Of a stretch of 64,000 nucleotides of DNA, positions 1 through 64,000 are shown one piece after another. A model generated the notes under the pieces. That model saw only the letters and a program-made list of their open reading frames with translations. It had not been told where the DNA came from and ran no database searches. The stretch covers positions 126,792,001 through 126,856,000 of the forward strand of contig NW_024704742.1 in the NCBI RefSeq assembly GCF_018977255.1. The letters run 5' to 3'. Source of the DNA: Callorhinchus milii (Eukaryota). The position numbers and the translations under genes are program-made. How positions within the stretch are numbered: the stretch's first letter is position 1; the number at the start of each line of letters is the position of its first letter.

Positions 1-372
1 TCAAGATCCTGGTCCTCACCCTTAAAGCCCTCCAAGGCCTTGCTCCCCCTACCTCCGCGATCTCCTAACCCCCTACCAACCGGCCTGCTCCCTCCGCTCA
101 GGGGGTTCCGGCGTGCTTCACATCCTCTGCCATCCTTCACTCTGTCCCCATGCTTTGGAACTCCATCCCACAGTCCTCCCTTGCCTCTTTCAAGACCCAT
201 CTCAAGACCCACCTCTTCAACTGTGCCTTCGATCACCCTCTTTCCCTCCACCCTCTCTGATCCCAAACCCCAATTCAGGTTCCAAACACTGATTGTCCAC
301 CACCTTGGGACATCCTCCCGATGTGAAAGGCCCTAAACAAGTGTAATTTTGTTGTGTTGTTGTTGTTGTTGT
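1..372 (+). mobile_element. L2-type LINE 3' fragment
   Basis: End of ORF2 (..KILVLTLKAL..), 3' UTR hairpin and (GTT)n tail. Confidence 0.85.
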
Positions 373-379
373 AGGTGAA

Positions 380-505
380 CAGAGAGAGAAAGGGAGGAAG
401 GGAGAAAGAGACACACATGTGCAGACACACACACACACATGTAGAGGAGGCAGACATGCACACAAAAAGAGGTAGTGAGACAGAGACCTTAACATTCAGA
501 GAGGG
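380..505 (+). repeat. (GA)n/(CA)n low-complexity tract
   Basis: agagagagaa...acacacacacacacat. Confidence 0.75.
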
Positions 506-2305
506 AAAAGAAGTGCGTAAATATATTCTGGTTGATAGTCCACTTGCAGGTAGTAGTAATTTTAAAACCATTCTCCACAGGAATGTAATAAGACATTATC
601 AAACTAGCAAATTTCCAAAGCATGCGACCATTGCAAAAGCAGCAGCTGTGGATAATAAGGTTCATAACCTGCAATGCCAGTAACTAATATCCCACTTAAA
701 TACTGTATTTAACAATTTCATTGTTTCCTTATGTCTATGGAAAAGATACATCAGTCACCATGAAACCATACAGATTAAAGTTGCAGGGTTGATTCCTGTG
801 CTGAGTTTGCTCCTCTCAGACCTTGGCAGTCTTTGGAACATGATAATTGTTGTCAGCATCAATGAGTCAAAGAGAAAAACAGCCAGAGTTCCTGCAGTGT
901 AAATGGTGCACCATGGCAGGAAAAGCACCTTGGGAAATAAAATATGTACATCTGTCCCTCTCCTTCTCTGTTGATGCACTTACTTGCCATTTAAGTGTTG
1001 TTTTCAATACCACTATATTTTAAAGGTACTTTTCAGATTTACGAACTACTCAAGTGAACGACTCCAAAATCTCTTAACGAAATCCACAGCAATTTAGCAT
1101 TGCTGGTTGACCACATTGATGGTGGTAGTGCTCAATTTTCCTTGCAGTATAGCTATATGAAGATAGAAGCTAAAACTCACTGACAAAAGTCTGCCTTTCT
1201 CCTTTGATCAGACAAAAACGACCAAAGAATAGTGCAGCAATCAAGAATGTAATTCAAACAGGTTACATACTCAGCCATATAATCTATTCCAAATGATTCT
1301 GCAAATGTTTTGAATGATTCTGTTCCAATTTTTATTCTATAATAAAAAATAACATTCTCAAATTTATTACTGAAATACAAATTTTCCCAACATAATTTCT
1401 GCTGTAGGGGGCATGTCGTGACAGCATATATTTTGAGATTGTATGTTGTTTTACAATTATGAATACAATGGTATTAATAATTGTCTTTCTTATATATAGT
1501 AAAATTAAAAAGTAGTTTCTTTGCCAAGTATTTTTGTAAATGTTATTAATTGCAACAAGAGACACAAAAGCAATGGGGCACAAACACAATATACACCTGA
1601 CAAGTGCTCATTTATCCCAACTATGGTATTAGTTTATGTAATATTCATTCTAAGGATTTATTTTGCAGCAACCACCACTCAGTGTAGTTTGCCTACAGAT
1701 TTACTGTATTTTTCTCAAATGAAGATTCATAGAAGGTACAGCTCAGAAACAGGTTATTTGGCTCATCCAATCACACCAGTGTTTATACACGAGAAGTGCC
1801 AAGAGGAATTATAAAGCTAATTAATGCATCTGTAACTATGATGCAGGATAATCAGATTCCTTATCATGCTTTTGAGACGTCGAGAAGACGTGAAAAGCGC
1901 TACATCAAATGCAAGGATTATTATTATTATTAAACAAACATAACTTTGTTCCCAAGATTCCTCAAACCACGGAAGATATCAAATGAAAAAGAGTCTATAA
2001 CTGCACATAAATCCCTTAAACATGAACCTTTAGGATTTACACGAGTATTTTTGTTCCATGCAGTTGGACATCTACTGCTACTGGGATTAATACGCTATCG
2101 AGCCTTCTGTGAAAGAACCACAAACCACAGGACAGAACATCTAAACTACAAGCTGACAATACAAGCACCACCTCAGACACCAGAACTGCAGACGCAGACA
2201 GATTAATAGAGCTAGCTGCACTTCGAATCTGCACCATTAACTAAGACAGCGGACAGCTCTACCAGACAAATCTAGACATAGAGACATAAACAGTATCATA
2301 CTTAC

Positions 2306-2311
2306 AATCAT
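2306..2311 (-). CDS. UNC13B: UNC13B 6-nt microexon (MI)
   Basis: ttgctctgctcgctggtttttacag|ATGATT|gtaagt; phase 0; matches LPPLTDQT-MI of Munc13-1 as I recall it. Confidence 0.82.
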
Positions 2312-4072
2312 CTGTAAAAACCAGCGAGCAGAGCAATTAAAAAAAAAGCCATCAGTGAATATAAAGCTAGCATTTTCTGGTTATGCATTATGACAAACCA
2401 GAGAGATACGAGTTACTATAATAACAAACGCTTCAGAAAAAAATTGAAATCCAAGATCTATAAAAAAAATTAGAACATTCTAAAACAAATGAAATATATA
2501 ATTCCTTCTTGAAAAATAAAGTTACAGGCTTATTCATGGAACAAACAAACATGAAATTAAAATCCTAGATTATTAATCATGGGAATAAAACACTTCATTC
2601 AGTATTCAGTGAGCAGTGAACGCAACAGTATTTCTGAGGAGAAAAAGTGAATTCAGGTTGCTGGCTCCACTTTAGTGCCTGTATATAATACAGTTATAAT
2701 AGGTTATTGGTAGCACACCATCTATACTGTACTACATGCACTGCAGGTATGCTATAGCAAACAGGACAAAGGTTCTCACAACCAAGAACTGACTATTCAC
2801 AAATTGGGAAATTGCAATTTCCAGACACCCAAACTTTTCAGATGGGCTGGTTGAATATAGGTTATCTCAACTGCTCCTCGTACACAATGATCCCAAAATA
2901 TCATAGCCAAAGTTTTTCATGAGCAAAATTTTGTTCATCTTGCCAAAACCCAAATGAAACAGAAACATTTTTTTCTCTGGTATTTGTGAACTTCCTTTGT
3001 TTTCCTCCTTTCAACTCTGCCTTGAGCCAAGTGTCCTCTGAGCAAAGGAGCTGCTCCACGCTACTTTTACGCAGTATTAGAGGTTCCCTGACTGGCATTC
3101 CATTTCTCAACAACGGCATTCTCTGAAGTGTACCTTTTTAAAAAAAATACACTTTAAATGTTGCAGAATATATACTTTTCAAATACATCTAAAACATGTT
3201 GCCTTATCAACTTGTTGCAGTTTCCATAGAACGCTCTGAATACAGAAATCTATTTAGCCACTTCAGCTGTCATTAAAACCCAATATGTGCATTACAGTCT
3301 TTAAACCCTTTGCTGTTGCATTTTTTCCCCAACAATAGCACTCACTCATGGTATAATTATCTGTGGTGTTACCAATCTGTCACAAATTTTAGTACACCCA
3401 GAGGGCTAAATTTCAATAGTTATAAAATAGCTCATAAACATTGAATTCCTGTCTACTCTTTCTCTTGAATTGTCATCCTGGGAACAATTACTCAATAAAC
3501 TTCATCACCAATTCCAGCAAACAGATATTACAGCCACACTGAAACTGTCACTTGCTAGAACAAATTAGATTACACAATGGCAATGTATACTTTTGTAACC
3601 ACTGGGGTAAATCAGACCAATTGAAAGAACTGCACAGAAGGTTAAAAAGTTTATATACTGTCCAAAATAAGTCCCGAGCTTATGCCAGTCATAATATATT
3701 CATTCTGCTTCCAAAGATATCATCTTAAGGGTGTTCATCAAAACAGACTACTAGTTATACTATAAATAATCATCTACTTCCCAGTTTAGTGCATGCTGGT
3801 TGCTTATGCTTGTCAGTCTTTTGAATGGAACTACCAATTTGGTGGTTAGATTTACCATAGAAGAGTAATTTGGTGGTGTGGACTTGAACCAAAAATAGCT
3901 GGATTGGGAATAATTAAATTACTAGTCTGTTCTTATTGGCAGGCAGGAAAGCTTAGCTGTAAGTGGGCTGGAATTGAATCTAACTCTTGAGTTTAAAGAA
4001 CCATGTTTCAAGAAATTGCACGATATAGCCCAGCCCTGTACCTGTGTGAAACAATTCATTATTTTCTTAATC

Positions 4073-4386
4073 GGCCTTGTAACTCAGTGGTCAGAGCACT
4101 TGCCTTGCAAGCGAGATACCTGGATTCAATTCCAGGCAGAGTGAAACTTTGGGCAAGTTTCCTTACTCCACACAGAGCCTAATAATAATCCCTCCAAAAC
4201 AAAACAATAATAAATTGGTCATTTTCAATCCACGACCATTTGTGGGACACTGCTGTGCGCAATTGGCTGCTGCGTTTCGCCAACAAATATACAGTCAATT
4301 CACTTTACAGCATATTCTGTGAAGTGCTTTGAGACATCTAGAAGATGTGAAAATCGCTATATCAAATGCAAGGATTATTATTATTA
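4073..4386 (+). mobile_element. tRNA-Ala-derived SINE, full length
   Basis: A-box taactcagtgg, TTGCAA anticodon loop, B-box gattcaattcc, core gctgtgcgcaattggctgc, L2-like tail, (ATT)n end. Confidence 0.9.
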
Positions 4387-5215
4387 TATTATATACTCAG
4401 TCTAATATGCCCATCATTCTCTCTACTATTGGTGTCATCAGTGTCAAATGTTAGATTGCTGTAATTTCCAAGGAGGCGCTAAAATGCATTACACAGAAGC
4501 ATCTTTCTAGAATTTTTTTTTACTTTTACTTTACTTAATGTTTAAGTTATGTTGTAAAGAGTACAATTTATTTATGTGGTTAAAATATCTATTATTTAGA
4601 ATTGTGTCTTACACTCCACAGAACCAAACATTCAAACACTGAATTTGAACACCAGTTTGAATAAACATTTTGCTTCCTCTTAAAACATGGCAGCAGTTTG
4701 CAAGTCAGTAGAACAATTAGAGAATGACTCTGGCTTGTTCGTAAATGTAATAGCCTTGAGTTCACAGTCATTGAATGAGAAACTCCTTTTATTAGCTCAA
4801 ACCTTCAAGAGACTGCAGGATATTGTTTTTCTAAGCTGTTCCAAATTTCAATTCAATTTTAAAACACACATTAAGAACTATTTTCTCACAAAAATTAAAA
4901 CTAGCATAAAATCTACCAACGTGTTGATCTAAACTGCTCAACACTAATTTCTTTTTGGGGTTTGATAACAGACTTCACTAGTAGTCTAACAGCTGACACT
5001 ATTTTATGAGCCATAGACCTAAGCCATGGTATATGGCTTCTGCACTCCATTATTCTAGGTTGACGTTTACCTGTCTGTGCACAGATTATCAGCACCAACT
5101 AATCAGGTTTAGGAACAAGGATGATACTGGAAAACATTTAAACATCATGATAGCAATGCAGTTTTTCAGTTGCAAATATTAAAATCCTTTGTGAAAAACG
5201 ACTGAAGCTACTCAC

Positions 5216-5339
5216 CGATTGATCAATTAGGGGAGGCAACACAATCGTCTTTTCTATTGTGTTAACTACAATCTTCCACAGTTCCTTGAGAACTCTCTTC
5301 AGCACAGTCTTTTCACAGACTTTAGCAAATAATGTCAGA
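5216..5339 (-). CDS. UNC13B: UNC13B MUN exon, 124 nt
   Basis: [41 protein letters not shown]. Confidence 0.97.
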
Positions 5340-6842
5340 CTGCAAAGCAAAAAGGTTACATTCAGTAAATCAGTTGAAATTGATTTTCCATCTGCTGGAT
5401 GAAGCAGACTGCAGTAAAAGACATTTACAGAAAACCAATATGATTAAAAATATTACTTGTCTTAATTTTATTCGGTTTCTTCACCTTCCCACCTCTAAAA
5501 CGTTTTGCTTCAAGAGTGATGTAAGATCTGGGTCAGAACTAATCAATGGCCGTAACACTTCTGTTGGATGTTAGGTAATGTGACCCACATTTGTGCTGCA
5601 GGAAAGTACTCTTGTCTTCCTCTCTCCCAGAGGTGAAAGAACTGATTCAGTATAGATTATGTGACTACATTGATCCACTGCTTTAAAAGGAATTGCACAC
5701 TAATGAGCTGACATTCTGGTCAGCTTTACCTGTGGAGTCTTTGGGATGCGTGATTATAATGAGAAAATTATATTCACGTCCAATGCTGCAAAAGGCACGA
5801 GGTGAAACTTGGACCATAATTTTAGCCTAACATTTGGTTAAAAACAGGATCAAAGGATATCAGGAAAACTAGACAGAGCTGATAAAATACCATTTCCCCG
5901 GACCTGTGGAATTTTAAATTAAATCAGAGCTACATGATGTTCCAGAGTTTTCATTTCATGGCTTCCGAAGGCCAGGGAGAAAGTTCAGTTTTATTCACTT
6001 GGAAGCTTTACCTGTGAACATTCACTTGCCTCAAGTAATGATTTAAATGAAAGAGAATCCACGGCAGCTAAATTAAATATCATCTGTTCTAAAGAGTGGG
6101 ATGCAGACTGATATGCCAAATGTGAAAACTACTGAATTGCATTAACATCGAAAACCTTTACAAAGAAAGAATTAAAGGAAAGATAAAAATATTGAAATAG
6201 CAAAAACTATAGTAAAAAAGTTCTTAAAGGAGCATTACTATTATTGAACTTTAGCAATTTTTAAAAGAAATTCAATGACTTAAAACATATACAGTCAATC
6301 CACTTTACAGAATATTCTGTGAAGCGCCTGTGAAACGTCTCAACAATGTGATAAGGTGCTGTATCAATTATTATTAATATTAATAATCCAATTTCCCTAC
6401 CGTTCCTCCATATCCCTTAAGATGCTTACTTTCCATATATCTATCCATCTCCCTTTTAAACGCTCCAATCAATTCTGCATCTAAAGTCTTTGGGCAAGTC
6501 TGTACTTTCCATATTTTTCACAACTGTATACATGAAGAATTATCTTCTAATCTCACATCATATCACTTGATCTCCATTTGTAAGAATACGTCCCCTTGTT
6601 CTGGATCCCTCCACTAGAGTGAATCTCATTATCTATTTTGTCAATTCTCCTCTTTATGTTAAAGACATCAATCACAGTTAAAATGATTCAAGGTTGTTCT
6701 CTTTTCAGAAAGTGACAGTTCCTCTTTGATGGAACCAATGTACATTGAAAAAAAGTTCCAAAAATTGCCAAGTTAAGTTATTATTCATAAACAATAACAA
6801 TATCTGCATTTGTTTTATAGCACCTTTCACATCAGGAAAATT

Positions 6843-7119
6843 ATAATAATACTTGCATTTGATATAGCGCTTTTCACGTCTTCTAGACGTCTCAAAGCGC
6901 TTCACAGAATATGCTGAAAAGTGAATTGACCATATATTTGTGGGTGAAACGCTGCAGCCAATTGCGCACAGCAGTGTTCCACAAACAGTCGTGGATTGAA
7001 AATGACCAATTTATTATTGTTTTGGAGGGATTATTATTAGGCGTGTGGAGTAAGGAAACTTGCCCAAGGTTTCACCCTGCCTGGAATTGAACCCAGGTGT
7101 CTTGCTTGCTGAGCTACAG
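6843..7119 (-). mobile_element. Same SINE family, small deletion in the tRNA head
   Basis: Reverse complement of the 4073 copy. Confidence 0.88.
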
Positions 7120-7282
7120 TGTTTACTGCAAAGAAGCAAAGAACATACTTTGAAAGTACTTCACAGGATTCCCTGTAAAGTGTATTTTTCTAAAGAGCAG
7201 AACATAATTATCAAAAAATGGTATAGTCACTGGTTGGAAATATCTATGAAATATCTGGCCTGCTTTACTCCTCACTACTCAC

Positions 7283-7435
7283 TTGCCATCCAGGAAGTCC
7301 ATTAATGGTCCAAGCACATTGTCAGCATCCTGAGCTACACTGTTACGAGCTGTAGCCGGTACATTTCCAGTGCCTTTGACCTGGCTCAGGATATCTCCCA
7401 TCTGTTTCACACATTCATCAAGACGAGGCTGGAAG
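7283..7435 (-). CDS. UNC13B: UNC13B MUN exon, 153 nt
   Basis: [50 protein letters not shown]. Confidence 0.97.
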
Positions 7436-8251
7436 CTACAGAGTAACAAAATAAGCACCGTTCCATGAAAGGATTGGAATGGTCAAAAGTTAATCAAAAG
7501 GTCCCTGAAAGCCGCTATTCGGAAGCTTGGACAAACCACGACTATCAAGAGATTATCAGAAACAATAACAAATCTGTGTTTTACAGAAATAAATCATCAA
7601 AATTAATGCATAAGAGGTCATTCAGCCAATCAATCCTACAATTATGCAACTTCCTCCATGGGAACTAACATTCGAATTACAATTTCTTGCTCTTTCCTTG
7701 CGCTCTTGTTTTTCTTCAAACACTCATGCAATTCCCTTATAAATTATCGATTGGGATTCAGAAAAACCTTTGGCTAAATAAATAGAATACTATTCATTTC
7801 TTTAATTATTCTTTAAAATGTTCATATAATCAATTACATTTTAGGACAGGAAGCTGTTCAGACCACTGTGTCTGTGCCGTGCTGGATTCCCACTAGAAAT
7901 CTATCTCTTAATACCACTCTCTGCTCTGATCCCACTTACGCATACTGTTCTCAGTCAATGTGAAACCAATCATAACACACATAGAGGAAAAGCAGTTCTG
8001 TTGATTTTATATTGAATTTGTTTCGATTTACATATAAAAGGGAATTTTTATTCCATTTTATCCGTTGCTGAAGTGAATAATTAAATCAGTTTTTAATTTT
8101 GAAAGCAACACAAGAAAAACAAATGTAAACAAATTTAAACGCTGTGGAAATGCAATGCAATTTACATTTCATTTGTGCCTTTAAGTCAGGAGGACATGCG
8201 TTTTGAGATAGGCAGACAGGTAAAAATAGTCAAGAGTTAAAGATTGCTTAC

Positions 8252-8340
8252 CTAACACCAAACACATCACTGAGTTCATCCAGAACATTGTTCAATTTCA
8301 CTTGCAGCTCTTTTAACGTGCCACTCGCCTCAGGATCCAG
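8252..8340 (-). CDS. UNC13B: UNC13B MUN exon, 89 nt
   Basis: [29 protein letters not shown]. Confidence 0.96.
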
Positions 8341-8842
8341 CTGTAATAAAAGATAAAGCTCCAAGTTAGTATAACTGTCTAGCAATACATTTCTAATGAT
8401 ACCAAAATGTAGACACCTATTTGAAGAATATTAAAATTAAAGGCATTGAAAATAAGCACTGGACCAGGGATGGGAAGAAGCTCTTCCATGATGAGTGAAA
8501 AAAATGTTCCCCTCAAATAACATGACTTAGATTCATATATGAATGTAAGTAAGCTTGGAAGAAGAAAACCATTTGGTCCATCAAATCCTTTTGAACTCCT
8601 CCCACATTTGTTAATAGTCCTTCCTCTCCCAAACCTTGAAACACAGATGTTAATACATTTCATGAAGTATCTTATCATTTCAGTTTGAACATATTCCTGC
8701 GACCTCCAATTCTGTTCTCAAACAGATACTTATAGACTTCTTTTTATGAAGAAGTTACCGATAAAGCATCAAATGCTTTTATTGGGAGTCTTTAACAAAC
8801 CTCACATCTGGACTTTGAGCTCATAGTCTAAGTGGACTCCCT

Positions 8843-9190
8843 ACTAACCTGCCCGCTCTCTCCGTTCAGCGGGCTCCAGCCTACTCCATGTCTCCCGCCT
8901 GACCCGCCCTAAAATCGGTGGCCGGGCTTTCAGCCTCTCTGCCCCCACACTCTGGAACTCCATCCAACGGTCCGGTCCCCTCGCCTCGCTTCCTCCCTTG
9001 CCTCCTTTAAGGCCGGTCTCAAGACCCTTCTCTTCGACCGTGCCTTTGGTCTCCCTCCCACCTCTCTGCCTTCCCTCACCTCTACGGCACCCCTCGCCCA
9101 TGCTTGGGCTCCGACACCTGACTGTTCAGTGCTTTGGGATGTCCTCCCGACTTGAAAGGCGCTCTTTAAATGTAATTTTGTTGTTGTTGG
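8843..9190 (+). mobile_element. L2-type LINE 3' end inserted in an older Deu-type SINE
   Basis: IGGRAFSLSAPTLWNS-type coding end and (GTT)n tail. Confidence 0.85.
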
Positions 9191-9983
9191 ACACTCTAAT
9201 GCAATGCTGGAGAGCGCTCATTGTCAGAAGTGCTGTCCTTCAGATAAAACTTAAAAAACGAGGTTCCCGTCTGCCTGTTCAAGTGGATGTTAAAGACCCA
9301 GTGTACAGTTTGATTGTTCAGTTTTGATTTGTATAGTGCCTTTCACATCGGGATATCGCTATGCACAAATTGGCTTCTATGTTTGCCTACAAATACACAG
9401 TCACTACATTTTACAGAAACATTCTGAGGTATTTAAGAGACATGATATACTAAAATCAAGGATAATTATTATCACATATTAACAAATCTCTGTAAAAAGA
9501 ATCTACTTAATCATCCAACTGAGAAGACTACCTATTATGGAATGTGTAGGTTGTTGTTCCAATTGCTTCTTCATTTTCACCAAGGTGTAAAAATTGCAGA
9601 CATACAACTGCAATCTTTAATCAGCAAAAATCAGTGGCACTGTAAAGTAGGTCATCAATTGCTATTGGGAGCAAGAGTGCTTGAAGTTTAATAATTTGCT
9701 GCAAGTCTTAAGAATAATGATGACAAGCTTTATTTTGCTGTAAAAAGTTATTTAGCACAGCTCCAAGGGTAATAACGTCACTTTTATTTTACTGAAACAT
9801 TTCTCAGAAGTGTATTTTATGTGTGGGTTATCTATGCCTCTGACTGCTAGCAGGTCTATGATTTTCACATCAATGCTGAAAATTCATTGTCGCAATAAAA
9901 GGTATTCAAACATCAAGATTGCTTTATTTCTGTAATATGAATCCCAGCTAGCTCACAAAATACAAAGCAAATTAAAATAAAAA

Positions 9984-10545
9984 TGGCTCCCCATCCCCCA
10001 GAAATGGATTCAAGATCCTCATCCTCACTTTTAAATCCCTCTTTCTTGTGGATAAAGGGATTAAGGAATATGGGGATAAGGTGGGTAGGTGGAGTTAGAA
10101 TAGATCAGCCATGATCTTATTGAATGGCGGGGCAGGCTCGAGGGGCCAAATGGCTCCTGCTCCTAATTCTTATGTTCTTATGTTCTACAATCTTGCCCTA
10201 CCTCTGTGACCTGCTAAAACCTTACCAATCCACCCGCTTCCCCCGCTTGGTGGGCACTGGCCTGCTTCATGTCCCCCACCACCCCCACCATTGGTGGTCA
10301 GACATTCAGTCTTTCTGCCCCCATCCTGGATTCCCTTTGTCTAGCCCCTTTCCTCGTCTTCTTCATGATACATCTCAAGACCTTACTCTTTGACCGTGCC
10401 TTCAGTCATATTCCCACTCCCAACCCCTTGCCCCCTACCTGCCATAATCCAACCCACAGCTCAGGTGCAAACTCTCAACTGTCCAGCATTTTGGAACGCC
10501 CTCTTGATGTGAAAGACTATATATAAATCCAATTTTGTAATTGCC
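9984..10545 (+). mobile_element. L2-type LINE 3' fragment interrupted by a CR1 3' tail (about 10043-10181)
   Basis: L2 sequence breaks after aaatccctc and resumes after the CR1 (TTCTTATG)n tail. Confidence 0.8.
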
Positions 10546-10796
10546 GTTAAACTGTGCTACCCATCCTTTTTTTTGCTTATTTGTTTTCTGTCCTTTTTAT
10601 TATTTGTTTTTGCTAATTTATCCAGGTCTGGGTTTGCAGACATTAAAAAGTTAATTAAATTCCTGAAATTTCACATCAATAAAGTTAGTGACAGATCTCA
10701 GTACCACGGTACAAATGATATGAATTTTTCCTTACTCTCGGATTTTAAAATATCCAAAGCATTTTTTTTTAAATCCTGCTTTCTCAATTGAGTGGA

Positions 10797-11508
10797 AACA
10801 ACAACAAAATTACATTTGTAAAGCACCTTTCATATCGGGAGGATGTCCTAAGGCGCTGAACAATCAGGGATCAGGACCCAAGCGTGGGGACCAGGGTTGG
10901 GATGAGGGAGCGCAGAGAGGGTAGGAAGGTGGCTGAAGGCATGGTCAAAAAGGAGGTTCTTGAGTTGTGCCTTGAAGGGAGCAAGGGAGAGAGCAAGGCG
11001 AAGGGATTGTGGGATGGGGGTCCAAAGAGTGGAGGCAGAGAGGCTGAAAGTCCGGCCTCCGATGGTAGGGTGGGAGACCTGGAGCATGCCGGAGCCTGCT
11101 GAGCGGAGGGAGTGGACAGGTTGATGGGAGGGGTCAGCAGGTCAGAGATATAGGAGGAGGCGAGGCCGTGGAGGTCCTTGAAAGTGAAGACGAGTATTTT
11201 GAGCTCTATCCTCTGAGGGATGGGGAGCAGTGGAGCCGGGCGAAGGTGGGGATGATGGGATCACGGAGCCTGGTGCGGGAGAGGACATGAGCTGCAGAGT
11301 TCTAGATGATCTGTAGCTTGTGGAGGGAAGAGTCGGGGAGGCCGACAAGGAGGGAGTTTCCGTATTCGAACCTTGAGTTGATGAATGCATGCATGAGGGT
11401 TTTGGCGGCCTGAGGGGTGAGGCAGTGGCGGAGTCGGGCAATGTTGCGTAGGTGGGGGAAGGCAGAGGGTGTCATGGCACGGATATGGGGGAGAAAGGAA
11501 AGTTGAGG
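10797..11508 (-). mobile_element. L2-type LINE 3' fragment
   Basis: HLRNIARLRHCLTPQAAKTLMHAFINSRFEYGNSLL, typical L2 ORF2 C-terminus. Confidence 0.9.
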
Positions 11509-11584
11509 CCTCATTTGCACTATTTCTTTACCAATTTCTCAATAAGAAATACGTAATTATTGAATTTGTTCAATAATTTGCTGA

Positions 11585-11909
11585 TAATAATAATAATAAT
11601 AATCCTTGCATTTGATATAGCGCTTTTCACGTCAGGAGGACGTCCCAAAGCGCTTCACAGAACACACTGTAAAGTGAATTGACTGTATATTTGTGGGCGA
11701 ACGCGGCAGCCAATTGCGCACAGCAATGTCCCACAAACAGTCGTAGATTGGAAATGACCAATTTAATTATTGTTTTTGGTTTTTTGGAGGAATTATTATT
11801 AGGCGTGTGGAGTAAGGAAACTTGCCCAAGGTTTCGCCCTCTGCCTGGAATTGAACTCAGGTCTCTCACTTGCAAAGCGAGTGCTCTAACCACTGAGCTA
11901 CAGGACTCC
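11585..11909 (-). mobile_element. Same SINE family, full length, young
   Basis: GGAGTCCTGTAGCTCAGTGGTTAGAGCACTCGCTTTGCAAGTG...GTTCAATTCC head and (ATT)n tail; CpGs retained. Confidence 0.92.
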
Positions 11910-12274
11910 ACAATGAATGAATGAATGCATTCTTTAAAACACAACGTCTTTTACCATCTCATCCAAAAGAAAACGCAGTGCTCCCTACGTGAAAGGTGCT
12001 ATATAAACACAACTTGCAGTTCCATGTAGGAATTGTTTTTAAATGTTCAGGCCTTCATGGTGAAAATGGACCTACACTCTCCCATCATCAAAGCTCACTG
12101 CTAATCCTATTGATTTTGCTGATCCCATGGCTCGTCAGCAATGCTAATTTTGCAAGTGAAGTGCTGTATTCTGAAGTTTGTGTTACAATGTGCTCTTATT
12201 TCTCAGGGGTTTAAAATCATGGTGGAAATTGTGGTTGTCTTGGTCCACTGTCTAACCAAACAAGTTATAAAAAT

Positions 12275-12390
12275 AATAATCCTTGTATTCAATATGGCGC
12301 CCTATCGCGTTGTTGAGACGCGCCTGAGAATTGAACCCGGGTTCTCTCGCTTGTGAGGTGAGTGCTCTAACCACTACGTTCAAGGACTCC
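12275..12390 (-). mobile_element. Internally deleted SINE (tRNA head joined to tail)
   Basis: GGAGTCCTTG...TAGTGGTTAGAGCACTC...GTTCAATTC followed directly by ...ggcgccatattgaatacaaggattattatt. Confidence 0.7.
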
Positions 12391-12696
12391 AGTTGTACAA
12401 AAGCATGCAAAAATGACAACCAGAAGGGTTAAACTTCCAGTTGCTTGGTCCACACTGATGCCACTTCCCACATGTTGTGTGCTCCCAGGAAATGAGACAC
12501 TCTTTAATAACTGAATATGCTCATCAGCATCAGAAGCTCGGTATACTGGGCTTCCAGTTAGCACAGATCTACAGGAGACCCACACTCTAAGTGAGGCAGA
12601 TCTCTATTGAAGCGTGCTACAACAGGTTCCCAAATACTTTGCAGCATCATCAAAAACTGGTTTCCATAGTGAAGAAATGAGTGAATTGAATCTCAC

Positions 12697-12774
12697 CTCT
12701 TTCCCACCCATGGCTTCAAACATCTTCTCCAGCTGAACTCTCAGTTGTTGTACATTGTTCATCAGAATGCAAGG
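12697..12774 (-). CDS. UNC13B: UNC13B MUN exon, 78 nt
   Basis: [26 protein letters not shown]. Confidence 0.97.
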
Positions 12775-13236
12775 CTGGAGGAAATGAAGCACAAATATGA
12801 ATCGTTAACTCAAAAAGTTCAATTTTTTTTAAGATCAAATCAACATTCAGTGTTATGTAGCAACATATGAATTAGTGCTTTAATGGCTCAAACTGTACTC
12901 AGTTAATATTTATTCTGCTCAGTATTGTATAGCAATAAAAAAACTTCAAAACTTAACTGGATAATATGACACTTCAAAAATGAACATCAATTTAATAACT
13001 TTTTAATCTATTGTAACATTCTAAATATTACCATAAATTGACACGTGAATCATCACTGGAAGACTGAAATAAAATTCTGAAAAATGTTATACTTAGAAAT
13101 CTTGTTTCTATTCTATACAATAAAACTTGGACAAGACAATGTTAACCTCATTTACTGTGTGAGTTCTGAAGTGAAATGCTATTGAAAAAACCTGAAATGT
13201 AGTGAAGAATTATTTAATTGAAGAAACAGTAGTTAC

Positions 13237-13314
13237 CAGCGTCTCCTTGGAGCAGTAGGACTGAAAATTCTTGGTGATAATGTCAGCGTACTGCAGCAAC
13301 ACTTTGCCCATTGT
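13237..13314 (-). CDS. UNC13B: UNC13B MUN exon, 78 nt
   Basis: [26 protein letters not shown]. Confidence 0.96.
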
Positions 13315-13616
13315 CTATCAAAAGGAGAAAAAGCGAATCTGATGAATTGTCCATCATTTCTGCAATGGGTCAGTCGGGAGCAATGTACAATAAAAAGCAC
13401 TTACCATTTATATAGTGCTTTTCATGTCACAAGTACATTCCTAAACATTTCACCATGGGCTCAGTTAGAAATGAATTGAGTGTTATAACTATTGTACACT
13501 AGGTGAGCAGCCAATTCATTTACATTACAGGTCAATCTGGGTGTGGAAGGAATATAAACTAGCAAAAAGTTCTTTGAAATAATGGTGGAGATGGTCCCTT
13601 TATGGCCACCTGCATT

Positions 13617-13925
13617 ACAACAACAACAAATTACACTTGTATAGCGCCCTTCACATCGGAAAGACATCCCAGGATGCTGGACACTCAGGGATTTGGGACA
13701 CAAGCTGGGATTTAGGGTCAGAAATGGTGGAGAGCAGAGTGGGGGTGGGAGGGTGGCCAAAGGCACTGTCGAAGAAGGACTTTAGATAACAACAACAACT
13801 TGGATTTATATAGTGCCCTCCACGTCGGACTGTGTCTCAGAGCGCTTAGACGGATCTTGAAGGAGGCAAGAGAGGGGGTGAGGCAAAGGGATTGCGAGAT
13901 AGAGTTCCAGAGTTTAAGGGACAAG
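13617..13925 (-). mobile_element. Nested L2-type 3' ends
   Basis: Two (GTT)n-tailed termini at about 13617 and 13788. Confidence 0.7.
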
Positions 13926-14689
13926 ACAGAGGAACATTAACTAATCATTCAAATCGAAGGGATGATGATTTGGAATGTGTTTTTAATTTAAAAAATAATC
14001 TGATTTAATAGTGTATGTTATGCAGGCAAATGCGACAAAATTCACAATGCATCATCAATATAACATGCTTCTATTGTTCTGTTACCAATCTAAACCATGT
14101 TTTAAGAAATCTGTTTTAGCGTACTGCAATCACATGATTATAAAGGAAATGATTGTGAATAGAGTGTTATATGAAACATGCCACTCTGGGCCTGAAATTG
14201 GGCTGGGAAAATTTAATTACTTTTCAAAATAGATTCCAATTATTCTGGGTCATGTGAGATGATCAAATGAATGTATCTAATTACCTCTGGATACCCAACT
14301 TAAACACCACATAATCTTGAACTGAAACATGATTGTGTATTGAAAGGCTCATGACACATTGAGGCAGTGTAGAGCTGATGAACCTAGGTCTTGAGCTATG
14401 TTGAGTTTCTGATCTCAATCCCACCATAGTAAGGCTGTGCTTGCAGACATAGCTGCTTCTCTGCAGGAACAGAATATCAAACCAATGGTCAACTCAAGCA
14501 CAGCTCTGTTGGGACTTGATAACAAATGGATACAGGGATTGAAATCCACTCGTTGTTGAGTGTAGTGATTAACACAAGTGTTTATAATGGTATTTTTCAA
14601 TTTTAATAATAATAATCACATTTAATATTTTAAGTGCACGCTGTCAAACTTAAATAGTGGCAAGTGGAATCATGCTAATAGAAATGTAT

Positions 14690-15065
14690 TACAACAGCAA
14701 CTTGGATTTATATAGCGCCCTCTCAGAACGCTTCACAGTAACGGATCCCAGGGCGGAGTCAGGGGGATGAGGAGGAAGGTGACCAAAGGCGCGGTCGAAA
14801 AGAAAGGTCTTCAGCCAAGACCTGAAAATAGGAAGAAAGGGGGCGAGGTGAAGGGAGTGAGGAAGGGAGTTCCAGAGCCTCGGAGCATAGTGGCTGAAGG
14901 CATGGCCGCTGATGGTGGAGCGGAGGATTCGGGGAACAAGGAGGAGGGCAGACCCGGTGGAGCGAAGGCAACGGACACTGTTGTGAGGAGAGAGGTGGTC
15001 AGAGAGGTAGGTGGGTGTAGAGGAGTGGAGGGATTTGAAGGCAAGCGTGAGGATCTTGAAGTCGA
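14690..15065 (-). mobile_element. Second L2-type family, 3' fragment
   Basis: Near-identical to 24810-25185. Confidence 0.82.
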
Positions 15066-15435
15066 GGTATTATGGAGGTCTGGAGAGGAATTCTTCAGCC
15101 AAATCTTTCTCAGACTGAAAATCCACAGTCTGAGAGAGCATAAACAGTCTTTGAAACAAAAAGGACGGAAAATACAATTGAAAAAAAACCTTCCCAAAAA
15201 CAATTTTAACTTATTTACTCTGATTTTTTCTGCCCTTGTTCAAGCTTCCACTAATGTATGTGGCTCTTAATTTACTGCCAGGACATTCACAAAAATGACT
15301 AAACAGTCAACAGCAATCGTTTTGTGACTTGTTCTATATGAACTAGAAGGTCACACGGTTGATGCTGAGTTAGCTGATCCCAAACTACTTGACATTTTGT
15401 CTCAATTTGCATTAATTTCCATCTGCCCTACCTTA

Positions 15436-15708
<273 letters not shown>

Positions 15709-16492
15709 TCAACACTGGAAAACATACACTTCAACAACAAAAAGCCAAGTGCCTGATGAAAATTATTGTTTTACTAGCTGCACAAATTGATTACTCTTAC
15801 CAGAACACAGAAATTTACAGGAAAGGAAACCATCATTGTGATCCACCTCCCAGTCCCAAAGTTATTATTTTTTAAAAAAAGTAATAGGAATTGTATTGTT
15901 TTACAATCACTTAAGTTCAGTTTTGTGGCCCAACATGAATTTAGATTTATTGTTCTGGTGACTTGTGATGTTCTTTTAGCATAGTTAAGTCAAAGGCAAA
16001 TCACCTTCTTGTGACGTATCAGGTTACTTAGTTTTCTAGAATTGGCGCCCAATTAAATTAGAAAACAAACTGAATTTCCATCTTTTTTACAATATGCTTC
16101 ATGGAAACACTTTTGCTGAAGCAGCACCGTGCTTTCTCCTTCTTCCCTTTGGAATAGTACACTGCATTGGCTCCCAGCAGGAAAAAGAGCGATCTTTCAT
16201 CAAGGCCAGTTATGAGGATGGCTTGAGGTGTGCAGCATTACAGAAAGGAAACAAAGGTACTTGGATTCCCAGGCTAAGAATTACCATGTACATAACACAG
16301 GGCTCAGCATCTTATTCTTTGATACTGCGTAAAGCATTGAGATTGTATGTTCAAGACACATCAAAGGTTTCCAACAAGAAGTCTTTGAGGTTGAATTCAC
16401 ATCAGAATTTCTATGCCAAATTCTCTTTTTGTTTAACATAATTTTGCCTCAAATAAAGAATAGTGAACAAGTCTAATCTGTTGAATACATAC

Positions 16493-16589
16493 CCCATCCT
16501 TTTTATCTCTTTCAAGAGCTCCATGTAAGAACTCCAGTGAAACCTCCTCATTTTCATCCAACCACTGCATTACAAACTGTTCAAACCAT
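16493..16589 (-). CDS. UNC13B: UNC13B MUN exon, 97 nt
   Basis: [32 protein letters not shown]. Confidence 0.97.
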
Positions 16590-17412
16590 CTATATCAAAG
16601 GAGATACTGTCAGCATTAATATGCAAGGAAACAGCAGATCATATCAAGCTGAGTTGATATTACTACCTGGCAACCAAATAAATTGAGCAAAAACACAATG
16701 AACACCAACAAAAATGTTACACTGTTGGAGATGTAGTCTGCATGGCTCTCTCTGCCCAGAATAATGATGAAAATAATGTGGTGTGCTTACACGATATTGC
16801 AGGCATATATTATTGCTGAAGCTCATTAACAAATTATAGATTTTCATACTAAATCCTAATATTGTCAATCATTAAAACTGCCTGGCATTAAAACACACCA
16901 GATAATGTATCCTTCTATTTATCTCATTTTACTCTTCTTTCCTTCAAAGAAAACCTAAATTCAGCTACAATTCACGCAGCATGGAAAAGAGATAATTTAA
17001 TAAATGGGTTATAATTTCAGGATTTTTTTTAAACAATGTTTTCACCTATTATCAAACCTTGTAGGAATATGGAAACAGGAATAGGCCATTCAGCCCCTCA
17101 AACCTGTTCCTCGATTCTATTAGACCATGGCTGATCTGCACCTCAACTCCAAATGTGTCCTTATAAGCACTGCACTTTTTTTCTGCAGTTTATATACAGT
17201 ATATGCTTTAACATATAGTCAAGTGGAAAATAATTTGATTTTTTTTCCCGTAATGAAGAGTATAATGGAACTTAATCTTTTGTTGCTGTCATACATTATC
17301 CATGTGTTTTTTTCTCTGCTCCACAGATGCACACTTCTATTATAGGAGGCTATTAAATGGACTCCTTAATGCGTTTCTTCTAGGTGTCATTATTAGTCTT
17401 AAGAACACTTAC

Positions 17413-17539
17413 GATGGATATTCAGGCACAGTGCCTTTGATAGCTGGAAGATCTTGGACATATTCATTATAAAGCCATTTCACTTTGAAGTGCAAATTCA
17501 TGTAGTCCGCACTTTTACACAGTCTTTGCTTCTCATGCT
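17413..17539 (-). CDS. UNC13B: UNC13B MUN exon, 127 nt
   Basis: [42 protein letters not shown]. Confidence 0.97.
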
Positions 17540-17874
17540 CTGAGGACAAAGACATAAAAAGGCCACATTTTAACCAGTAATTACATGTATATTGTCCTCA
17601 TACCCATCTTCTTTGTATCATGCTATTCATTGTGAAAACTAGAACAGAATCATTAAATGAATTATTAAAATGAAGGATTAAAATACGAGCAAGAAATTAA
17701 TACAGCATTTCATGAAAAGCAACCAAGATTATATTAATTCTCCGCAGTGCATTTATAGATTTATAAATTAGTTAAAACAATCATCAGATTATGAGAACAT
17801 TAAGATGGATTGTACATTTAATATCAACATGGTGCAATTGGTTAATCTACATTTAAATGGAAACAATACAATAG

Positions 17875-18750
17875 ATAACAAAATTTAATTAAAAAGTGCC
17901 TTTCACATCAGGAGGACATGCCAAGGCGCTGAATAGTCAGGAATTAGGGCTCGAGTGGGGTTGGGGAGGTGGGGGGAAGGATTGGGATTAGGGAGCGTGG
18001 AGGGCAGAGAGGGTGGCCGAACGCACGGTCAAAGAGGAAGGTCTTGAGGCGCCTTTAAAGAGGCAAGGGAGGGAGCAAGGCGAAGGGAAAGTGGGATGTA
18101 GTTTCAAAGGGTGGGGGCAGAGAGGCTGTAGGCCCAATCGTCGATGTGGGGGGGGGGGGGGGGGGCTAGGCAGGGGACATGGAGCAGGCCGGAGCCTGCT
18201 GAATGGAGGGAGCGGACAGGTTGCTAAGGGGTTAGCAGGTCGGAGAGGTAGGAGGGGGCAAGTCCATGGACGGCCTTGAAGGTGAAGACCAGGATCTTGA
18301 ACTTTATTCTCTGTGTGATGGGAAGCCAGGTGAGGACGAGAATTTTGAACTCGATCCTCTGAGGGATGGGGAGCCAAAGGAGCCGGGCGAGGGTGGGAGT
18401 AATGGGGTCACGGACCCTGGTGCAGGAGAGGACATGAGTTGCAGAGTTCTGGATGATCTGCAGCTTGTGGAGGGAAACGTTGGGAAGGCCGACAAGTAGG
18501 GTGTTGGCATAGTCGAGCCTAGATATAATGAAGTCATGTATGAGGGCTTCAGGGGCCTGAGGAGTGAGGCAGTGGTGGGGTCGGGCAATGTTGCGGAGGT
18601 TGGGGAAGGCAGAGCGGGTCATGGTACAGATGTGGGGGAGAAAGGACAGTTGAGGATTGAACAAGATGCTTAGGTTCCTGACTGGCTTGGTGAGGTGGAG
18701 TGTGCATCCATGGATGCTGATGCTGTCAGTGTCTGAGGTGCGGAGGCACT
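17875..18750 (-). mobile_element. L2-type LINE 3' fragment with short internal tandem duplication
   Basis: ISRLDYANTLL...IQNSATHVL...WLPIPQRIEFKILVLT-WLPITQRIKFKILVFT. Confidence 0.9.
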
Positions 18751-21700
18751 TCCTTGCGGAAACCTTCTTTAACAGAATTAGAGACGGTCCTTATGCAAGT
18801 CTGCAAAATAGTTAATACTTTACAGGGATAAAATGGATTAATTTAAGCTTGTTACTTTCATGATTATTTAGGAGATAAATAATGGACCCAGTAGGTCAAA
18901 AGTCAGGATATAGCATGTTGTATGAATTAAATCAATTTAAAGAGTGAAACTGTGACACATTTCAGATCTACTGAAATATTATATTTCAGACACGTTGCCT
19001 TGATACGTTCCAACTTTTATACATGTCACAGTCAAGAATCTGCTGCTTGGGTCTTAATTCCCACAATTAAACTATAATTGTAGTAGCATTACCCACCTAG
19101 TCTTTTCACTCATATGTACTCATTATAACAGTAATGGTACCCAAACCTAATTATGCAGTATTTGCAATACTGAATGGACAGCCTTGGTTATTATGGCTAG
19201 AATAGTTGCACGTTAAACACACATAAATATCCAGTGTCATACAAATACATATTGAATTGGTTATTTCTTATACTGCTACGGGAGAAATGATCATTAGAAT
19301 AAACTTTATAGCACAAAAGGCAGCCATTTGGCCCATCGTTATCAAACCACACATTAGGATGGACCATTTGAATTTCCAGAATGCAAAGCAGTGCTTACAA
19401 TATGTTAAGTCCTATTTATGCAAAACAGTTTAATAGTCAGCATAATAAATATATTTTATATAAAAGTATCTACAGATTGTCTATAGGTGGCAATACATAC
19501 ACCTACCAATATATTACTTGCATATTCAGCCTCCTTTTTAAATTTATTTTAATTTTGCATTTTATGAAAACATATCTTCGCCAAACAGCATGTTGAATCA
19601 GACTACAGATTTTTCAGTAGTTTTATACCTCCAATATCAAAAACATTTTGAGGAGGTATAATTCTAATTTACACATCACACATTCCCACAGAAATTCCCC
19701 TCCTCTAGAATTTTTCCCTTCAATTTTATCACATTTCCTCTCATCCCTTGAAGCCTGGACCAATGATGAAAGAGAGCATAAATAATGTCTCCATTGTTAC
19801 AAGTAAATCATAAGATTGAACCAGAAAAAGGGTGGATATTCTGGAAGGATGAAATGAGATGCGCCAAACTAATCTAATCTTGTGAACCAGTTCAGCTCCT
19901 GGAGACCCTATTTACTTACCCCAAAGAAGATAATCACAAGTTGGTCACAAATCTTGTGATGAATGGTGCTAAGTATATTTGCATACTATCAACAGTACAA
20001 ATATTTATGGAATAAATTTATCTTCTCGCTCATTTTAGTGCATTGCTGAATATATATCACTCATTAGCTGCTGGATTCATGAATTACAGCTCTTTTTCTA
20101 CTCTGGAAATTAAGCTAGCAATTCCAAGTTACCATTGTGTGATGAATTATAGCACATCATTTATTTTTAAATGTTGAAACCTGTAGATGGTGGATAACTA
20201 TCTTGAGCAAGCAATACTAAATTTAGATGAGCTAAATATATCACCAGGGATGGGTGATTAAATGATTAACAAGTATGAACTGAACATGTGAGAATCTCAG
20301 TCTCAATTTAACTTAATATCTATGCAAGATGAGCCCGGGTTCCTTTGCAATTAGGCAATTACAGTGTGGACGTTAAATGAGACATTACCTAGAAATTAGA
20401 ATCATAAAGCCGAGACAAGTTTCAGTGTGCCGACACATGACCCTTTTGTTTTAAATGATTAATCTTTCCCCGAAATTTCAATATGAAGCAACATTTAAGA
20501 TGGCAATTAAGAAAACAAACCAGCAGCTCTTTCTCAAGCAGTCAACTAATCCAACTTATTCGCTATTGGTAATTATTCAGTGCACTGGATTCTCAATAAT
20601 TAAATCCAAAGATGAATTCTTTGATAAGCATAGTCAGAGTTTTTGGTTTCAACTGTTAACCAGGAACTAACAGCACCGACAAAACACACAATCACTACAT
20701 TTCACAGTGAATCCTGAGAAAATTCTGAGAATTTACTGAGAAAAAGGCAGTTTAAACTGTGCACCCAATGAAGCGGTCTGCTTTTAAACCAAAATTGTTT
20801 AGATTAGGAAGCTGATTTTTTTTGCTCAGGTGGATAACTGATACATGCAGAAACCCAGCGCCATGCTTAAGAGTTTATAAACCAGACTGAGTTCCACTTA
20901 TATGCCACCACACATGGCAAGTTCCCTGTGACAGGAATGAAATGTACATTCTCTCCCTGGAGGGAAGCATCATAGTTAACTAAATCTGGAATGTATTAGA
21001 TGCAGGTTGGCAACAGCTAAGACTTGTTGGCCCAAAATTGTGTGTTTGTATAATACTTGAATTTAACCAGCTAAAACCACTTAACTTGCCATTAAGACAC
21101 TGTATGGCATGTTTCCCACTGACCACCCTATCCATTAGGGCTATTGCTTGCTGGGTAAACAGGAGCTGAGTGGGAAAAATCCTGCAACCAACAACAACTT
21201 GCATTTATACAGCTCAGATCCTGGAGACCCTTCTTACTTCCTCCCCTAAAAGAGGATAGTCAATACTCGGTCATTTGATAATTTGACAAGTGCAGGTTTG
21301 AGCCTTCGCTAATTGGACAGAGGTCACCAGGAACTGTCTGGGAGCAGCACAGCTCAGCAAGAAAGCTGATCTTGAACTGAACACTGACATAAATAAATGG
21401 GTATACAAAGATAAGCCAACTTTTGGATAACAAGTCTTATATCCCTATCGGACTGTACAATCAAGATCACACTAGACTGAATGAAAAACAACAGTGCACA
21501 GGAATAGAAATACTCTACAATGTTACCTTGCTCACAATGGCCACAATCGAAAATAGATGGAACCATATACCTGGACTTCACATTTCAATAACTGAGGTAA
21601 ACTGAATTATTTTTTAATTATTTGAAGTGAATTAAAACACAGTAAATTAGAACTAGAACACATACTCTCTGCTGCAAGACACTAGTAATTGCTATGAACG

Positions 21701-22074
21701 TATAAGATCTCCAGTTAAGTAGGGAAGTCACAGATGATGTCTAGTTTTCTAATTAAAGGAGATTATGACTATAGCACTCTGGGTTGCTAGATTTTTTTTG
21801 CATTTTAGTAGCTAAATCCATTCCATAGATCTACTTCGAAGGCAGGAGCTACAATGAAAAAGGATAATGTGGAGGAAAGTGTATATCTTACCACCGTAGA
21901 AGAACACTTTGCGAATACGAAACACAGCTGGGGCTTAAGGAATGAACAGACACGAATGCAGGGAACAAAAGATGAAACATAGTAAAATGTAAAGATAAAG
22001 GAAATGAGGTGAGAAAGGCAAGCACAAGTAACAATAAATAGCATTGAACAGAAAATATCAATAAAGCAGATAAT

Positions 22075-23380
22075 TGGTGCTGAACAGTCGGGGATCCGGA
22101 CCTGAGCGAGGGGGGGGCATGATTGGGATGAGGGAGGGAAGGCAGCTAAAGGAACAGTCGAAAAGGAGGGTCTTGAGTTGTGCCTTGAAGGGGGCAAGGG
22201 AGGGAGCAAGGCAAAGTGACTTCGGATGGAGTTCCAAAGGGTGGGGCAGAGAGGCTGAAAGTCCGGCTGCCGATGGTAGAGCAGGTTGGGTGGGAGACCT
22301 GGAGCATGCTGGAGCCTGCTGAGTGGAGGGAGTGGACAGGTTGATGGGGGGGGGGGGGGTCCAGCAGGTCAGAGATGTAGGAGGGGGCAAGGCCGTGGAG
22401 GTCCTTGAAAGTGAAGACGAGGATTTTGAGTTCTATCCTCTGAGGGATGGGGAGCAGTGGAGCCGGGCGAAGGTGGGGATGATGGGATCACGGAGCCTGG
22501 TGCGGGAGAGGACATGAGCTGCAGAGTTCTGGATGATCTGCAGCTTGTGGAGGGAAGAGTCGAGAAGGCCAACAAAGAGAGAGTTTCCGTATTCGAGCCT
22601 AGAGATGACGAATGCTTGCACAAGGGTTTTGGCGGCCTGAGGGGTGAGGCAGTGGTGGAGTCGGGCAATGTTGCAGAGGTGGGGGAAGGCAGAGCGGGTC
22701 GTGGCACGGATATGCAGATGGGGCCTGACCCCGGCCGGAGCTGCTCCGTCACAAACCACTCAGAGCGCACCCACCAGGTAGCCCACGAGCACACCCAAAA
22801 CTGACTGAAGTAAGGAAACAGAAGGACGCTTGAGATGTAACCAAAGAGCGTCCCGAAACATGTGCGGTTATGGTGCACATCGGGGCACCTTCCGCAAGTG
22901 GCAAGTGCACCTTATCAGGGTGTGTGCAGGCACGCACATGAATGTGGTGTACACAGGGGTGACTCCTGACTGTTTTGAAGGGAGCGTCCCAAAAAACGTG
23001 TGCTCAACCTATGTGCGGTGAAGGAGTATACTGTAAACAACTGAATGTTGTATCGGGAGGAAGGGAAAAATTGTAACAGAAGATGTTGTGTTTGTTTTGG
23101 ATTTCTATTGTACTAAATACATTTATAAATATATATTTTTTTTAAAAAAAGGTGCCTGAGGTGTGGAATGCCTGGAGTTGAGGATGGAGGCAGAGAGATA
23201 GAATTGGGTGTCATCCGCATACATGTGGAAATTGACCCCATGTCTGCAGATTATGTCACCAAGGGGGAGCATGTAGAGGTTGAAGAGGAGGGGACCGAGG
23301 ACAGAGCTCTGAGGAAACCTGCACAAGACTGTGCGGGGCTGGAAGAGAAACTGTTGGTGGAGACAAATTGGAGACGGTTT
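22075..23380 (-). mobile_element. L2-type LINE in two pieces (22075-22715, about 23168-23380) around an unrelated insert
   Basis: RT motifs [19 protein letters not shown] and HMYADDTQ in the upper piece; SRLEYGNSL in the lower piece. Confidence 0.85.
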
Positions 23381-24089
23381 GTCTCATCAATGGAGTAATG
23401 GCCTCAATCCCAGAAGAAGCCAGATGAATCAACAATTTAGATTTAACTACTTCATCCAGTGGATACGTCAGTTCCCAAGAGATAGTTGAGACAGATTGTA
23501 CTACCAATTACAAAAGGGAATAAGATAGATCTATACTGAGGTGGAGACTTTGTGGAGAGAAAGAAACAGCAAATGGTAATGATCTTTTACAAACTTGTGC
23601 GCTCCTGTATTCTTAAGCAATATCATGTCCAGAAATGCTGTCCAAACAAAACAAATTGTCAGTTTTATTCTTGCAGGTTTCAATATTTGTTACAAATACA
23701 CAGTCAATCCACTTTACAGTACATCCTGTGAAGTGAGTTGAGATTTCTCAGTGACGTGATAAGACGCTTTATAAAAGCAAGAATTATTAATATTCAGTGA
23801 AGCAATATAACCCAATATAATGCAATTTTTTATCCCCCAAATCAAACCATGCTCAATTGCAAAGTGATAATTTTAAAAAATCGTTAAAGTGTTAATATTA
23901 AATGGAACTTAATTCAAATATGACAGACTGCAATGAAAACAGGTGGCTTTCGTACAGGATAACATCTTTTGACATTTGCAGAATAATCGCCTATCAAATA
24001 CAATTAAAATTCTTTACAACTGTCAGAATCATGATTGAACTCAACGAACCAAAAGATTTCTAAACTGAAATTCTTTTTCCGGAGACAAG

Positions 24090-24410
24090 GCATTTTAAGG
24101 GGCTTTGAAAATTATGAAAAGTTTAATAAAGTGGACATAAATATGCTGTTTCCACTTGTTGGTGTGTCCATAACAAGGGGGATTAAATATAAGATAGCCA
24201 GTAGAAGACCTAAAAGAGTTTAGGAGGAACTTCTTTACACAAAGAATGGTGAGAATATAGAACTCACTGAGAGAAACTGTGGTTGAAGGAGAATGCATTA
24301 ATCTATTTAAGAGGAAACTCAATGCATACATAAGGGAGAAGATTCCTGTGGAATATAGACACAGATTTAGCCTATGTTTGCTGAATGGCCTATTTTTGGT
24401 ATTATATAGT
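24090..24410 (+). mobile_element. Old CR1-type 3' fragment (others near 6385-6670 -, 38393-38600 +, 55650-55990 -, 56968-57130 -)
   Basis: aggaacttctttacacaaagaatggtgaga and gctgaatggcct 3' UTR motifs. Confidence 0.75.
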
Positions 24411-24799
24411 CTCTGTAATTCCATTTAAATCGCAACCGAGACGTTACAAGCTGGAGCACTGGGTTCTCAAAATACAAAAGAAAATCCAGGGCTTGAATGA
24501 CATTATCGATCGGCGTTCCTGCAAATCAGCTTTTGTTTCAATTATCTCAAGGAGAGGAACCAGGAAGAGATATTTTCCTGTGTTATTTAAGTACATTTTC
24601 TGTGCGGACCGAAGAAATTTACAAATGATTTTAAGGAGCTATCATGCAGACAGCGATCTGTTAGTCTAGAGTGTGGGTGGGCAGAGAGAAAGATAGAGAA
24701 AGACTAAATGGGAAATAACCTAGAAATATACCTTTTTGCTTTATGGTCCAGAGAAATTTGATAACTATTAATTCTTCTCTTCTATGCAACAGCAATCAC

Positions 24800-25760
24800 C
24801 ACCACCAACAACAACTCGCATTTATATAGTGCACTTCATGCCAGACGGCGTCTCAGAGCGCTTCACAATAACGGAGCCAAGCCAGGGGGAGGGGGAAGAA
24901 GGTGACCAAAGGCGCGGTCGAAAAGAAAGATCTTCAGCCGAGACCTGAAAATCGGAAGAGAGGGGGTGAGGTGAAGGGAGTGAGGAAGGGAGTTCCAGAG
25001 CCTCGGGGCGTAGTGGCTGAAGGCACGGCCGCCAATGGTGGAGTGGAGGATTCGGGGGACAAGGAGGAGGCCAGACCTGGTGGAGCGAAGGCAACGGGCA
25101 CTGTTGTGAGGAGAGGAGTTCAGAGAGGTAGGGGGTGCAGAGGAGTGGAGGGATTTGAAGACAAGAGTGAGAATCTTGAAATCGATCCTCTCTGGGACAA
25201 ACAGCCAGTGCATTCCGGCAAGGACTGGGGTGATCGGGAAGTGGAATTTGGTGCGGGTAAGAATACGGTGGAAGAGTTCTGGATGACCTGGATTTTATGA
25301 ATGGTAGTTGAGGGGAGACCGGTGAGGAGGGCATTTTAATAGTCCAGCCGAGAATTGACAAAGGCATTGACCAGAATTTTGGCGGCTTTTGGAGTGAGTT
25401 ATTGGCGGAGATGGGCAAAGCGTCGGAGGTGGAAGGATGCGGTGCTGGTGAGGGACCGGATGTGCGGGAAGAAGGATAATTGGGGGTTGAACCTGACACC
25501 TAGATTGCGTACGGGTTCGGAGAGTTTTAGGGGGAGGTCGGGTAGGTGGAGGAGATGAGAACCATGCGATTTTAGACGTTGACGAGAGCCAAAGAGTATG
25601 GCTTCCGTCTTGTCAATATTTAGCTGAAGGAAGTTTGCACTTATCCAGCTCCTGAGGTCTGACAGGCAGGCTAACAGAACATCAAGGGACTGGGGGAAAA
25701 ATAGAGTTGGGTGTCGTTCGCATACATGTGGAAGTGTACCCCATGTCTGCGGATGTCACC
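24800..25760 (-). mobile_element. Second L2-type family, about 1-kb 3' fragment
   Basis: FHMYA.DTQ remnant near 25720; ERIDFKILTLVFKSL...IGGRAFSHYAPRLWNSLP. Confidence 0.88.
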
Positions 25761-26262
25761 AATTACTAGTTCTTCATTTAATAAAATCAAAACTCAGTTT
25801 TAGCAGATATGTGTGGGGTGGAGGGAAGGGGAGGCAGATAAAACTCAATTAATTTGCCATATTTGCAAACCAGAACTTGCAATCCATCATGAATTGCAAG
25901 CTCTGGTATGCAAAACTTCGGGCTCACAAATCTCCAACTAAAGTCCATAAAATGACGGGAGAGAAACAACCAAGGGTTTTACTTGCGGGCCTTGGATTCA
26001 CAATTTGCAGGCCACGAATCTCATAAACTAGAAGGCATAATTAACACAACATAATACAAATTAGCCCCCAACCACAATACAACAGTTCGTCATATTTCAT
26101 CAATCTTTCAAAGTATCATTGTCATTGTACACTTTAGCCTGGGGAACTCAATGAGCAGGTACTGCACTGACAAAATCACTCACCAGTTCCTACTTTTACA
26201 ATGCAAAAAAGCAACATTTATTCCATATTCAAATGGGTAAAAAGTTCCAGTTTTACACCTAC

Positions 26263-26348
26263 CTTCCATCGCATATTTCATGTCCTGTGCAAAGAGGTTC
26301 CACATTACTTCGGCACTTATCTTTCCTACATTTAACTCCTGAGGAAAC
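26263..26348 (-). CDS. UNC13B: UNC13B MUN exon, 86 nt
   Basis: [28 protein letters not shown]. Confidence 0.97.
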
Positions 26349-26519
26349 CTGAAAGGAAGTACATCGCAACATAAGAGAAATAAAACAAGGGACAAAAGCA
26401 AGCCAGCAGCTATATAAACAGCTATATAAGCAGTTCAACAAACACCTGGCTCCTGCATTATACTGCACACACAATAACTCTACTGTCAAATCTTTAACAG
26501 CCTGACAGATACAGTCTAG

Positions 26520-26922
26520 ATTCAGCCTTGTCGCTATCTCATCTTGGATGAAAAGGTTGTGGATTCAGGCCCACATTAGGACTTGAGCTTAAGAGACCAG
26601 CCTTACACTCCAGTAAAGCACTAGGGGAAAGCATTGTCGGGGGTGCCATCTTCTGGATGAAACATTCAGCAAAGGTCCTGTCTGTCTGTTCAGGTGAATG
26701 TTACTGATACTATTCAATACTGAGAATAGAATAGAGACTAAGTCTTGGCCAACAATAATCCAGCTAAATTGTTCATTGACTTCATGTCTGTTTGTGGTAC
26801 CTTGCTGTGGCAATATAATTGCTGTGTTTGCCTACAAAAAAACACTTGACAGTAAATACATGTAATGCTTTTAAACAGTTCAGCATTAAAGGAGTGTTTA
26901 CAAATGCAAGGATTATTATTTT
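26520..26922 (+). mobile_element. Old Deu-domain-type SINE
   Basis: gcattgtcggggtgccatcttctggatgaaacatt...ggtcctgtctgtctgttcaggtgaatgtta...tgtggtaccttgctgtg resembles DeuSINE core as recalled; similar copy at about 8790-9470. Confidence 0.6.
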
Positions 26923-26986
26923 CAACTGAGCCAAATCCTGTCTTCTACTGATCTCTGAAAATGAAACTTCCAGCAAAGGCTACTGT

Positions 26987-27305
26987 GGACTCTTGTAGCT
27001 CAGTGGTTAGAGCACTCGCCTTGCAAGTGAGACACCTGGGTTCAATTCCAGACAGGGCAAAAACTTGGCCAAGTTTCCTTACTCCACACACCTAATAATA
27101 ATCCCTCCAAAACAAAACAATAATAAATTGGTCATTTTCAATCCACGACCGTTTGTGGAACACTTCTGTGCGCAATTAGCTGCTGCATTTCACCCACAAA
27201 TATACAGTCAATTCACTTTACAGCATATTCTGTGAAACGCTTTGAGACGTCTAGAAGACGTGAAAAGCGCCATATCAAATGTAAGGATTATTATTATTAT
27301 TATAA
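26987..27305 (+). mobile_element. Same SINE family, full length
   Basis: ggactcttgtagctcagtggttagagcac...aaggattattattatt. Confidence 0.92.
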
Positions 27306-27800
27306 TGAGGAGGACCTGGAACCCTGCCCTGAATGTCCCTTCCTGAGACCTGTCCTCCCAGAACACAATGAGATTTATTGTTTAGCCCACACCTCTGAAC
27401 CAGCTAAGATCAGCTAACTCAGCAAATTTGGGATTGAACCTGGGACTTTATTGCTCTGTACACTAAGTTCTATAATGGATAATGTATTTACCAACTGACC
27501 CAACAGGTAAGCCTGAAGGAATCACATTTAATCCAAGCAAACATCTTCTCAGACATTTTTATGTGCTTTTGACAGATCTCTAAAATGTGAAAGGGCACTG
27601 CAATAGACTTATAGCTGGGATTTAATTGTGTGGACAAATCATTAAAATAAGACACGTTTCTATTATAGCAGCAAATGTTTCACTGGAATTGAAGTTGAAA
27701 AAGTAGTTCTCATGCTATCTGGCACCTTGATGCCCACAATTAACCTGTGTGCTTTTGCAACCCAACCGTACAGAAATAATGAAAGTGAGTTTCTACTCAC

Positions 27801-27934
27801 TGGTTAAGGACTGGAGTATAAGAATTCTTATCCTCTTCAATAATGGAGACAATAAGTGTGATAAGTTTAGGCCAGAAATCCAAATTCTTGATGCTGGGGC
27901 CTTGCTCCTCTGGAGGCAGATCTTGCTTCTTGTT
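27801..27934 (-). CDS. UNC13B: UNC13B MUN exon, 134 nt
   Basis: [44 protein letters not shown]. Confidence 0.96.
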
Positions 27935-28542
27935 CTGTGAAAGAAAAGAAAGACACAAGGATCAAAAAATATGGCAATAAAAAAAGATTAGCAACATAAG
28001 ATAGAGAACTGAAATAAACATTTTCCTAGAAAGTTTTCAGTGGGGAATATATTCAAATACTCAAGGAATAAAAGTAATAATATTATTATTAATGATAGTG
28101 AAGTGCTGGTGCACCATAAAACGTACAGACTGCTCCTAGGAACTCCTTGCTAATGATAATTCTTTGCTTACCATTCATAGTTAGGGTAAGAGAATGGTAC
28201 TGAACCTAAATAATACATATTAAATTTTGTTCAGCTGAAAATACAATCAAATACAGTCAACGCAAAAATGTGAACTTAATTCTTAATGTGTGCAAATTTA
28301 AATTATTTATAACAACAAAATTACACTTTTGTAAAGTGCCTTTCATGTCAGGAGGATTTTACAATTTCTTGTACAATTTCAGCAAAAGTAGAATTTTATT
28401 ATTTGGCAAGATCAAATGCAAAGAGAATACAGGAATTTCTACGAGTCTTCTTTGAATATTGGACAATTCACCTGTCCTTGAACCTTAACACAAAAAAGTA
28501 TTGTTTTTGCATAGTTTTTGAAATAATCTAACAGTCACTCAC

Positions 28543-28677
28543 TGGATCAGTCTGATATTCTCGACTGTACAGTTCATGGCAGTTGTTGAAGATATATTCA
28601 TAGGTGGAATTGAGGCAAGCTTTCACACAGTCCTTTACCACTTGACTGGCTCGAGGTGGGCTCTGCAGCTCTTGCAC
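28543..28677 (-). CDS. UNC13B: UNC13B MUN exon, 135 nt
   Basis: [45 protein letters not shown]. Confidence 0.97.
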
Positions 28678-29584
28678 CTGAACAAATGTGAAACACACAT
28701 GATGATGTGTACAGAGATTATTTGACTTTGTTCCATATTGAAAATTAATATTTGCACAAGATTTGAGAAAGCATAGAAATAAAAGCAAATACAAGATACT
28801 GGTATTCAACATGATCAACGTGACATGCTTTTTTAAATAAAACTCACCTTCTCGTCAATTGAGTACCCAAACAGCAATAGCAATGTTAGACCTGTAAACC
28901 ATGTGCCTGAAGGTACGACATACAAATCAAGCTAAAACTGCAGCTGGGATATTCACATAGCCGCATTCCATTACATCAGTCAAATTATTTTTTTAAAAAT
29001 TGTTTCTATAAAATAATAATCATTGCATTTCATATAGGGCTTTGTCAAAACACCTCAAAGTATGTTAAAGGTAATTGATGGTCAGTAAGGCAACTGTGTA
29101 TTTGTAGATTAACGGGATCTAAGCAGGTGGTGGAACCTTTGTTTAACATCTCTTCCAAAAAGCAGCAACTCCAACAGCGCTCTATCAGCACTGACTACAT
29201 TGCAATGCTGGCCAAGTTTAGGAGCTCATTCTGGTGTTCAGATCTGAGTACAAGCTGAGTGTCTGTTATTCCAACGCATTCACGTCGAATCAACATCTGA
29301 GAATGAAAGTCCTGTGGTTTCCACTGGTGTCAATTGTTTCATTAGCAAACGAGAGGAGAATGGAGGCAATGATCCCCAGCTTTAAAATGATTAGAAAAAT
29401 AAGTCAAGGAGAAGAACAGGCTGTTTGACTAACACGGTGAGAGCAGAAGTGAAGGACGTGGGTTTAAAATTAACACACCTAAAAAGATGAGAGAGCGGAA
29501 TCATTTCTGCTATTGTAAAGTAGTGGATATATGGTGCAAATTCCAGATAAAACAGAAGATTAAGCATCAAATAGCTCCACAATA

Positions 29585-30137
29585 AACAACAACAACAAAA
29601 TTACATTTGTATAGTGCTTTTCATGTCGGGAGGCGCTGGACAGGTTAGAGATTCGGACCCGACCTGGGGGTTGCAATTGAAGGGCTGGCGGGGGAAGCAG
29701 GGTGATCAAAAGCACAGTCGAAGAGGAGGGTCTTAAGATGTGTCTTGAAGAAGGCAAAGGAGGAGGCAAGGCGGAGGAACTGTGAGATGGAGTTCCAGAG
29801 GGTGGGCTGCATGGCAGCAGGCCCGTCCGCCAATGGTGGGGCGGGCGAGGTGGGGGATGTGAAGCAGGCCGGAGCCCACTGAGTGGAGGGAGCGAGCAGG
29901 ATTGTAGGGAATTAGGCAGTCACAGAGGTAGGGGGGAGCAAGACCATGGAGGGCTTTGAAGGTGAAGACCAGGTTCTCGAACTGTACCCTCTGTGTGATG
30001 GGAAGCCAGTGGAATCAGGCAAGAATGGGGGTTATAGGGTCACAGAGCCTCGTGCGTGAGAGGACATGGGCTGCAGAGTTCTGGATGATCTGCAGCCTAT
30101 GGAGGGAGGAGTTGGGGAGGCCGACAAGCAAGGAGTT
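29585..30137 (-). mobile_element. L2-type LINE 3' fragment
   Basis: Same family as 10797 and 38600; (GTT)n tail. Confidence 0.85.
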
Positions 30138-30610
30138 ATAAAATAAAAAATTGGACCTTTCCCTCAAGGAGATAATAGTTGTTTTTTGGTGGAGTGGAAT
30201 ACAGATTGAAAAGTCTTTTTTGCGTCTGTGGAAGAAGCTTCAAGCTTCAAAATGGCTTTTTTCATTCAGTGCTGTTTTCTCCAGATATAACATTTGATAT
30301 TAAATAAAAGTTTATCATTTATTTCCAACTAATCAACCCTCTTTGAACCATTAATTTAGATGTGAGAGGCCTTATCCTCATCTGCACCAAACTGTACTCC
30401 CATCACCCCAGTCTTTGCCAGGCTCCACTGGCTCCCTATTATAGAACGGATCGATTTCAAGATAATCACATGTACAAATCACTTCATACCCTGGCATCTC
30501 CAAACCTCTCCGACCTGCTTACTCCCCACTCCAATATCCGCCATCTTCACTCAGCTGGCTCTGGCATCCTGCACCGTCCCTCTTCCCTTCCGCTCCACTA
30601 TCGGCGGTCA

Positions 30611-30790
<180 letters not shown>

Positions 30791-31894
30791 TCAATTTCTG
30801 AAAATGAATACTCTGGGAATTACAAAGAAGGTTCGACAGAATTGACAAGTTATTCAATTTTCTATCAATGATATTGGCTTGAACTACAAATTCTAAGCAG
30901 CTGAAACTATAGGCTCCGAAACCTGTTTGTCAGGTTCCTGGTTGACAAAAACAACTGCGAAAAGAACTCATTAAAATCAGATTGTGTTAAGGTGAATTAA
31001 ACTTTGATTTGGGGAAGGAAAACAAACTCAAAAGGCATGAAACAGTTTAAAATAAATTTAAACTCCCTCATCCAATTAGCTTTCACTTAATTCCTTACAT
31101 GAATTACTCCATTTACCTGAGGAGCAATTTAAAAATATTCATGTCTCCAAAATATTACTGGATTAAAAATATTATCTATATTCATGCCTAAAATTATTTT
31201 GCTCGCTTCTTGCCTGGAAATCTTACACAATGACATACTGATTTTAATATTCATCAGCTAAAAATAACTGCAATTAAGAGTCAATTCAAGAAAATAATTC
31301 CAAATTCATTATGGAAATTACTCTTAAATGCCCTTTACCACTGAAACCATAAACATCTACCTGTAACTGCACTGTTTTCATCTAATAATACATCAATGAG
31401 AATCACACATTGACCCACATTTATCATTCCAAAATGTAAAATGAAGAAAGCAACAAAGTGATCCAACAAGGGACTTCTTTCTAACACATTAACTCGCTAG
31501 ATATAAGAAAATGCTCATACAAAAACAGAATGAACATTTAAAGCTATGGGCCTTGGTTTTTTTTGAACAACTAATTTAATGAAGGTGTTAGATAGTATCT
31601 TAACTTGGAGACAACTGCAACAAGGATAAATATCTCATGATTAGTTGTTCTCTGTGTAAAGACATAAAGACTTCATTCCCAGGATCAGGAAAGTCAGAGA
31701 GTCCTATAGTCAAAAGCATGTTCCAGGAACCTGTAAATTGTTCAGTGCAGCACAACCATTTTTACTACATGTTCCCTTGTTACTTTAGAACATCTACTTC
31801 CTGTGCACTGCCTCTCACAACCACTCAGATTTTCTCAATTCCCTGTAGAAGCAAAGGTCCACTTTTTATGGGAATTGTATCCCATGGATACAAG

Positions 31895-32270
31895 AGACAA
31901 ACAGAGAGAACTGCTTCGCTCTGCACGTCTGCAACAGGGAGAACAAAGTGAGCGATGGGTAAGAGTGTGAGCGAGTCTGAATGTAACAGAGGTAATGGAG
32001 AGGTAAAACAGAGAGTGAGAGAATGACAAAAGGGATAGAGGTTAAAGAGTGAGAGGGAGTTAGTTTGTGGGTATGTGAGTGGAAAGAGAGAGAGAGAGAG
32101 AGAGAGACGCAAGACAGTGAGAAAGAATGTGAATGATTAACTGAGGAAAGAGACAAAAAGGTAAGTGAGTTATAGGATAGAGTGAGAGTGAATAAGATTT
32201 AGTATGAGCACTAATGAAGAGATAGAGAGAAAGTGGTTCAGTGAGAGGGAAGAGGAAGATAAGTATGAAT
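31895..32270 (+). repeat. Purine-rich degenerate (GA)n/(GAGT)n low-complexity tract
   Basis: gagagagagagagagagaga core near 32086-32107 with degenerate flanks. Confidence 0.85.
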
Positions 32271-32561
32271 GAACTCTCAACCTATTGCTCAGTCTCCCTG
32301 ATTGGTGTCTGGCACCAATTGTATAAAGTGATCCGACACATTACTCTGCATTAAGGACACAAATATAAATCCAAGTTGTTGTTCTGATGGGAAAGAACAA
32401 GCGATATGAGAGACAGTGTTGAAATGACAGGGTCAAGAATCCCAGAGAAAGAATGACAGAGAGCCACTGTCCTCATTAACAAATCCAATTGATTTCATAA
32501 TTGAACATCGTGAACTTTGTAAAATGTTACTAAGTCCTATTTTTTCTCCTGACAACCTCTC

Positions 32562-33250
32562 TTGAGGAGGATAAGGGGTGACCTGATAGAAGTCTTTAAA
32601 ATTATGAAAGATTTTGATAGGGTAGACATAAGAAAGATGTTTCCACTGGTGGGGGAGACCAAAACCAGGGGCCATCAATCTAAAATAGTCACAAATAGAT
32701 CAAATAGGGAAATTAAAAGAAATGTCTTCACACACATAGTGGGAATGTGGAACGTGCTACCACAAGGAGTTGTTGAGGCAAATAGCATAGATGTATTTAA
32801 GGGAAAGCTGGATAGGTACATGAGGGAGAAAGGAATAGAAGGTTATGCTTGAAGGCTTAGTTGAGGAAGGGCAGGAGGAGGGTCATGTGGAACATAAACA
32901 CCGGCATAGACCAGTTATAATAATAATAATAATATAATAATAATCCTTGCATTTGATATAGCGCTTTTCACGTCGGGAGGACGTCCCAAAGCGCTTCACA
33001 GAACACACTGTAAAGTGAATTGACTATATATTTGTGGGCAAACGCGGCAGCCAATTGCGCACAGCAATGTCCCACAAACAGTCATAGATTGAAAATGACC
33101 AATTTATTATTGTTTTGTTTTTTGGAGGGATTATTATTAGGCGTGTGGAGTAAGGAAACTTGCCCAAGGTTTCGCCCTCTGCCTGTTGTCTTTTTTTGTC
33201 TGTTGTGTGTGAAGACAGTTGGGCCGAATGGCCTGTTTCTGTGCTGTATA
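32562..33250 (+). mobile_element. CR1-type LINE 3' fragment split by a SINE
   Basis: RIRGDLIEVFKIMK...WNVLP...FKGKLD. Confidence 0.88.
32917..33183 (-). mobile_element. Same SINE family, 5'-truncated, inside a CR1 3' UTR
   Basis: Body near-identical to the 11585 copy; CR1 tail resumes at about 33216 (cagttgggccgaatggcc). Confidence 0.88.
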
Positions 33251-33658
33251 TTCTAATATATTCTAACCAATGCCCATTTACATTCTCCACAGTAGTTGAG
33301 AAGTGCAGTTTAGGTAACAGTCAGCCAACTATTATCTTAAAGATCCTGGGAGTTTACGTGCACCAGAAGTTACATTTTAAATCTAATTATTTGCCTTTGT
33401 GTGTGTTGTCAAAAGCTTACGAATAAAATTCCAGTGGTTTATATATGTGAGCACACAGTGACTACTGTAAAGGTTTGGGATTTTTAATTTCACAATTATA
33501 GGAGGAATGATCAACTCAGTAGTCCAGTGATTAATGACAATGCAGAGACTGAAGATATGCAATATTATCCAGTACCGTGTCACATCCAATATCTTCACCT
33601 TCTACATAACCTAACATTGTAAGGTTTGGCAGGCAGCACATTACTGAGAAAATTACTA

Positions 33659-33823
<165 letters not shown>

Positions 33824-34845
33824 TCAGAACCACACCTGTGCAAGTATAGAAAACTGAAAATGCTTTCCATTAGCCATCACCTACAAAGCACAGTATGAAA
33901 AATACTCTTCTGGCTGACATAGCAATTTCTGCATGATATATCTGGGATCTAATGACTCTCTATTGCCTTCCTTATCTTACTCATATTTTTTCTCCTCGGT
34001 TGAGAATAATAATTATTTTCATGGCTCACAGTAGTTGAAGGAAAGAAACACAATTCCAAGTTAATGGTGTTGAAAGAAGTGCATTGACACGAAAAACTTA
34101 GCATAAATGCCACAATCTCGGGTAGGAGTAGAGTTCTTGCAGACAATGTGATGTACATGAGTTGGGAGTTGCATGAGACATTACAACATCACCAGAAGCT
34201 TTTCTCCAGCAATCGTGCTATTTTTCCATTTGAGCATTTTTCTCAACCTCAACATCTTCACTATCCGATTTAATGATAATATTAATAATCCTTGCATTTG
34301 ATATAGCGCCTTATCACGTCTTCCGAGACATCTCAAAGTGCTTCACAGAATCTACTGTACAGTGAATTGACTGTATATTTTCTGGACGAAATGATGGGAG
34401 ATATGGATACTTCCATCTTCCTTGTCATAATGATTCTTCAGATTTTAATAGAAGCTGTGAGAAACGTTTTGGAAACTTTCATTACCTTATATCTTATTCT
34501 GATACTAAATAGTGTCTTTATTAAAGTCTTCAGCATTTGGTAGCTGTGGGAGTCGTATGACAATTTAAAACAGTTCAAATCAGTGCAATGCATCCACAGC
34601 AAATGAGAAAGTGGTCACAATTAACAAATTAACAGTATGAACAAGTTTGGGAAAGAGAGAACAGGGGAACCCCATTATAACACACCATCTTGGCACTGGT
34701 GTCCTAATGAGCACCAGTAGGAAAATGGAAGCCTTCTATGGCTTCCTTTTTTGTTAAAATGTCTATTGTTCTGTGTGAACAAAGAGAATTTCATTCAGGA
34801 GAGGAGAAAGGGTATAAATTGATGACAAAAAAAGACAAACATTTA

Positions 34846-35046
<201 letters not shown>

Positions 35047-35164
35047 TTATCTAGTAAACATGCACATGTGCAACAGAAATAGACAAGAATTTGAATGTAT
35101 CGATCTTTTTAATCACATTTAATAAAGCGTGAACCTTTGTGCTGAATTTAATCTTAATAGAGCA

Positions 35165-36050
35165 ACAATTCACATTTCTATAGCACATTTCATTTTACAA
35201 CTTTGTCTCTGAGTGTTTCACACAGCTGACTGGGAGCCCAAGCTGGATAGATAGTGTTATGGCAAGTTGTGAAGATGGAGAGGAAGGGGTCCAGGTAGAG
35301 ATACTGTGGGGCAGAATGCTCACTAGCCGATGATGAGGCAGAACGGGTGGGCGAATGAAGCAGGTTGATGTTTGCCGAGTGGAGCGAGCTGTTAAGGCAG
35401 GTTACAGAGGTAAGGTCAAAGCTGTGGAGGAATTTGAAAGAGAGGACAAGGATCTTTGATCCGCTGGAAGTTGAGTGAGGATGGGGAAATGGACTAGCCA
35501 AGCCTGGTGTGGAAGAGGTCACAGATTGCAGACTTCTAGATGGTTTGCAACTTGTGTAGGGAGGAGCTGGGGAGTCCAGTGAGCAAGGCATTGGAATAGT
35601 AATCCTTGCATTAATAAATGGAATAATCAATCATGGACATTATGAAAGTGTGAATGAGGTTATCAGCAGCTGAGGGGAGAGACAGTGATGGAGGCAGGCC
35701 TGGTGTGGAAAGGCTAGCAACTGAGAGTCCAGATGAGGACTCACACTTGCTAAAATTTGGGAACAGGACACTGAGGTTCTGCACAGCCATGAGAGGTGGA
35801 GTGAGCATCTGTGCAGGATGATGAGGTGGCACCTACTGTGAGAAGGCAATGATGGGAATCAAGCAGGAAAGCCTTGGTCTTGTTGACATTTTGCTGGTGC
35901 AACTTGGAAGACATCCAGGATTTGATATCTGACAGTCAGTCAGAACAGCATTGTTCCCGGAATTAAAGGTAGAGTGATAGAATTGGGTGTCATTCATGTA
36001 CATGTTGAAGTGGACTCCATATCTCCGGATCAAGTTCACAAGCAGCAGGA
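35165..36050 (-). mobile_element. Degraded L2-type LINE
   Basis: IRRYGVHFNMYMNDTQFY remnant of the RT YADD region. Confidence 0.7.
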
Positions 36051-36783
36051 AAGTTTGCTCAACAACCATATCAATGGCAAGCTATGCAGGTTAAGCTGGT
36101 TAGAATCCAGCAGTACCCCAATGCACATATTCAAGTCCTCAAGCCTTGGCTCTTGCCAATCCTTGCCTAATACTTTTCGGAATTAGGTAAGCAGGTTGCG
36201 CTCTTCCAGGGTAAAGGTGAGCATTCTATTCCAACAATCTATCTCTGGAATTTCCATACAGAGGTGGGATGTGTGGAATTCTCAGTTAGGTTTGGATACT
36301 CTTAAGCATGGTGATGGGTTTCCACATGTGTCAGACACTCGGTTGACCCAAAAAAGCTTTTAATTTAGCTGCCTCCATTTGAGGCAACTACTTTTAACAT
36401 ATTGCATGTTCTTTTGCCAATTAACAATCGGCACCCTTGATAGCAGTCATCTCCCAAACGAAAATTGCTCAGGTACATTGAAAAAAAAGTTGATAGCATT
36501 GAATTTGTGATATTTGCTGCCCTGCTCATCTCTAACATGTGTAATCAATCTCAGTTCTCTAGAAGCTACTCTATCTGTCAAAACACAGCCTAAACATATA
36601 ATGTACTATATGTACTGAATCACCAGCCCTCATTTCAGATTGGTATTACATTTTTTTTTAAAAATAAAAAATAGATTCCCTTTCTTCTATTGGTGTGATT
36701 GATTAAAAAAATAAATGCTCAGGTTTTGTTTGTCCCACAATTTATTACTTCTCTTCTTAATCATTTTTTCCTTTTAAACTCAC

Positions 36784-36947
36784 GTCATTGCCTGATAAAT
36801 GGATTCAATGCCATAACGCATGGCAAACTCATCCACTATTTCTTGTGCGGTCTCGTCAAAGTAAACCTTCCAAGCGTCGTCTCCTTTAGCTTCTGGTATT
36901 TTCACAACACCATTACTCAGAAGGTCTGTGAGACAGTGGAAAAGATT
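36784..36947 (-). CDS. UNC13B: UNC13B exon, start of MUN region, 164 nt
   Basis: NLFHCLTD...[30 protein letters not shown]; gtgagt donor. Confidence 0.97.
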
Positions 36948-37360
36948 CTGCAAAATAACAGTCATAGGCTTAGCATTCCAGAAAATATCCAACAGTATAA
37001 TCAGTATCAAAGTACAAGACCGCACCAAGCTTTTATTTAAACAGATGGCTGTTCCACACGGAAATTCACCCCTATCTCCTGGTATTTTGCTGAAATTCCC
37101 AAACCACGATACTGGAATCTGATAAGTTTTCAGACTAAAGCCAATTTCAAAAGGCAGCTTGTATATCCAGGTGTTCACCATAATACGTGGTGATAATGTT
37201 GGGGTCTAAACTGTGAGAATCACTGAATCATAAAAAATTATGGTACCGAAGGAGGACATTCAGCCCATCAAGTCTGTAGCAGAGCAAACTGTTCATTGGA
37301 TTACTGCAATGTAATGTACTGATAATCATCCAGTACTCTATTCCGGTCCAACGTCATTCA

Positions 37361-37522
<162 letters not shown>

Positions 37523-38036
37523 TCAGTTTGCCTTGTCTTACCCGACACTTGAAGCAGTGGATAATTTATCACACAGCACAGAACAAACAAAGCTCAAAGC
37601 AAAGTTTTAATTTTTACATGCAATTCACTCCCAGTCGAACAACTAAAATAAAAAAAGTTTTTTTGGGGGGGAGTTTAAAAAATAATAGAAGACCAAAGAA
37701 TGCAATGTGTATCTACAACAGTTGTCCATTTAAATGATTAATGTATTACTTGTTTTATGCTATTTGCAATGTTCATTCTGTAGACATTGAGAAAATTAAT
37801 TATTCTGTGGAAAACATTTACCAGACTGAGTGGCAATATTCACATCCATTCTGTTTTCTTACATTGCACGTTTTTTTGCAGTAGCTACTACAACTATATT
37901 TACAAATTATTAATTTTCTAACATTAAAAAAGAGCGTTTGCCAAGATGCAATGAGGAAATGTCTGAAAAAATGGTGGCCAACCTGGACAATGGACTGAAG
38001 GTGAAATCGATCGAATGAATAAATATTATCCTTTTA

Positions 38037-38246
<210 letters not shown>

Positions 38247-38599
38247 TTACACAGAAAACAACACAGCACAATTTATTTACAAAACCTGAAAAGTTCCATT
38301 TATAGTTGATTGTACTGAAGTCTGAAAGGACTTTCTGCAAAATTCCCTTTTGTTCTCTACCTTGGACTGAGAACAATTATAATTACAAGCCTTGAGAGTG
38401 GTTAAGATCTGGAAATGCACTGCCTGAAAGCGTGATGGAAGCAGATTTGATTGAAGCTTCCAAAAGAGAATTGGATAGCTACTTAAAAAGGAAAAATTTG
38501 CAGCGATATGGGGTAAAAGCAGGGGAGTGGGACTAGTTGGATGGCTCTTTCAAAGAACCGACACAGCATGACGGGCGGAATGGCCTCTTTCTGTGCTGT

Positions 38600-39535
38600 A
38601 ACAACAACAAATTTACATTTATAGAGCGCCTTTCACGTCGGGAGGACGTCCCAAAGCGCTGAACCGTCAGATGTCGGGGCCCGAGCATGGAGGAGTGGTG
38701 TAGGGGTGAGGGAAGGCAGAGAGGTGGGAGGGAGACCAAAGGCACGGTCAAAGAGAAGGGTCTTGAGACCGGCCTTGAAGGAGGCAAGGGAAGAAGTGAA
38801 ACGAAGGGACCGTGGGATGGAGCTCCAGAGTGTGGGGGCAGGGAGGCTGAAAGCCCAGCCACCGATGGCAGGGTGGATCGGGCGGGAGACATGGAGCAGG
38901 CCGGAGCCTGATGAGCGGAGGGAGCGGGCAGGTTGGTAGGGAGTCAGCAGGTCAGAGAGGTAGGAGGGGGCAAGGCCATGGATGGCCTTAAAGGTGAGGA
39001 CGAGGATCTTGAACTCGATCCTCTGGGGGATGGGGAGCCAGTGGAGTCAGGTGAGGGTGGGAGTAATGGGGTCGCGGAGCCTGGTGCATGAGAGTACACG
39101 AGCTGCAGAGTTTTGGATGATCTGCAGTTTGTGAAGGAAAGAGTTTGAAAGGCCGATGAGGAGGGAGTTCCCGTAATCAAGCCTGGAGGTGACGAATGCA
39201 TGGGTGAGGGTTTTGGCAGCCTGAGGGGTGAGGCAGTGGCGGAGTCTGGCAATGTTGCGGAGGTGGTGGTAGGCAGTGCCGGTCATGGCGCGGTTGTGGG
39301 GGAGAAAGGACAGTTCAGGGTCAAACAAGACACCCAGGTTCCTGACTGGCTTAGTGAGGTTGAGTGTGCAGCCATAGAGGCTGATGCTGCCAGCGCCTGA
39401 GGTGCGGAGGCGCTGGCGCGAGCCAATCAGGAAGGCCTCGGTCTTGCTGACGTTGAGTTGGAGAAAGTTGGCCCTCGTCCAGGACTTGATATCGGACAGG
39501 CAGTCGGTCAGGACCTCAGTTGTCCTGGAGTTCAG
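38600..39535 (-). mobile_element. L2-type LINE 3' fragment, young
   Basis: FDPELSFLPH...HLRNIARLR...TSRLDYGNSLL...IQNSAARVL. Confidence 0.92.
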
Positions 39536-41199
39536 GAAAGATTCTATAAGATTCTATGTGGTGAGGAAGTGAGCAATCGCATTCTCCTTCAGTCTGTTCT
39601 GCCTCTGGAAGAGAGTACTTTATGTTTACTCTCAGAACGAGATATCGTGATGACAACAAGTGAATACTGACGCAATTCAAAATGACCTATGCCAATTAGA
39701 TGGATGAGATAAAGAATGACAGATAGATTTTAAAGGCCATAAATGTAGTAATTTACATTGGAATAGAAAAGATGAAAAATCTCACTACAAACTCCCAGCA
39801 CCGAAGAGGATAAATGTAGCGACCAGCAAACAATCACTTGTGCCGTATGTTGTGAAGTGACCAATAAATGGCAGAGGGAAGAAATTAAAACAAAATGCTT
39901 CACAAATCAAACAGTGCCTGATGCAAGTAGACAGGTAATGAAGGGGAGAATTAGTGGCTGATATTTAAACCAAAAACAAGCAAGACCTGTGAGTCATTTA
40001 TACCGAGACTTAAAATGACAAATTTAAACAAAAATGGGAATCTTCACACTGAACTCAAGATGTCAAAGTGATTTATTAGGCTCAAATAAGAATGGAGCAC
40101 ATTATTCAGTCCAAAGGTGGCTGTGGGAGAGTCTGAGAAAAACATCCGCTCTGCTGCTGTGTGGCAGGCTGAGCACATTTGTTCCAGACAGGAAGAATAG
40201 CATTAAAATTAGATGCTATAACACAGTGATGACTATCAACATTATGTTGTATAATGTGACACTGATTACAAAGAAAAAATAGTTTGACTCAATCATGCAC
40301 ATTAACTGTATTCTGCTGGCCTATTTTTAAAATGTAAGATCACTAAAATAGGCGTTAAGCTTCCAGCATCAAAGTAAACACAAGCTGACACTAGTAATAG
40401 GTCATGCCCACATCCAGAAAGCACGGAGAATGAAAAGCTAATGTTGTGCTTGATACAATCTGTAAAATCTCACTTCAAGAATTACATTAAAACCCAGAGA
40501 AAATGTGAATTGATCTCTGTGATTTGATGCACAGATTTTTTCTCCCTCTTTGCAATATCTTCCCTTTCCCTGCTAAAGGTACTGAGGGATTTAAGTGGGT
40601 ACCACATGGTTTAGAAAGAAGGAATTTTCATTTATCGTTGTGAATTATCATACTGAAATACCTCAAAATGCCTCACATGGAATTAGCTATCTATAGTCAA
40701 CTGCCCTTAGGTGAAAGCCAAATTTAACTGGAGGATTGTTGGTCAGCATATTCGGAGAAATGTCTTTCTCTTTTTGTGTACATCTTGGGATCTTTAACTC
40801 CGGCATAAGTTAAACTAACTTCAGAAATTTCATCCAAGGGGCCATTTGTCATGGATGTTGATATTAAGAAATGGAGGAACATTCAACACAATGGAGCACC
40901 ACAGCCAAGCCCAAGACTGTTCTCATCCGATATGCATAAATATCCAGCAGGGATCATTGCATTGCCCTACACAGTACTGGGATGTTGAGATTAATTGCAG
41001 CTATAAAGCTGAGTGGATCAGGAGAGACAGATTTCTTATAAAGGAAAGTGTGATGTTAAATACATAATTATATCAATGCATTCCTCATCATCAAACATGA
41101 AAGCCCAGCTAATCTGAACAGGCTACAATGAACAAACAAAAATATGTTGAATCTGATTCTCCTCCAAGTATGAGAAAAAACAGTCAACAGGAAACTTAC

Positions 41200-41341
41200 A
41201 AATAAAATTTCTCCTCCCAGACAGGGTTCAGATTCCCGTAGATAGTCTTTGTTCGCTTCTTGGTTTTGCCAACCTGAACAGTGACATATGGGTCGCTGGA
41301 GCCAGTTTTATCCTTGGCTTGAAGTCCCTGTGCACACACCA
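41200..41341 (-). CDS. UNC13B: UNC13B exon, C2B domain part 1, 142 nt
   Basis: [47 protein letters not shown]; gtaagt donor. Confidence 0.98.
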
Positions 41342-42665
41342 CTGCAGACAAGATTGAACACCACACTTCAATATTTAAAATCACTAGGAGGCTTTGCTGC
41401 ACCAAAGTTCTCAGTACTGGCAGTTTCTTTTTCACCACATTCATTACTGTGTCAGTAACAATAAATACGTCTTAGTCTCCATAAATACTGGTCACATAAA
41501 TGGTGACAATGTAATGAAAACTACTAAGTACCAAGATACTATTCGATAGATCTCACATAGGAAAACAAGTCACTAAAGAAGGTGATTGAAAACAGTCAAA
41601 AAATTTGATCTTTAGTCAGGCTTTGAAGAAATGAAGATAGGGGGAAAAGTGGAGGGACTCTGGCAAGGAGTTCCAGAGAATGGGGCAGAAAGGCTGATTG
41701 CTCACTCTCTGAAGTTGGGTGGGTCGGGTGTGGGACGTGAAACAGGCCAGTGTTTGTTGAGTGGAAGGAGCAGCTGGCAGTAAAGTTGCAGGTTACAGAG
41801 GTAGGGTGGGATAAATTAAAAAACTAAATAATCCTTCTTTTTGAGTTTCCCCTTTCATGTTAGGAGGGTGTCTGAAAGCACTTCTCAGGATTTACTATAA
41901 AGTGTAGTGTCTGTATTCTGTAAGCAATCAGCTTTACTAGAGACAGAGTCACGCTCTACTCTGCAAAGTGAGGGAGGCCACTGAATTTGGATATTTAAGC
42001 GTAACATTCCTGAAATCTAACAATGAAGAATGCGTTAGTGTTATGTAACACTTTAAAGTGCCAACAAGATCTTTCTGTAACAGAGAGCACTTTGTGCCAA
42101 GTGAGTCATGGGCTGCAAGCATCAACCAGTTCCATGACAATTTGTGAAGTTGTAGCATATTTGTGTATCTGTACTAACTTGAAACTAGGTTGCAAGATTT
42201 TAATGATAATGGTGAAAACTCTGAAGGAAGAGGCTTCACATAAAGCAAATAGCCTGAATAAAATGAAACAGATGACAGATGAGTTGAATAATAATTGGTC
42301 TGCACTTGTAGTATCAATTAGAATGTTGTGAAGGCATTGAGTGTGATATTTGTTTTGTTTATATGGTGTACAGATTTTGTTCCTTGCAAGTGGCATAACT
42401 ATTCTAACTGGAGAACTAACTTAAATGGAAAAAATTATGTAGATACTTTTGAATCTTCCTTTGAAATGACTGACATTTTAGTGTATCAGTGATCAAGATC
42501 CCTAACATTTTCCAGTTTATAAAAAAACACAGATAATGTGGACATAATTTTAAGAAGAATAATCCTTGCATTTGATACAAATGCCTTGTTACATCTTCGA
42601 GATGTCTCAAAGCACCTCACAGAATATACTGTAAAGTGAATTGACTGTATATTTTTGCCCTGTAC

Positions 42666-42893
42666 CTGTTATAGTAATCTTTGCTGACCACTTGGATGTT
42701 CCCTCAAGTACACTCTGTTTGATTGTCTTCATCTGTTGTGCATGTGCCACCTTGGTCACTCCAAAAACATCCCGGATCAGCTCAAAGATTTCTGGCTTGT
42801 TGCGTTCTCGGATTTTCATTCTGTCTTTCATCGCCATAATGATGTTTTGTGTCCGATCTTCTGCCCCATGTTTAGAGCTCTTCTCTGCGGCTC
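42666..42893 (-). CDS. UNC13B: UNC13B exon, C1-C2B linker, 228 nt
   Basis: (R)[26 protein letters not shown]...[10 protein letters not shown]; phase 1 to 1. Confidence 0.97.
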
Positions 42894-43921
42894 CTGTTCA
42901 AAGGCAACAAAGCAGAAACTTCAAATCAACGTGGAAATAAAAAAAAATTCCCCAGAATGAGTGAAAGGTGTTACATTACTATGATTGCACATCGCAAGGA
43001 TTTGCTGGCCACTATATGTTTAATCACAATTAAGTATATTAGATTTGCCTCTTCCTGACTGTTGTAGCTTAATATATAATTATTAAGCAATTCAATTTTT
43101 TTTTAAATTTGTGTCCAATTTTTTTTTCTAATTTTTCCCCCCCGTGGACACATGCCAAATTGCTACTGGTCTTTCCTCCTCTTGCTGGGCTGTGGTCCCA
43201 CAAGCACTGGATGCCCTGCAGAATCCTATTCAGTTGTCATGTGTGAGCCTCAGCAGTGAGTGTCAACAGGCCACTCTACAGTAGGGGGAAGTTCAAAGTT
43301 CAGCCTGACCTCTCCTTACCCATATGCCACAAAAGTGAACAACCAGTAAAAAGTACTGAAGGGGGACTAAGAGCAGGAAAACTGGCTGTTTTCCCACTCT
43401 AACTTTGGGAAGGAGAGAGTCCCCATGCAGCCCTGACTGAGATCAGCAATCTCAGCCCAAACCAGGATTGTAAGCAGCTCCTGGTCTGTAAGCTGATGTT
43501 CCACTGCACCATCAAAGCTGATTCCAGCAGTTCAATCCTTAATTCTTGAGCCATGTAGATAAAAAAATCCCCACATTACTGCTTTCAGACATCTTGTAGC
43601 ACTTCCACATTATTCTTTCAAAGCAATCAGACAATTGCTTTTATTTGGCTGCATTGCGGGGTTGGCAGAATATAAAGCAGAATTGCCCCAGGCAGACAAA
43701 CCGACAGACCTTTGATAGTAGATTGCTATTGATCTAGAGAGTGGTAGGATTTACAATTCAGATGAACCTATGCATCCTGGCATAAGCAGCTGGAAGGGTG
43801 ATCAATTCTCGGACAATAAAGAACAACTAGGACCTGAAGTGGAATGAAGATATGATGGACATTGTGGGAGAATTAAATCAAATAGCCCGAAGGACCTTAT
43901 TCTGTATCTCTCTTGCAATCA

Positions 43922-44302
<381 letters not shown>

Positions 44303-45344
44303 TTATGCTCCATTAAACATTAAGTTTTCAGCTCTCAATGGCTCAGCAAGTTATTCAGCAAGTTTCCTGAGGCATGCAGACCGTAACTATCCCAGGTTCA
44401 ATTCACGGTTTATGCTGGGTTTGTTGTTCTCAGCTGTGCCAGCCTTAGGGGTATGGCAAATTGGCCTCAAGGTTTTTTAGTTAGACTGGGGAAATTAAAT
44501 CATGGTTCCCATTTGTGAACGCCATACTGCTGGAGATGCTTGTGTTTGAAAAACCAAAATGTCAGTCACGTAACTGCATTTCAGCAGTGTCAAAAATTCA
44601 AAACACCTTCAGGAAGAGGAGGGAAGAAAACAGGGTGGGGGTAAGAAAAAAAAATCTAAACATGAACCCTAAATTTGGACTAGGACATAAATACTTCAGA
44701 CAAGAAACTCAGTGCTAACTATAATCAGTTTTCCATTGAGCCATTGATGCACAATGCGCCAAGCACAACCCAAGCTAAGTCATTCCAAGCATCAAGAAAC
44801 AGTATTAATCATAATTATGTTGCCGAGTGAGCTGTAAATGAGGCCCATGACCTTATAAGGCACAGCATTATAGTGCTGATAAACAAGCTGACTGCGATGA
44901 TTAATGAATGATTGAATGTCCAAAACACATGGAATGAATAAATACATTTTAGGTCATTTCACATTGTGATCTTCTGCGGTTGAATTATGAAGGAGCAGAT
45001 GTACATATTTTACAAGCTTTGTTAGCAGCAGCAACTGCAATACACCGTTGCTATTTTTAACAACGTAATAATAACTCTTGCATTTGGCATAGCGCCTTTC
45101 ACATCAGGAGGATATTCCAAAGCTTCACCGGTTATATTGTTAAGTGGAGAGACTATGCCTCAAGCAAAATCTTCGAATGTATAGATTATGCCAAATTATG
45201 AAGCAGAATAAAGCAGCCAGTTCTTGGCTGTCATAAAATCAAATAAGGAACTGCCTTTTAGAGTCACCACAATCAAAAGCTGTATGTTGATGCTGTATAA
45301 AGCATTACTAAGGCCTGATCTGGAGTGCAGCTCTGATAAACACA

Positions 45345-46655
45345 ACACGTATGAGAGATAACGTTCTAGAGCAGCATGCCAAGGAACCAACGAGGGGACA
45401 GGCCATCCTAGACCTTGTTCTGTGTAACGAAACGGGGCTAGTTGGCAATGTAGGTATTAAAATTCCTCTAGGGCAGAGTGATCACAACATGATTGAATTC
45501 TGCATTAAGTTAGAGAGGGATATAGTTAAATCCGAGGCAAGTATTCTGAACTTAAATAGGGCTAATTTTGTAGGTATGAGGAAAGATTTAGGTAAAATAG
45601 ACTGGAGAATAAGATTAAGAGGTAAAAATGTAGACCAACAGTGGCAAATATTTAAGGATGTAGTGCAAAATTCTCAGCGGTCACATATTCACTTGCGGAA
45701 TAAGAGTAATAATAATAATAATCCTTGCATTTGATATAGTGCTTTTCATGTCTTCTAGACGTCCCAAAGTGCTTCACAGAATATACTGTAAAGTGAATTG
45801 ACTGTATATTTGTGGGCGAACGACACAGGGAAAGCAATTCATCCGTGGCTAACTAGAACAGTTAGGGAAAGCATCAAATTAAAAGAAAAAGCTTATAAAA
45901 CTGCCAAGAAAAGCAGCAAATCTGAAAATTGGGAGAGTTTTAAAAACCAGCAAAACAAAACTAAAAAACTCATTAAGAGCGAGAAAAAGGAGTATGAGGG
46001 TAAGCTAACTAGAAACATTAAGTCTGATTGTAAAAGTTTTTACAAATATATTAAGAGGAATAGGCAAGTGAGGGTAAACGTAGGTCCACTTCAGTCAGAG
46101 ACGGGAGAAGTTGTAATGGGGGATAAGGACACGGCAGAGTCCCTAAATGGGTACTTTGCATCTGTCTTCACCCTAGAAAACACAAGTCTGCCAACAATAA
46201 AGATGCACCAAGGGGATAAGGACAGGGAGCAACTAAGGGAAATTTTATCAGTGGAGAATTGGTGCTAGGGAAACTGTTAGCAATAAAAAGTGACAAATCC
46301 CCTGGTCTGGATGGTTTGCATCCCAAGGTTTTAAAAGAGGCAGCTGAAGAGATAATGGAGGCCTTATGTCTGATCTTCCAAAATTCCTTGGATTCTGGAA
46401 CAGTTCCCATGGATTGGAAGATCACAAATGTCACACCACTATTTAAAAAAGGTGTAAAGGAAAAGATGGGGAACCATAGGCCACTTAGTCTACAATCAGT
46501 GATAGGAAAAAATTTAGAATCATTGTTTAAGGATGTGGTAGTGCGGTATATAGAGGAGCACAATATAATTAGGCCAAGTCAACATGGCTTTACAAAAGGG
46601 AAGTCATGTTTGACAAATCTCATCGAGTTTTTTGAGCATATTTCGAGTAAACTAG
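45345..46655 (+). mobile_element. CR1-type LINE ORF2 fragment (endonuclease C-terminus to RT start), frameshifted
   Basis: EPTRGQAILDLVL...LGQSDHNMIEF; KSPGLDGLHPKVLKE...QHGFTKGKSCLTNLIEFFE. Confidence 0.92.
45708..45821 (-). mobile_element. 5'-truncated SINE inserted in CR1 ORF2 (other tail-only copies near 1870, 6285, 23690, 34275, 42560)
   Basis: Interrupts the CR1 reading frame between LRNKS and TGKAIHPWLT. Confidence 0.85.
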
Positions 46656-46679
46656 ACCCAAGGCTCTCCTGATTGGCTC

Positions 46680-47440
46680 CCGTCAGCACCTCCATACATC
46701 AGGCGCTGACAGCATCACCATCCATCGATGCACTCTCCACATTACTAAGCCAGTCCAGAAACTATCCTTTCTACCCCACATCTGCGCCACGACCCACTCT
46801 GCCTTCCCCCACCTCTGCATCATCGCCCAGCTCCACCATTGTCTCACAACACAGGCCACCAAAACCCTCATACACGCATTCATAACATCCAAGCTTGACT
46901 TTGCAAACTCCCTGCTTGTCGCTCTCCCCAACTCCTCTGTCCGTAGGCTGCAGATCATCCAGAACTCTGCAGCCGTGTCCTCATCCTCGCCCGACTCCAC
47001 TGACTTCCCATCACACAGAGGATACAGTTCAAGATCCTTGTCCTCACCTTCAAAGCCCTCCATGGTCTTGCTCTCCAATACCTTTGTGACCTCCTAACCC
47101 CCTACCATCCTGCTCGCTCGCTCCACTCAGTGGGCTCTGGCCTGCTTCACGTCCCCTGCCTTGCTCGCCCCACTATTGGCGGACGGGCCTTCTGCCACTC
47201 TGCCCCCACCCTCTGGAACTTCATCCCGCAGTCCCTCTGCCTTGCCCCCTTTCTTGCCTCCTTCAAGACCGATCTCAAGACCCTCCTCTTCAACCGTGCT
47301 TTCGATCTCCCAGCTTCCCCTCCTGCCCTCCACCCTCCCTGTTCCTGATCCCCAGCTCGCGTACAAAACTCTGTCTGTCCAGCGCCTTGGGAAGTCCTCC
47401 CGATGTGAAAGGTGCTGTACAAATGTAATTTTGTTATTGT
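46680..47440 (+). mobile_element. L2-type LINE 3' fragment
   Basis: IGGRAFCHSAPTLWNFIPQSL; tail aaatgtaattttgttattg. Confidence 0.85.
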
Positions 47441-47934
47441 AGCAGCAGATCCTTTCTTGTCTCCAAATAAACACCATGATGATTTTAGTGACCGGTCCAC
47501 CAAAACACCAAGATCTCCATCTCTTAATATCTTAAATCACCAGAAAAAGTTAATTATTCTTTTTATTGATATTGAGAAAACAAGTAATAGGGACAAAACC
47601 TACAGTGTAGGTTGCCACCAAGGTTGAAAAGAAAGCAGGATAAAAAAACGATAAATCAAGCAGCAATTGGAAGGTTGGAACATCCTACCCTTCACACTCT
47701 TCCTTTGCTGCAACAATCTACATTGATGGAACAAAGGAACAGAGTGGAGGCAAGGATTTCCAATGTTGAAAGAATGTGTTGGAGTAAGAATATCTGCATT
47801 TAATTCTAACTTCAACGCTATGAAAGATTATTTCTCCTGCTTTGTAAATTGGTAGCTAAGGGACATAATGTAGGATTATTACTGGAATGGTAAAGAGCAG
47901 ATGACTATAAAACTATTTTATATTAGAATACATT

Positions 47935-49050
47935 AGAATATACAGTACAGAAACATGCCATTCGGCCCAACTGGTCTATGCCGGTGTTTATGCTCCACAT
48001 GAGCCTCCTCCTGCCCTTCCTCAACTAAGCCTTCAAGCATAACCTTCTATTCCTTTTTCCCTCATTATATTATATCTCCCCTTTGTATCTTAAATGTACT
48101 TATATTATCTTCAACCTCTTCTTCTACTGACATGTCCACCTAATCTGCTCCATGGTGAATACTGAGGCAAAGTAATTACTTAATATTTCTGCCATTTCGC
48201 TTATCCATCCCTTAGTGGCCCTATTCCTATTTTTCTGTTTTTTTGTTTCGTAGCCAGCTTGCTATCCATTCTGCTATTTTTCCCCTGACTCCACATGCTC
48301 TGACCTTATTCATTAGTCTATTATGTGGTACCTTATCAAGCACCTTTTGGAAATCTAAATATATTTCATCTACTGCATTATCCTTGTCTACTCTTTCTGT
48401 TACCCCTTCAAAGAATTCAATGAGGTTGGTCAAGCATGACCTTCCTTTTTGAAATCCTTGCTGACTATTATGTTTTTTGTTTCTAGATATTTCTCTATTA
48501 CCTCCTTCAGTAAGGATTCCATTAACTTTCCTACCACATATGTTAAGCTGAGAGGTCTATAGTTCCCTGGGCTTGTTTTATCTCCCTTTTTAAACATAGG
48601 TATAACATTAGCTATCCTCCAGTCCTCTGGTACTACTCCCTTTTGTAATGAGTTATTATATATGTGTAATAGTGCCTCTGCTATCTCTTTCCTCGATTCT
48701 TTTAAAAACGCGGATGCAATCAAATCTGGACCAGGGGTTTTATCCTCTCTGAGTTTTGTTAGTTTTTTGATTATATCTCCCCTTTGTATCTTAAATGTAC
48801 TTATATTGTTTTCAATCTCTTCTTCTACTGTCATGTCCACCTGATCCATCTCCCTGGTGAATACTTAGGCAAAGTAATTATTTAATATTTCTGCCATTTC
48901 GCTATCACGGCCTGTAAGCTTCTCTTGTCCATCCCTTCGTGGCCCGATTACTATTTTGATTTTTCTTTTGATATTTATGTCTGCAGAATATTTTACTATT
49001 TCTTTTTATATTCCTTGATAATTTACTTTCATAATTCCTCTTTGCCTTCC
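47935..49050 (-). mobile_element. CR1-type LINE fragments, rearranged
   Basis: VPEDWRIANVIPMFKKGDK...NYRPLSLT; YLDFQKVLDKVPH; 3' UTR at 47935-48065. Confidence 0.88.
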
Positions 49051-49059
49051 TAATTAGTT

Positions 49060-50377
49060 AGTCTCACATCAGTGATAGGAAAATTTTTAGAATCATTGAT
49101 TAAGGATTTGGTAGTGCGGTATTTAAGGGAGCACAATAAAATTAGGTCAAGTCAACATGGCTTTACAAAAGGGAAGTCATGTTTGACAAATCTCATAGAG
49201 TTTTTTGAGGATATTTCCAGTAAACTAGATAAGGGTGAATCAGTGGATGTGGTCTATTTGGACTTCCAGGAGGCATTCGATAAGGTGCCGCATAAAAGGT
49301 TAGTCCAAAAGATAAGGTCCCATGGAATTGGGGGGAGCATATTAACGTGGATTGGGGAATGGTTAACGGGTAGGAAACAAAGAGTAGGGATAAACGGGTC
49401 CTTTTCAGATTGGTGGGATGTGACTAGTGGAGTGCCACAAAGATCAGTCCTTGGGCCTCAGCTATTTACCATCTACATCAACGATCTAGATGAGGACATT
49501 GAAGCTAATATATCTAAATTCGCGGATGACACAAAACTAGGAGGAAGTGCCAACACAGAGGACAATATTAAAAAAATGCAGCGAGACATAGATAGGTTAA
49601 GTGATTGGGCAGGTAGGTGGCAGATGAAGTATAATGTAGGGAAGTGCGAAGTCATCCACCTAGGTAGCAAAAACAGTAGAGTGGGTTATTTTTTAAGAAG
49701 GGGAGAGATTGGAATGTGTTAGTGTCCAGAGGGACTTGGGTGTCCTTGTACACCAATCACAGAAAGTTAGTCTGCAGGTGCAGCAGCAATTAGGAAAGCG
49801 AACGGTATGTTAGCATTCATTATGAAAGGATTAGAGTATAAGAGTAGGGAAGTCTTGCTGCAACTGTATAGTGCTCTGGTGAGACCACACCTGAAATACT
49901 GCGTCCAGTTTTGGTCTCCAGGGATGAAGGGGATGAGTTACGAGGATAGGCTGACCAGTTTGGGCCTATATTCTCTAGAATATAGAAGAATTAGAGGGGA
50001 TCTTATAGAAACCTATAAGATCATCAAAGGGCATGATAGAGTAGATAGTGGGAGATTGTTTCCCTTGGTTGGAGAAACTAAAACCAGGGTTCACAACCTT
50101 AAAATCAGAGGCCAGCCCTTTCGCACTGAGTTGAGGAAGAACTTCTTCACTCAAAGAGTGGTGAATGTATGGAATTCAGTACCCCAAAGGGCTGTTGATG
50201 CTCAGTCCTTGAACATATTCAAGACTGAGATAGATTTCTTATTGCAAAAGGGATTAAGGGATATGGGGATAAGGCAGGGTCAGGTTATTAGCTGGAGTTA
50301 GATTAGAAGATCAGCCATGATTGAATGGCGGGGCAGGCTCGAAGGGCCGAATGGCCTACTCCTGCTCCTACATGTTA
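49060..50377 (+). mobile_element. CR1-type LINE, RT domain to 3' end, disrupted
   Basis: YLDFQEAFDKVPH, GVPQRSVLGP, SKFADDTKL, LVRPHLKYCVQFW, FFTQRVVNVWN. Confidence 0.93.
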
Positions 50378-50694
50378 TAATAATAATAATAATCCTTGCA
50401 TTTGATACAGCGCTTTTCACGTCGGAAGGACATCCCAAAGCGCTTCACAGAACACACTGTAAAGTGAATTGACTGTATATTTGTGGGCGAACGCGGCAGC
50501 CAATTGCGCACAGCAATGTCCCACAAACAGTCGTAGATTGAAAATGACCAATTTATTATTGTTTTGTTTTTTGGAGGGATTATTATTAGGCGTGTGGAGT
50601 AAGGAAACTTGCCCAAGGTTTCGCCCTGCCTGGAATTGAACTCAGGTCTCTAGCTTGCAAAGCGAGTGCTCTAACCACTGAGCTACAGGACTCC
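50378..50694 (-). mobile_element. Same SINE family, full length, inserted in a CR1 tail repeat
   Basis: Near-identical to the 11585 copy; flanked by ATGTTA on both sides (candidate target-site duplication). Confidence 0.92.
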
Positions 50695-51037
50695 AATGTT
50701 ATGTTATGCATAGGAAAGATATTTTGCTGTTGGAAAGGTTGTTTGGGACATATGTGCATGCGACTGCCAGGAAAGTGGAAGGCGAACTAAATGGGCCTTG
50801 GTCTTTTTGCATCTAGCATTTCTTATGTCCTATGTTCTTATGTGTTGTGCAATCAAAGTGGTTCCTAGCTTCAGGAGTAAAGAAAGGATGATGAACAAAT
50901 TGATCTTATTCTCTTTCTAAAATAAATGGGAAGGTCACTGACGAATGTTTTCAAGAGTGACAAAGCTCATCTAAGTGATCAGTATGGAGATAAACACACA
51001 TAAGAACAAACACTTAATGACATTCTACTGTTCTTAC

Positions 51038-51112
51038 CAACTCTTCATCTTTTAGGGAGGTTCGAGTGGCCATTGCTGAGGTAATGCCAGCCTTTCTCGA
51101 CTGCACAAGCGA
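51038..51112 (-). CDS. UNC13B: UNC13B exon [25 protein letters not shown], 75 nt
   Basis: cag|TCG...TTG|gtaaga; sequence is diagnostic of UNC13B. Confidence 0.97.
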
Positions 51113-52086
51113 CTGTAATGTGAAGCCAAAAATGTTAAGTAATTAGTTAAAAGAGACAAAATAAATTGTGCTGTGAATAAACATGCAAAAGTAACTTTTA
51201 AAACAGGTGGATCTTCATAATATTAACTAAAATTATATTTTGGATAAATCAAAAACAATCCAAACAAGGTTGTTTTTCCCTACAGTTCTGAAGGATGAAC
51301 CTTATAGACATCAGAGAGTTGAAAAGACATCAAAAAAAATTACCTTGGAAATAATTTTAATATTTTGATTGATAAGTATAAAATATAACATTCAGGGCAA
51401 TTAGCAGCTGGACATCTTTGACCAGTCTATAAATGCCATAATCAGGAAATGATATCAAAGCTATTTGGAACCCAAGTTCAGTCAAGAATCAGTCCATGTG
51501 AATGGAAATGTTTTAGCATTTCTCCTCCAGCATTTAACCTCCAGCGGGAGGTGGGGGAGGATTCCACCTCGGTCAAGATTTTGTCTTGCTCTGCAGCATT
51601 TTAGAGCATCCAGAAATTTAGTAAATCTACTGAGGTGGGGTATAGATTTTCTGCCCACTGGTGTTGTTATTGACACTGCCAAGATGATGCTTCTGCAATT
51701 CCTGTAACATATGAAGCAGGCTTTTTATGAATTCTCTTGATCTTTTTAAATCACAACATGGAAAATTTGTGGCACTGCTAAGAGAGATGAAAATGTTGCT
51801 TTGTTTGTAGAGCATATAGCCTGACACATATTGGAGGTATCCCTATTCAACATTGACAACATTCTGCATTGTGTATAAGGTTCAGTCCTGTTTCAGAGCA
51901 ATTTAGTACTGTTTGGTGGAATTAAATTATGTCAAAAACAAACAGATAAAAATATTGATGATACAGCACAGGAAACTATCAGGAACATGCTGTAAATTAG
52001 GATTAAACAAGGAAGTGGTGGAATAAGGGGTGATTAGACAAAAAAACATGTTTTTTGTCTAGTTGGGATATTGTTGCACCACTTAC

Positions 52087-52092
52087 CATGGC
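52087..52092 (-). CDS. UNC13B: UNC13B 6-nt microexon (AM)
   Basis: ccttttgtgcag|GCCATG|gtaagt; gives VSDL-AM-SLVQ as in Munc13 proteins. Confidence 0.9.
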
Positions 52093-53500
52093 CTGCACAA
52101 AAGGAACGATTGCATACAAAAGAATTATAATATGTTATTGCTGAGATCAACTAGTCAGCTGGAAACATAAGTTATGTCAGCATGTTGTTTATCTAGTAGA
52201 AAGTATCAGTCCAGAAATTGTAAACTCGATATGTCACTAATATGAAAAACTGGGTTTATCTCACCTTGCTGCACGGATCATCTCACAAATCATCAGCAAA
52301 TCTGGATAGTATTGCATTTAGAATCTTGTCTCAAATTTTCATAAAGTTCCCATTTATTTTGATGATTATAAACACACCAAAAGACACTTATTTCTCTGGA
52401 ATTAGAATTTTTTTTGATAATTCCACTATTCTGATCAAGACGATGTGCATGCTTTGTAACTGGCCAATACTTCTTTTCAAGTTAATTAAAAACAATTGTC
52501 AAACAGTAACACATTAAATTAAAGCAACATTAGTGTTAAATCAATAACAGATTGCTAAAGAATTATTTAGAAAGCCTGTATAACACATTCAGTACATTGT
52601 AAAATTCCTTGAGTTTGTGTAACACATCGCAGCAAGCTAAAAGGAGAAAGTTCAACACGTAACTAATTGACCACAGGAAACACATCAACACTATAAAGAA
52701 AGGAATCCATGTAGAAAGGCAGATTAAGAAATACACATGTACATTAAGATAGAAAGAAAATGTATGTTTAAACTGTAAATATTTCCAGCCTCAAGAATCT
52801 TAAAAAGAAATCAAGTGAATGTAGCTAACATTGTAGCTCTGACCTAACATTTTGTATTCTGTGTTGATACTTAGTAAAAGCAATATATTAAGGTGATGAG
52901 GGTGTAACTGGTGGAAAGGTGAAACAAGGTGTGCTAAGGAATCTGTGGAGGAATAAAACCAGGAACAAGTGATTGCAAGGTGCAGGCAGATACTTTTAAC
53001 ATAACGGTCATTCTGCTGAAGGTGAGGTTTTCTGCTTGAGATGACTGCAAGTGGAAAAAAACTGCTCAAACCTTGACTAGGCTTCAAACACTAGGCTTCA
53101 AAGGCCTAGTCTTAGCCTATAAGACCATGTGTTTTAACAGTTAAGATATTTTAGAATAATGGAAAATTCCTAGATTCAGTCTTAGCTTGGAAGTTTTTTT
53201 TCATACACTTTGCAAAGGACCGGCTTCCAAACTCAAGTCTGAATTTAAGAATTTTACATAATTCTCCATGATTTTAGATTTGAAGACAAAATGGTTTGAC
53301 AGGTTAGGACCCTGCAGTATTTTGAGCTTGAAACTCTAAGAAACAACTTGCATGTGCACACCTGGCAATCAACAAGAATAAGAATTAGAAGCCAAAACAG
53401 GGGGCGAGGTAGATTTACCAACAGGAGTTAAAAGAAAACTGTTGCAAGTATATATGGGATCTCTTACAACACCAGTATATTTATTTTGGAAAAAACTCAC

Positions 53501-53579
53501 CAAATCACTAACAAGTGGAATGGGTTTTTTCTTCCGCAGGTCTGGCATGCTGTCAATACCAAACAGCCCACCTCCAGTC
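53501..53579 (-). CDS. UNC13B: UNC13B exon [26 protein letters not shown], 79 nt
   Basis: ttttacag|G...TTG|gtgagt; conserved Munc13 motif. Confidence 0.97.
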
Positions 53580-53944
53580 CTGTAAAAACACCAAAAGTAT
53601 TCAGATTTGCTAACATCATTTACTGCACCCTGCATATACACAGGAAGCACTTCTTTTGTGAAGTGATATCAGCAATGCTTCTTGCACATAGCATGCACAC
53701 ATAGCAAATGGGATGATATCAGCATTCTTCCAGTGCATTGTGTGCACACGCAAATTTTACCCTGCAACCTTGCAAATAGATTAGCTGAAAATAAATGACA
53801 CTTTTGGCAATAACATTTTGCACAATAGTAATAAATACACAAAACAGAGAATGAACAGAGTTAATGCATGTTGCACTAACAATTACACATAAGAAATAGA
53901 CCAAACAGGACAAGCACCCCCAAACACACTTTATATATACATCA

Positions 53945-54340
53945 TATCAAAGCCCTTATTTTCAAGGCCCTCCACGGTCTTGCCCCTCCTACCTCTGTAA
54001 CCTGCTAAGACCATATCAACCTATCCACTCCCTCTGATCAGCAGGCTGTGGCATGCTCCACACCCCTCGACTGGCCAGCTGGCACCACTATCGGGGGTCA
54101 GGCCTTCAGCCTCTCTGCCTCCACCCTTTGGAACTCCATCCCAGATTCCCTTCGTCTCGCTCCCCACCGTGCCTCCTTCAAGGCACGCGTCAAGACCCAC
54201 GTCTTCGACAGCGTCTTTGACTACCCTCCTATCCTTTCTGCCCTCCACTCTCCCTGCAACCCGCCCCCCCCACACACACCTGACTGTTCAGCGCCTTGGG
54301 ACGTCCTCCCGACGTGAAAGGCACTATACAAATGTAATCT
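53945..54340 (+). mobile_element. L2-type LINE 3' end
   Basis: IGGQAFSLSASTLWNSIPDSLR and 3' hairpin. Confidence 0.85.
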
Positions 54341-54965
54341 ATAGAAAGATCTATAATTGGCCTCAAGCACTGCTATAGTCAAGCACCAGTTCACTGTTTT
54401 TCCTAATTACTCTTCACAGTTGTCTGGATTTAAGAAAAACAGCTTCTCCTGTTGCACAGCATTCAAGAGATAAGAAATGTTTTCCATGCTTATTGTTTCT
54501 CATGTAATTATAAAATAAATTAAAATTAAAAGCATTTGATTTCTGATGCCTGTTGTTCATAACTATAACAGCGGTCAATGCATTCAAACATAAATTTGTT
54601 GTTAGGCCATTCCTGCCATTGATATTAATAATGGTTGCATTTAATATTGTGCCTTATGGGCCATTGAGACGTCTCAAAGCACTTCACAGGATATAGAAAG
54701 TGGAGCGACAGATTAATGCTTAAAATTGGGCGATAACAGTTTCTTAGTAAGTGAAAGTGGAAGGATAGTATATACAACTCAAAAAGGTGGCCATAATTGT
54801 TTCTCCTTGTAAATCTAGAATTTTATCCAGCAAGGATTCGCTGCTCTGCGAGAATACAGGCAGAAATAGTCCAACAAAATGAAATTTTTATTTAGTCCCT
54901 GATACGTGATAAAACATTTTTACTTATTTGTGTTATTTGCTCTGATCAAGAAAGGAATGACTTAC

Positions 54966-55009
54966 CCTCCTTTAAACCAAGGCGGTTTTGATGGATCATC
55001 TCCCCCAGC
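54966..55009 (-). CDS. UNC13B: UNC13B exon AGGDDPSKPPWFKG(G), 44 nt
   Basis: cactag|GCTGGG...AAAGGAGG|gtaagt, phase 0 to 2; homologous to the linker before GGLxxIDSMPD. Confidence 0.9.
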
Positions 55010-56605
55010 CTAGTGTTTCACAAAAAAGAGTGAGTGGAAAACAAATAAGTTATTTACAAATCAAAACAAAATGACAAAATATTCAGGTTGTCAATGCACT
55101 TATGCAATGCACAAAGCAGTTCATGCTGTTACAATATCCTGTTTCCAAATGTATTTGAAACACAAATTTCTCACATTGTCTCAACAACAATCATAGAGAC
55201 AATACAAAACGGGCAGAGGAATGAATTTAAAATAGGATTTCATCAGTATCACTGGAGGTTAAAGGGTTTGTTCAGTCAATGGTTCTTTCAGTGATGATTG
55301 GATGTATTTCAGAAAGAAATAAAAATGTTAATGACACCTTAAACCTACAGTGTTTAACGTCGCAGCAGGAAGAAAAACTCTGAAGAAAAACTTGCCCTTT
55401 TGTACTCCAATAGAAGAAAAGCCCAATTGTAGATATTATTATTGGCAATCTTGATTGTATTGATATTAGAACTATCACATGCAACAGTGCGAAAGTATTG
55501 ATTCTTGTAGATGTTACATCATTGCTGAAAACAAAGCCTTGAGTACATGTAAATTATGCTTTGCACTTCCCAACAACTGGTCATATCTCTGACTCATCAT
55601 GAACTGGACAAAAATATTGGCCACAACTGTCAACAGGTACAGATGAACAAAGTCTAATTGCTCCAGAACCAACACTTCCCATTACAGAATCAAACTGTTT
55701 TTAAATAAGTCTAATGTCTTCATCTATACCACTCTTCCTGGTAACTCTAGCCACATTTTGATTATTCTGTGTTAAGATATACTTCCTGATGCCTTTCCCA
55801 AATTTACCTTTTATAATTTTGCCTGGTGCCTTATTGTCCAGCGATGCAGTACATCTGAAGACACTGTTCGTGGTTTACTTTATCTATCCCATTTATCATT
55901 TTATATAGCTCAATAAGGTTCCCTCTGAAGCATCTCTTTTCAAGGCTGAGAACCCATCTTATCTTGTCATTCCTCAAAGCGTATTCCTCATACACTTGAG
56001 AGTTTTTGTGTTCTGAATCTCTCTTGGGTAACTTAAAATGTTATGCAATAAATCTGAGATCTGTACCCGACAAAAATCTTTATGTGGCCAAATGCTTTAT
56101 ATGCCACAAATTTAAGCACTGCACTTCAGTCACAATCTTTGTGCACCAAGCAACAATACCAGGCTGCAGCCACGAAATGCTGAAGAAATAATTGTACAGC
56201 TCCACTAGTGGGAATGGACTTCCTACTGTCTCTTTCCCTACTCTACCCTGAGCCTTGCTGGACAAATCCCCAACAAAAATACAGATGAGAAAAAAGCAAT
56301 TTGTTTTCAACTTCTGTATTATCCTGATCAAGCACATTTAGTGTAAAATCTAAAATTAAATCACAGTTTATATGGAACAGCTTCAACTCACAGCACTTCG
56401 AAATCATCCATAAGTGTTCCTAAAAATGAGCACTTTCAATCAGCGTTCAACAAGCTCGTTGATAGATCTCAAACTCTGCAAAAATCCTGGACTTTTGCAC
56501 AATGTAATGAAGCGATGTCAGTGAGCAACGCAGTGACAAAATGACATGCAAGACAATGGTGATGTGTATCCTTAATGTAAATATAGCAACAAGAAATTGT
56601 TTAAC

Positions 56606-56628
56606 CTGTCCATCTGCTGTACACCCTT
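56606..56628 (-). CDS. UNC13B: UNC13B 23-nt microexon, (E)GCTADGQ
   Basis: ctctcttttcag|AAGGGTGTACAGCAGATGGACAG|gttaaa. Converts phase 1 to phase 0, exactly as needed to join the large exon to the next exon. Confidence 0.85.
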
Positions 56629-57942
56629 CTGAAAAGAGAGAGCAAGGTCAAAGATTATTAGTGCAGATAAAATATCTTCCTTGTAATACACATTATTATT
56701 GCAATATTCCAAATATTCAGCAATATTTTAATATCCTCCCTTTTTAAAACCATTTTATTCTACTCCTTCCTGCCAGCAGGTGGATGGATGAATGTTACTC
56801 CAGGCCTCTGTGGCCTGAATTCAGTGGATTTATGCAAGAGCAAATTAGGAGAGCTCATTATTCCAATATTCAATTTTTTCCCCTCCCACATGTGATGAAG
56901 ATCAAAATTATGAATCATGGTCAGAAACATGTGTCTGCCTACTTGGTGCCACTATTGTTGGGAGTCCCATAAGAACATAAGAATTAGGAGCAGGAGTAGG
57001 CCATTCGGCCTCTTCAGCCTGCCCCGCCATTCAATAAGATCAGGCTGATCTATTCTAACTCCACCTACCCACCTTATCCCCATATCTCTAAATCCCTTTA
57101 TCCACAAGAAATCTATCAATCTCAGTCTTGAAAGCACTTTGCAACAAATCAACTTTTCCCAAAGCTGCAGTACGTCACCCATGACAATTCAGTTCCGACC
57201 AAAGATGCCTTTGGAGCAGAGGTTTTGCAGGCCAGTTTGATGTATATGAGATAAATATGCAGTTAACACTGCAAAACACTTTCTGCAGTGGCAAGCAGAA
57301 CAGCTTCCACTTTCAACCCATTTACCAAGATTAATAAATACCTCAATTATGTCAACTGCCACTTTTCTTCTGAACATTTAATTAGATCTGATATCCATGA
57401 GAAAAATTAATCAAGTTTTTCACACTGAAATCGATAGCCATGTTTCAGTTTCAAACATATTAACACACACTCGTTACTTTACTCGACACACCATTAATTT
57501 GTTTTGTTTTGCTTCAAATAAATAAAACAAATGTTACAATGACATTTTACTCCACGAAACAAAAGATGATATTTTGACAAACTTCATAAACTGGACATCT
57601 TTTCTAATCAATATGTTAATAAATGCCAACAGAACACCCACACACTGCTTCACTGCTATAGAATTGTTGCTCATCAAAATGAATTTCAAACCAAGCAATT
57701 AGTAGCTTTTAATCAAATAATACATGAAGGACTTTGAGGTCAATGTTGTCTCGCATTGAAATGTACGGTAAACACCAGGCAACTGAAAACCCACAGGCCA
57801 ATTCCCAGTTATTTGTATAGACAGGGAGCACTTCAGTTATACCGAGCCATAAAGTAGCAAAAACAATAGTTGCAATACTCTGACTCTTATCTTTTGTTTC
57901 AATCTGAAGATGAACCCTTCATTTAAAAAAAAACTTTTTTCC

Positions 57943-58430
57943 AGGCTCCATGACCCCATCACTCCCACCTCGCCCGACTCCACTGGCTCTCCATCCCTCA
58001 GAGGATCGAGTTCAAGATCCTCGTCCTCACTTTCAAGGCAATCCATGGCCTTGCCCCCTCCTACCTCTCTGACCTGCTGACTCCCTACCAACCTGCCCGC
58101 TCCCTCCGTTCAGAGGGCTCCGATCTGCTCCATGTCCCTCGCCCGACCCGCCCTACCATCGGTGGCCGGGCTTTCAGCCTCTCTGCCTCCACACTGTGGA
58201 ACTCCATCCCACAGTCCCCTCGCCTCGCTTCCTCCCTCGCCTCCTTCAAGGCCGGTCTCAAGACCCTTCTCTCCGATCTTGCCTTTGGTCGCCTTCCCAC
58301 CTCTCTGCCTTCCCTCACCCCACGCCACCCCTCCCCCATGCTCGGGCCCCGACACCTGACTGTTCAGCACTTTGGGACGTCCTCCTGACATGAAAGGCGC
58401 TCTATAAATGTAATTTTGTTGTTGTTGTTA
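57943..58430 (+). mobile_element. L2-type LINE 3' end
   Basis: Same family as 38600; (GTT)n tail. Confidence 0.88.
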
Positions 58431-59424
58431 GTTACATTGTGCCTTATAATGTATTTTGATTTATGTTGTAACTAAGCGATGCTACAACACATTCCAATGA
58501 AGTCTCATACAGATCAGAAACTCTTTCCGCCAATTCTGTTTCAGCTCTATAACTGACCAGCAAGTTTACAAATACACTCTAATGCACCAGTTATTTACTG
58601 CAGGATCAGTGAAAGCTGCATACGATTCCATAAAAGTAGATTCGCACCCAGAGATCACTACTCAGTATCTACGTCTATACTATGTTCTTATTTAATTATC
58701 TGGCATAAGTTAGGGTTATTCAAACACCTAGCAATTAACTGATGTTAAGATTCTAGCAATTTACAAATTTAGGAATAAGTACATTGTAGCTCCAACAATA
58801 TGTCACGGATTGACAGGATGACATTCACATGTTTAATGTCCAAGCCAGCGTCTGATCTCATCTGTGGTATCATGAGGAAGCACAGAGTAGATGTAATATA
58901 GTTCCTCAGAAGCACATCTTGTAACATAGAGCATCACTCAGGCCTGAGAGAAGGATTGCTATCACAGCTCTCAGCCCAGGTGCATTGGGCAAAGACCAAA
59001 AAGGAAAAACTACTGAGTTCTTCATAAATAATCCACTGAACAGCTTCAGTTGGAATATTTATTTAATATCACAAAATATAACTTTTCTCTGGAAGGTTTA
59101 ACACATTACTCATACTTCAATATTTTAAAGATATTTTGATCCAGATCATGTAGTTTGATGTCAAAAGCCCAAGAAGAATTTAGAGGAAAACATGCTGTCA
59201 TCAATATTTGTGACCGCTGACAATTGCAGAAACAAAATGAACTTGAATGGGAATTGGATATTAAAAGTTCAATGTAAAACTATCATTATTGACTACAGCC
59301 TGTTGATATTTAGGTGACAGCTCAGAAATGATTAACCCATTGATATTACTCTGTTCGTCTCATTTATATTAATCTTGCTCAACAACATTACATTGTGCAT
59401 AATGATAATCATAATCATAATAAT

Positions 59425-60320
59425 AAACACCGAGGATGACATTTAAAAAATGCAACGAGATACAGATAGGTTAGGTGAGTGGGCAAATAGGTGGCAGATT
59501 AAGTATAATGTAGGGAAATGCGAGGTCATCCACCGAGGTGGCAAAAACAGTAGAGCAATTATTTTTTAGAAGGGGAGAGATGAGATAGTGTTAGCGTTCA
59601 AAGGGACTTAGGGGTCCTTGTACACCAGTCACAAAAGGTTAGTTTGCAGATACAGCAAGCAATTAGGAAGGCTAATGGTATGTTGGCATTTGTTACAAAT
59701 AGGTTAGAATATAAGAGTAGGGAAGTCTTGGTGCGACTGTATAGGGCCCTGGTGAGACCACACCTAGAGTATTGTGTGCAGTTTTGGTCTCCTTATTTAA
59801 GAAAGGATGTACTCGCCTTGGAGGGGCTACAATGTAGATTCACAAGGTTGGTACCAGGGATGAGGGGGATGAGTTATGAGGATAGATTGAGCAATTTAGG
59901 CCTATATTCTCTAGAATATTAAAGAATGAGAGGTGATCTTATAGAAACCTATAAGATTATTAAGGAGCATGACAGAATAGATAGTGGGAGACTTTTTTCC
60001 CTGGTTGGAGAAACTAAAACCAGGGGTCACTGTCTTAAAATTAGGGGTAAGCCCTTTCGCACTGAGTTGAGGAAAAACTTCTTCACTCAGAGGGTAGTGA
60101 AATTATGGAATTCTCTACCCCAAAGGGCTTTAGATGCTCAGTCCTTGAACATATTTAAGACTGAGTTTGATAGATTTCTTGTGGATAAAGGGATTAAAGG
60201 ATATGGGGATAAATCGGATAGGTGGAGTTAGAATAGATCAGCCATGATATTATTGAATAGCGGGGTAGGCTCGAGCGGCCGAATGGCCTACTCCTGCTCC
60301 TAATTCTTATGTTCTTATGT
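59425..60320 (+). mobile_element. CR1-type LINE 3' fragment
   Basis: LYRALVRPHLEYCVQFWSP...FFTQRVVKLWNSLP; (TTCTTATG)n tail. Confidence 0.93.
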
Positions 60321-60730
60321 TTTTATAATGGAAATATTCTAGAAAAGTCATTAACAAGAAAAATATCATTATAATGCACTTAGTGAGACAAAGTGCTTTT
60401 ACTTTAAACACAATATGGTGTGCTATTTTCCCAGTTTCATGCATTCAGATGCATCTCAGATACAATCATTTATTTTATTCATCCAGACTGAACTATTATT
60501 GGCAAAAAGGGAATAGTACTTCAACAACATTTTGTTACTAAATGCCTGTATGTTAATGATTAAAATTTAGTCCTGCAAATATCAATATTTTAAAGATTCA
60601 AAAACCACTATTTGTACAAATGCAAAATTCAAGCAGGCAATTAAATAAATGACTTTTTTCAAGGGAAGGGACACACAGCAACAAAGGGTTGTACAATTTC
60701 TAGATTCTTTCATGAGTTTATTTTATATAC

Positions 60731-63128
60731 CTTGCACTCTTGCTTCCTCTTCGTCAGCTGATATCACATGGCCATGATGTTCTATGCTTTTTAAGGTTCT
60801 TTGTTGTCTTTCTTCAAGAATGTTCCTAAAATGAGTCATGCATTTGCTTAAATATTCAGAGTCCCTGGACACAGTCTGTGGGGCACTGGCTCTGCATTCA
60901 GAGGAATTATCTAAGAAAATATTTTTGTCCTGGTTGACATTTATTTCGAGTCCTTCACAAGAAGACAGAAGCCCTTGATCTGAAAAAGCCTCTTTAGTTT
61001 TGTAAAGCAGTAGCCTCCAGGGTGAACTGGTGAGTGCTGAAGGTTGGTAATAAGTGGAAGAACCTTTTGCTAAAGGTGCCTGTGAATCTGTAGTGAAATT
61101 CTCCATTAATCTGCCACGAGCTTCTTTTGCAGAATCCCCATGTTGATTTCCACTGTTGCCTCCATTTACTTTCCTCAAATCCCCCTTTTTATACAATGAA
61201 TAATTATTTTTTGGATTCCTGCTATGAAACTTTTTTGGATTAACATACAGGGAATCTTCAGGATTCTGTGAGCCCTTGCTCTCTGAACTCATAAATACTG
61301 CCTTCAAGACAGATTTAAAATGCAAAAGCCTTTTCCCCAATCTTTTCAAGCTAGACCTCAGGTCTGCTAAAGGAATGCTTTCCTGCTCAGGATCTCCATC
61401 TATTTCTTGCTCCACAAAATGATCCCATTCCTGATAATCACATTTCCATTGACAATTTCTACATCTTTCATTGCCTGTGCTTTCCATCAATCCTTCAGCT
61501 TTACTGCAAGGCAAAGGTATATTATTGATGTAGTCTCCGTCATACACAGCATTTGATAAATTTATATCAAAATCATTTTGCACGGATGGAATATAGTTCT
61601 CCATGTCATGGTTATGTAATGGTGTTATTTGACTGGTATATTTTTGACGTGTTGCACTGCAGGATTCTACCAGCTGAGTTTGGGGGGTTATTTCAATACA
61701 ATATTCTTTTTCCTGGCACACGAAATCATCTTCCTCCATGCAAGTTTGGCCCTTAGGAGAACTGGTTTGCTCCAGCACAGTCAAATCTTCTGAGGATAAC
61801 TCACAATATTCTACAAAATTCAAAAAATATTCAGCAATCGCTGAAGGCTCTTTCATGAGTAAACTATCAGCATTCAGGATCTGGTCAGTCTTACACTCAA
61901 TAGGAAACTCATCTTTTGTTTTCAGTGTCAAATCATATACTTCAACTGGATTACAAAAGTAGTTTTTTTCTTTATCAATCTGACTTTTTGTCTTGGCAAA
62001 TTCATCAATCTTAGTGAGCAACAATTCTGATCCAGCTTCTAAGCCACTGACTAGTCCAAGTGTGCCTTCGGATTCCTTTTCACAAATAATGAAGGTTTCC
62101 CCTTTTTGTTCGTTCAAACACATTTCGTCTGCAGTATCTACTGAAGGCAGCAAATTATGCTTATGTCTTGTTGAGGATATGTAGGTGGAAACATCAATCC
62201 CCATACTCTGTAACTGGTAACATTTGGTGGAGAAGAGATCCCAGTGTTCAGGACTGGTACACATTGCTATAATGGGTCTTGGTTCTCCTATTTGAATGTT
62301 CCCCATCAAATCTGATCGATACGTTTCCTTGATATGGAACAGGTGTTTAATGTCATCAAAGCAATCATCCTTAGATAAAAGACTATAAATGATATTTTCT
62401 ATATTTTCATTGAATTCTTCAGGAACATTGTAAAAGCACAGCATTACATCTTGTGGGTCTATTACTTCATCCAACTCGTGCAAAGTAATTAAGTCACTTG
62501 ATGACTGAAATCTATTTCTCAACCACTGTATTTCATTTAACATAGCATCTACACAAATGGACACTTCATCCACTGAACCCTTTAGCGAAGACATCTGGGT
62601 TTGTAAGTCTATAATGCCTTTGTATATTTTATTAATTCCATGCAACTCTTTAAGTATAAATTCAACATTATCCTCTGACTGGTTTAGTGAGTACTTATTA
62701 TCTAAGCAAAATCTGTAAGCATCAACAGTTCGATCAGCACTTATGTCAGGTGCATCAATGAGCAGATCTTGACTGTTTAACTCACTGAATATTTCTTTGT
62801 GGTTAAATGTTTGCAAACCATTAATCCATGGAGTGTTGTCCAGAGGTTCTCTATTTGGAAAACGAGTCCTATTTTGTTCGACTGCATCTTGGCCTTTTGC
62901 ACAATCATTCATTATTTGTTTCTCCATATTACATACTGTTGCTGGCAAATTACCTTCTTTGCCTGTAGAAGACTTGAAGCCTATTCGTTCATAGCTGGAA
63001 TCCACAGTCTTTAGATTCTCTGATTTGAGGCCACATACAAACATATCAGTTTCAATTTCAACAGAAGGACGGCAGTCTCTGAATCTGGACAAGTTAATAT
63101 CTCTACTGTATCGTAATACTCTCTGCAT
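60731..63128 (-). CDS. UNC13B: UNC13B brain-type (bMunc13-2-like) large N-terminal coding exon; probable start MQRVLR at 63128
   Basis: Part of the 849-aa ORF 60723..63272. MQRVLRYS, VEFILKELHGI...GSVDEVSICVDAMLNEI, PRPII, LGKRLLHFKSVLKAVF and YLSKCMTHFRNILEER match bMunc13-2 as I recall it. ATG has A at -3. Donor CAAG|gtatat, phase 1. Confidence 0.88.
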
Positions 63129-64000
63129 TTTGTGCTTCAGACTTAGTGAAATGTTGGACTTTGGAAGTTTCTTTTTCTTCAGGGTTTTTGTCTTAGATGA
63201 TTTGAATTTAAAAGGAATAGTAATGCTCTTTTTCCTTTTTAAATTGTAAATTTCATTTCTAGAAAACATCATTACATTGCATTTACAATTAAAACATGCA
63301 GTTTGTAGTTAATATGTACTACACTGAAAGATTTCCTGTGCATTTATAGGTTCTACGTTCTTAAAACACTTTGAGTTGTTACCCACCGTGAAAGGTGCTA
63401 CAGAAATTCAGGTGTTGTTAACCTTTTTCCTTTATGCATTAGTTTCCAGGTTGGTGGTAAGTAAAATGCAGGCTAGTTCACAGATGCTTGAAACAAAACT
63501 ACAGAAACACAGAAACCATAAATTAATCATTTCATAGATTCTAAGACAAAAAAATTATGTTTCAAAGTACAGTATTATGAGCTGGCTTGTAAATGAATCT
63601 TACTTACGATAGCTATATGGTTTCTGAAATATATAAATTTACACCATTCCTTAAAGGAGCAGAAAGATCAGTTAACCACTGCAATTATATTACAGATAAT
63701 CCACCAATTAAAAATACAGGACTAAAGAAAATGTAGATCAGGCGGTACAATTCATTGCAAGCAGAATAACATTCCTGCTTCTCCGCCAGTGTATGAGGAA
63801 CATTGTTAGGCCCTCTGGTTGCCTGATCCCATTCCCAGTGTCACCATGAATAGCAGCGAATACAATACGCTCCTTGTTAGGTCAGTTACTTAAGGTGATC
63901 TGGAAGGGTTGGAACCAGTTAAATTAAAGGGTGTGCTATGTCCTGAATAAAATCCTTTGAAAATAAAATATAATATACATCTGTATGATATACAGTTGAG

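Follow-up and report, generated by a model that had tools for sequence, protein, structure and literature searches.

Previous reports describe host genes into which the ORF1 protein (ORF1p) of a retrotransposon has been fused in frame as an exon, as in UNC13B: Lyosin (L1 ORF1p-MYL4), L1-RFX5, USP4-L1 and NUP42-L1. Lyosin, a sauropsid fusion isoform (at least 280 My) that is expressed in testis and whose function is not known, contains a coiled coil and an RRM but no CTD, like the UNC13B module. The latter differs in being common to chondrichthyans and mammals, in occurring in two paralogs, and in having a coil whose synaptic function has already been measured, in rodents (PMC5379939). L1TD1 is also a domesticated L1 ORF1p, but it is a stand-alone eutherian gene of post-transcriptional control and involves no fusion. 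Arc, also named in PMC12129022, is a retroelement structural protein co-opted at synapses; it has an LTR gag origin and forms capsids, whereas the UNC13B module would be a presynaptic tether of non-LTR ORF1 origin inside a host protein. Human L1 ORF1p (PDB 2YKO, 2W7A; Transposase_22) resembles the module in that a non-canonical RRM, held by two salt bridges, comes after a coil, whereas the UNC13B module has no CTD, no RhxxhE motif, an acidic RRM, a single copy and no ORF2. Our results place the module among domesticated ORF1p exons of the Lyosin and L1TD1 kind, older than both (dates from PMC12129022).

Two papers bear on the Munc13 family, and each omits the finding of the other (PMC12129022, PMC5379939). 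Kitao 2025 read the UNC13C exon, in passing, as L1 ORF1p-like (PMC12129022, Methods, Fig. S8; preprint 10.1101/2024.04.25.591049), that is, as an ORF1p-derived coding exon with the same coiled coil and RRM as here (mouse UNC13C 223-404). It covers UNC13C only (crow, cuckoo, Xenopus, mouse) and nothing beyond, with no dating and no link to ELKS1, and "UNC13B" has 0 occurrences in its main text and 10 supplements. Kawabe 2017 found the coil to be common to Munc13-3, with conservation that spans fish to human (PMC5379939). That paper describes the N termini of both proteins as "unrelated" outside the motif, which it explains by parallel evolution, whereas we treat them as homologs; a whole-word count of "RRM" in it gives 0, and neither a shared RRM nor a transposon origin is mentioned in its accessible part. 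Regarding the query in the preliminary description as to whether the capture had been reported, the UNC13C half and the shared coil are thus already in print (PMC12129022, PMC5379939), and no published account of the UNC13B half was found.

The window, a stretch of 64,000 nucleotides, holds elephant shark (Callorhinchus milii) UNC13B on the - strand. The interval 62178-62672 (-) has a stop-free translation of 165 aa (DNVEF...GIDVSTYI) in which all peptides quoted in the preliminary description are present; the numbering of the module as ORF residues ~201-365 becomes 213-377 when counted from the stop-to-stop start, a mere choice of start. At 100% identity the module is part of Callorhinchus milii unc-13 homolog B (UniRef A0A4W3K113), which was also the sole match in word-index protein searches with the window sequence. 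By tblastn this protein falls into 21 ordered segments that run along the - strand between 63128 and 5216; one of the exons covered is that of C1 (Pfam C1_1, E 1e-14). The features are as follows.

60731..63269, -, first coding exon, large and intronless, bMunc13-2-type UNC13B isoform (ORF and A0A4W3K113 match)
63269, -, probable start Met, suggested by likeness of the N-terminus to a relative's protein (the UniRef model begins at 63128)
62496..62672, -, ORF1p-like module, coiled coil, a single helix, module residues 2-60 (AF2 model and heptad count)
62520..62648, -, counterpart of rodent bMunc13-2 145-187, the ELKS1-binding motif (21/43 identical to Mus pahari)
62451..62495, -, variable linker, replacing the RRM-proximal heptads in UNC13B (identity comparison and pLDDT)
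62178..62450, -, ORF1p-type RRM, ending where an ORF1p CTD would start (profile, AF2 model, fold search)
60731..62177, -, remainder of the exon, weakly conserved, no ORF1p CTD
after 60731, -, phase-1 donor, AAG/GTATAT, highest score of the three donors assessed around the end of the ORF
56606..56628, -, linking micro-exon of 23 nt, predicted, phase 1 to 0 (first-ranked candidate of a splice-site scan)
54966..55009, -, 44-nt exon (GDDPSKPPW), start of the common part (spliced joint and frame)
53501..53579, -, common exon with DSMPDL motif (tblastn segments and frame)
44006..44233, -, UNC13B C1-domain exon (Pfam C1_1 and tblastn)

The exon is of the bMunc13-2 type: a large first exon that carries an ELKS1-type coil and is predicted to continue into the common C1-C2B-MUN exons. 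On the predicted path the micro-exon brings the large exon into frame with the common exons, the joined frame being open for 895 codons. Direct splicing of the large exon to the 44-nt exon, or use of phase-0 donors, was rejected on phase or score. The joint between the 44-nt exon and the 53579 exon was present in contigs of RNA runs X1, X2 and X3 and absent in X5, and X1 and X2 contigs span the large exon, together with patches of intron. Among the joints listed for these four of 13 runs, there was none leaving the large exon and no read junction for the micro-exon at 56606..56628. The UniRef model has odd junctions at the large exon, and annotation treats the copies in basking shark and emu as stand-alone single genes, from which it could be argued that gene prediction has stitched a dead intronic LINE fragment onto UNC13B. 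We give this reading practically no credence. The ORF (60723-63308, -) runs uninterrupted for 861 codons, as expected of the one intronless exon described earlier, compared with 176 codons for the longest ORF in 300 base shuffles of the same stretch. Moreover, full-length models of UNC13B from horse, mouse, human, birds and crocodile contain the same module, the in-frame route is predicted to use a micro-exon of the mammalian linker size, at least two genome matches to the module exist, both in Munc13 genes, and the rodent protein has itself been studied (PMC5379939).

Homology to ORF1p, the central claim of the preliminary description, was supported by profiles and fold comparison, which agree. 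The proposed HHpred-type check against Pfam and PDB was negative with the window module alone, for which no relevant match was found, Transposase_22 included, and a whole-exon profile of UNC13B only (8 rows) retrieved no L1 ORF1p from PDB up to E 1. It turned positive with a 9-sequence UNC13B and UNC13C profile, for which L1 ORF1p chains were all 4 PDB matches with E < 0.07 (best chain 5.9e-7, RRM-only chain 7.4e-5). The UNC13C paralog module alone matches human L1 ORF1p at E 1.1e-4, and it scores 14 bits on Transposase_22, under the Pfam cut-off of 22.4 bits. Profile-profile comparison with 56 ORF1p-like proteins, themselves matching L1 ORF1p at 1e-19, gave a probability of 99.8 over 153 columns across coil and RRM. 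On the UNC13-free, transposon-type profile of these 56 the module scored 60.8 bits and the RRM part alone 51.0, with 0/1000 shuffles close (best 4.1 and 5.0, respectively), scores to be read with some caution since the 56 were chosen by likeness to a two-sequence profile containing the window module. The coil part alone scored 13.2 bits against at most 5.4 for shuffles, a value tempered by the generic way in which coils match one another; we nevertheless consider it very probable that the coil too, besides the RRM, descended from ORF1p.

An AF2 model from 39 UNC13-only rows (pLDDT 78) had L1 ORF1p as its first four matches in Foldseek (ranks 1-4, E 2.9e-3, no match reaching E 0.001), which bears out the suggested monomer comparison, and as its first five in VIA (ranks 1-5; 2w7a Z 10.7 with 90 aligned at rmsd 3.1; Z 6.5 for the next fold). 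A shallow 8-row model (pLDDT 64) was ferredoxin-like and unspecific: ACT and ferredoxin folds matched at Z 7-8, L1 ORF1p held Foldseek ranks 4-8 at E 0.3-0.4, and it was absent among the best 50 VIA rows. Leads from the ESM Atlas were unnamed and FP25K-domain clusters (0.90-0.94) and an L1 RRM cluster (0.90). Convergence, in which a generic coiled coil happens to lie beside a generic ferredoxin-like domain, would account for the behavior of the 8-row model and for the missing direct matches of the window module and the UNC13B-only profile. It is very improbable in view of the profile matches to L1 ORF1p, the fold ranks of the 39-row model, and four salt-bridge residues in register with L1. The salt bridges of the ORF1p RRM are E165-R215 and E169-R202 (PMC6428221); L1 E165, E169, R202 and R215 correspond to module residues E85, E89, R119 and R132, which are invariant in 9/9 rows, a correspondence of residues rather than of measured contacts. 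Profile and model evidence together confirm 62178-62672 as encoding a predicted coiled coil and RRM that share ancestry with type II non-LTR ORF1p, and the RRM is modeled with the ORF1p-type non-canonical fold.

The layout, a coil upstream of one RRM, matches the ORF1p arrangement, with the variable linker in between in UNC13B. The helix is heptad-rich as originally described, one core position being hydrophobic in 8/8 heptads and the other in 6/9. Linker identity is 0-35% among UNC13B rows vs 63-85% among UNC13C rows, and pLDDT falls below 50 at module residues 60-67. PExxxE is kept in 120/120 UNC13B rows, and the mammalian motifs LYLYGLPE, AYR and PRPTVVK, given in the preliminary description, were found in horse, mouse and human UNC13B. 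Module orthologs occur in chimaera, shark, lizard, crocodile, birds, monotremes, marsupials and placentals. Compared with mouse, coil/RRM identity is 85/80% in placentals (flanks 50-67%), 75/61% in sauropsids (flanks 18-33%) and 42/33% in chimaera (flanks 13-16%). In these protein alignments the coil and the RRM stand out from their surroundings as conserved islands, a contrast that points to constraint on the module, as had been anticipated.

The same genome holds a paralog module (37% identical, E 6e-26) in a 1079-codon ORF that is 52% identical to UNC13C and has a same-strand C1 exon 31 kb downstream. In a tree of 78 rows (15 UNC13 and 63 transposon-type) built on the whole module, the UNC13 rows were split from the others by one branch (100/98). 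Since the UNC13B and UNC13C modules group, one capture before the B/C and shark/bony-fish splits is highly likely, in keeping with the preliminary description. Two separate captures of related elements, or a single one with later gene conversion between the paralogs, would fit the RRM-only tree, where B+C support was just 74, and the UNC13A-like third paralog (contig C21), in which no module was found in 80 kb upstream of the C1 exon; a single early capture would then require B and C to be sisters, or loss in A. We regard this alternative as improbable, given the whole-module support together with the ELxGI coil start, the SxDExS motif and the gene place upstream of the DSMPD exon that B and C have in common. 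With a single capture, the N termini that bMunc13-2 and Munc13-3 were said to have as "unrelated" sequences would become homologs sharing a folded RRM, as modeled.

As to the donor, the nearest relatives found were ORF1p-like proteins of type II from invertebrates rather than vertebrate L1-clade proteins; the transposon-type rows of the tree include no vertebrate L1 ORF1p. Transposase_22 was detected in 1 of the nearest 103 non-UNC13 matches, and the two named nearest relatives are from a coral and a ribbon worm. For UNC13C, Kitao 2025 listed matches to L1-11_DR and HAL1ME, in a 147-protein set (PMC12129022), and type II ORF1s occur in L1, CR1, L2 and R1 elements (PMC4120745). One relative of the 56-protein set adjoins a downstream endonuclease fragment (Exo_endo_phos E 2.5e-5); this is one broken locus, too short for a clade name. 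A context scan of another nearest ORF1p-like protein found nothing. When the elephant shark genome was queried with an invertebrate ORF1p-like protein, the UNC13C exon was the only match; a Transposase_22 search of that genome gave no match, and neither did its control. The module is not an active or recent LINE, for its listed genome matches, at least two, both lie in Munc13 genes, and the Pfam search of the exon matched no ORF2 endonuclease or reverse transcriptase. Transfer from Munc13 to transposons was rejected, both because this ORF1 type is spread across several element clades and because Drosophila Unc13 lacks the coil (PMC5379939).

The preliminary description proposed oligomerization or RNA binding and overlooked the known role of the coil in ELKS1 binding (PMC5379939); its view that the module-bearing N terminus stands in place of C2A agrees with that paper, in which the bMunc13-2 N terminus replaces the C2A-type one and has a brain-specific promoter in rodent. 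Residues 145-187 of Mus pahari bMunc13-2 are the module coil. In rodent bMunc13-2, ELKS1 binding has been shown and is needed for priming; deletion of 145-187 abolishes it, and fragment 188-605, which includes the RRM, does not bind (PMC5379939). The chimaera UNC13B coil is the most diverged of the UNC13B coils (21/43 to mouse), and chimaera UNC13C has 23/43, near the 52% given by Kawabe. Munc13-3, similarly close, does not bind ELKS1, and the accessible part of that paper names no partner of its N terminus; ELKS binding can therefore not be assumed for the elephant shark, although we lean toward the view that its coil binds.

In the history that we propose, a type II (L1-type architecture) non-LTR ORF1 would have been captured once, within a new first exon, in the UNC13B/UNC13C ancestor and before the split of cartilaginous and bony fishes, with coil and RRM retained and the CTD dropped. 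The exon would supply the bMunc13-2 N terminus without C2A, making RIM tethering impossible; the ORF1p-derived coil would bind the ELKS1 C-terminal coiled coil, and this contact would keep the priming factor in place at a subset of active zones. Most likely, the RRM would be a folded domain for protein contact or spacing rather than an RNA chaperone. Taken as a whole, from single capture and CTD loss to coil anchor and RRM contact or spacer, this scenario is likely. The bMunc13-2 motif for RIM bypass and ELKS1 anchoring, through which short-term plasticity is set in a subset of synapses, would then be a retrotransposon invention.

Alternatively, the module may still work as an ORF1p, with a trimerizing coil and an RNA-binding RRM kept for that reason, and ELKS1 binding may be a later mammalian addition. 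The RRM has been kept over the whole gnathostome span with intact salt-bridge residues, and the UNC13C coil continues into the RRM through its conserved segment; in L1 ORF1p, RRM-proximal heptads specify the trimer and a basic N terminus is required (PMC5940361), and the exon start is indeed basic (20 K/R within 62 residues). Conversely, the UNC13B heptads have given way to the variable linker, the RhxxhE trimer motif was found in 0/15 UNC13 modules vs 20/63 transposon-type rows (and thus is not universal), and a three-copy complex prediction that did not use the alignment scored 0.28 vs a mark of 0.32. The CTD, which works with the RRM in RNA binding (PMC5940361), is absent in 13/13 valid UNC13 rows (at most 0.2 bits, one mis-cut row dropped) vs 31-39 bits in 7/7 controls. 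RRM net charge is -9 in the window module and averages -3.9 over 11 UNC13B, compared with +2.8 in UNC13C, mildly basic and with no partner known (PMC5379939), and +5.0 over 63 transposon-type rows. We judge this alternative unlikely, and more plausible in UNC13C than in UNC13B. That an ORF1p-like activity persists beside the ELKS1 tether, as homo-oligomerization and in UNC13C perhaps RNA binding, is slightly less unlikely, if still doubtful. If true, a retrotransposon RNP scaffold would cluster two of the four vertebrate Munc13 forms at release sites or link them to local RNA, and the Munc13-3 N terminus would gain a mechanism. Judging by the shark/bony-fish split, such a scaffold would be more than 400 million years old.

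For UNC13B, the absent CTD, the acidic RRM and the loss of the RRM in 33 coil-only relatives make RNA binding unlikely on sequence grounds, which weakens that part of the preliminary description. In 33/33 of these relatives the RRM scored at most 6.7 bits vs 102-115 for controls, and their coil averages 61% identity to mouse. The RRM is strongly conserved in tetrapods and chondrichthyans, for which ELKS binding gives no explanation. Most of the RRM is also missing in cod UNC13C models, and these, together with the coil-only fish UNC13B, represent natural deletion controls.

The preliminary description had reported a coiled coil and RRM resembling LINE ORF1p at 62178-62672, within a synaptic priming factor; this stretch lies on the minus strand in the large first exon of UNC13B, and overall its observation is real and mostly as first described, and our translation is the same as the one it gave. 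UniRef entry A0A4W3K113, named as elephant shark unc-13 homolog B, contains the module at 100% identity; its initial 1640 residues fall in order on 21 segments along the window, the C1 exon included.

Features of the UNC13B large exon and its predicted link to the common exons
60723-63308, minus strand: ORF enclosing the module, 861 codons (maximum over 300 shuffles, 176 codons)
62520-62648, minus strand: counterpart of bMunc13-2 residues 145-187, 21/43 identical to Mus pahari
56628-56606, minus strand: predicted linking micro-exon, 23 nt, from a splice-site scan, with a strong pyrimidine tract

With a phase-1 donor closing the large exon after 60731 and phase 0 at the beginning of the common exon that follows (55009-54966), a linker exon is required. 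The predicted splice path from the large exon to that 44-nt exon runs through the 23-nt micro-exon, which is as large as the peptide that serves as linker in models from mammals and birds and gives a joined frame of 895 codons, all open. RNA contigs of three runs, but not of a fourth, join the 44-nt exon to the 53579 exon. Both small exons are missing from the UniRef model, and upstream of the start chosen by UniRef the ORF runs on for another 47 codons in a very basic stretch (63084-63269, minus strand; 20 K/R per 62 residues) that is like the start of the database protein P0010. Immediately past the donor lie an in-frame stop and AATAAA (60717-60730, minus strand), a contig of run X1 passes through the donor and reaches 60604, and in basking shark and emu the annotation treats the copy as a gene of its own. 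Intronic polyadenylation could possibly yield a stand-alone coil and RRM product; it is also likely that the stop and AATAAA occur by chance, the DNA being A+T-rich. Just past the module, at 62155, a single contig (run X2) is 2 bases short, either an error or an allele, and its protein would end after the RRM.

Three lines of evidence bear out the proposed homology to ORF1p. First, profile searches recovered L1 ORF1p once UNC13C was included: the window module alone gave no relevant match in Pfam and PDB, nor did a UNC13B-only whole-exon profile recover L1 ORF1p, but with a profile of six UNC13B and three UNC13C modules the best 4 of 19 matches were L1 ORF1p chains (5.9e-7 to 3.7e-4; next 0.077). 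The elephant shark genome holds at least one further module match (37% identical, E 6e-26), inside an ORF of 1079 codons that shares 52% identity with mormyrid UNC13C across 1059 residues, with a C1 exon 31 kb further downstream; as sole query this UNC13C-type paralog reached human L1 ORF1p (E 1.1e-4). Secondly, when 1.84 billion representatives were searched, 463 matched, and the 150 listed were classified as 46 UNC13-type, 1 unrelated repeat protein and 103 shorter proteins; each of the 17 shorter proteins examined was cut short or had a CTD-like segment at the end. A profile from 56 of the 103 found L1 ORF1p at 1e-19 and aligned with the UNC13 profile over 153 columns (probability 99.8). 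On it the window module scored 60.8 bits and the RRM part 51.0 bits, with 0/1000 shuffles above 5.0, a test that is not fully independent since the 56 proteins were selected via a profile that included the module. At locus L009 a relative of this set lies directly upstream of an endonuclease fragment, the order that a non-LTR element predicts. Thirdly, structural comparison placed L1 ORF1p first. A model from 8 rows was of low quality with unspecific matches; the second, from 39 UNC13 rows and zero transposon sequences (pLDDT 78), shows a single long helix followed by strand-helix-helix-strand-strand-helix-strand, and with it L1 ORF1p took ranks 1-4 in Foldseek (E 2.9e-3, which misses 0.001) and ranks 1-5 in VIA (2w7a, Z 10.7, rmsd 3.1, 90 aligned; next fold Z 6.5). 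The L1 ORF1p RRM has two salt bridges, E165-R215 and E169-R202 (PMC6428221); their counterparts E85, R132, E89 and R119 are in register with L1 ORF1p and invariant in 9/9 modules. PExxxE is present in all 120 UNC13B rows listed and the strict two-arginine pattern in 111; by eye, 8 of the other 9 retain both arginines, the ninth being a truncated model.

The module occurs in both UNC13B and UNC13C, in elephant shark as in bony vertebrates, and the capture is therefore probably older than both splits, in agreement with the suggestion that it preceded the divergence of the two paralogs. No module was found within 80 kb upstream of the C1 exon of the UNC13A-like third paralog. In an unrooted whole-module tree (78 rows, 188 columns, zero vertebrate L1 rows) a branch with support 100/98 (74 in an RRM-only tree) separates the 15 UNC13 rows from all others, and in every group compared coil and RRM are far better conserved than the remaining exon. 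Transposase_22 was detected in 1 of the 103 nearest non-UNC13 matches listed (cut-off E 1e-4 for 37 of them and 1e-5 for 66), and two named proteins among the ORF1p-like matches belong to a coral and a ribbon worm. As type II ORF1s are described from L1, CR1, L2 and R1 elements (PMC4120745), L1 is not obligatory as the donor. The ORF1p-like proteins P0079 and P0109 carry Pfam baculovirus FP domain 2; their type, also seen as ESM Atlas look-alikes, is sister to the UNC13 modules in a quick tree with weak support (82).

ELKS1 binding of bMunc13-2 was located to residues 145-187, with no binding by fragment 188-605, and deletion of 145-187 made EPSCs and pools smaller, as described by Kawabe and co-workers (2017, PMC5379939). 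These residues are exactly the module coil in Mus pahari and at most 3 residues off in three other murids/cricetids, the species (rat not among them) from which the rodent position was taken; thus the tested active-zone anchor coincides with the coil of the ORF1p-like module. Its position and continuous alignment suggest that this coil descends from ORF1p; by itself it reaches only 13.2 bits on the transposon-type profile. The coil most likely anchors bMunc13-2 at the active zone through ELKS1. Munc13-3 has the coil and lacks ELKS1 binding (PMC5379939), so that the elephant shark coil is only a candidate ELKS1 binder.

Several ORF1p features have been lost. The CTD is absent from UNC13 (at most 0.2 bits on the CTD profile in 13 validly cut rows, mis-cut row P0262 left out, versus 31-39 in 7 controls), and the trimerisation motif RhxxhE is found in 0/15 UNC13 modules versus 20/63 transposon-type rows. 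The RRM net charge is -9 in the window module and averages -3.9 in 11 UNC13B rows, +2.8 in 4 UNC13C rows and +5.0 in the 63 transposon-type rows. In L1, the trimer is specified by the part of the coil nearest the RRM, with the CTD cooperating in RNA binding (PMC5940361); that part of the coil is conserved in UNC13C (63-85% identity) and swapped for a linker in UNC13B (0-35% among rows). The RRM is not needed for ELKS1 binding, is gone in 33 representatives that keep the coil (3/3 looked up are teleosts) and is conserved elsewhere. We consider the oligomerisation or RNA-binding unit of the preliminary description less likely than a folded contact or spacer domain, which is the probable role of the RRM. 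Two cod UNC13C-type models (Arctic and polar; P0009 and P0295) miss most of the RRM, skipping in frame from just past its first strand to the segment behind it, either a genuine second loss or a prediction artefact that both share; the gecko UNC13B model P0021, without the second RRM half, may be a gene-model artefact.

Kitao (2025, PMC12129022) noted that the canonical UNC13C exon resembles L1 ORF1p, a likeness not pursued further there, and UNC13B appears 0 times across the article's main text and 10 supplements. Lyosin, described in the same report, likewise has coil and RRM with the CTD absent, and this kind of domesticated ORF1p is thus already known. We found no further published tie of UNC13B/Munc13 to ORF1p, retrotransposons or the RNA recognition motif in a search that mostly did not cover subscription journals; the papers that did match were, judged by their listings, an ageing transcriptome study and two on worm physiology. 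Within the literature searched, what appears new is the UNC13B half of the link, a probable capture that happened once, early in vertebrates, and the finding that the ORF1p-like coil and the ELKS1-binding site are the same.

NADAR domains strip ADP-ribose from nucleic acids, and one on a retroelement ORF1 would be unusual. Such a domain (Pfam PF08719, E 1e-22 to 1e-42) is fused C-terminally in 10 of the 103 ORF1p-like matches listed (P0051, P0052, P0078, P0099, P0104, P0107, P0115, P0138, P0147 and P0152); P0153 has a UPF0029 fusion instead. A 611-codon ORF (minus strand), which we take to resemble a Mab-21/cGAS-like nucleotidyltransferase, adjoins the broken ORF1-endonuclease element at L009. 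Intronic fragments within the window at 45312-50301 and 38533-39553, presumably akin to CR1 and L2 reverse-transcriptase proteins, are unrelated to the module.
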